Part shown: positions 1 through 64,000 of the stretch, in pieces
Numbering within the stretch: position 1 is the stretch's first letter
Layout of the letters: every line of letters begins with the position of its first letter
Origin: Planctomycetota bacterium
GTDB lineage: Bacteria; Planctomycetota; B15-G4
NCBI GenBank assembly: GCA_038212275.1
Contig: JBBQUR010000004.1
Span: 204,744 to 268,743, forward strand
Direction of reading: 5' to 3'
DNA length: 64,000 nt
Notes under the pieces: model-generated
What the model saw: only the letters and a program-made list of their open reading frames with translations
What the model was told of the DNA's origin: nothing
Databases searched by the model: none
Made by a program: the position numbers and the translations under genes

Positions 1-3
1 CTC

Positions 4-1371
4 GTGAGCGGACGCGCCGTGCTCTCCACGGCCGCCGGCGGGACGGCCTTCTACCTGTGCAATGAGCCAGGCAACGACACCGGCCTCATCCAGCACCGCG
101 CCATCAACCGCCAGGTGCCGTTGCACGAACTGGAAGACTGGACCGCGCTGGCGCAGGAACGCACGGGCCGTGCTCTGTCCGCCGCGGAGGTCAGCAGCTA
201 CTGGGCCGGGGAGGCGCTGGCGGGCATCTCGCGCCAGCCGGGGACGTGGCTGCTCGCGGAGGCGCGCAAGTTCTGCCTGCTTTTCTCGGGCTACGAAGCG
301 CCCGACAACAGCATGCCGTCGTTCGCCGAACCCGAGTGCGCCGCGTTGCGACTCTCGCCCGTGCACTACGGCTTGCTGCTGCCGCTCGCGCTGGGCGGCG
401 CCGCCCTGGCCTGGCTCGATCGACGTCGGCGCTCGGGAGGCGAGGCCCGAGCCGCCCTTGTCGTGGCGCTGCTCGCCTACGCCGCCAGCCTGCTCCTGTT
501 CGTCGTGACGTCGCGCTTCCGCCTGCCGATGCTTCCGCTCGTCGTGGTCCTTGCGGGCGCCTGCCTCGCGCGCCTGCCAGGGCTGCTCAGGGACCGGACG
601 CAGCGCGGCGAGGGCGGGCTCACCGCCATGGCGATGCTTGGTGGCGTGCTGCTCGGACACGCCGCCGACTGGCCGGTCGGGCCGCTGACACCGCGGGAGC
701 GAGCCAGCCATGTCGCCGTGTGCCTCAAGAACCGTGCGCAGGTCCGGCTGGCGCGCGGCGCGCTGAGCGAGGCCGACAGCGACCTCTACATCGCCATCGC
801 ACTGAGCCAGGCCGCCGGCATCGACGCGCCGGCGCTGCACGTGGAGCGTGCCCGGCTGGCGCGCCTGCGGCTCGTCACCGAAGCGCCGAGGATCGACGTC
901 GCCGCCGCGCGCGAACAGTTCGAGACGAGCATGGAAGGAACGGCTCGCGAAGAGCTCGCGCGCGCGCTGGCACTCTCTGCCGACGACGCGGCCACGTTGT
1001 GCGAGCGCGGCTTGCTGGACTACGCGCTGGGCCGCTATGCGGACGCAGCCGATGCGCTGCAACGCAGCCTCGCCCTGCAGCCGCGCGAGCGCGAGGCGCT
1101 GGCCTATCGTGCGCTCGCCTTGCTCTACCTGGATCGGGACGACGAGGCCGGCTCCGTGGCCCGGCAACTCACGACACTTCGCCCGGACGACGACGACGGC
1201 TGGGCGCTGCTCGCGCTGGCTCTCCACCGAACCGGACAGGAGGCGCCCGCTCTGGAGGCTCTTGATCGCCATGACCAGCTGGCGAGCATGAGGGAGGCTG
1301 CGGGCATCCCGCGCCGCTTTCCCGATCAACCCGAGTTCCGCACGATGCGCTCCAAGCCCGAGGATCCATGA
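4..1371 (+). CDS. Membrane protein with C-terminal TPR repeats (GT39/PMT-like, probably 5'-truncated by window edge)
   Basis: Hydrophobic segments with 'LLFVVTSRFRLPMLP', then TPR-like helical repeats; stop overlaps next ATG. Confidence 0.6.
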   Translation: MSGRAVLSTAAGGTAFYLCNEPGNDTGLIQHRAINRQVPLHELEDWTALAQERTGRALSAAEVSSYWAGEALAGISRQPGTWLLAEARKFCLLFSGYEAPDNSMPSFAEPECAALRLSPVHYGLLLPLALGGAALAWLDRRRRSGGEARAALVVALLAYAASLLLFVVTSRFRLPMLPLVVVLAGACLARLPGLLRDRTQRGEGGLTAMAMLGGVLLGHAADWPVGPLTPRERASHVAVCLKNRAQVRLARGALSEADSDLYIAIALSQAAGIDAPALHVERARLARLRLVTEAPRIDVAAAREQFETSMEGTAREELARALALSADDAATLCERGLLDYALGRYADAADALQRSLALQPREREALAYRALALLYLDRDDEAGSVARQLTTLRPDDDDGWALLALALHRTGQEAPALEALDRHDQLASMREAAGIPRRFPDQPEFRTMRSKPEDP

Positions 1372-3056
1372 CCCGACGCCTCGCGCTGCTGCTGCCCGTC
1401 CTCGCGCTGCTGCCGGCCTGCCCGGACAGCGGCGGGCGCCCGACGACGGCTGCGCCGGCCGGCGCCGTCGCTGCCGGCGGCGCTGCGAACGAGCACGCTG
1501 CAGGCGCGTACTTCGAGGCGGACGGGCAGGACTTCGCGCCGCTGCAATGTGGCCGTCCCGAATGCCCGACGATTCTCGAAGTGAACGGCGGCGGCGCCGC
1601 CTTCTTCGATGCCGACGACGACGGGGACATGGACCTGCTCGTGGTGAGCCCCGGCGCCTACCCCGAGCACGGTGCGACGCCGGGCGGCACCAACAGGCTG
1701 TATCGCAATGACGACGGGCGCTTCTCGGACGTGACCTCCGGCAGCGGCGTCGATGTCGGCGTCTACTGCAATGGCGTGGCCGTCGGCGACTTCGACAGCG
1801 ACGGTCGGCGCGACCTCTACCTCACCTGTCACGGCCGCAACGTGCTGCTGCGCAACGAGGGCGGACTGCACTTCTCGCTGGTTCCGGACGCAGCCGGCGC
1901 GGCCGCCGACGGCTGGAGCACCAGCGCCGTGTTCGTCGACATCGATCGAGACGGCGACCCGGATCTCTACGTCACGCGCTACCTCGACTTCGACGCGGAC
2001 GACCCGCCGATGCACGGCGAGCAGGGCCGCAGCTGCCTGTGGCTGGGCATGCCCGTCATGTGCGGGCCGCAAGGCCTGCCCGCGCAGGCCGACCTGTTCT
2101 TCGTGAACGAGGACGGCCGTTTCCGGGAAGCGACGGCGGAGCGCGGCTTCGGCGCGACGCCGTCGTACGGACTCGGCGTGATCGACGGCGACTGGAACGG
2201 CGATGGCTGGCCGGATGTCTACGTCAGCAACGACTCGATGCCGAACTTCCTGTTTCTCTCCGACGGGAAGGGCGGCGTGAAGGAGGCCGGTGTGCTCTCC
2301 GGCGCGGCCCTTTCGTCACGTGGCCGCGAGCAGGCCGGCATGGGCATCGCCTCCGGCGACACGGATGGCGACGGCGACGAAGACCTCCTCGTCACCAACT
2401 TCTCTCTCGAGCCGAATGCGCTCTACGTGAATCGCGGTCACGGGCTGTTCACCGACATGTCCGACCCGTCGGGGCTCGGTGGCCCGTCGCGCCCGCTGCT
2501 CGGCTGGGGTGCGCTCTTTGCCGACGTCGATCTCGACGGCGACCTGGACCTGCTCACCGCCAACGGCCACGTCTACCCGCAGGCCGATGCGCCGGACACC
2601 GGCACGTCCTACGCCCAGCCCGACATGCTCTACCTCAACGACGGCAAGGGACGCTTCTCCGTGGGCCACTGGCCCGGTGAGCAGCCCGCCGTGAGTCGCG
2701 CGCTGGCGGCAGGCGACGTGGACGACGACGGCGTCACCGACGTGTTGATCACGCACCTGCACGGACCACCCGTGTTGTGGCGCGGCACCGCCGTCGGTCC
2801 GGTGCTCGACCTCCGGCTGCACGGGCCGCCGGGCAATCCGGATGGATGCGGCACCACGGCCATCGTCCGCGACGAGCTGGGAGTCCGCCACGCGAGGGTG
2901 CGCACCAGCGGGGGCTACCAGTCCGCGTCGGATCCGCGCCTGCGCTTCGCGTGGCGCGGCCCCGCGACGCTCGCGCTGACCTTTCCCGACGGGCGGACGC
3001 ACGAGCAGCGCGTGGAAGCTCCGGGCCCGGTGGTGGTGGAGGTGCCCGCACGATGA
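1368..3056 (+). CDS. CRTAC1/ASPIC-UnbV family FG-GAP repeat lipoprotein
   Basis: Lipobox-like LLPAC, many DxDxDGxxDL repeats, GMG motif, C-terminal 'GGYQSASDPRLRF' (ASPIC/UnbV). Confidence 0.85.
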   Translation: MTRRLALLLPVLALLPACPDSGGRPTTAAPAGAVAAGGAANEHAAGAYFEADGQDFAPLQCGRPECPTILEVNGGGAAFFDADDDGDMDLLVVSPGAYPEHGATPGGTNRLYRNDDGRFSDVTSGSGVDVGVYCNGVAVGDFDSDGRRDLYLTCHGRNVLLRNEGGLHFSLVPDAAGAAADGWSTSAVFVDIDRDGDPDLYVTRYLDFDADDPPMHGEQGRSCLWLGMPVMCGPQGLPAQADLFFVNEDGRFREATAERGFGATPSYGLGVIDGDWNGDGWPDVYVSNDSMPNFLFLSDGKGGVKEAGVLSGAALSSRGREQAGMGIASGDTDGDGDEDLLVTNFSLEPNALYVNRGHGLFTDMSDPSGLGGPSRPLLGWGALFADVDLDGDLDLLTANGHVYPQADAPDTGTSYAQPDMLYLNDGKGRFSVGHWPGEQPAVSRALAAGDVDDDGVTDVLITHLHGPPVLWRGTAVGPVLDLRLHGPPGNPDGCGTTAIVRDELGVRHARVRTSGGYQSASDPRLRFAWRGPATLALTFPDGRTHEQRVEAPGPVVVEVPAR

Positions 3057-4108
3057 GTCGTCTCGTTGCGATGCGCCGGGCCGTCGTCCTGCTCGGGTGT
3101 CTCGCGCTTCCTCTCGGTTGCAGCGATGAGGCCACGCAGGTGTCGCGTGCCGCCGACGCGCATGCTTCCGCCGACGGCCAGAGGGCCGCCGAGGCGCCGC
3201 TCACGAAGGAAGAGATGGGCGTCGTGCAGATGGCCGCACGGTCGGTGCAGGCCGAGCGCTTCGAAGATGCGGCGCGGCTGCTCGCCCCGCTGCTTGCCCG
3301 CACGCCGCCGCCTGCGGACGCGCAGTTCATCGCCGGCTCCGCCGCGTACGAGCTGGGCGACTACGCCGAGGCCGTCACGCGCCTCACCGACGCGATTGCC
3401 CGCAAGCCGGTGTTCGTGCGCGACAGTTCCGCGCTCGGCTTCGCGCACTTCAAGCTGGGCAATTTCGCCGGAGCGCGCGAGAGCTTCGAGCGCATCGTGG
3501 GCGCCAACGACGGTGCCTACAAGGCACATTACGGACTGGGACTCGTCGCGCTTTCGGAAGGACGGCTTCCCGAGGCGCGCGCCCACCTGGAGCGCTCGCT
3601 CGCCCTCAAGCCCGGGTACCTGAAGGCGCGCTTCCAGATGGCGCGACTGCTGCAGGAGGAGGGGCGCCTTCAGGAAGCGGCCGACGCGTTGCAGGCCGTG
3701 CTGGCCGACTGGCCCACGCACGAGGAGGCGCTCTACCGCTTGTCGCAGGTGATGCTCGCACTCGGGCGGGAGGACGAGGCCGCTGCGCTCGTGGAGCGCC
3801 ACGCGCAGGTCTACAAGGCACGCGAGGCCATCGGAAGCCTCGTCCAGCGCATCCGGTCGGGAGACGACCAGCCCGCGATGCACGCGGAGATCGTGCGGCT
3901 GTGGCTCGAAGTCGGCGACGACGAGGAGGCTCTGCGTGCCCTCGCGGACGGCCTGCGCCGCTTTCCCGACGACCCGCTGCTCGAGTCGATCCGCGCCTCG
4001 CTGCACCCGTCCGAGGACGTGCCGGACACGCCTCCGGGCGCTTCGGATGCGCACGTCGCCGAGCCCGCGCATGACGCGGAGCCTGCGCCTGACGCCGCGC
4101 CTCGTTGA
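3053..4108 (+). CDS. TPR repeat lipoprotein
   Basis: ATG 3053 overlaps upstream stop (ATGA); signal ...LALPLGC; multiple TPR repeats. Confidence 0.8.
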   Translation: MSRLVAMRRAVVLLGCLALPLGCSDEATQVSRAADAHASADGQRAAEAPLTKEEMGVVQMAARSVQAERFEDAARLLAPLLARTPPPADAQFIAGSAAYELGDYAEAVTRLTDAIARKPVFVRDSSALGFAHFKLGNFAGARESFERIVGANDGAYKAHYGLGLVALSEGRLPEARAHLERSLALKPGYLKARFQMARLLQEEGRLQEAADALQAVLADWPTHEEALYRLSQVMLALGREDEAAALVERHAQVYKAREAIGSLVQRIRSGDDQPAMHAEIVRLWLEVGDDEEALRALADGLRRFPDDPLLESIRASLHPSEDVPDTPPGASDAHVAEPAHDAEPAPDAAPR

Positions 4109-4133
4109 AGCGCGGCGCCGCAAGGCCTAGACT
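4105..4133 (+). promoter_or_regulatory. Putative sigma70 promoter of icd-pyk
   Basis: TTGAAG-N17-TAGACT upstream of ATG 4203. Confidence 0.5.
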
Positions 4134-4202
4134 GTCCGGCTTCGTTTCTGCTGTCCGAACGGCACTGTGGCCGCATCCGACAGCTGCTCTCGAGAGACAC
4201 CC

Positions 4203-5291
4203 ATGACCACCCACGCAGTGACCCTGATCCGCGGCGACGGCACCGGCCCCGAGCTGGCCGCCGTCACGCAGCAGTGCCTGGAAGCCACCGGAGTCAAGTT
4301 CGACTGGGATGTCGTGGACGCCGGCGAAGCCACCATGGCCTCGCAGGGCACGCCGCTTCCGAAGTCGGTGCTCGACTCGCTGCGCCGCAACAAGGTGGGC
4401 ATCAAGGCGCCGATCACCACGCCCGTCGGCACGGGCTTCCGTTCGGTGAACGTTGCGCTGCGCAAGGAGCTGGACCTGTTCGCCTGCGTGCGGCCGTGCC
4501 GCACCTTCGCGGGCGTCGCCGCCTACCACAAGAACGTGGATCTCGTCATCGTGCGCGAGAACACGGAGGACCTGTACGCCGGCATCGAGTTCGAGAAGGA
4601 CAAGGAAGACACCGCGCGCCTCATGGAGCTGATCCGCGAGTACCGCCCGGGCGCCACCTTCGGCGCGCACTGCGGCATCTCGATCAAGCCGATCAGCGTC
4701 GAGCGCAGCCGCCGCATCGTGGAGTTCGCCTTCGACTACGCGCGCAGGAACAAGCGCAAGAAGGTCACGGCCGTCCACAAGGCCAACATCATGAAGTTCA
4801 GCGACGGGCTGTTTCTCGAGGTCGCGCGACAGGTCGCCGCCGAGAACCCCGACATCGCCTTCAATGACCGCATCGTCGACAACATGTGCATGCAGCTCGT
4901 GCAGACGCCGCAGGACTACGACGTGCTCGTGCTCCCGAACCTGTACGGCGACATCCTGTCCGACCTGTGCGCCGCTCTCGTGGGCGGGCTCGGCGTCGCA
5001 CCGGGCGCCAACATCGGCGTGCACGGCGCGATGTTCGAGGCCGTGCACGGCAGCGCGCCCAAGTACGCGGGGATGAACAAGGTCAACCCGACCGCGATGA
5101 TCCTGTCCGGCGTGCTCATGCTGCGCTACCTCGGCGAGACGAGCGCTGCGGACCGGCTCGAGCGCGCGGTGGCCGCCGTGCTCGCCGAGGGCAAGGACGT
5201 CACTTACGACCTGCGCCCGGGCAAGAACCCGGTCGGAGCGGCGGGCACTCGCGAAATGGCCCAGGCGATCATCCGTCACCTGGATCCCTGA
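4203..5291 (+). CDS. icd: Isocitrate/isopropylmalate dehydrogenase family (NAD-dependent IDH-like)
   Basis: [49 protein letters not shown] motifs. Confidence 0.85.
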
Positions 5292-5296
5292 CCGGC

Positions 5297-6898
5297 GTGG
5301 GGAGCGCTCAGGGCATCGACTCGACGCGCAAGACGCGCATCGTGGCGACGATGGGGCCCGCCAGCAGGCCACCCGCGACGCTGCGTCGGCTCATCCGGGC
5401 CGGCGTGGAGGTCGTGCGCCTGAACTTCTCGCACGGCACGCACGCCTCTCACGCGGAGGCCGCGGCCGCCGTGCGACAGGCCTCGGCCGAGCTGGGCGTG
5501 CCCGTGGCCATCCTGGCCGACCTGTGCGGCCCGAAGATGCGCCTCGGACGCGTGCAGGGTGACTTGGTGCAGCTCCGCGCCGGGAGCACGCTGCTGCTCA
5601 CCGAATCAGGCGGCATCGGCACCGAGGAGCGGCTGGTGGTGGAGGCAGCCGGCCTCGTCTCGCGGCTGCAGCCCGGCCACCGCATTCTCATCGCGGACGG
5701 CGCCATCGAACTGCGCGCCCTGCGCCGCCACCGCGACGGCATGACCTGCCGCGTGCTTCACGGCGGTCTGCTGCGGAGCAGGCAGGGCATCAACATCCCG
5801 GGCCGTCACGCCGGCGTGGCGGCGCTGACCGCCAAGGACAAGCGCGACCTGGCCTTCGCCCTGTCGATCGGCGTGGACGCCGTGGCGCTGTCCTTCGTGC
5901 GCGGTGCGGACGACGTGCTCGCGCTGCGCCGCCTCCTCGACCGACGCGGTGCGCGCCCCTTCGTCATCGCGAAGATCGAGCGCGCCGAGGCGCTCGAGAA
6001 CCTGTCCTCGATTCTGCAGGTGGTGGGCGGCGTCATGGTTGCGCGCGGCGACCTCGGCGTGGAGATCGGCGTGGAGAACGTGCCCCTCGCGCAGAAGCGC
6101 ATCATCCGCGAGGCCCTGCGCATGCACCGCCCGGTCATCACCGCGACGCAGATGCTCGAGAGCATGATCGAGCGCCCGGTGCCCACGCGCGCGGAGGTCT
6201 CGGACGTCGCCAACGCGGTGCTCGAGGGCACGGACGCCCTGATGCTCTCGGCCGAAACCGCGGTGGGCAAGTATCCCGTGAAGGCGGTGATGACACTCGC
6301 GCAGGTCGCGCGCCAGGTCGAGACCGCAGGCATGACGGCCAGCGCCGTCGACATCCCGACCGAGGAAGAGGATTCGGCCATGGCGATCGCGCGCGCCGCG
6401 CGCATCGCCGCCCGCGCGGTGCATGCCGGCGGGATCGCGGCCTTCACGGCCTCGGGTCGCACCGCGCGACTCGTCAGCAGCCAGCGTCCCACGCGACGGC
6501 TCTTCGGCTTCACGGACAACGAGGCCACTCTGCGCCGCATGCGCTTCTTCTGGGGCATCACGCCGATGAAAATCCACCACGCGCGCACCTCCGAGGCGAT
6601 GGTGGCGGAAGCGGAGGCCGTCCTGCTCGACCGGCGGCTCATGCGCCTCGGCGAAAAGGTCGTCGTCGTGTGCGGCGAGGTCAGCCACGCCGGGGCCACG
6701 AACACGGTAAAGATCCACACGCTCGGCGGAGCCGAGCGCGACGGGAAGCGCGCCGCTCACGCGCAGAGGAAGGCCGTCGCGGGGAAAGGCGCCCGTCGCG
6801 CGACGGCTTCCGCCGTCGCCGGATCGGTCGCGGTCAGATCCCGAAAATCACCGCGCGATGGAACACCACGTCGTCGCCGAGGTCGTTCGGAATCCTGA
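5297..6898 (+). CDS. pyk: Pyruvate kinase
   Basis: RKTRIVATMGP, RLNFSHG, AKIE, MVARGDLG, TATQMLESM, PTRAEVSDVANA; GTG start inferred. Confidence 0.95.
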   Translation: MGSAQGIDSTRKTRIVATMGPASRPPATLRRLIRAGVEVVRLNFSHGTHASHAEAAAAVRQASAELGVPVAILADLCGPKMRLGRVQGDLVQLRAGSTLLLTESGGIGTEERLVVEAAGLVSRLQPGHRILIADGAIELRALRRHRDGMTCRVLHGGLLRSRQGINIPGRHAGVAALTAKDKRDLAFALSIGVDAVALSFVRGADDVLALRRLLDRRGARPFVIAKIERAEALENLSSILQVVGGVMVARGDLGVEIGVENVPLAQKRIIREALRMHRPVITATQMLESMIERPVPTRAEVSDVANAVLEGTDALMLSAETAVGKYPVKAVMTLAQVARQVETAGMTASAVDIPTEEEDSAMAIARAARIAARAVHAGGIAAFTASGRTARLVSSQRPTRRLFGFTDNEATLRRMRFFWGITPMKIHHARTSEAMVAEAEAVLLDRRLMRLGEKVVVVCGEVSHAGATNTVKIHTLGGAERDGKRAAHAQRKAVAGKGARRATASAVAGSVAVRSRKSPRDGTPRRRRGRSES

Positions 6899-7442
6899 CA
6901 GCCGAGAGCCGCTGCGTCGGCGGCGGCGGGTCCTGCTGCTGCACGCCGCTGAAGAAAGTGGTGGCAGTCACGGCCAGGAAGGGCAGGGTCTCCTCGGGGT
7001 CGCCGTGGCCGCCGACGCTGGTCCACTGCGCGTCGACCTGCTCGACGTCGCTGATGGTGAAACTGCCATTCGCGACGACGCCGCCGCCCATGAGCACCAC
7101 GAAGCTGTCGCTGAAGTCGAACAGCGAGCTGTCATAGGGCACCGCGAAGAGCTGCTTCCAGACCTGCCGCATCTGCTTTTCGGTGCGGATCACGGTGTTG
7201 CCTTCGAGCAGCGTCTGCAGGTCGGGGTCGAAGGCGCCGCCCACCGCAGCCAGCCGGACCACTGCGCCACCCGACACGGAGACGGTTGCCGGCAGCTGCA
7301 CGGCCACGGGAGGAAGATCCAGCGGGGCGAAGCTCACCGGCAGCCCGGCGGACGCGCCCAGAAAGGACGAGTAGAACGGCGCGCCGGCGGCCAGTGCACC
7401 GGCCGCGAGAACCAGCGAAACGATCGTGAAGCGACGCCACAT
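6834..7442 (-). CDS. Secreted hypothetical protein, possibly PrcB C-terminal-like domain
   Basis: Signal peptide MWRRFTIVSLVLAAGALA; 'FDFSDSFVVLMGGG..NGSFTISDV' resembles PrcB_C pattern; GAGGAG SD. Confidence 0.55.
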   Translation of the reverse strand: MWRRFTIVSLVLAAGALAAGAPFYSSFLGASAGLPVSFAPLDLPPVAVQLPATVSVSGGAVVRLAAVGGAFDPDLQTLLEGNTVIRTEKQMRQVWKQLFAVPYDSSLFDFSDSFVVLMGGGVVANGSFTISDVEQVDAQWTSVGGHGDPEETLPFLAVTATTFFSGVQQQDPPPPTQRLSAVRIPNDLGDDVVFHRAVIFGI

Positions 7443-7738
7443 GCTCGAATCTCCTCGGGGACAAGCCCGATCGCGTGATCGCGCGCGGGCTGCGCATGGT
7501 AGCCCACCGCGACGACCGACTGGAAAGCGTCTGGACCGGACGGCGGCGACGGGGCGCACAACCCTCGCGAAAGCCGGTGATTGAGTCACGCGTTGTCGCG
7601 CTCGGCGCGTGCCGGCTGCCCGGACGGCTGCCCGGAAACAGGCGCGAAGATCTGCGAGTCCCACAGGGCAAGACAGGCACTCGAGGCGTCTGGCTCGACT
7701 ACACTGGAGCTTTCCCTCTCGTCTTCAGGAGTCCGCAC

Positions 7739-8176
7739 ATGCTCAAGATCCGCCGCCATCCGCTGCTCGCCGCCCTCCTCGTCACCTGCGTCCTGGCTTT
7801 CGTGGCGGAGCAGGTGCTCGCACAGAACCCGACCATCAAGGGGAAGGGCAAGTATCTCTCGACGGTGAGCGTGGCACTGACCATCGCGGCGAACGGGCAG
7901 TCCGCAACGGCTGTCGACTTGATCCCCGAGAAGATGACCTTCGTCATCACCGACGTCGTCGTGTCGAATTCCACGGCCTCGTCGGCCAGCTTCGTGATCA
8001 ATCAGCTGGTCGTCGATGCGGGCACCAAGACGGGCGCCATCGAAGTGGGCCCGATGTCATCGTTCGCGCACAACTTCGGGACCGGTTTCGAATTCCCGGC
8101 CGGCAGCAGAGTCGCGATCTTCGCCAACAACCAGGCGCTCACGGCGACCCTGGTCGGCTACATGAAAAAGGCCTGA
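7739..8176 (+). CDS. Small secreted hypothetical protein
   Basis: AGGAG SD, signal peptide ending VLA-Q, beta-rich mature part, GC3-biased codons. Confidence 0.7.
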   Translation: MLKIRRHPLLAALLVTCVLAFVAEQVLAQNPTIKGKGKYLSTVSVALTIAANGQSATAVDLIPEKMTFVITDVVVSNSTASSASFVINQLVVDAGTKTGAIEVGPMSSFAHNFGTGFEFPAGSRVAIFANNQALTATLVGYMKKA

Positions 8177-8194
8177 TCCGGCGCACCCGCGCGG

Positions 8195-9298
8195 TCAGCT
8201 CCTGAAGTAGCGCGCCAATGCCAGACCCTGATTCTGGTAGGCGGAGCCGGCGCCGCCATAGAGTTGCACACACGCTTCCACGGTCATGCTGAACTGCAGC
8301 CGGAAGATGGGCTGGCCGTGCTCGACGCGGAACGGCACGTCGTGCGCGCGCACTTCGAGCACGGCCCGCGCGCCATCGGGGCTGGCGGGGCCCCAGCCGA
8401 AACCCGGGTCGAAGAAGCCTGCGTAGTTGGTGCGCAGTTCGCCCATGCCGACGTCCCACGCGAGCATCTCCGCCGCGAGGTCCGGCGGGATGCGCAGGCG
8501 TTCGCAGGACGCCAGGATGTAGAAGTCCTCGGGTTGCAGCGTGAGCGTGCCGTCGGCATCGGCGAAAACGGGTTCGAAGTAGTCGGTGGGCTCGTGGCCG
8601 CCGATGCGTGCGAGGTCGAGCGCGGGCGCGCCGTGCCGTGCGCGCCAGCCGATGGGGGCGCCGGGGGCGTCCGGCTCGAGCGAGAGTCCCAGCAGCAGCG
8701 CTGCATCGTGCACGACGGGCGTGTCGAAGCCCGGTAGCAGCTGGTCTTCGCGCACGCGGCGCCGCAGCGCCGCATCGCCGAGCAGCGTCCGCCCCGAGAG
8801 GAAGCGGAGCTGGTTGAGGCGCTGCCCGGTGGCAACGCGGATGTCGAAGGAGCGCGGCACGATCTCCAGCCACAGAGGGCCCGAGTAGCCGGCAGGGATG
8901 TCGTCGAAACGATCGTGGCGGTCCACGACGGTGCGCGTGAAGACATCGATGCGGCCCGTGGATGAGCGCGGGTTCGCGCGGGCGCGCAGCCCGTCCGGCA
9001 GGTCGAGTTCCTCGAGCAGCCGCACCAGATAGACATGCCCGCGCTTCAGGACCGCGCCGCCCGGCGCGGAGAGGTCGATGCGCTCCGTGACGAGCGGCTC
9101 GACCTGCTCGGCGACCGGGCCGCGCGCGGGAAGAAAGCCGGCCCGGATGGACAGCGCCTCGGCGCCGAGGCGCAGGTCCAGCGTGGTCGGCTGGCGCTGG
9201 ATCGCGTCCAGTGGCGTCCGCGGCCGGATGTGCCCTGCTGCCAGCAGCGCGTCGATCTGCGCGTGCGTGAAGATTCCTCGGCTTGACCGCATGTGCAT
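8195..9298 (-). CDS. dcd: dCTP deaminase (long two-domain type)
   Basis: [53 protein letters not shown]; start 9298 or 9292. Confidence 0.9.
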
Positions 9299-9319
9299 GC
9301 CCTGAGTAAACCTTGCCGG

Positions 9320-10507
<1,188 letters not shown>

Positions 10508-10510
10508 CGC

Positions 10511-11410
<900 letters not shown>

Positions 11411-11516
11411 GGTCCGGCGGGCTGCCGGAGGATGGTCGTTCAGCCCGGAGTCATGTTCCGGAAGGGGCTGCCTGCGGTTAGACTGGACGCTTCCTCACGG
11501 AGCGATTCCATTGCTC

Positions 11517-11744
11517 ATGCCGTCCCACCTGCTTCTCGGCACGCCTCAGGGCATCGAGTGGCTGGTCATCCTCATCATCGTGCTGCTCCTGTTCGGCAAC
11601 AAGATTCCCGGTCTGGCGCGCTCGCTCGGTTCGGGCGTCAACGAGTTCAAGGCGGGGCTGCGCGAGGGCGTCGACAAGCCGAGCACCGGCGACAAGACCG
11701 ACGCCTCCGGGAAGACCGACAAGGTCGATTCCAAGGACTCGTGA
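11517..11744 (+). CDS. tatA: Twin-arginine translocase TatA/E
   Basis: TM helix, FG hinge, 'KIPGLARSLGSGVNEFK' amphipathic helix; start 11511 or 11517. Confidence 0.9.
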   Translation: MPSHLLLGTPQGIEWLVILIIVLLLFGNKIPGLARSLGSGVNEFKAGLREGVDKPSTGDKTDASGKTDKVDSKDS

Positions 11745-12370
11745 AGTCCTCACGACCGGCGCTCACGGCGCTGGTGCTGGCCGGAGGGGCCGCACGGCGC
11801 ATGGGCGGCGCCAAGCATGCGCAGCCATTCGGCGGGCGCACCTTGCTCGATTGCAGTCTCGCGCTGGCGACCGCCGTGGCGGACGAGACGCTGCTCCTCG
11901 CGGCCGACCGCGAGGTCTCGCTCGCTCGCTGGGAGCGGGTGCGTCGCGTGTCCGACCTGCCGGAAGGTTCGGGCCCGCTGAGAGGTCTCGCCGCCGGCAT
12001 GTCCGCGGCCCGGCATGACTGGTGCCTGCTGCTCGCCTGCGACATGCCGTTGCTCACGCCGGCCACCGTGCGGCTCCTGATCGACCACGCACTGGCCTGT
12101 TCGCCTCGCGAGGACGGCGTGATGTTCGCCTCGGCGTCCGGCTGGCAGCCCTTCCCCGCGCTGCTTCGACGGCAAGCGCTGTCCGCCGTCCTGCGGCAGC
12201 TGCAGGCGCGCGACCGCTCGCTCCAGGCGCTGGCCGCCGAGCTGGTCCTCCGTCGCGTGGACCTGGCCGAGCTCCGCAGCATCGACCCCGAACTGCACAC
12301 GCTGTGCAACGTCAACACGCCCCTCGACCTGGACTCGGCACGCGAGTTCGCCGCGGAGATCGCCACGTGA
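11741..12370 (+). CDS. mobA: Molybdenum cofactor guanylyltransferase
   Basis: LAGGAARRMGGAK, GPLRGL, LACDMP, NVNTPxD; GTG overlaps tatA stop. Confidence 0.85.
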   Translation: MKSSRPALTALVLAGGAARRMGGAKHAQPFGGRTLLDCSLALATAVADETLLLAADREVSLARWERVRRVSDLPEGSGPLRGLAAGMSAARHDWCLLLACDMPLLTPATVRLLIDHALACSPREDGVMFASASGWQPFPALLRRQALSAVLRQLQARDRSLQALAAELVLRRVDLAELRSIDPELHTLCNVNTPLDLDSAREFAAEIAT

Positions 12371-13350
12371 CCACCCTCTCGCCCGTCGCCGACATCTTCA
12401 CTCCCGTGGCGAGCGGCCTCGCCGCCACGGAAAGCGTTCTGACGGACCTCTTCACGAACGACTCCGAGGCCGTCATGGGGCTGTGCCGGCACCTCACGCG
12501 CTTCGGCGGCAAGCGCCTGCGGCCTGCGCTCGTGCACCTCACGGGCGGCATGGTCGGCACGCCGACGGACGAACACGCGATCATCGGCGCCATGGTCGAG
12601 GCGCTGCACATGGCCTCGCTGCTGCACGACGACGTGCTGGACGGAGCGGACACGCGGCGCAAGGTGGCCACGCTCAACGCCCTGCACGGCAACGAGATCC
12701 CGATCCTCCTGGGCGACGTGCTCTACTCGCGCGCCTTCGCGCTCTCGCTCAACATGTCCACGTTGCACGCCGCGCGCGAACTGGCCGTCGCGTCCGAGGC
12801 CATCTGCCGCGGTGAGATCGAGCAGTCCTTCCTGCGCTTCCGGCTCGACGTGCCCGACGCCGCGTACTTCGACGTGATCCGCGCGAAGACCGCGCAGATG
12901 TACGCGACGGCATGCAGCCTCGGTGCGCGCTACGCCGGTGGCACCGACGCGCAGGTGCAGGCGCTGGCCCGCTTCGGCTTCGACCTCGGCATGGGCTTCC
13001 AGATCATCGACGATTGCCTAGACATCGTGGGGGACGAGGGCATCGTCGGGAAGTCGCTCGGCACGGACCTAGAGACCGGCAAGATCACCCTGCCGATCCT
13101 GCGCCTTGCGCGTCGCCTCTCGGGCGCAGACCTCGAGCGCTACAAGTCGCTGGTCATGGGCGACATGGAAGGCAGCCGCCGCGACGCGTTGCGCGCCGCC
13201 TTCGACGTGGACAGCGTGGTGGCGGAGTGTCAGGCCGAGGCCAACACCTTCGTGGAGCGCTGCCTCTCCACGCTCGCGCCGTTCACGGATGGTCCCGAGA
13301 AGCGCAGCCTGCAGTCCATCTGCCGCTTCGTGCTGGCCCGGACGTTCTGA
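12367..13350 (+). CDS. Polyprenyl diphosphate synthase (IspB/HepT family)
   Basis: GGKRLRP, LLHDDVLD..RR, KTA, FQIIDDCLD. Confidence 0.92.
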   Translation: MTTLSPVADIFTPVASGLAATESVLTDLFTNDSEAVMGLCRHLTRFGGKRLRPALVHLTGGMVGTPTDEHAIIGAMVEALHMASLLHDDVLDGADTRRKVATLNALHGNEIPILLGDVLYSRAFALSLNMSTLHAARELAVASEAICRGEIEQSFLRFRLDVPDAAYFDVIRAKTAQMYATACSLGARYAGGTDAQVQALARFGFDLGMGFQIIDDCLDIVGDEGIVGKSLGTDLETGKITLPILRLARRLSGADLERYKSLVMGDMEGSRRDALRAAFDVDSVVAECQAEANTFVERCLSTLAPFTDGPEKRSLQSICRFVLARTF

Positions 13351-13430
13351 TGGCTCCGGTGTCCGCGCGCATCGACCGCCTCGCGCCGCCCTCGCGCCGC
13401 ACCTCCGGCTGAGCAGGGAGTCCGCACGAC

Positions 13431-14327
13431 GTGGCCTTCCGTCCCAACTGGTATCAAGGCGAACGCCGTGGCGGACTCCTCGGCGGCGCGGGCACCTGGT
13501 CCGGCTTCCGCTGGGTCTTCACGCTCAACTGCGTCGTCTTCGCGCTGCAGCTCATCGAGTCGCAGTTTCTCGGGACGCGACATCACGCGACGCAGGCCGT
13601 GCGCGAAAGCCTGCTCACCGAGTACGGCGCCCTGCGTGCCTTCTGGGCCGGCGCCCCGTCGCTCATGCAGCCCGAAGGCTCTCTTGCCTTCAACTGGGCC
13701 TTCCCGATCCAGTGCGTGACCTACTCGCTGCTTCACGACGGGTTCAGACACATCCTGTTCAACATGCTCGTGCTCTGGGTCTTCAGTCCGGAGCTCGAGG
13801 CCTACCTCGGTCGCGCGGCCTATCTGCGCCTCTACGTTCTCGGCGCCGTCTTCGGCGGACTGCTGCAGTGGGGCTGGTGGCTGGGCACCGGCTCCCCGGG
13901 TTCCGTCATCGGCGCCTCGGGAGCGGTCTATGCCGTCATGGTGCTGGCCGCGCTCAAATGGCCGCAACGCACGGTGCTCTTCTGGATGGTGCTGCCGGTC
14001 CCGGTCTGGCTGATCGTCGGTCTCTATGTCGTGGGCGATCTCGGTTCCTTCTTCACGGCCACGGCAGGGAGCACGGCCGTGCTTGCGCATCTCGGCGGCG
14101 CGGCCTTCGCCGTGCTCTGGTATTTCAAGGGCGATGTCGTCGGTCAGGTCAGCGATGCGCGGCATCGGCATCTGGCCGTGCGGCAGCACGCGGAACACGA
14201 CAGCGACCGGCGCGAAATGGACCGCATCCTGGCCAAGATCCAGGCCCATGGCCTCAACTCGCTGGACGGGAGCGAGCGGGCATTCCTCGAACGCCGCAGC
14301 CGCGAGATGCGAGAGCGACCACGCTGA
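13431..14327 (+). CDS. Rhomboid intramembrane serine protease with DUF6576-like tail
   Basis: HILFNM, GASGA, AHLGG; C-terminal 'DRILAKI...GLNSL...ER.FL'. Confidence 0.9.
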   Translation: MAFRPNWYQGERRGGLLGGAGTWSGFRWVFTLNCVVFALQLIESQFLGTRHHATQAVRESLLTEYGALRAFWAGAPSLMQPEGSLAFNWAFPIQCVTYSLLHDGFRHILFNMLVLWVFSPELEAYLGRAAYLRLYVLGAVFGGLLQWGWWLGTGSPGSVIGASGAVYAVMVLAALKWPQRTVLFWMVLPVPVWLIVGLYVVGDLGSFFTATAGSTAVLAHLGGAAFAVLWYFKGDVVGQVSDARHRHLAVRQHAEHDSDRREMDRILAKIQAHGLNSLDGSERAFLERRSREMRERPR

Positions 14328-14401
14328 TGCGTCCGTTGCGGCCGATTGGTCCGTCCGTTGACGGGCTGGTACAAAAGGCTTCACCCTTCCGGAGCGGAAC
14401 A

Positions 14402-16516
14402 ATGATCCACATGCGGCACGTCGTGGCGGCACTGGCTCTGTTGACGGGCCTGGCAGCCCCCTTGCGCTGCCAGACGGTGATCGAGGTGCCCGACGACCTC
14501 AAGGTGTTCTGGGGCCAGTACCAGCTCGCCCACGAAGCGGACGACGAGACGGCGATGGACAAGGCCGTGCGCCAGCACACGGACCTCGCCGAGCAGACGC
14601 TCGACCTGCTGCTCGATGACCTCTCGCGCCGCGAAATCCTCGAGCTTCACGACGACGTCCGCACCTTGGCCCGCAGCATGGATCGCGTCGACGGCCAGTC
14701 GAAGTTCATCGAGCGCGTCCGCTACGTGCTGAACCTCACGCAGCCGGAGCGCCTGTCGCGCCATCTCGCGATGGACGAACTCAACGCGGCGTTCCGCACC
14801 TACAATGATGCGCTCGTCGAGAAGTCCGTGGACGGCTGGCAGCGCTCGCTCACGGCCTTCGGGCGCGCCGCGGAGGCGCTCGAATCCCTGGGTGACGCGC
14901 AATACGGCATCGTCGCGAGGCGCAAGATGGCGGACCTCGAGCAGATTCTGAAGCACCCCTGGGAGCGCGGCCAGCACCTCAAGCGCATCATCGAGCTGGG
15001 TGAGCAACTCGACTACAAGGACATCGAGGTCGAGTCCGCGCGCACCATGCTGGCGGAGCTGAAGTCCAAGGGAGTCGATCCGGACGGCCCGAAGCCGGAG
15101 GGATCCGGCGAGGTCGCGGACTCCGCGGCACCCGCCGGCAAGGGCGCGCCGGCCACCGGGGGAGGCGGAGGCGGACGCGGCCTGACGTCCTACCTGGAGG
15201 GCTCGACGGAGCAGCGCTTCACGCTTGCCATGGATGCTCCCAGGAAGGGTCTGGGAGGACTCCTGTTGCCGAGTGTCTTTCCGCTCGACAACTACCTGCT
15301 CTGGCCGACGGCCTGGTTGGAGCTCAACGGCCCGTCCGAGCTTGCCATCGGCACGCCGATCCCGTTCGTGCCCTTCACGAAGCCCCTGTCCTTCAGCCGC
15401 GATGGCGCGGAGTTCTCCATCGACAGCAACGGCGACGGCAAGCCCGACGTGAGCTTCACGCCGAGCACGACGCCGCAGCATGTCGACGTGCCCGCGCCGG
15501 ATGGCGAGGCGAGCTACCCGCTCATGATCTCCGTGCCGGGCGAGAAGGAATCCATGTTCAGCCTCGAGGTGAACTACTCGCCGCAGCCGTCGGGCGCGCG
15601 CCTGCGCCTCAACGTCGCCTCGAGCATGGATGGCAAGGTGCTCGACGAGACCTGGAAGGTGGTGGACTGCAATCTCAGCGGACGCTACGGCGACGTGCAG
15701 GACTGGTGGGGCGACTTCGTCACCACGGGCAACGATGCGAACCCGGTGCGCTTCCAGCAGACGGATGCGGTGCTCATCGGCAAGGCGAAGCTGCCGATCC
15801 CGTGGTCCACGGTGCTTCCCGTCGGCGAGGATTTCTACCACGCCACGCTCGCGCCGGACGGAAAGTCGCTCACCCTCCGGCAGCTGGATCTCGCCACCGG
15901 CTTCGTGAAGCTGGACATCAACACGCCCGTTCAGCCCAGCTATCTCGTGCTCCGCGAGGTGGGCAAGCTTGAAGGCGCCTTCATCAACGTCGTGCCCCTG
16001 AAGAAGGGCGGCAGCGTGAAGGTCCCGGTCGGCAAGTGGCAGATCTCGTCGGGACTGATCGGGAAGGGCGCCAAGACGAGCATGCAGCAGGCACGCATCT
16101 ACACCGGACAGAGCGCGGAGATCGAGGTCAAGCCGGGCGAGACGGCGACACTCGCGCTCGGCGGCCCGTTCCACCTTCAGGCCGACACGAAGCTCGACGG
16201 CAAGGACACCGTCGTCGAGGGCAGGACGCTGCGGATCTTCGGCCGCGCCAGGGAAGAGTACGCCATGCTCTTCGACGACTCGCTGCAGCCGGAGGTCGAG
16301 GCCCGGACTCCGGACACGAAGAAGTTCGGCAAGGCGGTGAAGATGCGCCGTCCGGACATCACGGCCTGGCAGGAGAGCAAGGATCCCGACCGCCTGATGT
16401 GGTTCCCGCTCCCGCTCAGCGTCGAGAACGGCAAGGCCGAGAAACTTCAGCTGCGTCTGACGCAGAAGACCCAGGGACTGCTCGGCGGCCCCTTCGACAG
16501 CGACTGGATTCCCTGA
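14402..16516 (+). CDS. Large secreted hypothetical protein
   Basis: Signal peptide, strong GC3 bias, helical N-half, Gly linker, DSNGDGKPD motif; abuts serS. Confidence 0.75.
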   Translation: MIHMRHVVAALALLTGLAAPLRCQTVIEVPDDLKVFWGQYQLAHEADDETAMDKAVRQHTDLAEQTLDLLLDDLSRREILELHDDVRTLARSMDRVDGQSKFIERVRYVLNLTQPERLSRHLAMDELNAAFRTYNDALVEKSVDGWQRSLTAFGRAAEALESLGDAQYGIVARRKMADLEQILKHPWERGQHLKRIIELGEQLDYKDIEVESARTMLAELKSKGVDPDGPKPEGSGEVADSAAPAGKGAPATGGGGGGRGLTSYLEGSTEQRFTLAMDAPRKGLGGLLLPSVFPLDNYLLWPTAWLELNGPSELAIGTPIPFVPFTKPLSFSRDGAEFSIDSNGDGKPDVSFTPSTTPQHVDVPAPDGEASYPLMISVPGEKESMFSLEVNYSPQPSGARLRLNVASSMDGKVLDETWKVVDCNLSGRYGDVQDWWGDFVTTGNDANPVRFQQTDAVLIGKAKLPIPWSTVLPVGEDFYHATLAPDGKSLTLRQLDLATGFVKLDINTPVQPSYLVLREVGKLEGAFINVVPLKKGGSVKVPVGKWQISSGLIGKGAKTSMQQARIYTGQSAEIEVKPGETATLALGGPFHLQADTKLDGKDTVVEGRTLRIFGRAREEYAMLFDDSLQPEVEARTPDTKKFGKAVKMRRPDITAWQESKDPDRLMWFPLPLSVENGKAEKLQLRLTQKTQGLLGGPFDSDWIP

Positions 16517-16517
16517 C

Positions 16518-17795
16518 ATGCTCGACATGCGAATGATCCGCGAACGTGCGGACGAGGTGCGCGCCGGCGCGGCGCTCAAGCGCATCACCGTGGATATCGA
16601 TCACCTGCTGCAACTCGACGAGCGGCGAAGGCAGCTCATGCGTGGGGCGGAGGACGGCAAGGCCGAGCAGAAGCGGCGCAGCAAGGCCGTGGGCGGGCTG
16701 TCTGCCGAGGCGCGCGCCGCCGAGCTGACTTCGCTGGGCGACCTGAAGGCGCGCCTCATCGGCGAGGAGGCCGAACTGGCCACCGTCACTGCCGAGTGGG
16801 AGGCGCTCATGCTGCGCGTGCCCAACATTCCATCGGCGCAGGTCCCGCCGGGCCGCGACGACACCGAGAACGTCGAGGTGCGCCGCGTGGGCGCCGTGCC
16901 GGACAAGGGCTTCCCGCTGCTGGACCACGTCGAGCTCGGCCGGCGCCTCGGCATCATCGACATCGAACGCGGCGTGCGGATCTCCGGCAGCCGCTTCTAC
17001 GTGCTGCTCGGCGCGGGAGCGCTCCTGCATCGCGCCGTGCTCTCGCTTGCCCTCGAGCACATGGTGAAGAAGGGCTTCGTGCCCATGGAAGTCCCGGTGC
17101 TCGTGCGCGACCCGGCCATGATCGGAACGGCCTACTTCCCGGGCGGCGAGGACCAGGCCTATCGGCTCGAACGCGACGAGCTGAATCTCGTGGGCACTGC
17201 GGAGGTGCCGGTCACGTCGTTCCGCGCCGGCGAGATTCTGGAGGAATCCGAACTGCCGCTGAAGTACGTCGCGCAGAGCTACTGCTTCCGGCGCGAGGCG
17301 GGCGCCGCGGGCAAGGACACGCGCGGCCTGTATCGCATCCACCAGTTCCAGAAGGTGGAGCAGGTCGTCATCCTTCAGGCGGATGCCGAGGCCTCGCGCG
17401 CCATGCACGAACACATCGTGCGCAACGCGGAAGAAGTGCTGGAAGCGCTCGAACTGCCGTACCGCGTGGTCAACGTGTGCGGCGGCGACCTGGGGCTGAG
17501 CCAGGTGCAGAAGTACGACATCGAGACCTGGATGCCGAGCCGCGGAGGCTACGGCGAGACGCACAGCGCCAGCCGCTTCCACGACTTCCAGGCGCGTCGG
17601 CTGAACCTCCGCTACCGCGATGCGCGCGGCGAGACCCGCTTCTGCCACACGCTCAACAACACGGTCATCGCCAGTCCGCGCGTGCTCATCCCCATCCTGG
17701 AGCTCTACCAGCAGAAGGATGGCAGCGTGGTGGTGCCGAAGGCCCTTCGCCCGTGGATGGGCGGAGTCGAGGTGCTGGAACCGATCACGACCTGA
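16518..17795 (+). CDS. serS: Seryl-tRNA synthetase
   Basis: N-terminal coiled coil, GTAEVP, FRREAG, RGLYRIHQFQKVE, HTLNNT. Confidence 0.97.
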   Translation: MLDMRMIRERADEVRAGAALKRITVDIDHLLQLDERRRQLMRGAEDGKAEQKRRSKAVGGLSAEARAAELTSLGDLKARLIGEEAELATVTAEWEALMLRVPNIPSAQVPPGRDDTENVEVRRVGAVPDKGFPLLDHVELGRRLGIIDIERGVRISGSRFYVLLGAGALLHRAVLSLALEHMVKKGFVPMEVPVLVRDPAMIGTAYFPGGEDQAYRLERDELNLVGTAEVPVTSFRAGEILEESELPLKYVAQSYCFRREAGAAGKDTRGLYRIHQFQKVEQVVILQADAEASRAMHEHIVRNAEEVLEALELPYRVVNVCGGDLGLSQVQKYDIETWMPSRGGYGETHSASRFHDFQARRLNLRYRDARGETRFCHTLNNTVIASPRVLIPILELYQQKDGSVVVPKALRPWMGGVEVLEPITT

Positions 17796-17828
17796 GCGAG
17801 GTCGTCACGGTTCGGCCAGCCGCAGCCG

Positions 17829-18905
17829 TCAGTTGCCGCCGAGGCCCTTGAGCAGGTCGCCCAGCGCGCCGCTGAAGTCATCGTCCGGGTTTCCGCTGCC
17901 ATCGCCCGAGCCAGGACCGCTCTGGCCTCCATCGCCCTTCGAGCCACCGCCGCCGTTGCCTGGGGGGCCGCCGCCATTGGGGGTCTGATCGTCGGCATTG
18001 AGGACGCCATCCCCGTCGATGTCGTCGTCCAGTTCGTTCGGAATCCCGTCGTTGTCGATGTCCGGATCCTTCGAGTCGGGGATGCCGTCGCCATCGGTGT
18101 CGTAGTTGGGATCTGCCGCGCCGCCGTCTCCTCCGAGCCCGACTCCCGTGAACGACGGCGGCAGCGCGTGAACGCGCATGGCCAGGTCGGAGTGCGGCGC
18201 CAGCGGAATCACGCGGTGGTAGTGGAGGGTGCGGCTGGCGCCGCCCTGCTTCCCGAGGTCTTCGGTGGTGCGTGCGACGGCCTGCAGGTTCAGCTCGATG
18301 TCCACCAGCGCGGGCAGCGCGTGGCGCTCGCTCGCGTCCCATGAGGTGAGTTTCTCGACGGTCTTGTCCACCGTCTCCAGGTAGCGCACCTGGAAGCTCA
18401 CGACGCGGTCGTGGATGAGCTCGTAGACGCCGTCCTCGAGCGGCTTCTCGTCCACGTGGAAGCTCTGGCGGCGCCACAGCTCCATGACGTCGGGATTCTT
18501 CGGGTTGGCGCGCAGGCGGTAGCCGGTCTCGCAGATGTCGGAGGAGATCTCGCGATCCTCCACGCGGCGCGTCACCGTGCTGTCGACCGTGGTGAGAAAG
18601 GACAGCCAGTCGGCCGGCTCGCCGTTCACCGTGCGGCTCTCACCCTTGAAGACCGCATCGCCCTCGATGTTCATGATCCAGGCGCGGCGCAGGTCGCCCT
18701 CGATGATGTCGAGAATCTGGGGACCCAGCCGAGCCACCTGCGCCTCGATCTCCAGCTGGTCCCGCGTGCGCAGCGCCGTGTTCAGCGTGGTGTAGAGGGC
18801 CACCATGATGAGCGCCATGATCGCGAGCGCCACCATGACCTCGATGAGCGTGAAGCCGCGCGGCGAGCGCGCGGGGAGGCGGGACGTGTCATGGGGATGC
18901 TGCAT
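17829..18905 (-). CDS. gspJ: T2SS minor pseudopilin GspJ-like with acidic Ca-binding repeat tail
   Basis: GFTLIEVMVAL prepilin site, W...LP.LV motif, position after H/I-like genes. Confidence 0.75.
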   Translation of the reverse strand: MQHPHDTSRLPARSPRGFTLIEVMVALAIMALIMVALYTTLNTALRTRDQLEIEAQVARLGPQILDIIEGDLRRAWIMNIEGDAVFKGESRTVNGEPADWLSFLTTVDSTVTRRVEDREISSDICETGYRLRANPKNPDVMELWRRQSFHVDEKPLEDGVYELIHDRVVSFQVRYLETVDKTVEKLTSWDASERHALPALVDIELNLQAVARTTEDLGKQGGASRTLHYHRVIPLAPHSDLAMRVHALPPSFTGVGLGGDGGAADPNYDTDGDGIPDSKDPDIDNDGIPNELDDDIDGDGVLNADDQTPNGGGPPGNGGGGSKGDGGQSGPGSGDGSGNPDDDFSGALGDLLKGLGGN

Positions 18906-18908
18906 GCT

Positions 18909-19526
18909 TCATTGGCCTTTCAGGAGCGAATCGGCTTCGGGATCGACGGCGCGCGGCACGAAGCCTTCCAGCGAGAGTTGTTCCTCGGACTCGCCTTCGA
19001 GGGACGGATAGAAAATGGTGACCTTCACGCGCCTGACCTTGTAGGCCTGGTTTTCGTCGGTTTCCGCGACGTTCGTCCCGCTGTCCGACGGCGCGAAGGC
19101 CGATTCGGTCGAGAAGTTGGTCGAGCCCGAGGCGTTGTCATGCGCCTGATCCTCGTCTTCGGTGCGACCGGTCGACAGGTCGAAGTTCTCGATGCTGATC
19201 TCGTAGCGGTAGACGGTGTCGTCCTCGATGACGCCTTCGCGTTCCTTCAGGGTCTCGGGGTCCGTGATGCGGTCGGCGAGCAGCTGCTGCGCGTAGGTCA
19301 TGGCCTGGAGCATGTGGCCGGACCGGAAGGCCATGTTGCTGGCCAGCTGTCGCAGTTCGAGCAGCGGCAGGAGCGTGAGCGCGACGAGCGCAAGCGTCAC
19401 CATGACCTCGATGAGCGTGAAGCCCGACGGCGCCGCCCGCGCGCCGCCCCTGGCGGGGAGCAGGCCGACGGAGGACGCGGCCTCGCAACGGCGAAGGCGC
19501 GAGCCGTCGCGGCGGGACGCCGACAT
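18909..19526 (-). CDS. T2SS minor pseudopilin GspI-like
   Basis: GFTLIEVMVTL prepilin site; 'VRRVKVTI'; start uncertain. Confidence 0.7.
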   Translation of the reverse strand: MSASRRDGSRLRRCEAASSVGLLPARGGARAAPSGFTLIEVMVTLALVALTLLPLLELRQLASNMAFRSGHMLQAMTYAQQLLADRITDPETLKEREGVIEDDTVYRYEISIENFDLSTGRTEDEDQAHDNASGSTNFSTESAFAPSDSGTNVAETDENQAYKVRRVKVTIFYPSLEGESEEQLSLEGFVPRAVDPEADSLLKGQ

Positions 19527-19533
19527 GTCGGCT

Positions 19534-20097
19534 TCAGCGAAAATCGACATCCTGCGGGACGGCCATGACGTCGTCTCCCTCGAGGACTGCGGTCCGGTTG
19601 GCGAGGCCGGACACCCTCAGGGTGACGATCTCGGTGTCCGGGTAGTTCGGATTGTAGAGCACGACTTCGTGTGGCGGGATGCGGCCCAGCGGCGAGATCG
19701 TGAGCGTGACCACTCCGGTGTCGCGCAGGGCGCTGCCCGGCAGCCTGATCTTGCTCAGAGCGACGCCTTCGCGCAGCTTCGTGTAGCTGCCGACGGAGGT
19801 CCTGCCGGGCCCCGTGGCCTCGCCCTTGTCGTTGCGTTCGTAGGGGTAATAGGACTCGTAGCCGCCGTTCTCGATGTCGTAGGCGAAGAGGATCGGCTCC
19901 TGCACGAGCACGGCCTGCGTGCGCGCCTGTTCCAGGGCCGCTCCCATCTCGCGCGCCGTGGCGCGGAGTCGGGTCTGAGGCAGCAGCGACTTGCTGCCCG
20001 AGAAGATCACGGACATGGAGAGCCCGATGACCGCGATGGTCACCATGATCTCCACGAGGGTGAAGCCGCGCGTGGCACGAGTCTGAGCCGACGTCAT
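19534..20097 (-). CDS. T2SS minor pseudopilin GspH/FimT-like
   Basis: MTSAQTRATRGFTLVEIMVTIAVIG; 'LEQARTQAV'. Confidence 0.75.
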   Translation of the reverse strand: MTSAQTRATRGFTLVEIMVTIAVIGLSMSVIFSGSKSLLPQTRLRATAREMGAALEQARTQAVLVQEPILFAYDIENGGYESYYPYERNDKGEATGPGRTSVGSYTKLREGVALSKIRLPGSALRDTGVVTLTISPLGRIPPHEVVLYNPNYPDTEIVTLRVSGLANRTAVLEGDDVMAVPQDVDFR

Positions 20098-20143
20098 CGG
20101 AGGCGGGCTGACGGGTCGCGCGGTGCAAGGCCGCGCGGCGGAG

Positions 20144-20587
20144 TCACTTCGCGTTCGAGGGCATCGAGTCGTCGAGGGTGGAGAGGTCTCTGTCATCGTT
20201 CTCGCCTCCCTCGACGCCGTCGGCGCCGAGCGAGATGATGGCGTACTTGTTGCTGCTGATCTTGCTGAAGCGGAACTCGTTCTCCCAGGCATCGAGCAGG
20301 TTGTCGTGCTTTTCGAGATACGGCTCGCCCATGTTCTTCTCGCTGTCCTCCAGCAGGACCTGAAGCGAATCGGGCACCTTGCTGTAGTGGCGGCGATAGT
20401 CGTCCACCGCATTCTTCACGACGTTCATCTTCACCTTGGTCGTCGTGACCTTGGCCTCGCGCAGCTTGTTCCAGACGTTGGGCGCGACGACCGTGAGCAG
20501 CAGGCCGATGATGGCGATGACCACCATGATTTCGATGAGCGTGAAACCCGACGCTCGGCGGGACTTCTGCGGGACTGGTGTCAGCAT
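20144..20587 (-). CDS. gspG: T2SS major pseudopilin GspG
   Basis: GFTLIEIMVV, DAWENEF, SLGADGVEGGENDDRD. Confidence 0.9.
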   Translation of the reverse strand: MLTPVPQKSRRASGFTLIEIMVVIAIIGLLLTVVAPNVWNKLREAKVTTTKVKMNVVKNAVDDYRRHYSKVPDSLQVLLEDSEKNMGEPYLEKHDNLLDAWENEFRFSKISSNKYAIISLGADGVEGGENDDRDLSTLDDSMPSNAK

Positions 20588-20605
20588 GAGCGGACTCCTT
20601 GAGGG

Positions 20606-21820
20606 TCAGGTGTTGCCGAGCTGCAGCATCGGCAGCACGATCGAAAGGACGATGAATCCGACGACGACCGCCATGAGCAGGATCATGACCGGCTCGATGA
20701 CGGCGGTCATGCGTTCCGTGGCGATGTCGACCTCCAGGTCATAGGCTTCGGCGAGGCGGTCCAGCACGCTCTCGAGGTCGCCGGTCTGCTCGCCGATGGC
20801 AATCATGTAGCCCACGGCTGGCGGGAAAACGCCGCTTTTCTTGAGCGGAGTGGCAATGTCGGCGCCCTGAAGGATGGCCGAATGCAGGTCGTCCAGCACG
20901 CGCTGCAGCACCGCATTGGCCACGATTTCCCGGACGATCTTGATGGCGTCCAGCACGTTGACGCCTGTCTTCAGCAGCGTGGAAAGCGTCACGGCGAAGC
21001 GTGCGATGGCCTGCTTCTTGAAGAGATCGCCGAAGACGGGGAGGTTCAGCATGAACCGGTCCCAGGCGTACCGACCGCCCTCGGTCCGACGCATCGCGCC
21101 GATGCCCATGTTGATCAGCACGATGCCCAGGACCAGCAGGTACCAGTACGAGACGAGGAAATTGCTGGCGGATTCCAGGATGGCCGTGGGCAGGGGCAGG
21201 TCGCCGCCGCGGCTCTTCACGAGCACGATCAGCTTGGGCACGACCTTGGTCATGAGCACCGCGACGACGATGCCGCCGACGAGCACCATGATCATCGGAT
21301 ACATGAGCGCGGCGAAGACCTTGTTGCGCATCTTGCTCTGCTTGAGCATGAAGTTGGCCAGGCGCTCGAGAACGATGTCCGAGTTGCCGGCCGCCTCGCC
21401 GGCGCGCACCATGCTGATGTAGAGCGGCGGGAAGACCGCCGGGTGCTGCTCGAGACCCTCGGCAAAGGACGCGCCCTGGCCGATCTTCTCGCGCACGTCG
21501 CGGAAGACGGCCTCCAGCGAGCGCGACTCGATCTGCTCGACGAGCGCCTTCAGCGCATCGTTGAGCGGAATGCCCGCGCGCAGCAGCGTGGCCAGCTGGC
21601 GCGTGATCTGCGGCAGTTCACGCACCGTCTTGCGCCGCATGCCGGGACGGCGCCAGCGCGAGGTCTTCTTCTCCGACAGGTTCTGCACCACGTCGATGTC
21701 GGTGACGAGCAGGCCTTCGCGGCGCAGCTTGAGCCGCGCCTCGCGCGGGCTGTCGGCGTCGGCGATCCCCGTCTTGAGCTGCCCGGCCGATGTGAAGGCC
21801 TTGTAGGTGTAGACGGGCAC
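20606..21820 (-). CDS. gspF: T2SS inner membrane platform protein GspF
   Basis: TRQLATLLRAG, MVRAGEAAG, ALMYP, GEQTGDL, IEP; GTG start inferred. Confidence 0.93.
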   Translation of the reverse strand: MPVYTYKAFTSAGQLKTGIADADSPREARLKLRREGLLVTDIDVVQNLSEKKTSRWRRPGMRRKTVRELPQITRQLATLLRAGIPLNDALKALVEQIESRSLEAVFRDVREKIGQGASFAEGLEQHPAVFPPLYISMVRAGEAAGNSDIVLERLANFMLKQSKMRNKVFAALMYPMIMVLVGGIVVAVLMTKVVPKLIVLVKSRGGDLPLPTAILESASNFLVSYWYLLVLGIVLINMGIGAMRRTEGGRYAWDRFMLNLPVFGDLFKKQAIARFAVTLSTLLKTGVNVLDAIKIVREIVANAVLQRVLDDLHSAILQGADIATPLKKSGVFPPAVGYMIAIGEQTGDLESVLDRLAEAYDLEVDIATERMTAVIEPVMILLMAVVVGFIVLSIVLPMLQLGNT

Positions 21821-21827
21821 GGGAGCC

Positions 21828-23549
21828 TCAGACCTCATCCTTCTGCGTGACGCGCAGGACCTCGTCGATCGTGGTGACGCCGTCGCGGACCTTCTGGAGG
21901 CCGTCCTGGCGCAGCGTGCGGAGCGTCTTGCGCTCGATGGCCTCGCGCTTGATCACGCTGGCGCCGGCGCGCTCCATGACACGTACGCGCACGGCCTCAT
22001 CCACGGGGAGCATCTCGTAAATGGCTGTGCGGTCCACGTAGCCGCTGTTGAAGCAGTAGTCGCAGCCTTTGCCGATGAGCAGCTGGCCGTCGGGAAACTC
22101 CTCCTGGCGCAGACCGACGGACTCCATCTTGGCGAACAGCTCGCGGTCCGGCTCGACGCGCACGCGGCACTTGGGGCAATTCACGCGGACGAGGCGCTGC
22201 GCCACGCAGAGCAGCACGGAGCTGGCCACGAGGTACGGCTCCACGCCGATGTCGAGCATGCGCGTGACGGCCGACGAGGCGTCGTTGGTGTGCAGCGTCG
22301 AGAACACGAGGTGGCCGGTGAGCGCCGCGCGGATGGCGATGTCGGCCGTCTCGCCGTCACGCACCTCGCCGATCATCATGATGTCCGGGTCCTGGCGCAG
22401 GAAGCTGCGCAGTCCGGCGGCGAAGGTGAGGCCCTTCTTGGTGTTCACCTGCACCTGGCTGATGCCGGCCAGGTTGTATTCCACCGGATCCTCGATGGTG
22501 AGGATGTTCTTCTCCTGCGTGTTCTGCTCCGTGAGCGCCGCGTAAAGCGTCGTGGTCTTGCCCGAGCCGGTGGGGCCCGTGACGAAGATGACGCCGTGCG
22601 TGTACTGCACGTAGTGCCGCAGGATGTCCTCGTTGTGCTTGTCGAGGCCGATCTCGGACAGGCGGTACACGCGCGCGCTCTTGTCGAGCAGACGCATGAC
22701 GATGCGCTCGCCCTGGGTGGTGGGCACGGAGCTGATGCGGACGTCCACGTCCGACTCGCCGAGGCGCAGCGTCGCGCGGCCGTCCTGCGGCAGGCGGCGC
22801 TCGGCGATGTCCATCTTGCCCATGACCTTGATGCGGCTGATGACGGCATCCTGGAATTTCTTCGGCGGGGCCTCCATGTCGTACAGCACGCCGTCGATGC
22901 GGTAGCGCACCTGCAGGCGGTCGGCATAGGGCTGGATGTGCACGTCGGAGGCGCGCATCTTCAGCGCCTGGAACAGGATCATGTTCACCAGCTTGACGAG
23001 CGGCGCCTTCTTGCTGACGTCGAGCAGGTCGTCGGTGCTCTCGATCTCCGTGTCGATCGAGATGACGTCGTCGTTGTCCTCGAGGTCGGACAGCGCCTCG
23101 TCCACGATGTCGGCCTTGGTCTTGTAAGCCCGGTTGATGAGCGCCGTGATCTCTGCCTTGGGCGCGAGCACCACGTCGGCTTCCTTGCCGAGCATCGTGG
23201 CCACGTCGTCCAGCGGGTGCAGGTCGAAGGGCGCGCACGTCGCCACGTGCATCGTGCCGTTCAGCTCCTCGATGCCGACGAGGTTGAAGGTGCGCGCGAA
23301 ATGCACCGGCACCTTGTCCACGAAGTTCTTCGGCACGTCCGCGTCACGAAGGTCCGGGCGGAAGGGGTAGCTGAGGTAGCGCCCGAGAATCTTCAGCACC
23401 TGCTGCTCGGTCAGGTAGCCCTTGTTCACGAGCAGGCGGTCCAGGCCCTGCCCGCTGTCCTGCGCGAGGATCGCGCACTCCTTGACGTCCGCGGCGGAGA
23501 GGCCGCCTTCCGTCGTGAGCATCTCCTCCAGCGCGGGGTCCATCATCAA
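21828..23549 (-). CDS. gspE: T2SS ATPase GspE
   Basis: ASDVH, RLPQDGR, GPTGSGKTTT, TIEDPVE, RQDPD, STLHTND, CxxC pairs. Confidence 0.95.
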   Translation of the reverse strand: MMMDPALEEMLTTEGGLSAADVKECAILAQDSGQGLDRLLVNKGYLTEQQVLKILGRYLSYPFRPDLRDADVPKNFVDKVPVHFARTFNLVGIEELNGTMHVATCAPFDLHPLDDVATMLGKEADVVLAPKAEITALINRAYKTKADIVDEALSDLEDNDDVISIDTEIESTDDLLDVSKKAPLVKLVNMILFQALKMRASDVHIQPYADRLQVRYRIDGVLYDMEAPPKKFQDAVISRIKVMGKMDIAERRLPQDGRATLRLGESDVDVRISSVPTTQGERIVMRLLDKSARVYRLSEIGLDKHNEDILRHYVQYTHGVIFVTGPTGSGKTTTLYAALTEQNTQEKNILTIEDPVEYNLAGISQVQVNTKKGLTFAAGLRSFLRQDPDIMMIGEVRDGETADIAIRAALTGHLVFSTLHTNDASSAVTRMLDIGVEPYLVASSVLLCVAQRLVRVNCPKCRVRVEPDRELFAKMESVGLRQEEFPDGQLLIGKGCDYCFNSGYVDRTAIYEMLPVDEAVRVRVMERAGASVIKREAIERKTLRTLRQDGLQKVRDGVTTIDEVLRVTQKDEV

Positions 23550-25879
23550 CCGCCCTTGCCGGAGTCCTTGTCGTACCCGAAGACATCGTCGAAGCCGGGC
23601 GTGCCTGCCGGCGCAGGGGCGGGCGCCGGCACCGGGACTGCCGAAGGCACGGGCGCCGGGGCTGCCGAAGGCACGGGCGCCGGCGCGACCGGGACAGGAA
23701 CCGGCATCGGCGCGGGCACCGGGGAACTCGGAACAGGCTTGCCTGCGGGCGAAGGCAGCGTGCCAAGGTCACCCGACGGAGGCAGTGCCGCGCTGGGAAG
23801 GGAGAAGACGTCCACGACGCCGCCCTTGATCAGGCGGCTGTCGGGGTTGTCGCCGACGTTCACGATGTCCGCGGTCAGAGCTCGCACGTCGCCGCCCAGC
23901 CGCGCGACATCGCGCTTGCGGGCTTCGGAGATCTCGTCGAGCAGCGCGAAGTCCGTGTCGATGATGTGGGGCGTGATGAACACGTAGAGGTAGATCTCGC
24001 GCGTGCTGTCGGTGGTCGAACGGAACAGCCAGCCGATGAGCGGCAGGTCGCCCAGCCAGGGCACCTTCGACAGCGTGTCGGTCGTGTTGTTGTTGACCAG
24101 TCCGCCGAGGATCGCCGTGTGGCCGTCCGGCAGCGTGACCGGCGTCTCGATATCGCGCGTGGTGATGTCAGGTGGCGCGCCGACGTAGGGCGTCGAACCG
24201 AAGTTGCTCACCGTGATCTTGACGCGCAGGCGCAGGTAGTTGCCCGCGCTGATCGTGGGGGAGATGGTCAGCGTGATGCCGGCCTCGACCTGATCGAAGT
24301 TGTTGCTGATCGTGCCGTTCGAGGTCGAGGTCGAAGTCTGGTAGGACGTCTGCTCCAGCGTGGAGATCGTCGCCTCCTGGTTGTCGTTGGTCATGATGTA
24401 TGGCCGCGACAGCACCTTGTTGTTCGCGTTCGTCGACAGCGCCTGGATGATCAGGGGAATCGGCACGTCGCCGCCGCTGAACAGCGCGAACTGGCCGCCG
24501 GTCGCGGGTGGCGTCAACTCGCCCAGCAGGTCCACCATGCCCGCGGCGTTGATTCCCGTCGGCGTGCCGTAGTTGGACGTGAAGCCTGCGCCGCCCCCCG
24601 AACCGCCGGTGTTCAACGCGGCGATGCCGGCCGTGAGCGACTCGTTGAGCGTGGTGGCGGTCTCGACGATGGCTGCCTCGATGAGCACCTGCGGCCTGCG
24701 CACGTCCATCTCGCGGACGATGTTCACGATCTCCGCGTACTTGCGGTCGCCCGCGGTGATGATGATCGAGTTGCTCGTGCGGTCCGCAACGGCGTTGGCC
24801 TGGCCCTCGAGGCCGCCGCCCGTCGCGGCGCCGCCCGCGGCACCGCTGCTTCCCGCGCGCTGCTGCGCAGAGAGCCGCTCCTGCTCGAGCACGCGCGAGA
24901 GCACGTCGGCCACCTCCGTTGCGTCGGTGTTCTTCAGCCGGTAGACGTGCGTGTTGCCGCGCGGGTCCACCTCGACGTCGAGGACGTCCACCCATTCCTC
25001 GATCCGTGCGACCATGTCCTCGTCGCCCGTGATGAGCAGCGCGTTGCTGTACGGCTCCGGGATGACGCGCGGCTCGATCTCGAAGATCGTCACGCCGCCG
25101 CCCGGCTGCTGCGCCGCGGCCTGCTGACCGGGTCGCAGCCCGCGCGCGGCGTTGATGAGGTCCGTCAACACGTCGTCGATGTCGTCCACCGACGCGTTGC
25201 GCAGCTTGCGCTTGTGGATCACGGGCGTCGGCTTGAACGGCGGCACGTCGATCAGCTTCATCAGCTGCCAGATGCCCCACACGTGACTGCCGAAGCCCGT
25301 GACGACGATGTTGTTGGCGTTCTCCACGTTGCGTGCCTGCTCGACGTTGCCGTCGAAGAGCGTCGTGATCGTGGACACCGTGTTGCGCGCATCGATGTAG
25401 CGAAGCGGCATCGACGTCGTGATGAGCGAACCGGTGTCGTACCGGTAGCGATCGATGTCGCCGATGTCGACCACGGGAGCCTGGAGCTTGATGCCGGCGC
25501 CACCGCCTCGCCCCTGCGCGCCGCCCGCACTCAGCTTGGTGATCTGGAGCAGGCCGCTGTCCTCCGGGCCGAACTCCGTGACGATGAAGTCGTAGGTCTT
25601 GAGCACGCTCTGGAAGTACTGGAAGAACTGCGACTGCTTGATGTGCTGCGGCCCGATGATGCGGATCGTCTCGGGGGCCACGTCCGCGGGCGTGTACTTG
25701 ATCGGCCGGACCAGGATGTTCTTGGCCAGGTCGATGAAGTTGACCAGCTTCTCGCCCTCGGTCTCGTCGAACTGGAGGATGTATTCGTCCCCCGAGACCG
25801 TGATGTCCTGGGCGGGGACAAGGGGGGCCAGAAACGGCGTCAGGACGAGGCAGAAGGCTGCGGCTGCAACGGATCGCAT
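23546..25879 (-). CDS. gspD: T2SS secretin GspD with Pro-rich tail
   Basis: Secretin N-domain repeats, QVLIEAAIVE, KVPWLGDLPLIGWLF, FITPHII. Confidence 0.92.
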   Translation of the reverse strand: MRSVAAAAFCLVLTPFLAPLVPAQDITVSGDEYILQFDETEGEKLVNFIDLAKNILVRPIKYTPADVAPETIRIIGPQHIKQSQFFQYFQSVLKTYDFIVTEFGPEDSGLLQITKLSAGGAQGRGGGAGIKLQAPVVDIGDIDRYRYDTGSLITTSMPLRYIDARNTVSTITTLFDGNVEQARNVENANNIVVTGFGSHVWGIWQLMKLIDVPPFKPTPVIHKRKLRNASVDDIDDVLTDLINAARGLRPGQQAAAQQPGGGVTIFEIEPRVIPEPYSNALLITGDEDMVARIEEWVDVLDVEVDPRGNTHVYRLKNTDATEVADVLSRVLEQERLSAQQRAGSSGAAGGAATGGGLEGQANAVADRTSNSIIITAGDRKYAEIVNIVREMDVRRPQVLIEAAIVETATTLNESLTAGIAALNTGGSGGGAGFTSNYGTPTGINAAGMVDLLGELTPPATGGQFALFSGGDVPIPLIIQALSTNANNKVLSRPYIMTNDNQEATISTLEQTSYQTSTSTSNGTISNNFDQVEAGITLTISPTISAGNYLRLRVKITVSNFGSTPYVGAPPDITTRDIETPVTLPDGHTAILGGLVNNNTTDTLSKVPWLGDLPLIGWLFRSTTDSTREIYLYVFITPHIIDTDFALLDEISEARKRDVARLGGDVRALTADIVNVGDNPDSRLIKGGVVDVFSLPSAALPPSGDLGTLPSPAGKPVPSSPVPAPMPVPVPVAPAPVPSAAPAPVPSAVPVPAPAPAPAGTPGFDDVFGYDKDSGKGG

Positions 25880-26141
25880 GTCAGGGTCCCTTGGCCGGAA
25901 ACACGGTGGACGGAGGCGGATGGACAGCCCCCCGCGCCGGGATCATGGGGGCTTGGACAAGGGCGTTCAACGATCTATTCCCGGCCGTTTCCGCATGGCC
26001 GGCGACCGGCCGCAGCCTTGAAAGATCGGGGCATCGGCACTAACCTCGTCGGATTCAACCGGCCTCCTTGAGTGAAGCGCCCGAGTGGCGCGATCCGAGG
26101 CGGACCGAACGGCACATGTCCCGACCGGAGTCGTCACGTCC

Positions 26142-26612
26142 TTGAAGCTGTCCGAGGTGCTCGCCGAGTCCGCGATCCAGTTCGATCTGGACGGTCGGGA
26201 CAAGTGGCAGGCCATCGAGGAACTCACGGACCGGCTCGTGGCGACGCAGCAGCTCTCGCCGCTGCATCGCGACCGGGTGCATGCGGCGCTCGTCGCGCGC
26301 GAGAAGTCCATGTCAACGGGCATGGAGCAGGGCATCGCCATCCCGCACACGTCGGTCCCGGAGATCGACCGCACCGGCGTCGCACTCGGCATTTCGCGCA
26401 GCGGCATCGAGTTCCAGGCGATCGACGGGCGTGCCACGCACCTCGTCATCCTGCTGGTGAATCCCGCCAACCGGACCAAGGACCACATCCGCACGCTGGC
26501 CGAGATCGCGCGACTGCTGAGCAGCAGCGAGTTGCGCGCCGATCTCGTGCGCAGCGAGTCCGCCGCTCACGTGCTGGAGACCATCCGCGCCGCGGAATCG
26601 GTCGCCACCTGA
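26142..26612 (+). CDS. PTS IIA (Fru/Ntr-type) protein
   Basis: REKSMSTGMEQGIAIPH, IDG..THLVIL, HIRTLAEIAR; TTG start after GGAG inferred. Confidence 0.85.
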   Translation: MKLSEVLAESAIQFDLDGRDKWQAIEELTDRLVATQQLSPLHRDRVHAALVAREKSMSTGMEQGIAIPHTSVPEIDRTGVALGISRSGIEFQAIDGRATHLVILLVNPANRTKDHIRTLAEIARLLSSSELRADLVRSESAAHVLETIRAAESVAT

Positions 26613-26652
26613 TTTCCCTTTCCCTTTCTCACCAGTTCACGAGGACAACTCT

Positions 26653-27042
26653 TTGGTCATTCGAGTCCAGACGCGCGACAACGAACCCGTCGACAAGGCC
26701 CTGCGCCGCCTTCGGAAACTCTGCAACAACGAAGGCCTGACGCGCACCAGCAAGTCGAAGGCATTCTTCGAGAAGCCCAGCGAGCAGCGCCGTCGCGAGG
26801 CCCGCGAGCGTCTCAAGGCGATCCGCCTCGCCTGCCGCGCCAAGGAAAACGACGCCCAGAAGCTGCTGAACCGCCGCCGCAAGGCGCGCAAGACCGCCAA
26901 GGGCGGCCCGCGCGAAGGCGGCCCCGGTGAGCGCGAAGGCCGGCCCGCCGGCGCTCGCGGACCTGCTCGCGGAGCGGGCGGCATGCGTCGCGGTCCGATG
27001 GCACCTGCAGGCATCGGCGGCCCCGACTCGCTCGCCGGCTGA
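26653..27042 (+). CDS. rpsU: 30S ribosomal protein S21 with C-terminal extension
   Basis: EPVDKALRRLRK, FFEKPSEQRRR; GAGGA SD with TTG start. Confidence 0.85.
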   Translation: MVIRVQTRDNEPVDKALRRLRKLCNNEGLTRTSKSKAFFEKPSEQRRREARERLKAIRLACRAKENDAQKLLNRRRKARKTAKGGPREGGPGEREGRPAGARGPARGAGGMRRGPMAPAGIGGPDSLAG

Positions 27043-27061
27043 AGCTGCGGTTCCCGGCTTC

Positions 27062-27100
27062 CGACCGATGCCGGACCCGCACCGGGTCGGGCATCGGTCG
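27062..27100. terminator. Hairpin between convergent rpsU and rpiB
   Basis: CGACCGATGCCgGACCCG-CAC-CGGGTCgGGCATCGGTCG, 18 bp stem with one mismatch, no U-tract. Confidence 0.6.
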
Positions 27101-27108
27101 ACCGCGCC

Positions 27109-27576
27109 TCAGCAGCAGGACGCGGAGTCCGCAGCGGACTCCGACTGAAGCGCCATCATCTTGTCCACGCGCCGGGCGTGCCGACCGCCCTCGAAGTCCG
27201 TGACGAGGAAGTTGCGCACCATCTCGTCCATGACCGTGGCGTCCACGACGCGCGCGCCGAGGCACAGCACGTTGGCGTCGTTGTGCTGGCGGGTCACGGT
27301 GGCCTCGTACGGGTCATTGCACTTGGCGGCCCGCACGCCGGGCACCTTGTTGGCGGCGATGGACATGCCGATGCCTGTGCCGCACACGAGGATGCCGCGC
27401 TGCGCCCGGCCCTCCGCGACGTCGTGGGCCACGAGTCCGGCGAAGTCCGGATAGTCCACGGATTCCGGCCCGGTCGTCCCGCGGTCGATCACTTCGTGCC
27501 CCGCGCTCTTCAAGAGCGCCACCAGGCGTTGCTTGACGTCCACACCGGCGTGGTCGGCTCCGATCGCGATCTTCAT
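27109..27576 (-). CDS. rpiB: Ribose-5-phosphate isomerase B
   Basis: MKIAIGADHAG, VDYPD, CGTGIGMSIAANK, HNDANVL, FEGGRHARR. Confidence 0.96.
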   Translation of the reverse strand: MKIAIGADHAGVDVKQRLVALLKSAGHEVIDRGTTGPESVDYPDFAGLVAHDVAEGRAQRGILVCGTGIGMSIAANKVPGVRAAKCNDPYEATVTRQHNDANVLCLGARVVDATVMDEMVRNFLVTDFEGGRHARRVDKMMALQSESAADSASCC

Positions 27577-28664
27577 CGGCTGGTCTCCGGGGTCATGAGA
27601 CGGTTGGCCCACTCGGCGGCAAGCTCTGCGAGCCGTCGGGCGACCACACGATACTCGCTCACCGGCCCGCCAAAAGGATCCTCGACGTCGTCGCCTGACG
27701 CATCGAAGCTTTCCACGCGGGGGCCGGCGACACCGTCCAGCGCGGCCAGCACGGAACGCCGGTGCGCGCCGGTCATGCACAGCACCACGCTGGTCTGCCG
27801 CAGTTCGCCGACGTCCATCGGCCGGGACTCGTGGTCGCTCAGATCCAGACCCAGTTCTTCGAGCGCGAGGACAGCCTCGTTCGTGGCCGGCGACGATGCA
27901 TGCACATGGAGGCCGCGCGACGTCACGGACGGAGGCAGCAGGGCAGGATCGCGGCGCGCGTGTTCCTGCAGTGCCCGCCTCAGAAGCAGCTCGGCCATCG
28001 GACTGCGGCACGTGTTGCCGCTGCACACGACGAGCGTCCGCGGCAAGGCGTGTCGCACGAGGTCCGCCCGGCTGACGACGCCCTCGCGCAGCACGCGCAG
28101 GCCGCCAAGCAGCGGCTGCACCAGCGTCGAGGCCTCGCCAAGCGCGGCGCGGCCTCCGTCCACGACGACCGCCACGCGGGAGAGCACGGCGGGATCGAGA
28201 TCGCCGACCGCCACGGGCGCCGGCGCGTCGGGCAGGTTTGCGCTCGGCAGCAGCAGCGGAACGCCTGCAGCGGCGATGAGCTCGCGCGTCCAGGCATGGC
28301 CAGGCACCCTGACGCCGAGCGTGCCGTTCCCTGCGTCCTGCGCCTCCGGAGCGAGTCCGAGCACGAGCGTCAACGGGCCGGGCCACCAGCGCCGCATGAG
28401 CGGCAACGCCGTGACAGGAACACCTGTGAGCCGCTCCCTGATCATCTCCAGCGAGGAGACCGCGACGCTGAAGGGGCGCTGCCGGTGGGACTTGAGTTCC
28501 GCGAGGCGCTCCAGCGCGGCAGGCCGGTCCTCGCGCGCCGCGACGCCATACACCGTTTCCGTCGGCACGATCACGAGCTCGCCGCGGTCGAGGGCGGCGA
28601 GGGCGGCGGACTGCGCCGCTCCCGGATCGTCGCGCAGGAGATCGAAACGATCGGGAGCAGGCAT
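27573..28664 (-). CDS. TsaC/Sua5-domain + low-MW protein phosphatase (YwlE-like) fusion
   Basis: PTETVYG, WPGPLTLVL, SAN in the N-half; CSGNTCRSPMAE and DPFGG in the C-half. Confidence 0.85.
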   Translation of the reverse strand: MPAPDRFDLLRDDPGAAQSAALAALDRGELVIVPTETVYGVAAREDRPAALERLAELKSHRQRPFSVAVSSLEMIRERLTGVPVTALPLMRRWWPGPLTLVLGLAPEAQDAGNGTLGVRVPGHAWTRELIAAAGVPLLLPSANLPDAPAPVAVGDLDPAVLSRVAVVVDGGRAALGEASTLVQPLLGGLRVLREGVVSRADLVRHALPRTLVVCSGNTCRSPMAELLLRRALQEHARRDPALLPPSVTSRGLHVHASSPATNEAVLALEELGLDLSDHESRPMDVGELRQTSVVLCMTGAHRRSVLAALDGVAGPRVESFDASGDDVEDPFGGPVSEYRVVARRLAELAAEWANRLMTPETSR

Positions 28665-28812
28665 GCCGGGCATTATGTCGACCGGGCCCGTGCCGCGTGA
28701 ATGCCCGGGAGGTCTCGGCGATTCCGGGACGAGGCCTCGCTTGGCATACTGCGCGCGACCATCGTCGCGGTCACCGGTCCTCATCTCGTCGGCGCGGAGG
28801 AGCGAGCAGCCC

Positions 28813-29591
28813 ATGTCCACCGCCCGGAAGCGCAGCCAGCGCCTCGAGACGATGGGCACCATGGCTGCGGGCCTGGCGCACGAGATCAAGAACCCGCTGA
28901 GCACCATGTCCGTGAACCTGCAGCTTCTGGCCGAGGACTTCGCGCAGGCCGCCACGCCGGTCGAGCAGCGCACGCTCCGGCGCGCGAAGCTGCTGCTCGG
29001 AGAGGTGCGTCGCCTCGATCAGATCGTGAACGACTTCCTCAAGCTGGTGCGCGGCCATGAGGTGCACAGCGTGCCGCTGGATCTCGAACTGCTGCTCACC
29101 GACATGCTCCGCTTCATCGAAGCCGAGAACGCTCAGCTCGGCATCCGCACGCGCTTCTCGCCGGATCCGGCCGCGCGCATGATCCATGCCGACCCGGGCT
29201 TTCTGCGGATGGCGCTCATGAACCTCGTCGGCAACGCGCAGCAGGCGATGGCCGCCGCCGGCGGCGAGCTGCTCGTCGCGACGCGCGGACGCGAGCACGA
29301 CGTCGAGATCTCCGTCACCGACACGGGCCCGGGCATCGCGTCCGAACTGCACGAGAAGATCTTCCAGCCATGGTTCTCCACCAAGCAGGGCGGCACCGGA
29401 CTGGGGCTGCCCATGGCGCGACGCATCATCGAGGAGTTCGGTGGCGAGATGCGCATGCACTCCGAGTTCGGTCGGGGCACGCGCTTCACGGTCACCGTCC
29501 CGCGTGCGCCGCGCCAGCTCACCGGAGGCGCCGGCACGCCGGACGGTGACGGCACGCCGGCTGGCGGCGGCCGTGACGGAGGGCCCGCCGC

Positions 29592-29595
<4 letters not shown>
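28813..29595 (+). CDS. Histidine kinase (HisKA+HATPase only)
   Basis: LAHEIKNPL, NLVGNA, DTGPGI, FSTK..GTGLGL; GGAGGAG SD. Confidence 0.88.
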
Positions 29596-30965
<1,370 letters not shown>

Positions 30966-30966
30966 A

Positions 30967-31010
30967 CTGCCACGGTGGCAGGCGCGGTCGTCGCTGGTGC
31001 CGTTTTGCCA
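30967..31010. promoter_or_regulatory. Putative enhancer (UAS) pair upstream of dnaK
   Basis: Palindrome CTGCCA-CGG-TGGCAG (30967-30981) and related TGCCGTTTTGCCA (30998-31010), centres 30 bp apart. Confidence 0.45.
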
Positions 31011-31184
31011 GCGCTGGGCCCATCCGGTCGCGGCGTCGGGGACGGCCCCGTCGGCGCGGGCCATCGGCACCGATCGGCCGGCGAGCGCGCTGCACAAGGC
31101 CTCGCATGCGCTGCCGGCGCCCTTTCGGGGCAGCAAGGCCGCCGAGGCCACGCGCCGCCCCGGTCGCAGAGCCTTGTTCGGCCA

Positions 31185-31201
31185 TTGGCACGTCGTTTGT
31201 G
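31185..31201 (+). promoter_or_regulatory. Putative sigma54 (-24/-12) promoter of dnaK
   Basis: TTGGCAC-GTCGT-TTGTG versus consensus TGGCAC-N5-TTGCW (-12 box imperfect). Confidence 0.55.
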
Positions 31202-31268
31202 AACCATCGGTTGAGAAGAACGCCTCCCGGTGCAGCCACCCGCGCTCCCGACAACACTCCGGAGAACC

Positions 31269-33203
<1,935 letters not shown>

Positions 33204-33245
33204 TCGGCTCAGGGTGTCTTCCGGTCCGGTCCGGAGCGCCCGCAC

Positions 33246-34208
33246 TTGATCCGCACGGAACACCTGACGCGGCGTTTCCACGACCTGGTCGCGGTTGACG
33301 ACGTCACGCTGCACGTGCCCCGGGGAGAAATCCTGGGCTTCCTCGGACCGAATGGCGCCGGCAAGTCGACGACGATCCGCATCCTGACGGCGTTCCTTCC
33401 CGCGACGTCCGGGCGCGCCTCCGTGGCGGGCCACGACATCGCGACCGACAGCCTGGCCGCCCGTGCGAACATCGGCTACCTGCCCGAGAACGTGCCGCTT
33501 CCCGGCGATGCGCGCGTGGACGAATACCTGCAGTTTCGCGCCCGCCTCAAGGGCGTCAGCGCCAGCCAGCGCTCGGCCTTCTGCGACAGGGCGCTGACGC
33601 TGTGTGGCTTGATCCCGATGCGCCGGCGCATCATCGGCCAGCTCTCGCGCGGCTACCGGCAGCGCGTGGGGCTCGCCGACGCGCTGCTCGCCGATCCGCC
33701 TGTGCTCATCCTCGACGAGCCCACGGGTGGCCTCGATCCGGGCCAGCGCCAGGAAGTGCTCGATCTCGTGGCGGGCATGCGCGGCCAGCGCACGGTGATG
33801 CTCTCCAGTCACGTGCTGTCCGAGGTCGAGCACCTCTGCACGCGAGTCGCGATCATCAAGTCCGGCCGCATCGTGGCGCAGGGCACGCGCGACGAACTCG
33901 AGGCGTCCGCCGGCCATCGCGACGAGTGGGAGCTCGGCGCCATCCTCGGTGAGGGCGGCCTCGGCGCGACTCCCGGCGCAGCCGAAGCCCGCCTCGTTGC
34001 ACTGGAGATCTGGCTGGCGGAGCGCGGGCTCTCGCCTCGGCGCGCGCCCGATGCACTTCGCTGCATCGTGCGCTTGCCTTCCGAAGCCGACGCGAGCGCA
34101 GTGCTGGCCGCTGCGGTGCAGGCCGGTCTTCCGCTGGGGAGCTTTCGCCCGCTGACCCGCTCCCTCCATGACATCTTCCTCGACCTTACGCGGCAAGGCG
34201 CCCCATGA
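33246..34208 (+). CDS. ABC transporter ATP-binding protein (GldA-like)
   Basis: GPNGAGKST, LSRGYRQRVGLA, ILDEPT, SSH. Confidence 0.92.
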   Translation: MIRTEHLTRRFHDLVAVDDVTLHVPRGEILGFLGPNGAGKSTTIRILTAFLPATSGRASVAGHDIATDSLAARANIGYLPENVPLPGDARVDEYLQFRARLKGVSASQRSAFCDRALTLCGLIPMRRRIIGQLSRGYRQRVGLADALLADPPVLILDEPTGGLDPGQRQEVLDLVAGMRGQRTVMLSSHVLSEVEHLCTRVAIIKSGRIVAQGTRDELEASAGHRDEWELGAILGEGGLGATPGAAEARLVALEIWLAERGLSPRRAPDALRCIVRLPSEADASAVLAAAVQAGLPLGSFRPLTRSLHDIFLDLTRQGAP

Positions 34209-34215
34209 GGCTCCC

Positions 34216-34956
34216 ATGATGCGCCGCATCCTTCCGCTGCTCTGGCGAGAACTCGAGAGCCTGTTCTTCTCGCCGCTTGCCTACATCGTGCTCACGGTCT
34301 TCCTCGTGCTCTCGGGCTTCTCGTTCGTCATCGCGCTGTCGGTCTCCGGGGGCGTGGTCAACGACACGATCACGCTGTTCCTGGGTGAAGGGGCGCTGTT
34401 CTGGGTGTGCCTCATCGCGGTCCCGTCGCTGGTCACCATGCGCCTCGTCGCGGAGGAACGCCGCTCCGGCACGCTGGAAGTGCTGCTGACGGCGCCGGTG
34501 CGCGACGGCGAGGTCATCGTCGCCAAGTTCCTCGGCGCGATGGTGTTTCAGGCCTTCCTCTGGGCGCCCACGCTCATCGACATCCGCATCCTGCGCGGTT
34601 ACGGCGCGCTGCCGGACACCGGCCAGGTGTTCGCGACCTATGTCGGCATCGCCTGCGCGACCTCGCTGCTCACCGCGGTGGGGCTGCTCTTCTCCACTCG
34701 CACCAGCAACCAGATCATCGCGGCCGTCGGGTCGCTGACCTTCAACCTCCTCTTCGTCGGCGCGCCGGTGCTCGCCAATGCAGAGCGCTTCGGCACGCTG
34801 GGACGCGCTCTCGAGACGCTCTCCGTGGTGCATCACATGTCCGCCTCCTTCGGCAAGGGGCTGCTCGACACGGGCGTGATCGCCGTCTACGTCGCAGGCA
34901 CCGCAGGGGTGCTCGTGCTCGCGACCCGGAGCCTGGAGGCCCGACGGTGGCGCTAG
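34216..34956 (+). CDS. ABC-2 permease (GldF-like)
   Basis: RELESLFFSPLAY, TMRLVAEERRSGTLEVLLTAP, multiple TM helices. Confidence 0.88.
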   Translation: MMRRILPLLWRELESLFFSPLAYIVLTVFLVLSGFSFVIALSVSGGVVNDTITLFLGEGALFWVCLIAVPSLVTMRLVAEERRSGTLEVLLTAPVRDGEVIVAKFLGAMVFQAFLWAPTLIDIRILRGYGALPDTGQVFATYVGIACATSLLTAVGLLFSTRTSNQIIAAVGSLTFNLLFVGAPVLANAERFGTLGRALETLSVVHHMSASFGKGLLDTGVIAVYVAGTAGVLVLATRSLEARRWR

Positions 34957-36479
34957 AGACGGACAAGGCTCGTGCAAACCAGCCGGGCGGCTTCTCGCGA
35001 GGCGCGCGCGTGGCGGGAGCCGCCGAGGGTTTCGGCATGGCCTTCGTCGTGCTCGCGCTCGTCGGGGCGATCATCTACGCGGCGTCGCGGCCGAGCCTGC
35101 GCCTCAGGCTCGACCTCACCGAGGGCGCGCGATACACGCTCACCGAACAGACCCGTCAGGTGCTTGCCAACCTGTCCGAGCCCGTCACTTTTGTGGCGCT
35201 GATGCGCCCCGAAGTGCAGGGCATTCCCAACGGCCTCTACGAGGTCCAGCAAAGCGCCATCGCCTACGCGCAGAACCTGCTGCAGGAGTACGTGCTCGCC
35301 TCCGGCGGCAAGGTCTCGGTGCGCACGGTGGATCCGAACGAAGATCGCATCGAGGCCGAACGCCTGGTCAAGGAACTCCACCTCACGCGCTACAACGTCG
35401 TGGTCGCGCAATCGGGGAAGCGTTCCAGGCAGGTCTTTCTCGACGAGATGGTCACCATCGACCGCGGGCTGGCCGAGCCGCCGGTGATCGAGCCTGCGCA
35501 CCTCGTGGACCTGCGCGGCGAGGAACCGCTCACCACGGCCCTGCTCGCCGTGACTCGGGAGACCGCTCCGCGCGCCGGGTTTCTGCAGCGCCTCGGCGGC
35601 CCGTCGCCGGACGACTTCACCGACTTCGGGCTTGGCTGGTTCGCCGAGTCTCTTCGCGGCCAGGGCTTCGTGGTGGAGAACTTCGACCTCGCGGACAGCA
35701 CGGCCGTCCCTGCCGGTCTCGATCTGGTGATCGTGTGGGGGCCCGTGGTGCCGCTGGGCGCCCGCGTCACCGCTGCGCTGCGCGAGTTTCACGAACGTGG
35801 CGGGGCCCTGCTGCTCGGCATCGACCCGTTGCTGGCAGACAACGACCTCGACCGGTTGATCGAACGGCTCGGCGTCAAGCGCGAGCGCGCGATCATCACG
35901 CGTGACGACGTGCCCTGGGAGGGTGAACGCCGCGCCCTGATCACCGTCAGCCGCTTCCTGCCGGACCACGAGATCTCCGCGGCCATCGCGCGCCAGGGAA
36001 CCTTCGCGCGCATGTCGGGCGCCGGCGCCCTGCTTCGCTACGAGGGCGCTCCCTCCACCCTGACTGCCCAGGCCCTGGCCATCACGCCGGAGAACGTGTT
36101 CGCGGACCGCCCGCTGACGGAAGGGACGCCAGGCGACTACACCTTCGGCGAAGGCGAGGTCCGGGCGCCGCGCGCGCTGGCTTTCGCGCTGTCGGGCGAC
36201 GGCGGGCGCTGCGTGGTCTTCGGCAACTCGAGCTTCCTGACCAACAGCTTTCTCACCTCCGCCGAGGGCGGCAAGGCCAATGCGGACCTCGGACTCAACG
36301 CCGCGAACTGGCTCGCGGGCCGTGACGAGGCGATCGGCAGCCGGCCGCGCCAGGTGTTCGAATCGCGCGTCGACCTCACCGACGATGAGCGCACGAGCGT
36401 CAGCATCTACGTGCTGCTTCTCACGCCACTCGGCGGCGCACTGCTCGGTGCGCTCGTCTGGTTTGCGCGGAGGCGCTGA
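34947..36479 (+). CDS. GldG-family ABC auxiliary protein
   Basis: RLDLTEGARYTLTEQT, N- and C-terminal TM, LNAANWL, ends W..RRR. Confidence 0.82.
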   Translation: MALETDKARANQPGGFSRGARVAGAAEGFGMAFVVLALVGAIIYAASRPSLRLRLDLTEGARYTLTEQTRQVLANLSEPVTFVALMRPEVQGIPNGLYEVQQSAIAYAQNLLQEYVLASGGKVSVRTVDPNEDRIEAERLVKELHLTRYNVVVAQSGKRSRQVFLDEMVTIDRGLAEPPVIEPAHLVDLRGEEPLTTALLAVTRETAPRAGFLQRLGGPSPDDFTDFGLGWFAESLRGQGFVVENFDLADSTAVPAGLDLVIVWGPVVPLGARVTAALREFHERGGALLLGIDPLLADNDLDRLIERLGVKRERAIITRDDVPWEGERRALITVSRFLPDHEISAAIARQGTFARMSGAGALLRYEGAPSTLTAQALAITPENVFADRPLTEGTPGDYTFGEGEVRAPRALAFALSGDGGRCVVFGNSSFLTNSFLTSAEGGKANADLGLNAANWLAGRDEAIGSRPRQVFESRVDLTDDERTSVSIYVLLLTPLGGALLGALVWFARRR

Positions 36480-36484
36480 GGCGG

Positions 36485-38323
36485 ATGGCCATGTCGATGT
36501 CGCGCGAACTCCGTGCCCGCCTGGCCACGCTGGCTGTCCTGGTCGTCGTGGCGTTCGGCCTCTATTTCGTCGCGCTGCGCGCCGACGTGCTGCACGCACC
36601 GAGGGCCGTGACGGGGCCGCTGTATCCGGACCTGGCCACGCAGGACATCACCTGGATCTACCTGCGCCTGGCGTTCGGGCAGGACCTCGAGCTCCAGCGC
36701 CATCCGGGCGCCCCGTGGCGCATCACGCGGCCCGTCGCCGAATCGGCGCGCCAGGACTACGTCGACAAGCTGCTGGACGATCTCTCCCGGGCCACGGTGG
36801 AGCCTGCCGAGGTCGCGGGCGAGACGCTCCGAGCCGCCAATGTGGGCCTCGAACCGCCCGATTTCCAGATCAGCTTCGGCAATGGCAAGCAGCGCGAGAC
36901 GCTGCTCCTCGGCGGCGTGGAGCCTCTCGGGCGCATGGTCTATGCGCGACGCAGCGGCGACACGTCCATCGTGCTGACGACTCGCAATCTCGAGACGCTG
37001 CTCCAGTTCAACAGCTCGGACTTCGTGGACCCGACCCTGCTGCGCGGCCTTGCCGGTCCGCCCACGCACGTCCGGGTGGAGGTCGACGGCGGTGTGCTGC
37101 TCGATGCCGTGCGCAAGGCGGACCACTGGACACTCACGGCACCCGTGGCTGCGCAGGCGGATGACGATCGCATCTCGCAATTGGTGCGCAGCCTGTTCTT
37201 CGCGCGTGCTTCGGGAGTGATCGTCTCCAATCCGCTGCCGGCCGCGCTTCACGACATGGGCATGCCTGATCCGAGCGATCGTGCCGCCGGAGACTGGCGC
37301 GGCGCGACGCTCATCGAGATCGGCAACGAAGCGGAGGGGCCCGTGAAGGCCTGGCTCGCGGCCGGCTGGCAGGACTCGGGCGAAGAGGTGGCTGCCATGC
37401 GCGATGACGGCCCCAAGGTGATCACGATCCCTCGTGCGTCGCTCAACATGCTGGCGAACGAGCCCTCGTACTTCCGTCAGCATCGGGTGCTGCCGCCGCT
37501 GCGTGATCGCGCGGAGAGTCTGCGGCTGGCTCGCGAAGGAAGCGTGCTCCTCGACATCCGCCGGGCGCGCGACGGGAGCTGGACGTTTCTCGTGCCGGAG
37601 CGGCTTGCGGGCGAGCCCGTCGAGAACGAGCGCGTCGAATTGCACTCGGTGCTCGGCGACTTTCTCGAGCACATCGATTCCCTGGAAGCCATCGACTTCC
37701 TGCCGCCGCCGACGGGCACGCCGATCGCCGATCTGCAGGTCACCTGGACTCGCGGCACCGACGTGAGGCTCGAACGTCTCGACCTGTTCGCACCTCTGCC
37801 CGAAGGCGTCCCGGCGCTTTACGCCGACCGTCCGCAGGAGGGTTTGCTGCTCCCGTTGTCCGTCCTCGACCTGTTCGCGTGGGAGACGCCCGAGATCCTT
37901 CGCAAGCTCGCGCCGATCGCCATCGATGGTCTGGCCTGGAAGGGCTTCCGGGTGGAATATCCGACGCCCGAGGAAACGCTCGAGGTCCGGCGCGCAGCGG
38001 ACGGCTCGTGGACCGGTGACGACGAGTGGGGCCGACGCTTCGGCCTCGCCAAGGACCTGCAGCGTGGATTCAGGGGATTCCGGTGGCAGCCCGTGCGCGC
38101 GAAGGCGGAGTACCCATGGCAACTCGCCTTTCTCGACGACGCAGGAGGCGTGCTCGAAACCGTGCGCCTGCGGCTCCCGGCCGCCGATGAGCCCCAGGAG
38201 GCCAATGGCTACCCGTGCGCCTTCGCGGCGCTCCCAGGACACGATGGTGTGGAACTCGTGATTGCCCGGCAGTGGGTGACCCAAGTCCAATCGCTGCAGG
38301 CGCCACAGCAGCGCAATCCGTGA
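36485..38323 (+). CDS. DUF4340-domain protein
   Basis: N-terminal TM; repeated 'W.I/L..PV...A' units, GLEPP, LLLGG; usual position after GldG-like gene. Confidence 0.7.
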   Translation: MAMSMSRELRARLATLAVLVVVAFGLYFVALRADVLHAPRAVTGPLYPDLATQDITWIYLRLAFGQDLELQRHPGAPWRITRPVAESARQDYVDKLLDDLSRATVEPAEVAGETLRAANVGLEPPDFQISFGNGKQRETLLLGGVEPLGRMVYARRSGDTSIVLTTRNLETLLQFNSSDFVDPTLLRGLAGPPTHVRVEVDGGVLLDAVRKADHWTLTAPVAAQADDDRISQLVRSLFFARASGVIVSNPLPAALHDMGMPDPSDRAAGDWRGATLIEIGNEAEGPVKAWLAAGWQDSGEEVAAMRDDGPKVITIPRASLNMLANEPSYFRQHRVLPPLRDRAESLRLAREGSVLLDIRRARDGSWTFLVPERLAGEPVENERVELHSVLGDFLEHIDSLEAIDFLPPPTGTPIADLQVTWTRGTDVRLERLDLFAPLPEGVPALYADRPQEGLLLPLSVLDLFAWETPEILRKLAPIAIDGLAWKGFRVEYPTPEETLEVRRAADGSWTGDDEWGRRFGLAKDLQRGFRGFRWQPVRAKAEYPWQLAFLDDAGGVLETVRLRLPAADEPQEANGYPCAFAALPGHDGVELVIARQWVTQVQSLQAPQQRNP

Positions 38324-38351
38324 TCGGGCCACCGGCCGATCAGTAGGCCGA

Positions 38352-38954
38352 TCAGTCGGCCGATCTCGCTGGCAGCGTGGCGGCCCAGGAGCTGATGGCC
38401 GCCGGGTAGGTCCGGCACTCGGCATCGAACACGCGCGCCGCGAGCGATGCGACCGTGTCGCCGGGCAGCACGGGCACGCGCGACTGCGCGACGATGGGGC
38501 CATGGTCGTAATGTTCGTCCACGACGTGGACCGTGCAACCGCTCTCGGTATCGCCCGCGGCGAGGACGGCAGCGTGCACGTGCTCACCATACATGCCGCG
38601 CCCGCCATGCCGAGGCAGCAGGGAAGGGTGGATGTTGAGCACGCGACCCGTGAGTTCCGGCGGCACGGCGAAGTGGAGCAGCCAGCCCGCGAGAATCACG
38701 AGATCCGGGCGTTCGGCCCGCAATGCCGCGGCGAGTGCGGCATCGAAGGCGGCTCGATCCGCATGGTCGCGGGGCCGCAGCACGTCCATTGCGAAGCCGG
38801 CCTGCCGGGCGCGCGCCACGCCGGCCGTGTCCGCGCGCGAGCTGATGACTCGCGTGATCATGGCATGCAGCCGTCCGGCGTCGATGGCGTCTGCGAGGTT
38901 GAGCAGCGTGCGACCGCCGCCGGACATGAGCACGACGAGCCGCAGCGGTTTCAT
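38352..38954 (-). CDS. purN: Phosphoribosylglycinamide formyltransferase
   Basis: SGGGRTL, LAGW, NIHPSLLP, GCTVH.VD..YDHGPI. Confidence 0.95.
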   Translation of the reverse strand: MKPLRLVVLMSGGGRTLLNLADAIDAGRLHAMITRVISSRADTAGVARARQAGFAMDVLRPRDHADRAAFDAALAAALRAERPDLVILAGWLLHFAVPPELTGRVLNIHPSLLPRHGGRGMYGEHVHAAVLAAGDTESGCTVHVVDEHYDHGPIVAQSRVPVLPGDTVASLAARVFDAECRTYPAAISSWAATLPARSAD

Positions 38955-39283
38955 GCGCCGGTGAGTGCGGCAGCGAGTCGCTGCCTTGCCGCATCGAGCG
39001 TCAGGCCGCGCGCGTGGTAGCGCTTGTCCCGGTGTGTGGCGCCGCTCACGCAGGTCACTGCGCTTCGAGACACTCCGAGCACGCCGGCGAGGACCTCCCC
39101 GATGCGCCGCGTCGCGAGGCCGTCCTCGGGTGGCGCCGTGGTTGCGATTTTCAGCGCGCAGCCGCGGGTGCCGAGCAGTCCTTCGCGTCGGCTGCCGGGC
39201 TGAGCGCGGACATGCACCAGCACACCCGCCTCGTCGGTCGAGAGCGCCTCGAACACGGCCTGCAGATCCGCGACAACCACCAT
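38951..39283 (-). CDS. DUF167 (YggU) family protein
   Basis: VRAQPGSRR, TAPPEDG, SGATHRDK. Confidence 0.85.
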   Translation of the reverse strand: MVVVADLQAVFEALSTDEAGVLVHVRAQPGSRREGLLGTRGCALKIATTAPPEDGLATRRIGEVLAGVLGVSRSAVTCVSGATHRDKRYHARGLTLDAARQRLAAALTGA

Positions 39284-39301
39284 GAGGCCGATGATGGCAG
39301 A

Positions 39302-41023
39302 TCAGGGCGGAACGGTGAAGCTCGTGACGTTCGAGAAGGCCCCGTGCCCCGGCCCGAAGACCGACACGGACTGGAAGTAGAGCGTCAGCCCGATGGCCGC
39401 GCGCGGGAGCGGGTCGAGCACCACACCTGACAAGCCTGCGGCCGGTGCGGTGCCAACGAAGATGATCTGGAATGTCGCAGGAGACAGGCCGAACACTCCG
39501 GTGAAGCCCGGCAGGGTCGCCTGGCCGGGAGCTGGCGAGCCGAGCAGGATGAGCGGCACGCCGGGATAGGCGAAGTTGAAGATGCCGATCTCGTCCGACA
39601 AGTGCAGAGGCACCTTCAGGTAGCACACCGGTCCTGCCGCGATGCCGCTCGTCCCGCTCAGGACCATCGCGGTGCCGGAGCCGCAGGCCACCATTTCGCG
39701 CCTGCCGTCGCCATCGAAATCGTTGAGCGCCGCCGTGACGACACCGCGGGAACGCATGCGCTCCACGCTCAGGAAGAATCCCTTCGCGCCATCGACCAGG
39801 TAGACGTTCTCGTCGAGTGAACAGGTGACGAGGTCCTGCGCGCCATTCGAGTCGACGTCGCCGACGTTCGCCATGGCGAACATCGACCCGCCGTTCACGG
39901 GGGATCCTTCGGTGCGCCAGCGGAACTTGCCGGTCCGCGAGATGACCCCGGTGGCAGCATGGTCGAAACCACCCACCGCGAAGTCGGCCAGGCCATCGCC
40001 GTCGATATCGCCGACCGCCGTCAGCGCAGTCACGTTCGTCAGCAGGTACTCGGAAGTCCACAGCAGCGCGCCGTTCCTGCCTCCGAGACCGAACAGGCAC
40101 GGGGAGGGCGCATCGAGGACGCCGACCGCCGCATCGGACCAACCATCTTCGTCGATGTCGGGAAGCGGGAGGATCACGCTGGCGGTTCCGGGCATCCCGA
40201 CGGACCAGATCACCGCTCCCGTTGCGCCGGATAGCAGTCGCGCGAACGGAGTGACCTCGCCGCCGCAGCACAGGACATCCGGGATGCCGTCAGCGTCGCT
40301 GTCCGCCGTCGTGCGGACATCACAGACCGAGTCGCCTGCCGCGTGCGTCCAGAGTGATGCGCCGTTGCTGCCGGACAGCAGCCGCACCGCGTTCAAGCCG
40401 CGCCCTCCGGCGACGAGCAGGTCCGCGGCGCCGTCGCCGTTCATGTCGGTCGTCGGCTGCAAAGCGAGCAGATTGACCATCGGACCGCCGCCCGGCGCGA
40501 GATTCACCGACCAGGCCGGCATGCCGGTGACGGGGTCCCGGCGTTCCACGCGGCCGTGTTCCGAGCTTGCCGCGACGAAGAGCGCGCCATCGCAGAAGGC
40601 CAGCGTGCGCAGGCCGCGAAAGCCGCCGTTGTCCGGGATCGCACTCCAGAGCACGGTCGCGTTCCTGCCATCGCGCGCTTGCAGCGTGCGTGCTGCACTT
40701 CCGGGGGCGAAGCCGGTGGCGAAGTCCTCCGCGCCGTCGCCGTTCACATCCCCGATGGCGACGACACTTCGGCTGGATCCCGTCGACGGTGCAAACGACA
40801 CCACCACTCCGGGCCCCGGGTTGGGAATGCCGTAGACGAAGGGATCGGCGGGCGACGAGATCGCTGCATCCATGGAGGCTGGAAGCTGGTCATCTACGGC
40901 AGCCTGCCCACGACTGGCTCCGGACAGCTCGAAGAACGTCGCGAACGCGCAGAGCGACGCGACGCGAATGAGGCGGTGACAGCGAGGACGGCGGACGGCG
41001 GAGCGGTGTGGGTGGAGAGACAT
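39302..41023 (-). CDS. Secreted FG-GAP/PQQ-like beta-propeller protein
   Basis: Repeats of D.N/DGDG..D and 'SG..GA.LW'; start uncertain. Confidence 0.75.
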   Translation of the reverse strand: MSLHPHRSAVRRPRCHRLIRVASLCAFATFFELSGASRGQAAVDDQLPASMDAAISSPADPFVYGIPNPGPGVVVSFAPSTGSSRSVVAIGDVNGDGAEDFATGFAPGSAARTLQARDGRNATVLWSAIPDNGGFRGLRTLAFCDGALFVAASSEHGRVERRDPVTGMPAWSVNLAPGGGPMVNLLALQPTTDMNGDGAADLLVAGGRGLNAVRLLSGSNGASLWTHAAGDSVCDVRTTADSDADGIPDVLCCGGEVTPFARLLSGATGAVIWSVGMPGTASVILPLPDIDEDGWSDAAVGVLDAPSPCLFGLGGRNGALLWTSEYLLTNVTALTAVGDIDGDGLADFAVGGFDHAATGVISRTGKFRWRTEGSPVNGGSMFAMANVGDVDSNGAQDLVTCSLDENVYLVDGAKGFFLSVERMRSRGVVTAALNDFDGDGRREMVACGSGTAMVLSGTSGIAAGPVCYLKVPLHLSDEIGIFNFAYPGVPLILLGSPAPGQATLPGFTGVFGLSPATFQIIFVGTAPAAGLSGVVLDPLPRAAIGLTLYFQSVSVFGPGHGAFSNVTSFTVPP

Positions 41024-41784
41024 CAGGGGTGCTCGTGAAGCGTGCCAGGGGCGCTGCACGCCACGGCGGGGAGGGGAAGTCCGTCGACCAGCCGGCGACC
41101 GACGCGGATGAGTGTGGCGCCTTCCTCGATGGCCACCGTGAAGTCATCCGACATGCCCATGGAAAGCTGGTCGAGAGGCAGTCCTTCCTCCGGGAGCGCG
41201 CAACGGTCACGCAAGGCGGCAAGTGACTGAAAATGCACGCGGGAGTCTTCGGATCGCGCCGCGGCGGGCGCCATGGTCATCAGGCCGGTGACGTGCAGGT
41301 GCCGCAGGCGCCGGGAGGCCTGCAGCGCCTCCGGCAGTTCCCGGGGCAGAAAGCCGTGCTTGCTCGCCTCGCCGCTGACATTCACCTGCAGGAGCAACTC
41401 CGGTACCCGGCCCGCGGCCGCGGCCGCGGCGTCCAGGCGCTGCAGCAACTCCACGCTGTCCACACCGTGGAGGACATCAAAAAGCGCCACCGCACGCTGG
41501 GCCTTGTTGGACTGAAGGTGCCCGATCAGGTGCCACCTGGGGCCGGCGTCGCACATCGCACGGCGCGTCTCGGCGGCCTGCACCCGGCTCTCTCCCACGT
41601 CGGTGACACCGGCAGCGTGCAGGTGGCTGAAGATCGATACGGGCGCCGACTTCGTCACCACGACGACCGTCACCCCGGCCGGGTCGCGACCGACGCGCCG
41701 CGCCGCCAGACCGACCTCCCCCCGCAGGGCTGCGAGGCGGCCTGCGAGACACTGGTCAGCGGGCGGGTTCTCGGTGGGTGTCAT
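41023..41784 (-). CDS. yggS: PLP homeostasis protein YggS/PlsC family (PROSC)
   Basis: VVVTK, GESRVQ, WHLIGHLQSNK, GLMTM, LSMGMSDDF..AIEEGAT.IRVG. Confidence 0.95.
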   Translation of the reverse strand: MTPTENPPADQCLAGRLAALRGEVGLAARRVGRDPAGVTVVVVTKSAPVSIFSHLHAAGVTDVGESRVQAAETRRAMCDAGPRWHLIGHLQSNKAQRAVALFDVLHGVDSVELLQRLDAAAAAAGRVPELLLQVNVSGEASKHGFLPRELPEALQASRRLRHLHVTGLMTMAPAAARSEDSRVHFQSLAALRDRCALPEEGLPLDQLSMGMSDDFTVAIEEGATLIRVGRRLVDGLPLPAVACSAPGTLHEHP

Positions 41785-41854
41785 GGGTCTCCTCAGGATA
41801 CTCCCACCACAATCCGCTTGACCGGTCGTTCGCGCGCCCGCTACGGTCGCCACC

Positions 41855-42913
41855 ATGATTTTCATGGCGCTTCTCATCGTCTTCCTGTCCCCGCTGACCA
41901 CAGTCCCGCTGACGGAGCCCACCGTCGCCCTGGAGCAGAGGGCCTCCGAGCCACAGCAGCAGTGGGTGGCGCCGCTCGGCGAGTTGCGCCACGCCCGGGT
42001 GACAAGGATCGGCACCGTTGCCGACCTGGTGCTCGCCGAGGACAGCGCCGGGGGTCTGACGGCGCTTGATCCCGCCACGGGTCAGGCGCGCTGGTTCGTT
42101 CAGCTCCCCGCGCCACTGAACTTCTGGCCGGTTGCCGGAGATGGAGTCATCTCCCTCGCGTGCGGGCAGACGATGGTTGTCGTCTCCTCCACGAACGGAA
42201 CCAGGCGTTTCCAGACTTCGGAGGGCTCCGTTCCGTGCAACAGCCCGGTCGCGGACTCTCACGCTCTGTACGTGCCCACGCTGCTCGGCAACCGGGTGGT
42301 GGCCACGTCGCTCGAGTCGGGCCAGGTCGCCTGGTCTTACCAGATGGCGGCGCCCATCACGACGCCCGCACAACTCGTCGGCGCCGTCGGCACCCGGTCC
42401 GTGCTCGTCGGTTGCGACGACGGCATGCTGCGCGCGTTGCCCGCGGGGCTCGCGGTGCCCGAGCACGAGCGCTGGGTCGCCCATGTCGGGAGGATCATCG
42501 ACGGTCCCGTGATCGCCGGCGAACTTGTGCTTGTGGCCAGCGCGGATCTCGTCCTGCTCGCACTCGATGCCTCGTCCGGCGTGGCGCGCTGGCGACACCT
42601 GCCGGGTGAAGCACTCCGCTGCGCACCCGTCGTCGTGGGTGACCTCGTCCTGTGTTCGACCGACACGAGGCTCTTCGCGGTGCACGCATCCAGCGGTCAG
42701 CTTGCGTGGGAGCAGGAGGTCCATGCACGGCCGCTGGCGGAGTTGAATGGCGCGGTTCTCGACGTGCGGGCCGATGGCAGCTCGGAAGTGCGCGAAGCAA
42801 GCACGGGAGCCGTGCTCGTCCAGGCGCTTCCCTCGGACGTCGTGTCGAACCACGGGATGCTGGTGCAACTGCGCGGCGGCACCGAGGTCGTGGGATGGAA
42901 GCTCGGGCGCTGA
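41855..42913 (+). CDS. PQQ-like beta-propeller (BamB-like) protein
   Basis: Signal peptide, repeated 'ALD..TG...W' motifs. Confidence 0.75.
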   Translation: MIFMALLIVFLSPLTTVPLTEPTVALEQRASEPQQQWVAPLGELRHARVTRIGTVADLVLAEDSAGGLTALDPATGQARWFVQLPAPLNFWPVAGDGVISLACGQTMVVVSSTNGTRRFQTSEGSVPCNSPVADSHALYVPTLLGNRVVATSLESGQVAWSYQMAAPITTPAQLVGAVGTRSVLVGCDDGMLRALPAGLAVPEHERWVAHVGRIIDGPVIAGELVLVASADLVLLALDASSGVARWRHLPGEALRCAPVVVGDLVLCSTDTRLFAVHASSGQLAWEQEVHARPLAELNGAVLDVRADGSSEVREASTGAVLVQALPSDVVSNHGMLVQLRGGTEVVGWKLGR

Positions 42914-42920
42914 ACGTGAC

Positions 42921-44012
42921 TCAGCGCAGGTGCAGCGGAAGCTGACCCAGCGCATCCAGCACGCAGTCCGACACATCCCGCGAGCGGAGCGCCTCGTCAG
43001 GCAGCAGCATGAAGTCGCGTGTTGCACGCACGCGCAGTGCTCGTGGCGTGGCCGGCAGCGAGAGCTCGCCATGTCCGGCCTGCGCAAGTTTCGACAAGGC
43101 CTCCACGATGGCGGCACGCGGATCGATTCGACGGCGTTCGGCGAGGCAGTGACCAAGGAGCCGCAAGAGTTCCGCGACGTGCTCGCCTCGCGCATCGCCT
43201 GTCGCAGGTCGAAAGGCGTGCCAGGCAAGCCGACAGCTCAGGCCATCGGGAGTCAACCCGTTCTCGATCAGCGCGGCGACGCGAAGGACTCGAGCTTCCA
43301 GCCTGACGCGCGCGTTCGCCTGCAGGGAGTGCAGTGCGGGCACGACACTCGCGCCCTCCGTCGCCAGCCAGGCTCGCACGCGGTTGCGTGCCACGGTGAC
43401 GTCAGCATTCGTCTCGTCCTCGACGCACGGAATGGCATGCGCAGCCCGGTACGCCACGAGTTCCAGACGTCCCGGAGGAAGTCTCGCAGCGAGCAAGGGG
43501 TGAACGAGCATGACATCGGAAGCAAGCGGCCTCAGCACGGGAATGCCGGCAAGCGCGCGATCTCCTCGATGCCCGCGCTGCAGATGCAGCAGCAGCGTTT
43601 CCAGGCTGTCGTCACGGTGATGTGCAACCAGGACATGCCGGGCCCCGGCGGAGCGCGCCGCCTGCTGCAGTGCAGCGAGCCGTCGAGCTCGTGCCGCCGT
43701 CTCACCCCGCCCCGGAGACGACGGCGTGGGCCCCGCAGAAACAACCGAGCATGGAATGTCCATTGTCTGGCAGACCGTACGCACGAACTCGGCATCGTTC
43801 GGAGCGGCCACACGCAGACCATGCTGGACGTGCACCACGGCGAGCGGGCTGCGCAGCACCGAGCGCGCGGCCATGAGCAGCGCCATGGAGTCACTTCCAC
43901 CCGAGACCCCCAGAATGAGGAGGTGCCCATCCGGGAAGACGTCTCCTGCACAACGTCGGAGGCCGGCCATCACCATCTGGTGGGCTTCGTCGTCGAAATC
44001 GGGGGACAGCAT
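42921..44012 (-). CDS. tilS: tRNA(Ile)-lysidine synthase
   Basis: [35 protein letters not shown]. Confidence 0.88.
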
Positions 44013-44200
44013 GCGCGCATGCTAGCTGGCAGCGGTCACGACCCGGGGGCCACCCGAGACGGCGGCCGCGCCGCGCCATCGGAAGCGACCGGGCGTTGGC
44101 TGTCACTCGACCCGGTGGTTATAAAGGCGACCCTTCGTCGCGCGGCACCTCGGCGGAACGCACCGCCAACGCGCACGGGATCAGCCCCCGAAAGGACAGC

Positions 44201-45205
44201 ATGGCCATCAGGATCGGCATCAACGGTTTCGGACGCATCGGCCGCACGGTCTTCCGCATCATGCAGGAGCGCAAGGAGTTCGAGGTCGTCCTCATCAACG
44301 ACCTGTCGGACCCGGCTTCACTGGCCCACCTCCTGAAGTACGACACGGTCATGGGCCGCTTCGGCCACGCCGTCAGCTCGGTCGAGGGTGCGCTTGTCGT
44401 CGATGGCCGTCAGGTCAAGGTCACCGCCGAGAGGGAGCCGAAGCTCCTCCCATGGAAGGAACTCAAGGTGGACTTTGTCGTCGAGTCCACCGGTCGCTTC
44501 CGCAAGCGCGACGAGATCGCGCAGCACCTGACAGCCGGCGCAGGGAAAGTGCTCCTCACCGTTCCGTCCAAGGACGACATCGATGCCATGGTCGTGCTCG
44601 GCGTCAACGACGAGATACTCAAGGCCGAGCACCGCATCATCAGCAATGCTTCGTGCACGACGAACTGCCTTGCGCCGATCGCCAAGGTCCTGAACGACTC
44701 GTTCGGCATTCGTCGCGGGCTCATGACCACGGTGCATGCGTACACCAATGACCAGAATGTCGCGGACATGATCCACAAGGATCTTCGTCGCGCCCGTGCG
44801 GCGGCGCAGAACATCATCCCGACGGACACAGGAGCTGCGCGCGCCGTCGGCAAGGTGCTGCCGGCGCTCAAGGGCAAGCTCGACGGCACGGCGCTGCGCG
44901 TCCCCGTCGTCACCGGCTCGATCGTGGACCTTGTCGCGGTTCTCGACAAGGAGGTCACGCGGGAGGCCGTGAACGCTGCGATGAAGGCTGCCGCAGACGG
45001 CCCGATGAAGGGCATCCTGGAATACACGGCCGACCCGATCGTGAGCAGCGACATCATCGGCAGCAGCGCCAGCTCGATCTTCGACTCGCTCGCGACGATG
45101 GTCATCGACAGCAACATGGTGAAGGTGCTGTCCTGGTATGACAACGAGTGGGGGTACTCCTGTCGCGTCGTCGACCTGATTCGCAAGGCCCATGAGCTGA
45201 AGTAG
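44201..45205 (+). CDS. gap: Glyceraldehyde-3-phosphate dehydrogenase
   Basis: [27 protein letters not shown]. Confidence 0.98.
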
Positions 45206-45213
45206 GCGCACAC

Positions 45214-46446
45214 ATGTCGAATCCCGCACCGGCTTCACCCCTTCCAGCTTCCCCGCGCGCCCACGCCAGATTCCGCAGCGTCGAACAGCTCGACGTGACG
45301 GGCAAGCGCGTGCTCGTGCGCGTGGATTTCAACGTCCCGCTCAGGGATGGCCGCATCACGGACGACCTGCGCATCCGCTCCGCGCTGCCGACGGTGAGGT
45401 CGATCATCGAGCGGGGCGGCATCGCCATCCTCATGAGCCATCTCGGCCGACCCAGAAAGGGCCCCGAGGACGGACTTCGCATGGGTCCGGTCGCGGCGAG
45501 ACTGAGCGAACTGCTCGGCAGACCGGTGACGGCGTTTCGCGAGATCAACACCGATGCGGTCGCAACTGCGGTGCGCGCACTCCCTGCCGGCTCGGTGGCT
45601 CTGCTCGAGAATCTCCGCTTCGATCCGGGCGAGCAGAAGGGCGACCCGGCGTTCACGGCCAGGCTCGCTGCCCTCGGGGAACTGTACGTGGACGACGCCT
45701 TCGGTACGGCGCATCGACCTGATGCATCGGTCTCCGGCGTGCCAGCTCTGCTGGGCAAGGACAAGTGCGCTGCGGGCCTGCTCGTGGCGCAGGAACTCGT
45801 GGCTTTTGGAAAAGTGCTCGATCAGCCGGCGCGCCCGCTTGTCGCGATCCTCGGCGGCGCCAAGATTTCCGACAAGCTCGCGGTCGTGAAGAACCTCCTC
45901 GATAAGGTCGACGTGATCCTGATCGGCGGAGCGATGGCCTACACTTTCCTGAAGGCTCAGGGTGTCGCCGTCGGTTCCTCGCGAGTCGAGGATGACTTCG
46001 TCACGGAGTGTCGTGACGTGCTTGGGCGCGCCGCAGCCTGCAAGGTCGACATCCTTCTGCCGTCCGATCACCTCTGTGCGTCCGCATTCGATTCCGATGA
46101 GGCAACTCCGGTGGATGGCCCAATCCCGGCGGGACTCATGGGCCTGGACATCGGCCCCGGTACGGCCAGGCGATATGCGGAGCGCATCGCGTCGGCTGGC
46201 ACGGTCGTGTGGAACGGACCGATGGGGGTGTTTGAGCGGCCTCCCTATGCTGCCGGCACGCGCGCCGTCGCCGAGGCCGTGGCGTCCTGCCCCGGCTACA
46301 CGGTGGTGGGCGGGGGCGACAGCGCTGCAGCGATCGCAAGCTTCGGTCTCGCCAGCCTGGTCAAGCATGTCTCCACCGGAGGCGGGGCTTCGCTCGAGCT
46401 GCTCGAAGGCAAGACGCTGCCGGGAATCGACGCTCTGCTCCTCTGA
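45214..46446 (+). CDS. pgk: Phosphoglycerate kinase
   Basis: RVDFNVP, SHLGRP, LLENLRF, WNGPMGVFE, STGGGASLE. Confidence 0.97.
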   Translation: MSNPAPASPLPASPRAHARFRSVEQLDVTGKRVLVRVDFNVPLRDGRITDDLRIRSALPTVRSIIERGGIAILMSHLGRPRKGPEDGLRMGPVAARLSELLGRPVTAFREINTDAVATAVRALPAGSVALLENLRFDPGEQKGDPAFTARLAALGELYVDDAFGTAHRPDASVSGVPALLGKDKCAAGLLVAQELVAFGKVLDQPARPLVAILGGAKISDKLAVVKNLLDKVDVILIGGAMAYTFLKAQGVAVGSSRVEDDFVTECRDVLGRAAACKVDILLPSDHLCASAFDSDEATPVDGPIPAGLMGLDIGPGTARRYAERIASAGTVVWNGPMGVFERPPYAAGTRAVAEAVASCPGYTVVGGGDSAAAIASFGLASLVKHVSTGGGASLELLEGKTLPGIDALLL

Positions 46447-46520
46447 CCCATCGAGCGCCGCGTCCGCAGCGATTCGCGAAGCCGGGGCGGCTGTGGTATC
46501 GCCGAGTCGGGGTTGAGACC

Positions 46521-47273
46521 ATGAACGACATGCTGCTTCCCGCCGTGAAGATTGCGCCGTCGCTGCTCTCCGCCGATTTCGTGCGCCTGGCACGGGACAT
46601 CGCAGCGGTGGAAGACGCTGGCGCGGACTGGCTGCACGTCGACGTGATGGATGGCCACTTCGTCCCGAACCTCACCATTGGACCTCCCGTGGTGAAGGCG
46701 ATCGCCGGCTGCGCGCGCATGCCCCTCGACGTTCACATCATGATCAGCGACCCGCTTGCCTACGCCGAGGCGTATGTCCGCGCCGGAGCTGCCACGCTCA
46801 CGTGCCACCTCGAGACGAATCCCGAGGCACTCATCGCCATCCGACGTTTCGGGGCGCGGGCCGGTCTTGCCATCAACCCCGAGACGGACATCGCTCCGGT
46901 CCGAGATCTGCTGCCCCTGTGCGACATGGTCCTCGTCATGAGCGTGCATCCAGGCTTCGGCGGGCAGAAGTTCATGCCGGAGGTACTGCCCAAGATCGAG
47001 CGCTTGCGCGCGTGGGGATTTGCGGGTGATGTCGAGATCGACGGCGGCATTTCGCCCGAGACGATTGGCGCCGCGGCTGCCGCCGGTGCCAACGTCTTCG
47101 TTGCCGGCTCGGCTGTCTTCGGCAGCCAGGACTGGGCGGCTACCATCGCGACGCTACGCCGCGTTGCCGAGCGAGCGCACGCAACCGGCAGCGCCGGAGC
47201 ACCGGAAGCCTCAGGCGACACGGAGCCCGCGGGGCCCGCCGGCGCGGCCCATACGGCAAGGGACGGAGGCTGA
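46521..47273 (+). CDS. rpe: Ribulose-phosphate 3-epimerase
   Basis: IAPSLLSADF, HVDVMDGHFVPN, MSVHPGFGGQ, IDGGI, VAGS. Confidence 0.96.
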   Translation: MNDMLLPAVKIAPSLLSADFVRLARDIAAVEDAGADWLHVDVMDGHFVPNLTIGPPVVKAIAGCARMPLDVHIMISDPLAYAEAYVRAGAATLTCHLETNPEALIAIRRFGARAGLAINPETDIAPVRDLLPLCDMVLVMSVHPGFGGQKFMPEVLPKIERLRAWGFAGDVEIDGGISPETIGAAAAAGANVFVAGSAVFGSQDWAATIATLRRVAERAHATGSAGAPEASGDTEPAGPAGAAHTARDGG

Positions 47274-47275
47274 TC

Positions 47276-48109
<834 letters not shown>

Positions 48110-48153
48110 GCCCGCGCGCGTGCACGCCTCGCGGCGTCGCCCGACGACGGGCC

Positions 48154-48182
48154 TTGCACGAGGCGTGTCTCGCCTCTAGACT
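48154..48182 (+). promoter_or_regulatory. Putative sigma70 promoter of tRNA-Asn
   Basis: TTGCAC-N17-TAGACT about 21 nt before the tRNA. Confidence 0.55.
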
Positions 48183-48203
48183 CCCGCCCTCTGTTCGTCA
48201 GGG

Positions 48204-48280
48204 TCCCCGATAGCTCAGTTGGTTAGAGCATCTGACTGTTAATCAGAGGGTCGGTGGTTCGAGTCCACCTCGGGGAGCCA
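48204..48280 (+). tRNA. tRNA-Asn(GTT)
   Basis: Acceptor TCCCCGA/TCGGGGA, anticodon stem TCTGA/TCAGA with loop CT-GTT-AA, GGTTCGAGTCC T-arm, encoded CCA. Confidence 0.97.
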
Positions 48281-49605
48281 TCGCACTCGAATGCGTCGGC
48301 TCGCGTGGGATCGCGCAAGGCCGCCATCGGCAAGGAGTTACCGCTCAGCGCTGACCGCTGACTGCGTCCCCGGCCCTCGCGCCCTGACGAACCGCCACGC
48401 AGCGTCTCGCGCTCCATTTGCGGTGGCTGGTACGGTGGTTCCCGCGGTGGGTGTTGCGGTGAAACATCAGATGCCTGAGACGCCTCAGCGCCCTCCGTTC
48501 CGGTGGCGCGCTGCTGTGCGACCTGCACGCTGGAGGTCGCCGCTTCGGGCACGTTGGGGACGCTCTGGATCGCCTTGGCCACGTCCGCTCCGTCGAGCTG
48601 GATGTAGTGCTTCATCGTGATCTTGTAGTCCGCGTGGCGCAGCATGCGCTGCGTCATCGCAGGCGAGACACCGAGCCGCGCCAGGTTGGTGCCGAGCGAC
48701 ACGCGCAGCGAGTGCAGGTCCGCAACGCGGCCGTCCACGTCCTTGAGCACGATGCCCGCGTCCTCGAAGTCCGCGCGGCGCTCGTCGTTGCTCGGCATGA
48801 CCGGGAAGACCCGCGCATCGGGACGGAGGATGTCGGGCCGGATGGCAGTGAGCGCATCCTTGAGCTGCGGGTGCAGCGGGAGGACATCGGTCCGGTGGGC
48901 CTTGCCGTCACTGATGGTGAGGGTGCCGATGGCCAGGTCCACGTCGGCCCAGCGCAGGCGGGTCAGCTCGCTGCGCCGCAGGCCGGCGAGCGCAGCGCAC
49001 AGGTACACCGGGCGCCGACCGTGCTTCGCGGCCACGGTCAGCAGGCTCGAGATCTCGTCCCAGGTGAGCGCCCGCCGGATACGCCGGCGGTCACGATTCT
49101 GGTCGAGGCGCGGCAACTGCTTGAGGAGGTTCTCGCGCACGCGGCCGGACTTCACGGCCCAGTTGACGAACGAGACCACGATGGTGCGTTCCATGTTGAC
49201 CGTGGTCGCCGAGCGGCCCAGGTCCCGCAGTGCCTTGAGGTGCCGGGCCAATGCGTCCGGCGTCAGGTCGGAGAGCCGCGCAGCGCCGGTGGCCGCGATG
49301 ATCCGGTTGAGCAGGCGCTGGTTTTCCGAGACGTGGAAGGCTGCCCGCGCGCCGGCGCGCAGGTGCTCGAGGTAGGCGTCCACGTGCCGGAGCAGGGGCA
49401 CGGCGTTCGCCTCGAAGTAGCGATCCTGGCGCGGGTCGATGACGCCTTCACGGCGCAGGGCGGCCTGGGCGTCGAGCTGCGCCCCGATGCGCTCGGCCAC
49501 CTTCCTGTCAGTGGTGCGGCTGGACTTCTCGCGCCGCCGGCCGTCGTGGGTCGTCCAGCCGATGAAGTAGTTGGGGAAACCGGCGCGCTTGAAGACGCTT
49601 GCCAT
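48223..49605 (-). CDS. int: Tyrosine recombinase/integrase
   Basis: AGLRRSEL (R), GK, HSLR, RH, HY catalytic set intact; ORF runs through att core and stops inside the tRNA D-arm. Confidence 0.95.
   Translation of the reverse strand: MASVFKRAGFPNYFIGWTTHDGRRREKSSRTTDRKVAERIGAQLDAQAALRREGVIDPRQDRYFEANAVPLLRHVDAYLEHLRAGARAAFHVSENQRLLNRIIAATGAARLSDLTPDALARHLKALRDLGRSATTVNMERTIVVSFVNWAVKSGRVRENLLKQLPRLDQNRDRRRIRRALTWDEISSLLTVAAKHGRRPVYLCAALAGLRRSELTRLRWADVDLAIGTLTISDGKAHRTDVLPLHPQLKDALTAIRPDILRPDARVFPVMPSNDERRADFEDAGIVLKDVDGRVADLHSLRVSLGTNLARLGVSPAMTQRMLRHADYKITMKHYIQLDGADVAKAIQSVPNVPEAATSSVQVAQQRATGTEGAEASQASDVSPQHPPREPPYQPPQMERETLRGGSSGREGRGRSQRSALSGNSLPMAALRDPTRADAFECDGSPRWTRTTDPLINSQML
48234..48289 (+). 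repeat. att core, tRNA-proximal copy
   Basis: GACTGTTAATC...GGGGAGCCATCGCACTCG identical to 53377-53432; homology resumes after 3 mismatches to 48303. Confidence 0.95.
48418..48465. repeat. Four 12 bp-period direct repeats (core CGGTGG), candidate arm-type sites
   Basis: CGGTGG at 48421, 48433, 48445 and CGGTGA at 48457. Confidence 0.55.
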
Positions 49606-49607
49606 GA

Positions 49608-49832
49608 TCAGCGCTCCCTGTCCGTGCGGACCTTGCGGGCCTCTATCCAGCCCTGCAGGTCGGCGACACAGTAACGCACCGTCCGCCCGATGCGCAGGTG
49701 CGGTATGTCATGAGAAGCGGTCAGACTCCAGAGGCTGCGGGCGCTGATCGCCAGCATCGCGGCGGCCTCCTTGGTGTTCAGCAGGCGCGGTGGGGTGGTC
49801 GGCGGGGGAAGGGGAATTCGTGTGGAGGTCAT
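49608..49832 (-). CDS. Excisionase-like HTH_17 protein
   Basis: LLNTKEAAAMLAISARSLW...IPHLRIGRTVRY..DL..WI; directly upstream of int. Confidence 0.88.
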   Translation of the reverse strand: MTSTRIPLPPPTTPPRLLNTKEAAAMLAISARSLWSLTASHDIPHLRIGRTVRYCVADLQGWIEARKVRTDRER

Positions 49833-50053
49833 CGAACGGTTCCTTTCTCGAGGGGGTGATGGAAGGCGACCTGGCGAGAGCACGGGAGTACTTCCGCTGG
49901 CGGCGTGGGCATGGGTCTGGTGATGGGTGGCGAGAGGTGCGAGGGCCTTGGCCGTGGTGATGGCGATGGCGAGGGCGCCCATCGCGGTGCGTTGACCGCG
50001 TGCAGCGTGCGACTGCGAGGCCGCAGGCGAGGCGTGACGGTGATCGTGCTCAT
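49829..50053 (-). CDS. Small Pro-rich hypothetical protein
   Basis: ATGA overlaps with both neighbours. Confidence 0.4.
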   Translation of the reverse strand: MSTITVTPRLRPRSRTLHAVNAPRWAPSPSPSPRPRPSHLSPPITRPMPTPPAEVLPCSRQVAFHHPLEKGTVR

Positions 50054-50568
50054 GGGTGCGCGACCTGCTGCTCGAGTGCGGCGCAGCGAACCAGGAGGTC
50101 CGACGCCAGGTCCGCAAGAGCAGCCTCCCAACCCGGAACGCTGAAGCATCCAGGCGAGCGTGCGTCGGAGTGCGCCCAGAGGATCCGGTCTGCGAGCGCC
50201 AGCGGAACGTCTAGGCGGTCGAGATGCATCGGCTCGCCGGTCAGGGCGTCATGGGCCTCTCCGGACGCGTAGCCGCCCGGTTCGGTGATCGCTGCCCGGC
50301 CTCGTGGGGAGTACGTGCCGTTCAGGTTGCTGCTGTCCATGCAGGAAGCTCCAAGGCTGAGGTCAGGTGCTGCTGCCGGCCGACTCAGCCTCTTTCGCCG
50401 GCACGGAAATGCGGTGTGTCGTTCGTGGTCGGCCTCGTCGGCGTGGGGCGCGAGAGGGCCGGCCGTAGCTGCTGCGAAGGAGTCCGCGAGCCACCGCGCA
50501 AGCTCCGCCGAGCATGTGCTCGGGTGCGGCGTGGCCGGACCGGTGCAGCGACTGGGCAGAGCGATCAT
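50050..50568 (-). CDS. Hypothetical protein (alternative start 50340)
   Basis: ATG overlaps SpoVG-like stop, stop overlaps next ATG. Confidence 0.45.
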   Translation of the reverse strand: MIALPSRCTGPATPHPSTCSAELARWLADSFAAATAGPLAPHADEADHERHTAFPCRRKRLSRPAAAPDLSLGASCMDSSNLNGTYSPRGRAAITEPGGYASGEAHDALTGEPMHLDRLDVPLALADRILWAHSDARSPGCFSVPGWEAALADLASDLLVRCAALEQQVAHP

Positions 50569-50894
50569 CGATCGGGTCCCGCAGGCGCTGCCGGCGCGGA
50601 TGGTGCTGGCGCCGTACTGAACTGCAGACGCAGTGCCGCAAAGACCTGGCGCTCGACGTCACGGCGAGCCGCATCCGAGATCGGGCGGATGTAGGCGTGC
50701 TGCTTTCCGGACGCATCGCGCCGTTCCGGGAATGAGAGCACGAGGTCACCGGCGCGGGTGCGACGGAGCGTGATCCCGTCGAGCTTCACCGCCCCGTTGA
50801 GCAGGAAGCTGACCCAGCCCAACAGGCCCAGAGCGCGCTCGGCATCCGGCGCGGCAATGAAGCGGATCTCGGAGACGTGGAGGTCAGGCTTCAC
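50565..50894 (-). CDS. SpoVG-like nucleic-acid-binding protein
   Basis: 'LLGWVSFLLNGAVKLDGITLRR...LVLSFPERRD..G....YIRPI...RR..E..V'; GGAGG SD. Confidence 0.75.
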   Translation of the reverse strand: MKPDLHVSEIRFIAAPDAERALGLLGWVSFLLNGAVKLDGITLRRTRAGDLVLSFPERRDASGKQHAYIRPISDAARRDVERQVFAALRLQFSTAPAPSAPAAPAGPDR

Positions 50895-51037
50895 GCGCTA
50901 CCTCCGCGCTCACGCATCCGCAGGGGTTTTCGATGTGGTGTCGCGACGCGAGAGGAGGCGCCTGATGCCGCAGCACGAGCGGCGGCGCTTCCGGCATGGG
51001 ATCGGGCGCGAGCTCGACAACTGGCCGTTCCGGCATC

Positions 51038-51260
51038 TCAGCGTCCATCGCTCTGCCCCGTCGCCACGTTCTTCCGGATGTCGTCCAGCACCGCGTCGGC
51101 GTTGAGTTGGCTGGAGACGCTCGCGAGCGCGCCGACGAGGATCTGGATCTCCGCTTCCGAGGCGTTGCCTCGCACGCCTGCCTCCAGCGCTTCCGCGGCT
51201 CGGTCGACCTCATCGATGTCTATGTGCCGCGTGCCGTCGCCCCATGCGTCGGAAGCGACG
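51038..51260 (-). pseudogene. Possible 3' remnant of an island gene
   Basis: Globular-looking helical C-terminus; upstream frame runs into the antisense of the helicase fragment. Confidence 0.35.
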
Positions 51261-51265
51261 GAAGC

Positions 51266-52936
51266 GTCGCCACGCAGCGCCGCGCCGAGAACGCGCTCGA
51301 GCAGTGGCGCGCCCACGCGGGTCTCGACGCGCGGACGCTGGGCTTCTGCGTGTCGCAGAGGCATGCCGAGTTCATGAAGGCGTACTTCAGCCAACGGGGG
51401 GTAAGGGCGGCGGCCGTGCATTCAGGCGCAGGGAGCGATCCGCGCGCCCTCTCGCTCGAACAACTCGAGGCCGGCGCGCTGGACATCGTCTTCTGCGTGG
51501 ACATGTTCAACGAGGGCGTGGACCTGCCCTCCGTTGACGCCATCCTGATGCTGCGGCCCACCGAGTCGCGCACCCTCTGGCTCCAGCAGGTCGGACGCGG
51601 CCTGCGCCAAGTGGCTGGAAAGACACTTCGGATCGTGGACTACATCGGCAACCACCGCACCTTCCTGCAAGGCGCGGTCGCGTTGCTCCCGCTGGGCAAC
51701 GAGACGCCGGCCGGGCTGGTTGCGGCACTCAAGCGTCTCGAGGATGGGGAGCAACTCCTGCCCGATGGCTGCGCGATCACCTACGACCTGCGCGCGATGG
51801 AGATTCTGCGCGCCCTGATCCCGGTAGCCCAGGGCCGCGAGGCAGTCCGTCTCTGGTACGAGGACTTTCGCGACCGGCACGGCGTGCGGCCGACAGCCTC
51901 GGAAGCGTGGCACGCTGGTTACGACCCAGGAACAGTTCGCAAGCACGACGGCTCGTGGTTGGGCTTCGTCCGAGGGATGGGGGACCTGGCGACGTCGGAG
52001 GCCGCCGCGCTGGCCGCGAATCGCGACTACTTCGCCGACCTCGAAACCACGCCCATGACGCGCAGCTTCAAGATGCTGCTGCTGCAGGCATGGATCGCGG
52101 AGGGCTCGTTCCCTGGGCCAATCGGCATCGATGCACTAGTACGCGCCACCAGCGGGCAGACACTCGGTTCCGCAGCACTTCTGGCCGACGTGGGTGATGC
52201 GCGAACATCCCCACCTGCCTTGCGCCGACTGCTCGAGACAAACCCGATCGCTGCATGGATAGGTGGCAAGGGCACGGCGAGCGGGCCGTACTTCGCCTAC
52301 GACGGCGTGAGCCTGTCGAGTCGTCTGAATGGTCAGGGTGAACACGGCGCGACGCTGAGCGACCTGACGCGGGAGGTAGTCGAGTGGCGCCTAGCGCAGT
52401 ACCTGGGACTCCCTCGCACTGGGGACGAGCCGAGCGCAGTGCCTGAGAGTGGCGCTCCCGAAGCAGCCGTACCACCGAACCTCTGGCAGGAGTTCATGCG
52501 AGAACAGATCCCGGGACTCTGGGGACTTCCATTCCAGGCCAACCTCTGGCGGCAGGGCTTCGTTCAGCGAGGCGGGCGCATGTTCCTGCTCGTCACGCTC
52601 GAGAAGGCGAACTTGCCTTCCGAACATCGCTACGACGACAAGTTCGTCGGTCCGGATCAGTTCGAGTGGCAGAGCCAGAATCGAACCTCTCGCGCATCCA
52701 AGCCCGGCCAGGACATCGCGCAGCACAAGGCACGCGGTATTCCGGTTCACCTCTTCGTACGACGCACCAAGAAGACCCAGCGCGGAACCGCGTGCCCATT
52801 CACCTACTGCGGCGAGTTGGAGTATTTGAGCTGGGAGCGGGACAACCCCGTCACCGTCCAGTGGAGACTAATGGCGCCGGTCCCGGGTCGCCTGTGGGGT
52901 GGGCTCAAGGTCCAGCCGCCGGGAACTGGCGCCTGA
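51266..52936 (+). pseudogene. 5'-truncated SF2 helicase-C + DUF3427 protein (SauUSI-like PLD/helicase family)
   Basis: TLGFCVS..HAEFM, VDMFNEGVDLP, LRPTES, QQVGRGLR, FEWQSQN, VHLFVR; Walker A/DEAH and PLD domains absent. Confidence 0.8.
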
Positions 52937-53116
52937 AGCCACGGGATCGCGTGGCTGCCGGCGGGCCCCGTCGCCCGGCTGGCTCACGAGGGGTGCGAAT
53001 CGTCGCAGCATGTCACCGGGAAGGCGGCCTCGTCCCGCCGAACCAACCGCGATTCGACGTCGGCACAGTCGTGAGCATCCCCGCGCCCGGCTCGCCCCGC
53101 ACCCGCTGTGGGGTTC

Positions 53117-53377
53117 TCAGTGCCCGACACGCAGCGCCCGAACCATCTCCGCGATCCCAACGCGCAGGGCTGGCGGCAGACTGTTCCAGGCCGCCACGAC
53201 GGTAGCGAGTTCAGGGTCGATGGCGGTGCCTTCGAGCTCGCCCGAAGGGGTGAGCAAGGCCTCCATTTCGAGGTTGCGTAGGCTGGCGCGATCGCCGCCT
53301 TCCGGCGCCTGAAGTGAAGCGCTGCAAGGTACGAGTGCATCAGCACTTGCAGCAATCTCCTCGGATGCCGCGGGCGG
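53117..53377 (-). CDS. Detached in-frame C-terminal segment of the integrase (86 codons)
   Basis: Same frame across the att core as int (DGSPRWTRTTDPLINS); ends DPELATVVAAWNSLPPALRVGIAEMVRA. Confidence 0.6.
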   Translation of the reverse strand, partial: PPAASEEIAASADALVPCSASLQAPEGGDRASLRNLEMEALLTPSGELEGTAIDPELATVVAAWNSLPPALRVGIAEMVRALRVGH

Positions 53378-53432
53378 ACTGTTAATCAGAGGGTCGGTGG
53401 TTCGAGTCCACCTCGGGGAGCCATCGCACTCG
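53377..53432 (+). repeat. att core, distal copy (displaced 3' part of tRNA-Asn)
   Basis: Identical to 48234-48289; lacks tRNA 5' half. Confidence 0.95.
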
Positions 53433-53587
53433 GCGGCGTCGGCTCGTAGCGATTTCCGAGTCCGTCGGTAGCCAGTTGCGACACCACGGCCTCGGAGGCT
53501 TTTCATCGGGCCGCGGCCGGCATTCCTGCACGGCCTGGCGTTGGCTGCCCTGCGGATGGCGGAGACCATGCGCGGGGCGCGCGGCGC

Positions 53588-54715
53588 TCAGGGAACGCCG
53601 ACGGTGAGGGCTGTCAGCAGCGGGTCGCCGGAGGTCTTGTCGCTCTTCTTCGCGCCAACCCCCTTCTCCTTGATGGAGCCGTCGGGAAAGGTGTCGAACG
53701 TGTAGGGGGCGATCACGCTGCGAGGTGCGACATCGTCAAACGAGTGACCATCCGCGATGTTGCCTGCCAGCGCCTCGTGATGCACGCGCGCCGTGTAGGA
53801 GATCGTACCCGTCTCCCCCGGGTCCATTGGATCCGCCGGGCCAGCGAATTCTGCCGTGAACACCGCCGTGTACTTGGCGCGCGGCTTCAGCACGATAGGA
53901 AACTTGCTCTCCTTGGGCGCGACAAGGGTGATCGTGGGCGCATCCACCAGGCCCGAATCGACTTCCGCGGTCAACTCGACAACTCCGGCGAGCATCGCCG
54001 CGTCTTCAATGACCTCCGAATGCTGGCTGCGGTTCTGAATCTGCACCTTCAGTTTCTTGGTGACCGGACCGGCCTTGGCCTTGACCGACTTCGGGATCGT
54101 CACCTTGTAGACGGCGAGATCATGAACGCCCCCGACCCCAAGACCTAGTTTTCCGATTAGATCCAGGTTAACCCCGGGCCCAAACCCGTCCGGGTCGGTG
54201 GGGGTCTGCAGCCCCGATACACGCTTCAAGGTACTGACAGACGTGTAAGTCAGCGGGATGTCGTAGGCAAGCGCGCTGCCGGAACCCGTCGCCGTACCCG
54301 CGGCACCCGTCGTCAGGGTTGCCAGGAAAAGGGTATCTGCATTTCCAATCCCTGCGCAGGTGATCAAGTCGATCGTCGGCCCGGATGCTGACGCCGTGAA
54401 TCCGTTGTCTTCGCGAAGACCATTGAGTGGCAACTCGAACGACTGGCACTTGCCGAGCTTGTCAACGACCACGCCCGTGATCAGACTGCCGGCCTGCGTC
54501 ATGTAGATCTTGCCCTTGCCGCTGCCTTTCGTGATCCCCGCCGTATTGGGGGCGAAGGAGGCCGTGAGTGACACGTCCCATTCCCCGGACACGTTTACGG
54601 TCGACAGGTCCTGTGCCGAAACCGATCCCGCGAGGGCCGTTGCGAGGCAGAAGGACCTGGCGACGGTTTGCGAAGCGATACGCGAGACGGCTAGAAGCAT
54701 GACGTAGGTCTCCAT
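53588..54715 (-). CDS. Secreted hypothetical protein
   Basis: Signal ending VSA-Q, beta-rich N-domain, Ig-like C-domain; start 54715 or 54700. Confidence 0.7.
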   Translation of the reverse strand: METYVMLLAVSRIASQTVARSFCLATALAGSVSAQDLSTVNVSGEWDVSLTASFAPNTAGITKGSGKGKIYMTQAGSLITGVVVDKLGKCQSFELPLNGLREDNGFTASASGPTIDLITCAGIGNADTLFLATLTTGAAGTATGSGSALAYDIPLTYTSVSTLKRVSGLQTPTDPDGFGPGVNLDLIGKLGLGVGGVHDLAVYKVTIPKSVKAKAGPVTKKLKVQIQNRSQHSEVIEDAAMLAGVVELTAEVDSGLVDAPTITLVAPKESKFPIVLKPRAKYTAVFTAEFAGPADPMDPGETGTISYTARVHHEALAGNIADGHSFDDVAPRSVIAPYTFDTFPDGSIKEKGVGAKKSDKTSGDPLLTALTVGVP

Positions 54716-55153
54716 CAGGAATGCGGGCGAAGGCGAACGTGTAGGAACCGACTGCGCCACTCGAGTCTGACATGGCGGCAGCGTGAGACGCACGACATGC
54801 CGAAGTCCGGCACCAGTGTATTCAAGAATTGCCGCGCTCGTGACCGTCCCACCCCCTTTTCACGAGGATTAGTTGCAGCGAATCTCCGGCTCTTGGTGCT
54901 CGGCTAACCCCAACGTCAACGATTCAGCGGAGTCCTCGTGCTTGAGTCCGCCCGCCGGTGACGCATGGGCGTCCTGGATCGCATGGACAGACACCGGCTG
55001 CATGTGGATGCTGGCACGGTTCGTACGGGCGCCGTGCGGGGGCGTGGGGTCAGGATGGCCCTGATGACAATCGAGACGGTACGGTCCGCCGAACAGGCTG
55101 CGAATATTCGCTGAAAATAAGGTGGAGAAGCGCGTTTTGGCGCGATCTGGAGC

Positions 55154-55594
55154 ATGACCCTGAAGACGATATCCACGAGTGACCTGCAGGCGGAACTCCT
55201 GCGTCGCGAAAAGACTGTCCGTGACCTTGCGAACCGCCGCGTCAGATTGGCCAGCGAACTCGCTGACCTGGACGCTGAGCTCGCCGCGCTCGGAGCGCCC
55301 GTCGGAAGCGGCACCCGGCGTCGTCCTGGCGCCCGACCAGACGGCGACACGAGCGAGGCGGACGAGCCCAGAACGACGCGACGGCGTGCCAGAAACGCCG
55401 TATCGCTTGCGGATGCCCTTGCGCAGTGCATGGAGATCCGCGCGGTGGTCACACCGGCTGAAGCCGCCGAGATGGTCATCCGGAACGGATACACCTCTAC
55501 CTCGAAGAACCTGGGCATGATGGTGAGCAACGCTCTCGCTCGAGACCCGCGGTTCAAGCGGGTCTCGCGCGGCCAATATGAGCGCGTCGGCTGA
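55154..55594 (+). CDS. Putative DNA-binding protein (coiled coil + basic linker + winged-helix-like end)
   Basis: GGAG SD; heptad N-terminus, Arg-rich linker, C-terminal 'VSNALARDPRFKRVSRGQY'. Confidence 0.7.
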   Translation: MTLKTISTSDLQAELLRREKTVRDLANRRVRLASELADLDAELAALGAPVGSGTRRRPGARPDGDTSEADEPRTTRRRARNAVSLADALAQCMEIRAVVTPAEAAEMVIRNGYTSTSKNLGMMVSNALARDPRFKRVSRGQYERVG

Positions 55595-55620
55595 CGCCGG
55601 CATACGCGGACTCGACACCG

Positions 55621-56250
55621 ATGGTCAGGCTCACAAGGATCTACACGCGAACTGGTGACGACGGTACGACCGGTCTTGGCGACGGATCCCGGGTATCCAA
55701 GGTGGATCCGCGCATAGAAGCCTACGGCACGGTTGACGAGCTGAACTGCGTCCTTGGCGTATGCCTTGATCTGATTCCCGCCGCGAATTCGCCGGCAACA
55801 GCACGGGCGAGCACCCGGCAACGCCTCATCCAGTTGCAGCAGGATCTCTTCGACCTCGGCGCCGATCTGTGCGTTCCGCACGATCCTCCGCCCCGCGGGT
55901 TTTCGCCGCTACGCATCGGCGCCGCACGAGTGCAGCGCCTTGAAGGCTGGATTGACGACATCAACGCGGGCCTCAGGCCCCTCGAAAGTTTCGTCCTGCC
56001 GGGTGGCAACCCGCTCGCTGCCCAACTGCACGTCGCACGCACGGTGGCGCGCCGTGCGGAACGCCGAGTGCAGGCACTGGCTGCCATCGAGACATGCAAC
56101 CCGCTCTGCACCGTCTACCTGAATCGCCTGTCCGACCTGCTGTTCGTGCTCGCCCGTGCAGCCGCGGGACCGGACGAAATCCTCTGGGTACCGACACGAG
56201 ACGGGGCACCCGACTCGGTCACGCCGCAGGATGGGACACCGGGAGCATGA
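55621..56250 (+). CDS. pduO: Cob(I)alamin adenosyltransferase, PduO type
   Basis: IYTRTGDDGTT, YGTVDELN, FVLPGG, RRAER, YLNRLSD. Confidence 0.94.
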   Translation: MVRLTRIYTRTGDDGTTGLGDGSRVSKVDPRIEAYGTVDELNCVLGVCLDLIPAANSPATARASTRQRLIQLQQDLFDLGADLCVPHDPPPRGFSPLRIGAARVQRLEGWIDDINAGLRPLESFVLPGGNPLAAQLHVARTVARRAERRVQALAAIETCNPLCTVYLNRLSDLLFVLARAAAGPDEILWVPTRDGAPDSVTPQDGTPGA

Positions 56251-56606
56251 ATACGCTGCTCTGCGGCACCGTTCTAGGCGCACTTGGTGTGGTCCTTGGC
56301 GCCTTCGGCGCGCACTCGCTGAAAGCCTCCCTCGAACCCGGACGGCTCGCGATTTTCGAGGTCGGAGTGCGCTACCAGTTGATCCATGCGTTGGCGTTGC
56401 TGCTCGTCGGGCTTGCACAACGAGGCGGTGACGGCACGGCCCTTCGCGCGACCGGCCCGCTGTTTGTCGCCGGCATCGCGCTCTTCAGCGGTTCGCTGTA
56501 TGGCCTCGCACTCGGTGGGCCTTCGTGGCTCGGCCCCGTCACACCGATCGGCGGGCTGCTGCTCATCGCCGGATGGATCTCGTTTGCCTTCGGCGTGCGC
56601 GGCTGA
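56247..56606 (+). CDS. DUF423 (YgdD) membrane protein
   Basis: GAFGAH, YQLIH, FSGSLY, TPIGG. Confidence 0.92.
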   Translation: MNTLLCGTVLGALGVVLGAFGAHSLKASLEPGRLAIFEVGVRYQLIHALALLLVGLAQRGGDGTALRATGPLFVAGIALFSGSLYGLALGGPSWLGPVTPIGGLLLIAGWISFAFGVRG

Positions 56607-56622
56607 AACGGGTACCACCGGC

Positions 56623-57747
56623 ATGGCACGCAACCTCGGATTCCATGTGCTCCGCACCGACCCATGCGGCGCAAGACGCGCGCGCTTCCATACGGCACAT
56701 GGCGGCGTCGAGACACCGACCTTCATGCCGGTCGGCACGCAGGGAGCCGTAAAGGCTCTGCTGCCGCGCGACGTTGCTGAGTGTGGCGCGGAAGTCGTGC
56801 TCGCGAATACCTACCACCTGAGCCTTGAGGACCGCACGGAACTCGTCGAGCGCAGCGGGGGCCTGCACTCGTTCATGGCCTGGCCCCGCACCATTCTCAC
56901 GGATTCCGGCGGATTCCAGGTTTTCAGTCTCCCCGGCAAGGAGGTCAGCGAGGCCGGCGTCTCCTTCCCGGCGGGAAAGGGACAGCCCCGACTCATGCTG
57001 GACCCGGAAGGGTCGATGGAAATCCAGCGTCGCCTCGGTGCAGACATCGTCATGGCTTTCGACGAGTGCCTCGAGCACGACGCTCCGAGACACGTCGTCG
57101 AAAGCAGCGTGGAGCGCACGGCGCGTTGGGCTCGGCGATGCCGGGGCGCGGAACTCGCAGCACACCAGTTCCTGTTCGGCATCATCCAAGGCGGCGTCCA
57201 CGAGGACCTGCGTCGCAAGAGCGCGGGGCAGATCGTCGCGCTGGACTTCGACGGATATGCGATCGGTGGAGTCAGTGTCGGCGAGGGCCATGAACTCATG
57301 AAGCAGGTCACCGCGTGGACCGCGCCGCTGCTGCCTGCGGATCGCCCGCGCTACCTCATGGGAGTCGGCCTGCCTGAAGACATGCTCGTCGCCATCGAGT
57401 TGGGCATGGACATGTTCGACTGCGTCATTCCCACGCGCTACGCACGGGGAGGCACGTTGTTCTCGCGAAGAGGCCGCATCCGCATCGGCGACAAGGTGCA
57501 TCGCCACGACCGAGACCCGATCGACACGAAGTGCAGCTGCTACACCTGCGCGAACTTTTCTCGACTGGTACTTCGCCACCTGCATTACGCGCACGAGCCG
57601 GTGTTCGAGACCCTCGCAAGCCTCCACAACGTGCGCTTTTATGAGGATCTCATGGCCGAGTCGCGCCACGAGATCGAGAGGGGGCGATTCGCACCCTGGA
57701 AGACAGCGTGGCTGAAACGCTACCGCGGAGGTGATGTCGCGGAATGA
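56623..57747 (+). CDS. tgt: Queuine tRNA-ribosyltransferase
   Basis: TPTFMPVGT, TDSGGFQVFSL, PRYLMGVG, DMFDCV.PTR, CxCxxC. Confidence 0.96.
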   Translation: MARNLGFHVLRTDPCGARRARFHTAHGGVETPTFMPVGTQGAVKALLPRDVAECGAEVVLANTYHLSLEDRTELVERSGGLHSFMAWPRTILTDSGGFQVFSLPGKEVSEAGVSFPAGKGQPRLMLDPEGSMEIQRRLGADIVMAFDECLEHDAPRHVVESSVERTARWARRCRGAELAAHQFLFGIIQGGVHEDLRRKSAGQIVALDFDGYAIGGVSVGEGHELMKQVTAWTAPLLPADRPRYLMGVGLPEDMLVAIELGMDMFDCVIPTRYARGGTLFSRRGRIRIGDKVHRHDRDPIDTKCSCYTCANFSRLVLRHLHYAHEPVFETLASLHNVRFYEDLMAESRHEIERGRFAPWKTAWLKRYRGGDVAE

Positions 57748-57790
57748 GCGTTGCCACGCTGGGGGCCTCGGATCTACCTGTTTGAGCCTG

Positions 57791-57828
57791 TTGATCGAGT
57801 CGCATCAGCGTGCTATGATACGCTGATG
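57791..57828 (+). promoter_or_regulatory. Sigma70 promoter with overlapping inverted repeat (candidate SahR operator)
   Basis: TTGATC-N17-TATGAT (extended TG); CATCAGCGT (57803-57811) / ACGCTGATG (57820-57828) flank the -10. Confidence 0.65.
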
Positions 57829-58788
57829 TCGCCTGCCTCCGTCTCGCCGTTGTCGCTCTTGCGGGTCTTCGCGGATTCGACGCGCCTTCGCCTTCTGGCG
57901 CTGCTTTCGCAATCCGAGCTGTCGGTAGGGGAGATCGCCCGCGCTCTGGCCATGGGGCAGAGCCGCGTGAGCAACCACCTCAAGCTCCTGCGCGACGCGG
58001 AACTCATCGCCGAACGACGAGAGGGATCGTTCACCCACTGCAGGCTGGTGGTGCCAGGTGGTGCGGCCGGAGCGCTCTGGAGCGCACTCGCGATGCAACT
58101 CGACCAGCTCGAGGAGCGCGAGGCAGACGATCGGCGCCTCGCGCTCGTGCTGGCCGACCGATCTGACAGCCGCGCCTTCTTTGACCGGATTGCAGGGGAC
58201 TGGGACCTCATCGGCAGCGACTTCACGCAGGGCACTGGTCGCCTCGAGGTGCTCGGGTGTCTCGTTCCGGATCAACTCGTCGTGGCGGACGTCGGATGCG
58301 GTACGGGCTACCTTGCCCGCGTGCTGGGTCAGCGAGTGGCGCGCGTGATCTGCGTGGACACTTCAGAGGCGATGCTCGACAAGGCACGCGCAAACCTAGC
58401 CGACAGTTCCGCGGAGCTGGAGTTCCGCACCGGCGCAATCGAATCGCTGCCGTTGAAGGACGCCGAGGTCGATGCGGCCTGCGCCCACATGGTGCTGCAC
58501 CACCTTCCTGAGCCGCGCCTTGGCATTGCCGAGATGGCACGCGTCGTACGTTCCGGCGGCCACGTCGTCAGCCTCGAATTGCTCCCGCATCACGAGAGTT
58601 GGATGCACGACGCCATGGCCGACACCCGCCTCGGCCTTGACCCGGCCGTTCTGGAGGCGGACTTCCGCGCGGCCGGGCTGATCGGCATTCGCCGGGAGGT
58701 GCTCACCGACAATTACGTGGTGGAACACCCCTCGGGCCGCAAGATGAGGCTCCCGCTCTACCTCGTCCGCGGCCGAAAGGCCGCGTGA
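57826..58788 (+). CDS. sahR: ArsR HTH + SAM-binding methyltransferase-domain regulator (SahR-like)
   Basis: ArsR '[11 protein letters not shown]', DVGCGTG, MVLHH; directly upstream of ahcY. Confidence 0.85.
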
Positions 58789-58870
58789 TGCTGCGAACTC
58801 CGCTTTGCGCGAAGCCGATACCGCATCTGTCCATGCTTTCCCATTTCCCAATCGCTACAGGAGCAACGAC

Positions 58871-60217
<1,347 letters not shown>

Positions 60218-60260
60218 GCGGCGTTGCCACACCCCGGGTGTGGTCCACGACTGGTCTCCA

Positions 60261-60297
60261 GCGGGCCGGTGCGGCAGCAATGCCCGCACCGGCCCGC
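60261..60297. terminator. 14 bp perfect hairpin after ahcY
   Basis: GCGGGCCGGTGCGG-N9-CCGCACCGGCCCGC. Confidence 0.55.
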
Positions 60298-60438
60298 GTC
60301 CTTCCCCGGCGAAGGCCACGGTGCGGGCCGGCTCATTCGCGCAGTGCGCATCTCGAATCCTCCGACGAAACCTCGGCCGAGCGGGCATTCCCCGCCTTGC
60401 TTCGCTAATCTCTGCATTCCCTCAGGAGCCTGCCTGCC

Positions 60439-61538
<1,100 letters not shown>

Positions 61539-61542
<4 letters not shown>

Positions 61543-61880
61543 TGCAGCTCCCGGCCGGCGCGCGCCCGGTGCAACTCGGGCAGGATGGTCCCGGCATACT
61601 GACGGTCCGCTGGAGCCACGGCCACGCGGGCAGGCACAACGTGCGCGATCTGCGCCTCGCCTGTCGCTGCGCCCAGTGCGTCGACGAGTGGACCGGACAG
61701 GCCCGCCTCGCGCCTGATTCCATCGCGCCGGACATCCACCCCCTCAACATCGACCCGGTGGGTCTGTACGGGCTTTCCATCAAGTGGTCCGACGGCCACG
61801 AAACAGGCATCTACACCTTCGAGGTCCTGGCTGAGCTCTGCCAGTGCGGTCAGTGCGCAGCCGCGGAAGCAAAAGCATGA
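61539..61880 (+). CDS. DUF971 / GBBH-like N-terminal domain protein
   Basis: [27 protein letters not shown]. Confidence 0.88.
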
Positions 61881-63151
61881 CAAGCGTCTCGACTCCCAAG
61901 GCATCCGCAGTCCACGGCCTGCAGCAGACGGACCCAGAGATCGCCGCGGCGATCTCGGCCGAGGCTGCGCGACAGGACCACGATCTCGAGCTCATCGCCT
62001 CGGAGAACTACTGCAGCGGTGCCGTGCGTGAGGCCGTCGGCTCGATCCTCACCAACAAATACGCGGAGGGTTATCCGGGCCGCCGCTACTACGGTGGCTG
62101 CGAACACGTGGACACCGTGGAATCCCTGGCGCGCGACCGGGCCAAGGCGCTCTTCGGCGCCGAAGGCGCCAACGTCCAGGCTCACAGCGGCAGCAGCGCG
62201 AACATGGCTGTCCTCATGGCGCTGCTCGCGCCGGGCGACAGCTACCTCGCCATGGACCTCGCCCACGGCGGACACCTCACGCACGGCCACCCGATGAGTT
62301 TCTCGGGCCAGCTTTACAGGCCAGTCGGCTACGGCGTGGACCGGCTGACAGAGCGCATCGACATGAAGGGCGTGGAGGCGCTGGCCCGCCAGCACCGCCC
62401 GAAGCTGATTCTCGCCGGCGCGAGCGCGTACTCGCGCACGATCGACTTCGCGCATTTCGCAGCCATCGCGAAGGATGTCGGCGCGATCTTCATGGTGGAC
62501 ATGGCGCACATCGCGGGACTGGTTGCCGCGGGCGTGCATCCGTCCCCGGTGCCACACGCGGACGTCGTCACGCTCACCACGCACAAGAGCCTGCGCGGGC
62601 CGCGCGGCGGCCTCATCCTGGCCCGGCAGCCACAGATGAAGGCCATCAACAGCAAGGTATTCCCCGGCATCCAGGGCGGTCCGCTCATGCACGTCATTGC
62701 GGGCAAGGCCGTGGCGCTGCACGAGGCGGCACAGCCATCCTTCCGCGAATACCAGCAGCGCGTGGTCGCCTCGGCGGCAGCCATGGCGGCGCAACTGACC
62801 CTGCGCGGCCTGCGCATCGTGTCGGGAGGAACGGACAATCATCTGCTGCTCGTCGACGTCGGCAGTCTCGGCCTCTCGGGCAAGCAGGCGGAGGACGCGC
62901 TCGGCGCCGCGCGCATCACCGTGAACAAGAACATGATTCCGTTCGACACGCGCCCGCCGATGGAGGCGAGCGGCGTGCGGATCGGCACGCCCGCCGTCTG
63001 CACGCGCGGATTTGGCCCGGTCGAGTGCACGCGCGTCGCCGACCTGATCGCCGACGTGCTGGCCGCGCCGGGCGACCCGTCCGTCCGCTCTCGCGCGGCC
63101 GGCGGCGTCGCGGAGCTTGCCCGCGACTTTCCTCTCTCGGCCATTCCCTGA
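61877..63151 (+). CDS. glyA: Serine hydroxymethyltransferase
   Basis: [45 protein letters not shown]. Confidence 0.98.
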
Positions 63152-63879
63152 TGGCCGGCCGCGGCGACACCTACGTCGTCGACATCGAGACGGTCGGCGT
63201 GCCGTGGGACACGCTCGACGAGCGCACGAGGGAGTACCTCCAGTCGCGCACGATGACCGAGAGCGAGCGCGAGGCAGTCCCGCATCGCCTCGGGCTCTCG
63301 CCTGGGACCGGCCGCGTCATCGTCATCGCGATGCAGAACGTGACCTCCGGTCCCAAGGGCGGCGTGCTCGTGGAATCGAGCGCAAGAGGAGAAGGCGCCG
63401 GCGCCTGGTCCGACAGCACCGGCCCGATGGGCTACCACCGCTACGACGGCGACGAGCGCGCGATGCTCGAGGAATTCTGGCGCATGGTCGCGAAGGCAGG
63501 GCGCATCGTCACGTTCAACGGACGCGCCTTCGACGGCCCGTTCCTCATGCTGCGTTCCGCGATGCTCGGCGTACGGCCCTCGCTGAACCTCGCCGGCTAT
63601 CGCTTCTCCGTGGACAGCCATTGCGACCTGGCCGAAGTGCTGAGTTTCTACGGCGCCGTGCGCACGAACTACAGCCTCGACTACTGGTGCCGACGTTTCG
63701 GCATCACCTCGCCGAAGGAGGAAGGCCTCGACGGTTCCAAGGTGCAGCCCTACTACGAAGCGGGGCGGTTGGAGGAGATCGTGAGCTACTGCGTGCGCGA
63801 CGTCGTCGCGACGGCCGGGCTGTATGCGGCGCTGAAGGACACGCTGCTGCCTTTGTTCGACACCTCACGGGGGCGGTAG
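63151..63879 (+). CDS. PolB-like 3'-5' exonuclease (DEDDy)
   Basis: DIET, TFNGRAFD.PFL, H.DL, SLD, YC..DV. Confidence 0.85.
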   Translation: MAGRGDTYVVDIETVGVPWDTLDERTREYLQSRTMTESEREAVPHRLGLSPGTGRVIVIAMQNVTSGPKGGVLVESSARGEGAGAWSDSTGPMGYHRYDGDERAMLEEFWRMVAKAGRIVTFNGRAFDGPFLMLRSAMLGVRPSLNLAGYRFSVDSHCDLAEVLSFYGAVRTNYSLDYWCRRFGITSPKEEGLDGSKVQPYYEAGRLEEIVSYCVRDVVATAGLYAALKDTLLPLFDTSRGR

Positions 63880-64000
63880 AGACGTCGAGGGCGCCCCGCG
63901 CTTGGGGCGCGGCTTCGCTTGGCCGGGAGCTGCCCCTGGGGTCGAGAGGCGCGGGAGTCGCGTGGCACGGGGAGTGGGCGGGGGGGGGGGGGTGTGGGGG

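Follow-up and report, generated by a model that had tools for sequence, protein, structure and literature searches.

A Planctomycetota integrase gene that spans its own attachment site and is predicted to lose a conserved C-terminal tail on integration

Introduction

In a contig of a Planctomycetota bacterium (GCA_038212275.1, JBBQUR010000004.1), a tyrosine integrase gene runs through the attachment core of its own element, and the second copy of the core, at the far end of the element, continues in the same reading frame. The locus raises the question of whether the integrase exchanges its own C-terminus when the element integrates, or whether the open frame at the far end is an accident of GC-rich DNA. 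Here we analyse the 64,000-nucleotide stretch that holds this locus (the window) together with related islands of the phylum.

The element and its tRNA target

The single tRNA that ARAGORN finds in the window is tRNA-Asn(gtt), on the + strand at 48204-48280. A repeat search returned a direct repeat of 70 nt with 96% identity (48234-48303 and 53377-53446), in which the first 56 nt are exact (48234-48289 = 53377-53432) and are followed by three mismatches and 11 identical bases. The extra 14 bp may, as a weak suggestion, reflect attP/attB homology that extends past the core, or be left over from an earlier element. An older integrase remnant to the right of attR was considered and rejected, the match within the same genome coming almost wholly from 24 core-encoded residues. 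The segment 48290-53376, with one copy of the core, reads as a 5.1-kb integrative element at the 3′ end of tRNA-Asn, the crossover being placed by the repeats rather than by observed junctions. The features of the locus are collected in Table 1.

Table 1. Features of the integrated element and its target in the window.
Feature	Position	Strand	Remarks
Intact tRNA-Asn(gtt), integration target	48204..48280	+	ARAGORN; element-side repeat provides its 3′ part
Integrated-form int, 460 aa, predicted lambda-type tyrosine recombinase	48223..49605	-	~100-aa low-complexity linker, antisense through the core
attL core	48234..48289		56/56 bp match to the distal copy; anticodon loop to CCA of the tRNA, plus 9 bp
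HTH_17/excisionase-like gene	49608..50117	-	Directly upstream of int; HTH at residues 112-161; true start uncertain
Two ORFs, 172 and 109 aa, no assigned function	50050..50894	-	Second: SpoVG match under the Pfam cut-off
5′-truncated helicase (Helicase_C + DUF3427)	50996..52936	+	Pfam; phrog_16 alignment begins at position 480 of the 986-position profile
Detached integrase tail: 50-aa linker, conserved motif and stop	53117..53376	-	Motif 53120-53221; in frame with the core
attR core, displaced tRNA-Asn 3′ part	53377..53432		Repeat comparison
14 bp past the attR core	53433..53446		11 match the int side of attL

The integrase gene and the frame at the distal repeat

The 460-aa ORF of the integrated form ends in DGSPRWTRTTDPLINSQML before a TAA stop at 48223-48225, which is located in the tRNA 5′ half, beyond the repeat; the final three residues (QML) and the stop are thus tRNA 5′ half sequence. 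The core (48234-48289) encodes residues 439-457 of the 460, and the catalytic tyrosine lies at about residue 335. PF00589 matches residues 180-338 with 54.2 bits, against a curated cut-off of 27.1, and is the sole Pfam match at E ≤ 0.01, with no match to PF16795. Read at nearly invariant columns of a 65-sequence alignment (A3), the catalytic set is complete, including R (LAGLRRSE), K (GKAHR), HxxR (LHSLR), H (MLRHAD), and Y (MKHYIQL), and all of these residues lie before position 340, about 100 residues ahead of the core. The AF2 model of a homologue (P0008, 48% identical) aligns with lambda Int (1z1b_A) with a Z of 18.2 and an rmsd of 11.9 over 315 aligned residues, spanning model residues 1-349 and thus not reaching the tail. 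On this model of the homologue, with which alone the fold was tested, the integrase is composed of arm-binding, core-binding, and catalytic domains of the lambda type.

At the other end of the element, an ORF on the - strand (53117..53569) reads the distal repeat in the int frame (ECDGSPRWTRTTDPLINS) and extends 86 residues further, ending in DPELATVVAAWNSLPPALRVGIAEMVRALRVGH before a stop. The predicted lengths are 457+86=543 aa for the circle and 460 aa for the integrated form, and integration would exchange the 86 C-terminal residues for QML. This layout had been described in the initial annotation: an integrase ORF crossing the 56 bp core and taking its stop from the host half of tRNA-Asn, a distal core in the same frame with 86 open codons, and an R-K-HxxR-H-Y set untouched in both forms; each of these statements held. 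Its caution that such a frame may arise by chance in GC-rich DNA was also well placed, as 43% of 86-codon stretches in the six frames of the window (68% GC) are free of stops. The single locus is therefore not significant alone, and it is the comparative counts that carry the case.

In-frame junctions across related islands

We surveyed 40 genome regions, each reaching at most 20 kb downstream from a tail, together with two viral contigs that carry a tail. In each of the counted islands (n = 21, window excluded), an integrase lies 4.9-18.4 kb downstream of the tail and on its strand, and a direct repeat is present. Outside the island count stand 19-21 of the 40 genome regions, including 14 without an integrase on the tail strand in the sequence examined and 4 at a contig end, along with two regions with an integrase but no repeat and one adjacent junction (L037). 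By an automatic test, the frames of int and tail agree, and neither meets a stop within the core, in 20 of these 21 islands, which are not independent samples. In the 21st (L088), the longest repeat lies in a flanking remnant; inspection showed one shared reading frame, with the tRNA core translated as VGQAGLE on either side, bringing the count to 21/21. The islands occupy at least 14 different tRNA or tmRNA genes in both orientations, a spread that speaks against a single element recently copied. Between the T-arm of the tRNA and the motif, no stop interrupts the tail frame at 18/18 loci; the other two frames are open at 0/18 and 3/18 (3/36). Integrase, core, and tail are adjacent on genome contigs in L037 and in a second L074 junction, both one base out of frame.

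These counts contradict the reading of a chance frame, according to which the opening over the distal att is a product of base composition and the tail is no part of the integrase. The 43% openness in the window speaks for it, as do long chance frames in relatives, such as one of 468 aa that precedes the L030 tail and holds no integrase-like sequence. However, phase agreement in 20/21 other islands, where one in three is expected, an open tail frame at 18/18 loci against 3/36 control frames, and the existence of contiguous Int-tail proteins leave it a very low probability. Judged from these sequences, an in-frame open junction has been selected across many tRNA targets, well beyond the one-in-three rate that the initial annotation had set as its yardstick.

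A conserved, predicted two-helix tail

The tail has a consensus of ~30 residues, DPxLAxVVxAWxxLPxAxRAGIxAMVxAA. A profile (A1) built from 21 tails matches 99/401 genomes of the phylum at E ≤ 0.01, 69/244 of the high-quality ones, and 422 proteins of the protein collection at the same threshold. The phylum-wide search suggested in the initial annotation thus finds the motif conserved and, in the islands, beside tRNA or tmRNA att sites. The window tail itself scores E 2.1e-17, second best among all tails found. Among 133 proteins of the tail search, 132 match the profile; the motif lies ≤25 aa from the C-terminal end in 121 of the 132, and a variable 0-25 residues follow it. A search for longer homologues with a single tail sequence found none, but the profile search did return proteins. 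The motif has no match in PHROGs, Pfam, or 50,697 phage records, and the best hit of the profile against PDB sequences has an E of 0.68.

In the AF2 model of P0008, the pLDDT is >90 in the core to about residue 340, falls to ~76 by 360, stays <50 in the linker (380-475), and rises to 86-92 in two tail helices at 480-491 and 494-510. The tail, whose motif had been called helical from its letters, is accordingly predicted to form a two-helix (helix-turn-helix) hairpin. A complex prediction for two tail copies, run without controls, scored 0.22 against a mark of 0.42.

Mean pairwise differences at codon positions 1, 2, and 3 of 29 tail loci are 0.41, 0.26, and 0.57, and the pN/pS is 0.54, at saturation; this is a coding pattern, and the sequence data mark the tail as a genuine protein module of wide occurrence. 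The same numbers bear on the alternative that the conserved entity is DNA, namely a P′ arm of attP with arm-type integrase or Xis sites, with the peptide as a by-product. Arm sites are expected beside the core because this lambda-like integrase begins with an arm-type domain, the motif is located merely 75-290 nt off the T-arm, and, as a 1999 abstract on Mx8 reportedly states, attP function in that phage needs sequences within int on both sides of the core. Yet third codon positions are the most variable and second positions the least, the tail frame stays open, and the motif is common to integrase clades with different targets. Arm-like words in the two arms of the window are also not above chance (five shared 9-mers against 1.8 expected, one 10-mer against 0.47). 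We consider a pure DNA arm very improbable, and the roles of the tail as a protein and as part of a P′ arm are not exclusive.

Tail and integrase share one ORF in 6/120 integrase homologues. Five further full-length fusions occur in other integrase clades (P0172, P0181, P0232, P0234, and P0250), each with its catalytic domain and tail separated by a tRNA-like peptide. In P0218, an Xre-type HTH is joined straight to the tail with no tRNA-like peptide; hence, the hairpin can serve another DNA-binding protein. Tail-only proteins of 70-190 aa occur in Phycisphaerales and Isosphaeraceae MAGs, usually with a tRNA-derived peptide at the start, and hundreds of ORFs of this kind (84-190 aa) are listed as gene calls, which supports the earlier suggestion that orphan hypothetical peptides of this kind are detached integrase tails. 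These short ORFs, and P0218, would also suit a separate small protein, for example a regulator, expressed from the integrated element, with the circle fusion being incidental. Against this, there is no conserved start, as just 3/21 islands have an in-frame ATG in the stretch from core to motif; what precedes the core is host DNA or a tRNA and varies by island; and the selected phase with the integrase is left unexplained. A separate product is accordingly improbable.

Proposed mechanism and state of the window copy

The best explanation as a whole, to which we assign a probability of roughly 0.8, is that the integrase ORF spans attP, that the circle encodes a tailed Int, and that integration removes the hairpin. 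The int frame would pass from the catalytic tyrosine through a disordered linker, the attP core (the tRNA 3′ part read antisense), and ~50 linker residues to the hairpin. With the crossover falling within the int ORF, the circle would encode an Int of 543 aa with the hairpin; the integrated form would encode the Int of 460 aa, with the hairpin stranded without a start at the opposite end of the element. By analogy with IntP and IntX of Mx8, whose activities reportedly differ, we infer a similar difference between the isoforms here. The circle form, with its tail, may be the proficient integrase; the tail-less chromosomal form may be weaker and rely on the neighbouring excisionase-like HTH protein, so that the integrated state would be stabilised. 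The hairpin might act by tethered oligomerisation, by contact with the core or Xis, or through a host factor. The role proposed for it in the initial annotation, that of a state sensor for directionality, stability, or oligomerisation, is likewise conjectural.

A further-reaching proposal, which is doubtful at present, is that the two-helix tail serves across Planctomycetota as a portable module of the circular form alone and decides which way recombination runs, either by tethering Int protomers or through a recruited partner. If this were true, one regulatory C-terminus would be kept while target sites change, because the linker can be re-written by the targeted tRNA (on either strand) or tmRNA. 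The primary structure of Int would in that case reflect the state of its DNA (circular, integrated as a single copy, or in a tandem array), and P0218 would hint that the same module serves repressor-like proteins in an integration-dependent switch.

The family mechanism may be real and the window copy nevertheless a decaying, immobile remnant in which the switch is off. The helicase is without its N-terminal motor half, from which we infer a deletion in the cargo, and the AAA_25 and HTH_36 genes present in 6/10 relatives scanned are absent from the element in the window, as is any replication-type gene; with its cargo damaged in this way, the copy may no longer move. The stretch occurs in two DNA runs of one study, one of which may be the source, and no RNA run is listed for it. 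De Bruijn contigs of these two runs give the island a depth of 26.5, equal to the right flank and near the 29.4 of the left flank, and include no joint between the att copies, but these contigs break at repeats and are unable to show a circle or an empty site. On the other side, the cores are identical over 56/56 positions, int is an unbroken ORF that keeps every catalytic residue, the tail is the second-best scorer (E 2.1e-17), and the gene directly upstream is excisionase-like (PF12728, E 4.5e-11; phrog_66 'excisionase and transcriptional regulator', E 2.2e-9). We regard a dead copy as possible, if on the unlikely side.

To our knowledge, Mx8 has been the lone case of a bacterial integrase that rewrites its own C-terminus by its own reaction. 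The window locus joins to it a large, diverse Planctomycetota family with a short, conserved, and readily assayed tail, found in a quarter of the sampled genomes and at no fewer than 14 targets, which offers a tractable system for studying the role of the tail. Hundreds of 'hypothetical protein' calls beside tRNA fragments are explained as detached integrase ends, and the tail provides island-mapping software with a precise marker of the far end.

Comparison with known systems

In the literature on self-split integrases in Planctomycetota or other bacteria, we found only the Mx8, SSV-type, and repressor-type cases, and a 2021 review describes self-disrupting recombinases as exclusive to archaea (PMC8371274). 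No paper on the planctomycete family and its tail was found, but the principle is not new because Mx8 IntP/IntX does likewise. The precedents named in the initial annotation, SSV1-type integrases (PMC8371274) and the mycobacteriophage repressor (PMC3694055), are sound; Mx8 was left out, and the novelty was therefore overrated.

In the SSV-type integrases of SSV1, pTN3, and pT26-2, attP is likewise situated in the integrase ORF and the gene is split by integration, but the same review describes a split that parts Int(N) from the catalytic Int(C), with fragments reported inactive (PMC8371274). In the window, the enzyme remains whole: the split falls ~100 residues past the catalytic tyrosine, PF16795 finds no match, and the tail alone is lost. 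The mycobacteriophages BPs, Brujita, and their relatives also carry attP in an ORF, and integration alters the C-terminus of the protein as a switch. According to PMC3694055, however, the gene is that of the repressor, from which a C-terminal degradation tag is removed, and their Int keeps its own tag through integration. Here it is the int gene that is altered, and 0-25 variable residues after the motif distinguish the tail from an extreme C-terminal tag. Lambda Int shares the three-domain heterobivalent architecture, as modelled for P0008, but lambda int ends soon past the catalytic tyrosine and lies beside attP rather than across it.

The closest arrangement is that of the Myxococcus phage Mx8, in which attP lies within int; on integration the gene acquires a different 3′ end, and Int is not inactivated (PMC6070905, PMC4383910). 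In both systems attP falls within a tyrosine integrase ORF, past the stretch for the catalytic domain, and the 3′ part of the targeted tRNA gene is read antisense, giving STGLEPV in Mx8 and WTRTTDPLINS here; the Mx8 Int sequence has the same layout, with STGLEPV followed by ~110 aa. An HTH gene lies directly upstream of int (uoi in Mx8, the HTH_17 gene here), and the integrated int receives a short new 3′ end that spares the enzyme, as PMC6070905 has it for Mx8. The differences are equally clear. Kinship in sequence reaches the superfamily only (BLASTP E 0.22), and the Mx8 Int tail is without the planctomycete motif. Mx8 is a 49.5-kb tailed phage, in contrast to islands of 5-18 kb with AAA_25/HTH_36 genes and restriction or defence cargo, and the planctomycete tail is a short module whose conservation extends over different integrase clades. 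The window integrase is thus arranged like Mx8 IntP/IntX while standing outside the Mx8 sequence family, and by analogy it may resemble Mx8 in activity as well.

Anatomy of the tRNA-Asn Element

Two copies of a direct repeat flank an int gene and its neighbors beside tRNA-Asn. The copies share 56 identical bases (48234-48289 = 53377-53432; hereafter the core), followed by three mismatches and 11 further identical bases, as read directly from the sequence. The left copy of the core (attL) consists of the 3' part of the intact tRNA-Asn plus 9 bp, and the right copy (attR) is a displaced tRNA fragment in which ARAGORN called no tRNA. Flanking repeats of this kind typically mark an element that has integrated at the 3' end of a tRNA gene, here an element of 5.1 kb.

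Features of the element integrated at tRNA-Asn (window positions)
Feature	Position	Strand	Remarks
tRNA-Asn(gtt)	48204-48280	+	ARAGORN; sole tRNA gene within the window
Direct repeat	48234-48303 / 53377-53446		70 nt, 96%; repeat search
Integrase (Int) ORF, 460 aa	48223..49605	-	PF00589 at residues 180-338; ORF and Pfam scan; adjoins tRNA-Asn
Int stop codon TAA	48223-48225	-	Inside the tRNA-Asn 5' half
ORF through distal core, same frame as Int	53117..53569	-	86 residues onward inside the element, ending ...DPELATVVAAWNSLPPALRVGIAEMVRALRVGH
HTH_17 gene (PF12728)			Directly upstream of int; matches PHROG 66 'excisionase and transcriptional regulator'
Helicase, Helicase_C + DUF3427	50996-52936	+	Without N-terminal motor half; largest island gene

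The catalytic tyrosine of Int lies in MKHYIQL, at about residue 335, and ~100 low-complexity residues continue past it in the same frame. The core is read antisense by the Int frame as ECDGSPRWTRTTDPLINS, and QML adds three more codons before the stop. The initial annotation had described an Int gene split by its own att site, encoding 457 + 86 = 543 aa in the circle and 460 aa when integrated; its coordinates and counts for the ORF, the repeat and the reading of the core were all correct.

The remaining genes of the element are two ORFs without known function and the helicase without its N-terminal half (Pfam and PHROGs). The match of the helicase to PHROG 16 starts only at profile position 480 of 986, and the missing half suggests that an internal part of the element was deleted. 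The copy in the window looks partly decayed; despite this, it has identical cores, an intact int and the second-best match to the tail profile described below. Just outside the attR core, 11 of the 14 bp at 53433-53446 resemble the integrase linker on the int side, and in the related island L088 (positions 1200-1400) a 37-nt exact integrase-linker stretch with a 1-nt frameshift lies outside attR. Such linker-like DNA at both loci suggests that the same tRNA may have been occupied serially by related elements.

Reading Frame across the Core in Related Islands

The initial annotation had warned that an 86-codon open frame can arise by chance in GC-rich DNA. This caution was justified, as 43% of the 86-codon stretches in the window (68% GC) have no stop when all six frames are counted. 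Combined with a 1-in-3 chance of equal phase, the locus alone is unremarkable and no more than chance; hence, the question had to be decided from relatives.

For 40 tails in genomes we took as much as 20 kb of downstream DNA, together with two tail-bearing viral contigs (L059 and L065, from 17 viral loci); the tail is the conserved C-terminal motif that Int would lose upon integration. Wherever a region had an integrase on the same strand, the 3' end of the integrase gene was compared with the DNA upstream of the tail, the longest stretch repeated exactly in the two was identified, and the phases of its copies were compared. Besides the window, 21 islands of 4.9-18.4 kb were resolved (20 genome islands and one viral contig), with at least 14 different tRNA or tmRNA genes as targets, in antisense and sense and at 3' and 5' ends. 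The check proposed initially, namely whether excision fuses the tail in frame more often than 1 in 3, was borne out: in 20 of the 21 islands, the two copies have the core in equal phase and neither frame is interrupted by a stop within it. At a 1-in-3 chance per island, this has a probability of about 4e-9, although the islands are not independent. The outlier is L088, where the longest repeat falls in an integrase-linker remnant outside attR; on inspection, its tRNA-Met-derived core reads VGQAGLE on both sides and is also in frame. At L075:15437-15815, L065:9263-9339 and L090, the targets of the family include a tmRNA gene; at two of these loci a tRNA is targeted in its 5' part, read in sense, and the in-frame rule is kept in all these geometries.

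Of the 40 genome regions, 19 yielded no such island, with one region falling in two of four classes: 14 such regions had no integrase on the strand of the tail within the fetched DNA, 4 ended at the contig end, two (L047 and L079) had an integrase and no repeat, and in L037 the integrase and tail are adjacent in different frames. On two genome contigs (L037:1000-1560 and L074:12380-12978), the integrase, a tRNA-like core and the tail are adjacent; these are attP-like or tandem-array junctions. In both adjacent junctions, L037 and the second one of L074 (n = 2), the tail frame is offset by one base from that of the integrase, which the fusion of tail and integrase does not explain.

Three independent checks at the DNA level agree with this fusion. 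A strict T-arm pattern is found within 500 nt upstream of the tail in 18 of 28 tail loci, and the interval from T-arm to motif is open in the tail frame in 18/18 of these, compared with 0/18 and 3/18 in the other two frames. With L088 excluded, the window and 20 other islands were checked for an ATG in frame between core and motif; only three of these 21 have one and, judged by this count, the tail itself lacks a conserved start. From core to motif, the linker has 17-61 residues and is of low complexity. At the level of sequence, the relatives show that the in-frame open junction is kept across many target changes and that the crossover core is located inside the int ORF. The structural interpretation in the initial annotation, in which a tail is added to or removed from Int, thus gains support from the phases and open frames of the relatives.

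The Tail as a Protein Module of the Integrase

An exhaustive search with a 107-aa att-plus-tail query returned 17 proteins at E <= 1e-3, 16 of which are 70-126 aa long with the motif at the C-end; in most, the N-terminus is a peptide derived from a tRNA, for instance WTRTxDPLI(N/K)S or KRAKGFEPSTFSLEG. A tail profile (A1) was built from 21 tails and has the consensus DPxLAxVVxAWxxLPxAxRAGIxAMVxAA. It matches in 99 of 401 sampled genomes of the phylum (E <= 0.01 per genome), including 69 of 244 high-quality genomes, and in 85 of 288 genera. In the protein collection it finds 422 proteins at E <= 0.01, and the named ones are 'hypothetical protein' entries from MAGs of Phycisphaerales and Isosphaeraceae. 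Of 133 tail-search proteins examined, the profile recognizes 132, and 121 of these 132 have the motif no more than 25 residues from the C-end. Mean pairwise differences among 29 loci amount to 0.41, 0.26 and 0.57 at the first, second and third codon positions, and pN/pS is 0.54 with pS saturated. By these measures the variation has the pattern of translated sequence, not of a DNA site, and the comparisons show the tail as a real, widespread and conserved translated module.

The short ORFs P0129 and P0138 (100 and 107 aa) carry two tail motifs in tandem, which are probably stacked remnants of successive insertions. A 3.5-Mb genome (G065) has seven tail matches, each on a separate short contig; tail elements can hence be numerous within one genome and apparently break assemblies. 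A 9.5-kb IMG/VR contig (L055:4499-6307) has a 603-aa integrase ORF that passes through KRAKGIEPSTFSLEG and extends to a diverged tail-like stretch (...LAALPPGTLAVLRSILSAL...) beyond the reach of the profile, and the extent of the tail family may exceed what the profile indicates.

The profile places the tail in the same ORF in six of the best 120 integrase homologues (P0008, P0022, P0042, P0049, P0084 and P0107), and 76 of these 120 end in tRNA-like peptides by rough patterns of our own making, as integrated forms of Int would. The tail search also gave five full-length PF00589 proteins from other integrase clades (P0172, P0181, P0232, P0234 and P0250), in each of which a tRNA-like peptide separates the catalytic domain from the tail. 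Judging from these contiguous proteins, the tail belongs to the integrase.

Predicted Structure of the Tailed Integrase

P0008, a contiguous homologue of 511 aa that shares 48% identity with the Int of the window, was modeled using AF2 and a 65-row alignment. The pLDDT is above 90 to about residue 340 and ~76 by residue 360, the linker (residues 380-475) is disordered with pLDDT below 50, and the tail forms two helices (480-491 and 494-510) with pLDDT 86-92. The core of the model (residues 1-349) aligns with full-length lambda integrase 1z1b_A with a Z of 18.2 and an rmsd of 11.9 over 315 aligned residues. On this alignment of model residues 1-349, the integrase is predicted to be an arm-binding, heterobivalent enzyme.

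The second helix of the tail has a small residue at every fourth position. The 125-aa metagenomic protein P0218 joins the tail motif directly to an Xre-type HTH (PF13560; PHROG transcriptional repressor families) and lacks an intervening tRNA-like peptide; repressor-like proteins may also make use of the hairpin. The small-residue spacing, the long flexible tether and this fusion fit a tail that would act as a tethered helix-packing or oligomerisation module.

Related Islands and Comparison with Known Systems

A Pfam scan of ten related islands identified AAA_25 (four islands) or HTH_36 (two islands) next to int; HTH_17 genes are also present, and the cargo is of the restriction-modification, HEPN or SRAP kind. 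Together the islands form a family of small integrative elements. The relatives are rich in restriction and defence cargo, such as a Type ISP enzyme, an Eco57I/MmeI-like methylase-nuclease, a type I R-subunit fragment and a HEPN domain at L035:11430-16310, L033:4459-8058 and L049:16673-18421.

We propose that the circle would encode the tailed 543-aa Int as the proficient integrase, and that the chromosome would encode the tail-less 460-aa Int, which may be weaker or dependent on excisionase (Xis). A chromosomal Int of this kind would stabilise integration, as reported for the Myxococcus phage Mx8. In Mx8, a 112-residue tail is reportedly replaced by 13 residues, and the prophage form IntX is said to be less active (work of Tojo in 1996 and Magrini in 1999). 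The Mx8 record likewise has a catalytic domain, then ...STGLEPV... (tRNA antisense) and then about 110 residues, and its HTH gene uoi lies upstream of int, as does the HTH_17 gene in the window. However, the Int of the window has no sequence relationship to Mx8 Int beyond the superfamily (E 0.22), and neither Mx8 Int nor any of 50,697 phage records contains the planctomycete tail motif. According to a review (PMC6070905), attP of Mx8 lies within the int coding sequence and integration makes a new int 3' end, which leaves the integrase active, alters its behavior and controls excision. In contrast, the split of archaeal SSV-type integrases, as described in PMC8371274, parts the catalytic domain from the N-terminal part, and the gene spanning attP in the mycobacteriophage systems is that of the repressor (PMC3694055). 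The literature searched contained no account of the planctomycete family or of its tail and, as far as that literature shows, the family is unpublished; the arrangement that it presents is Mx8-like.
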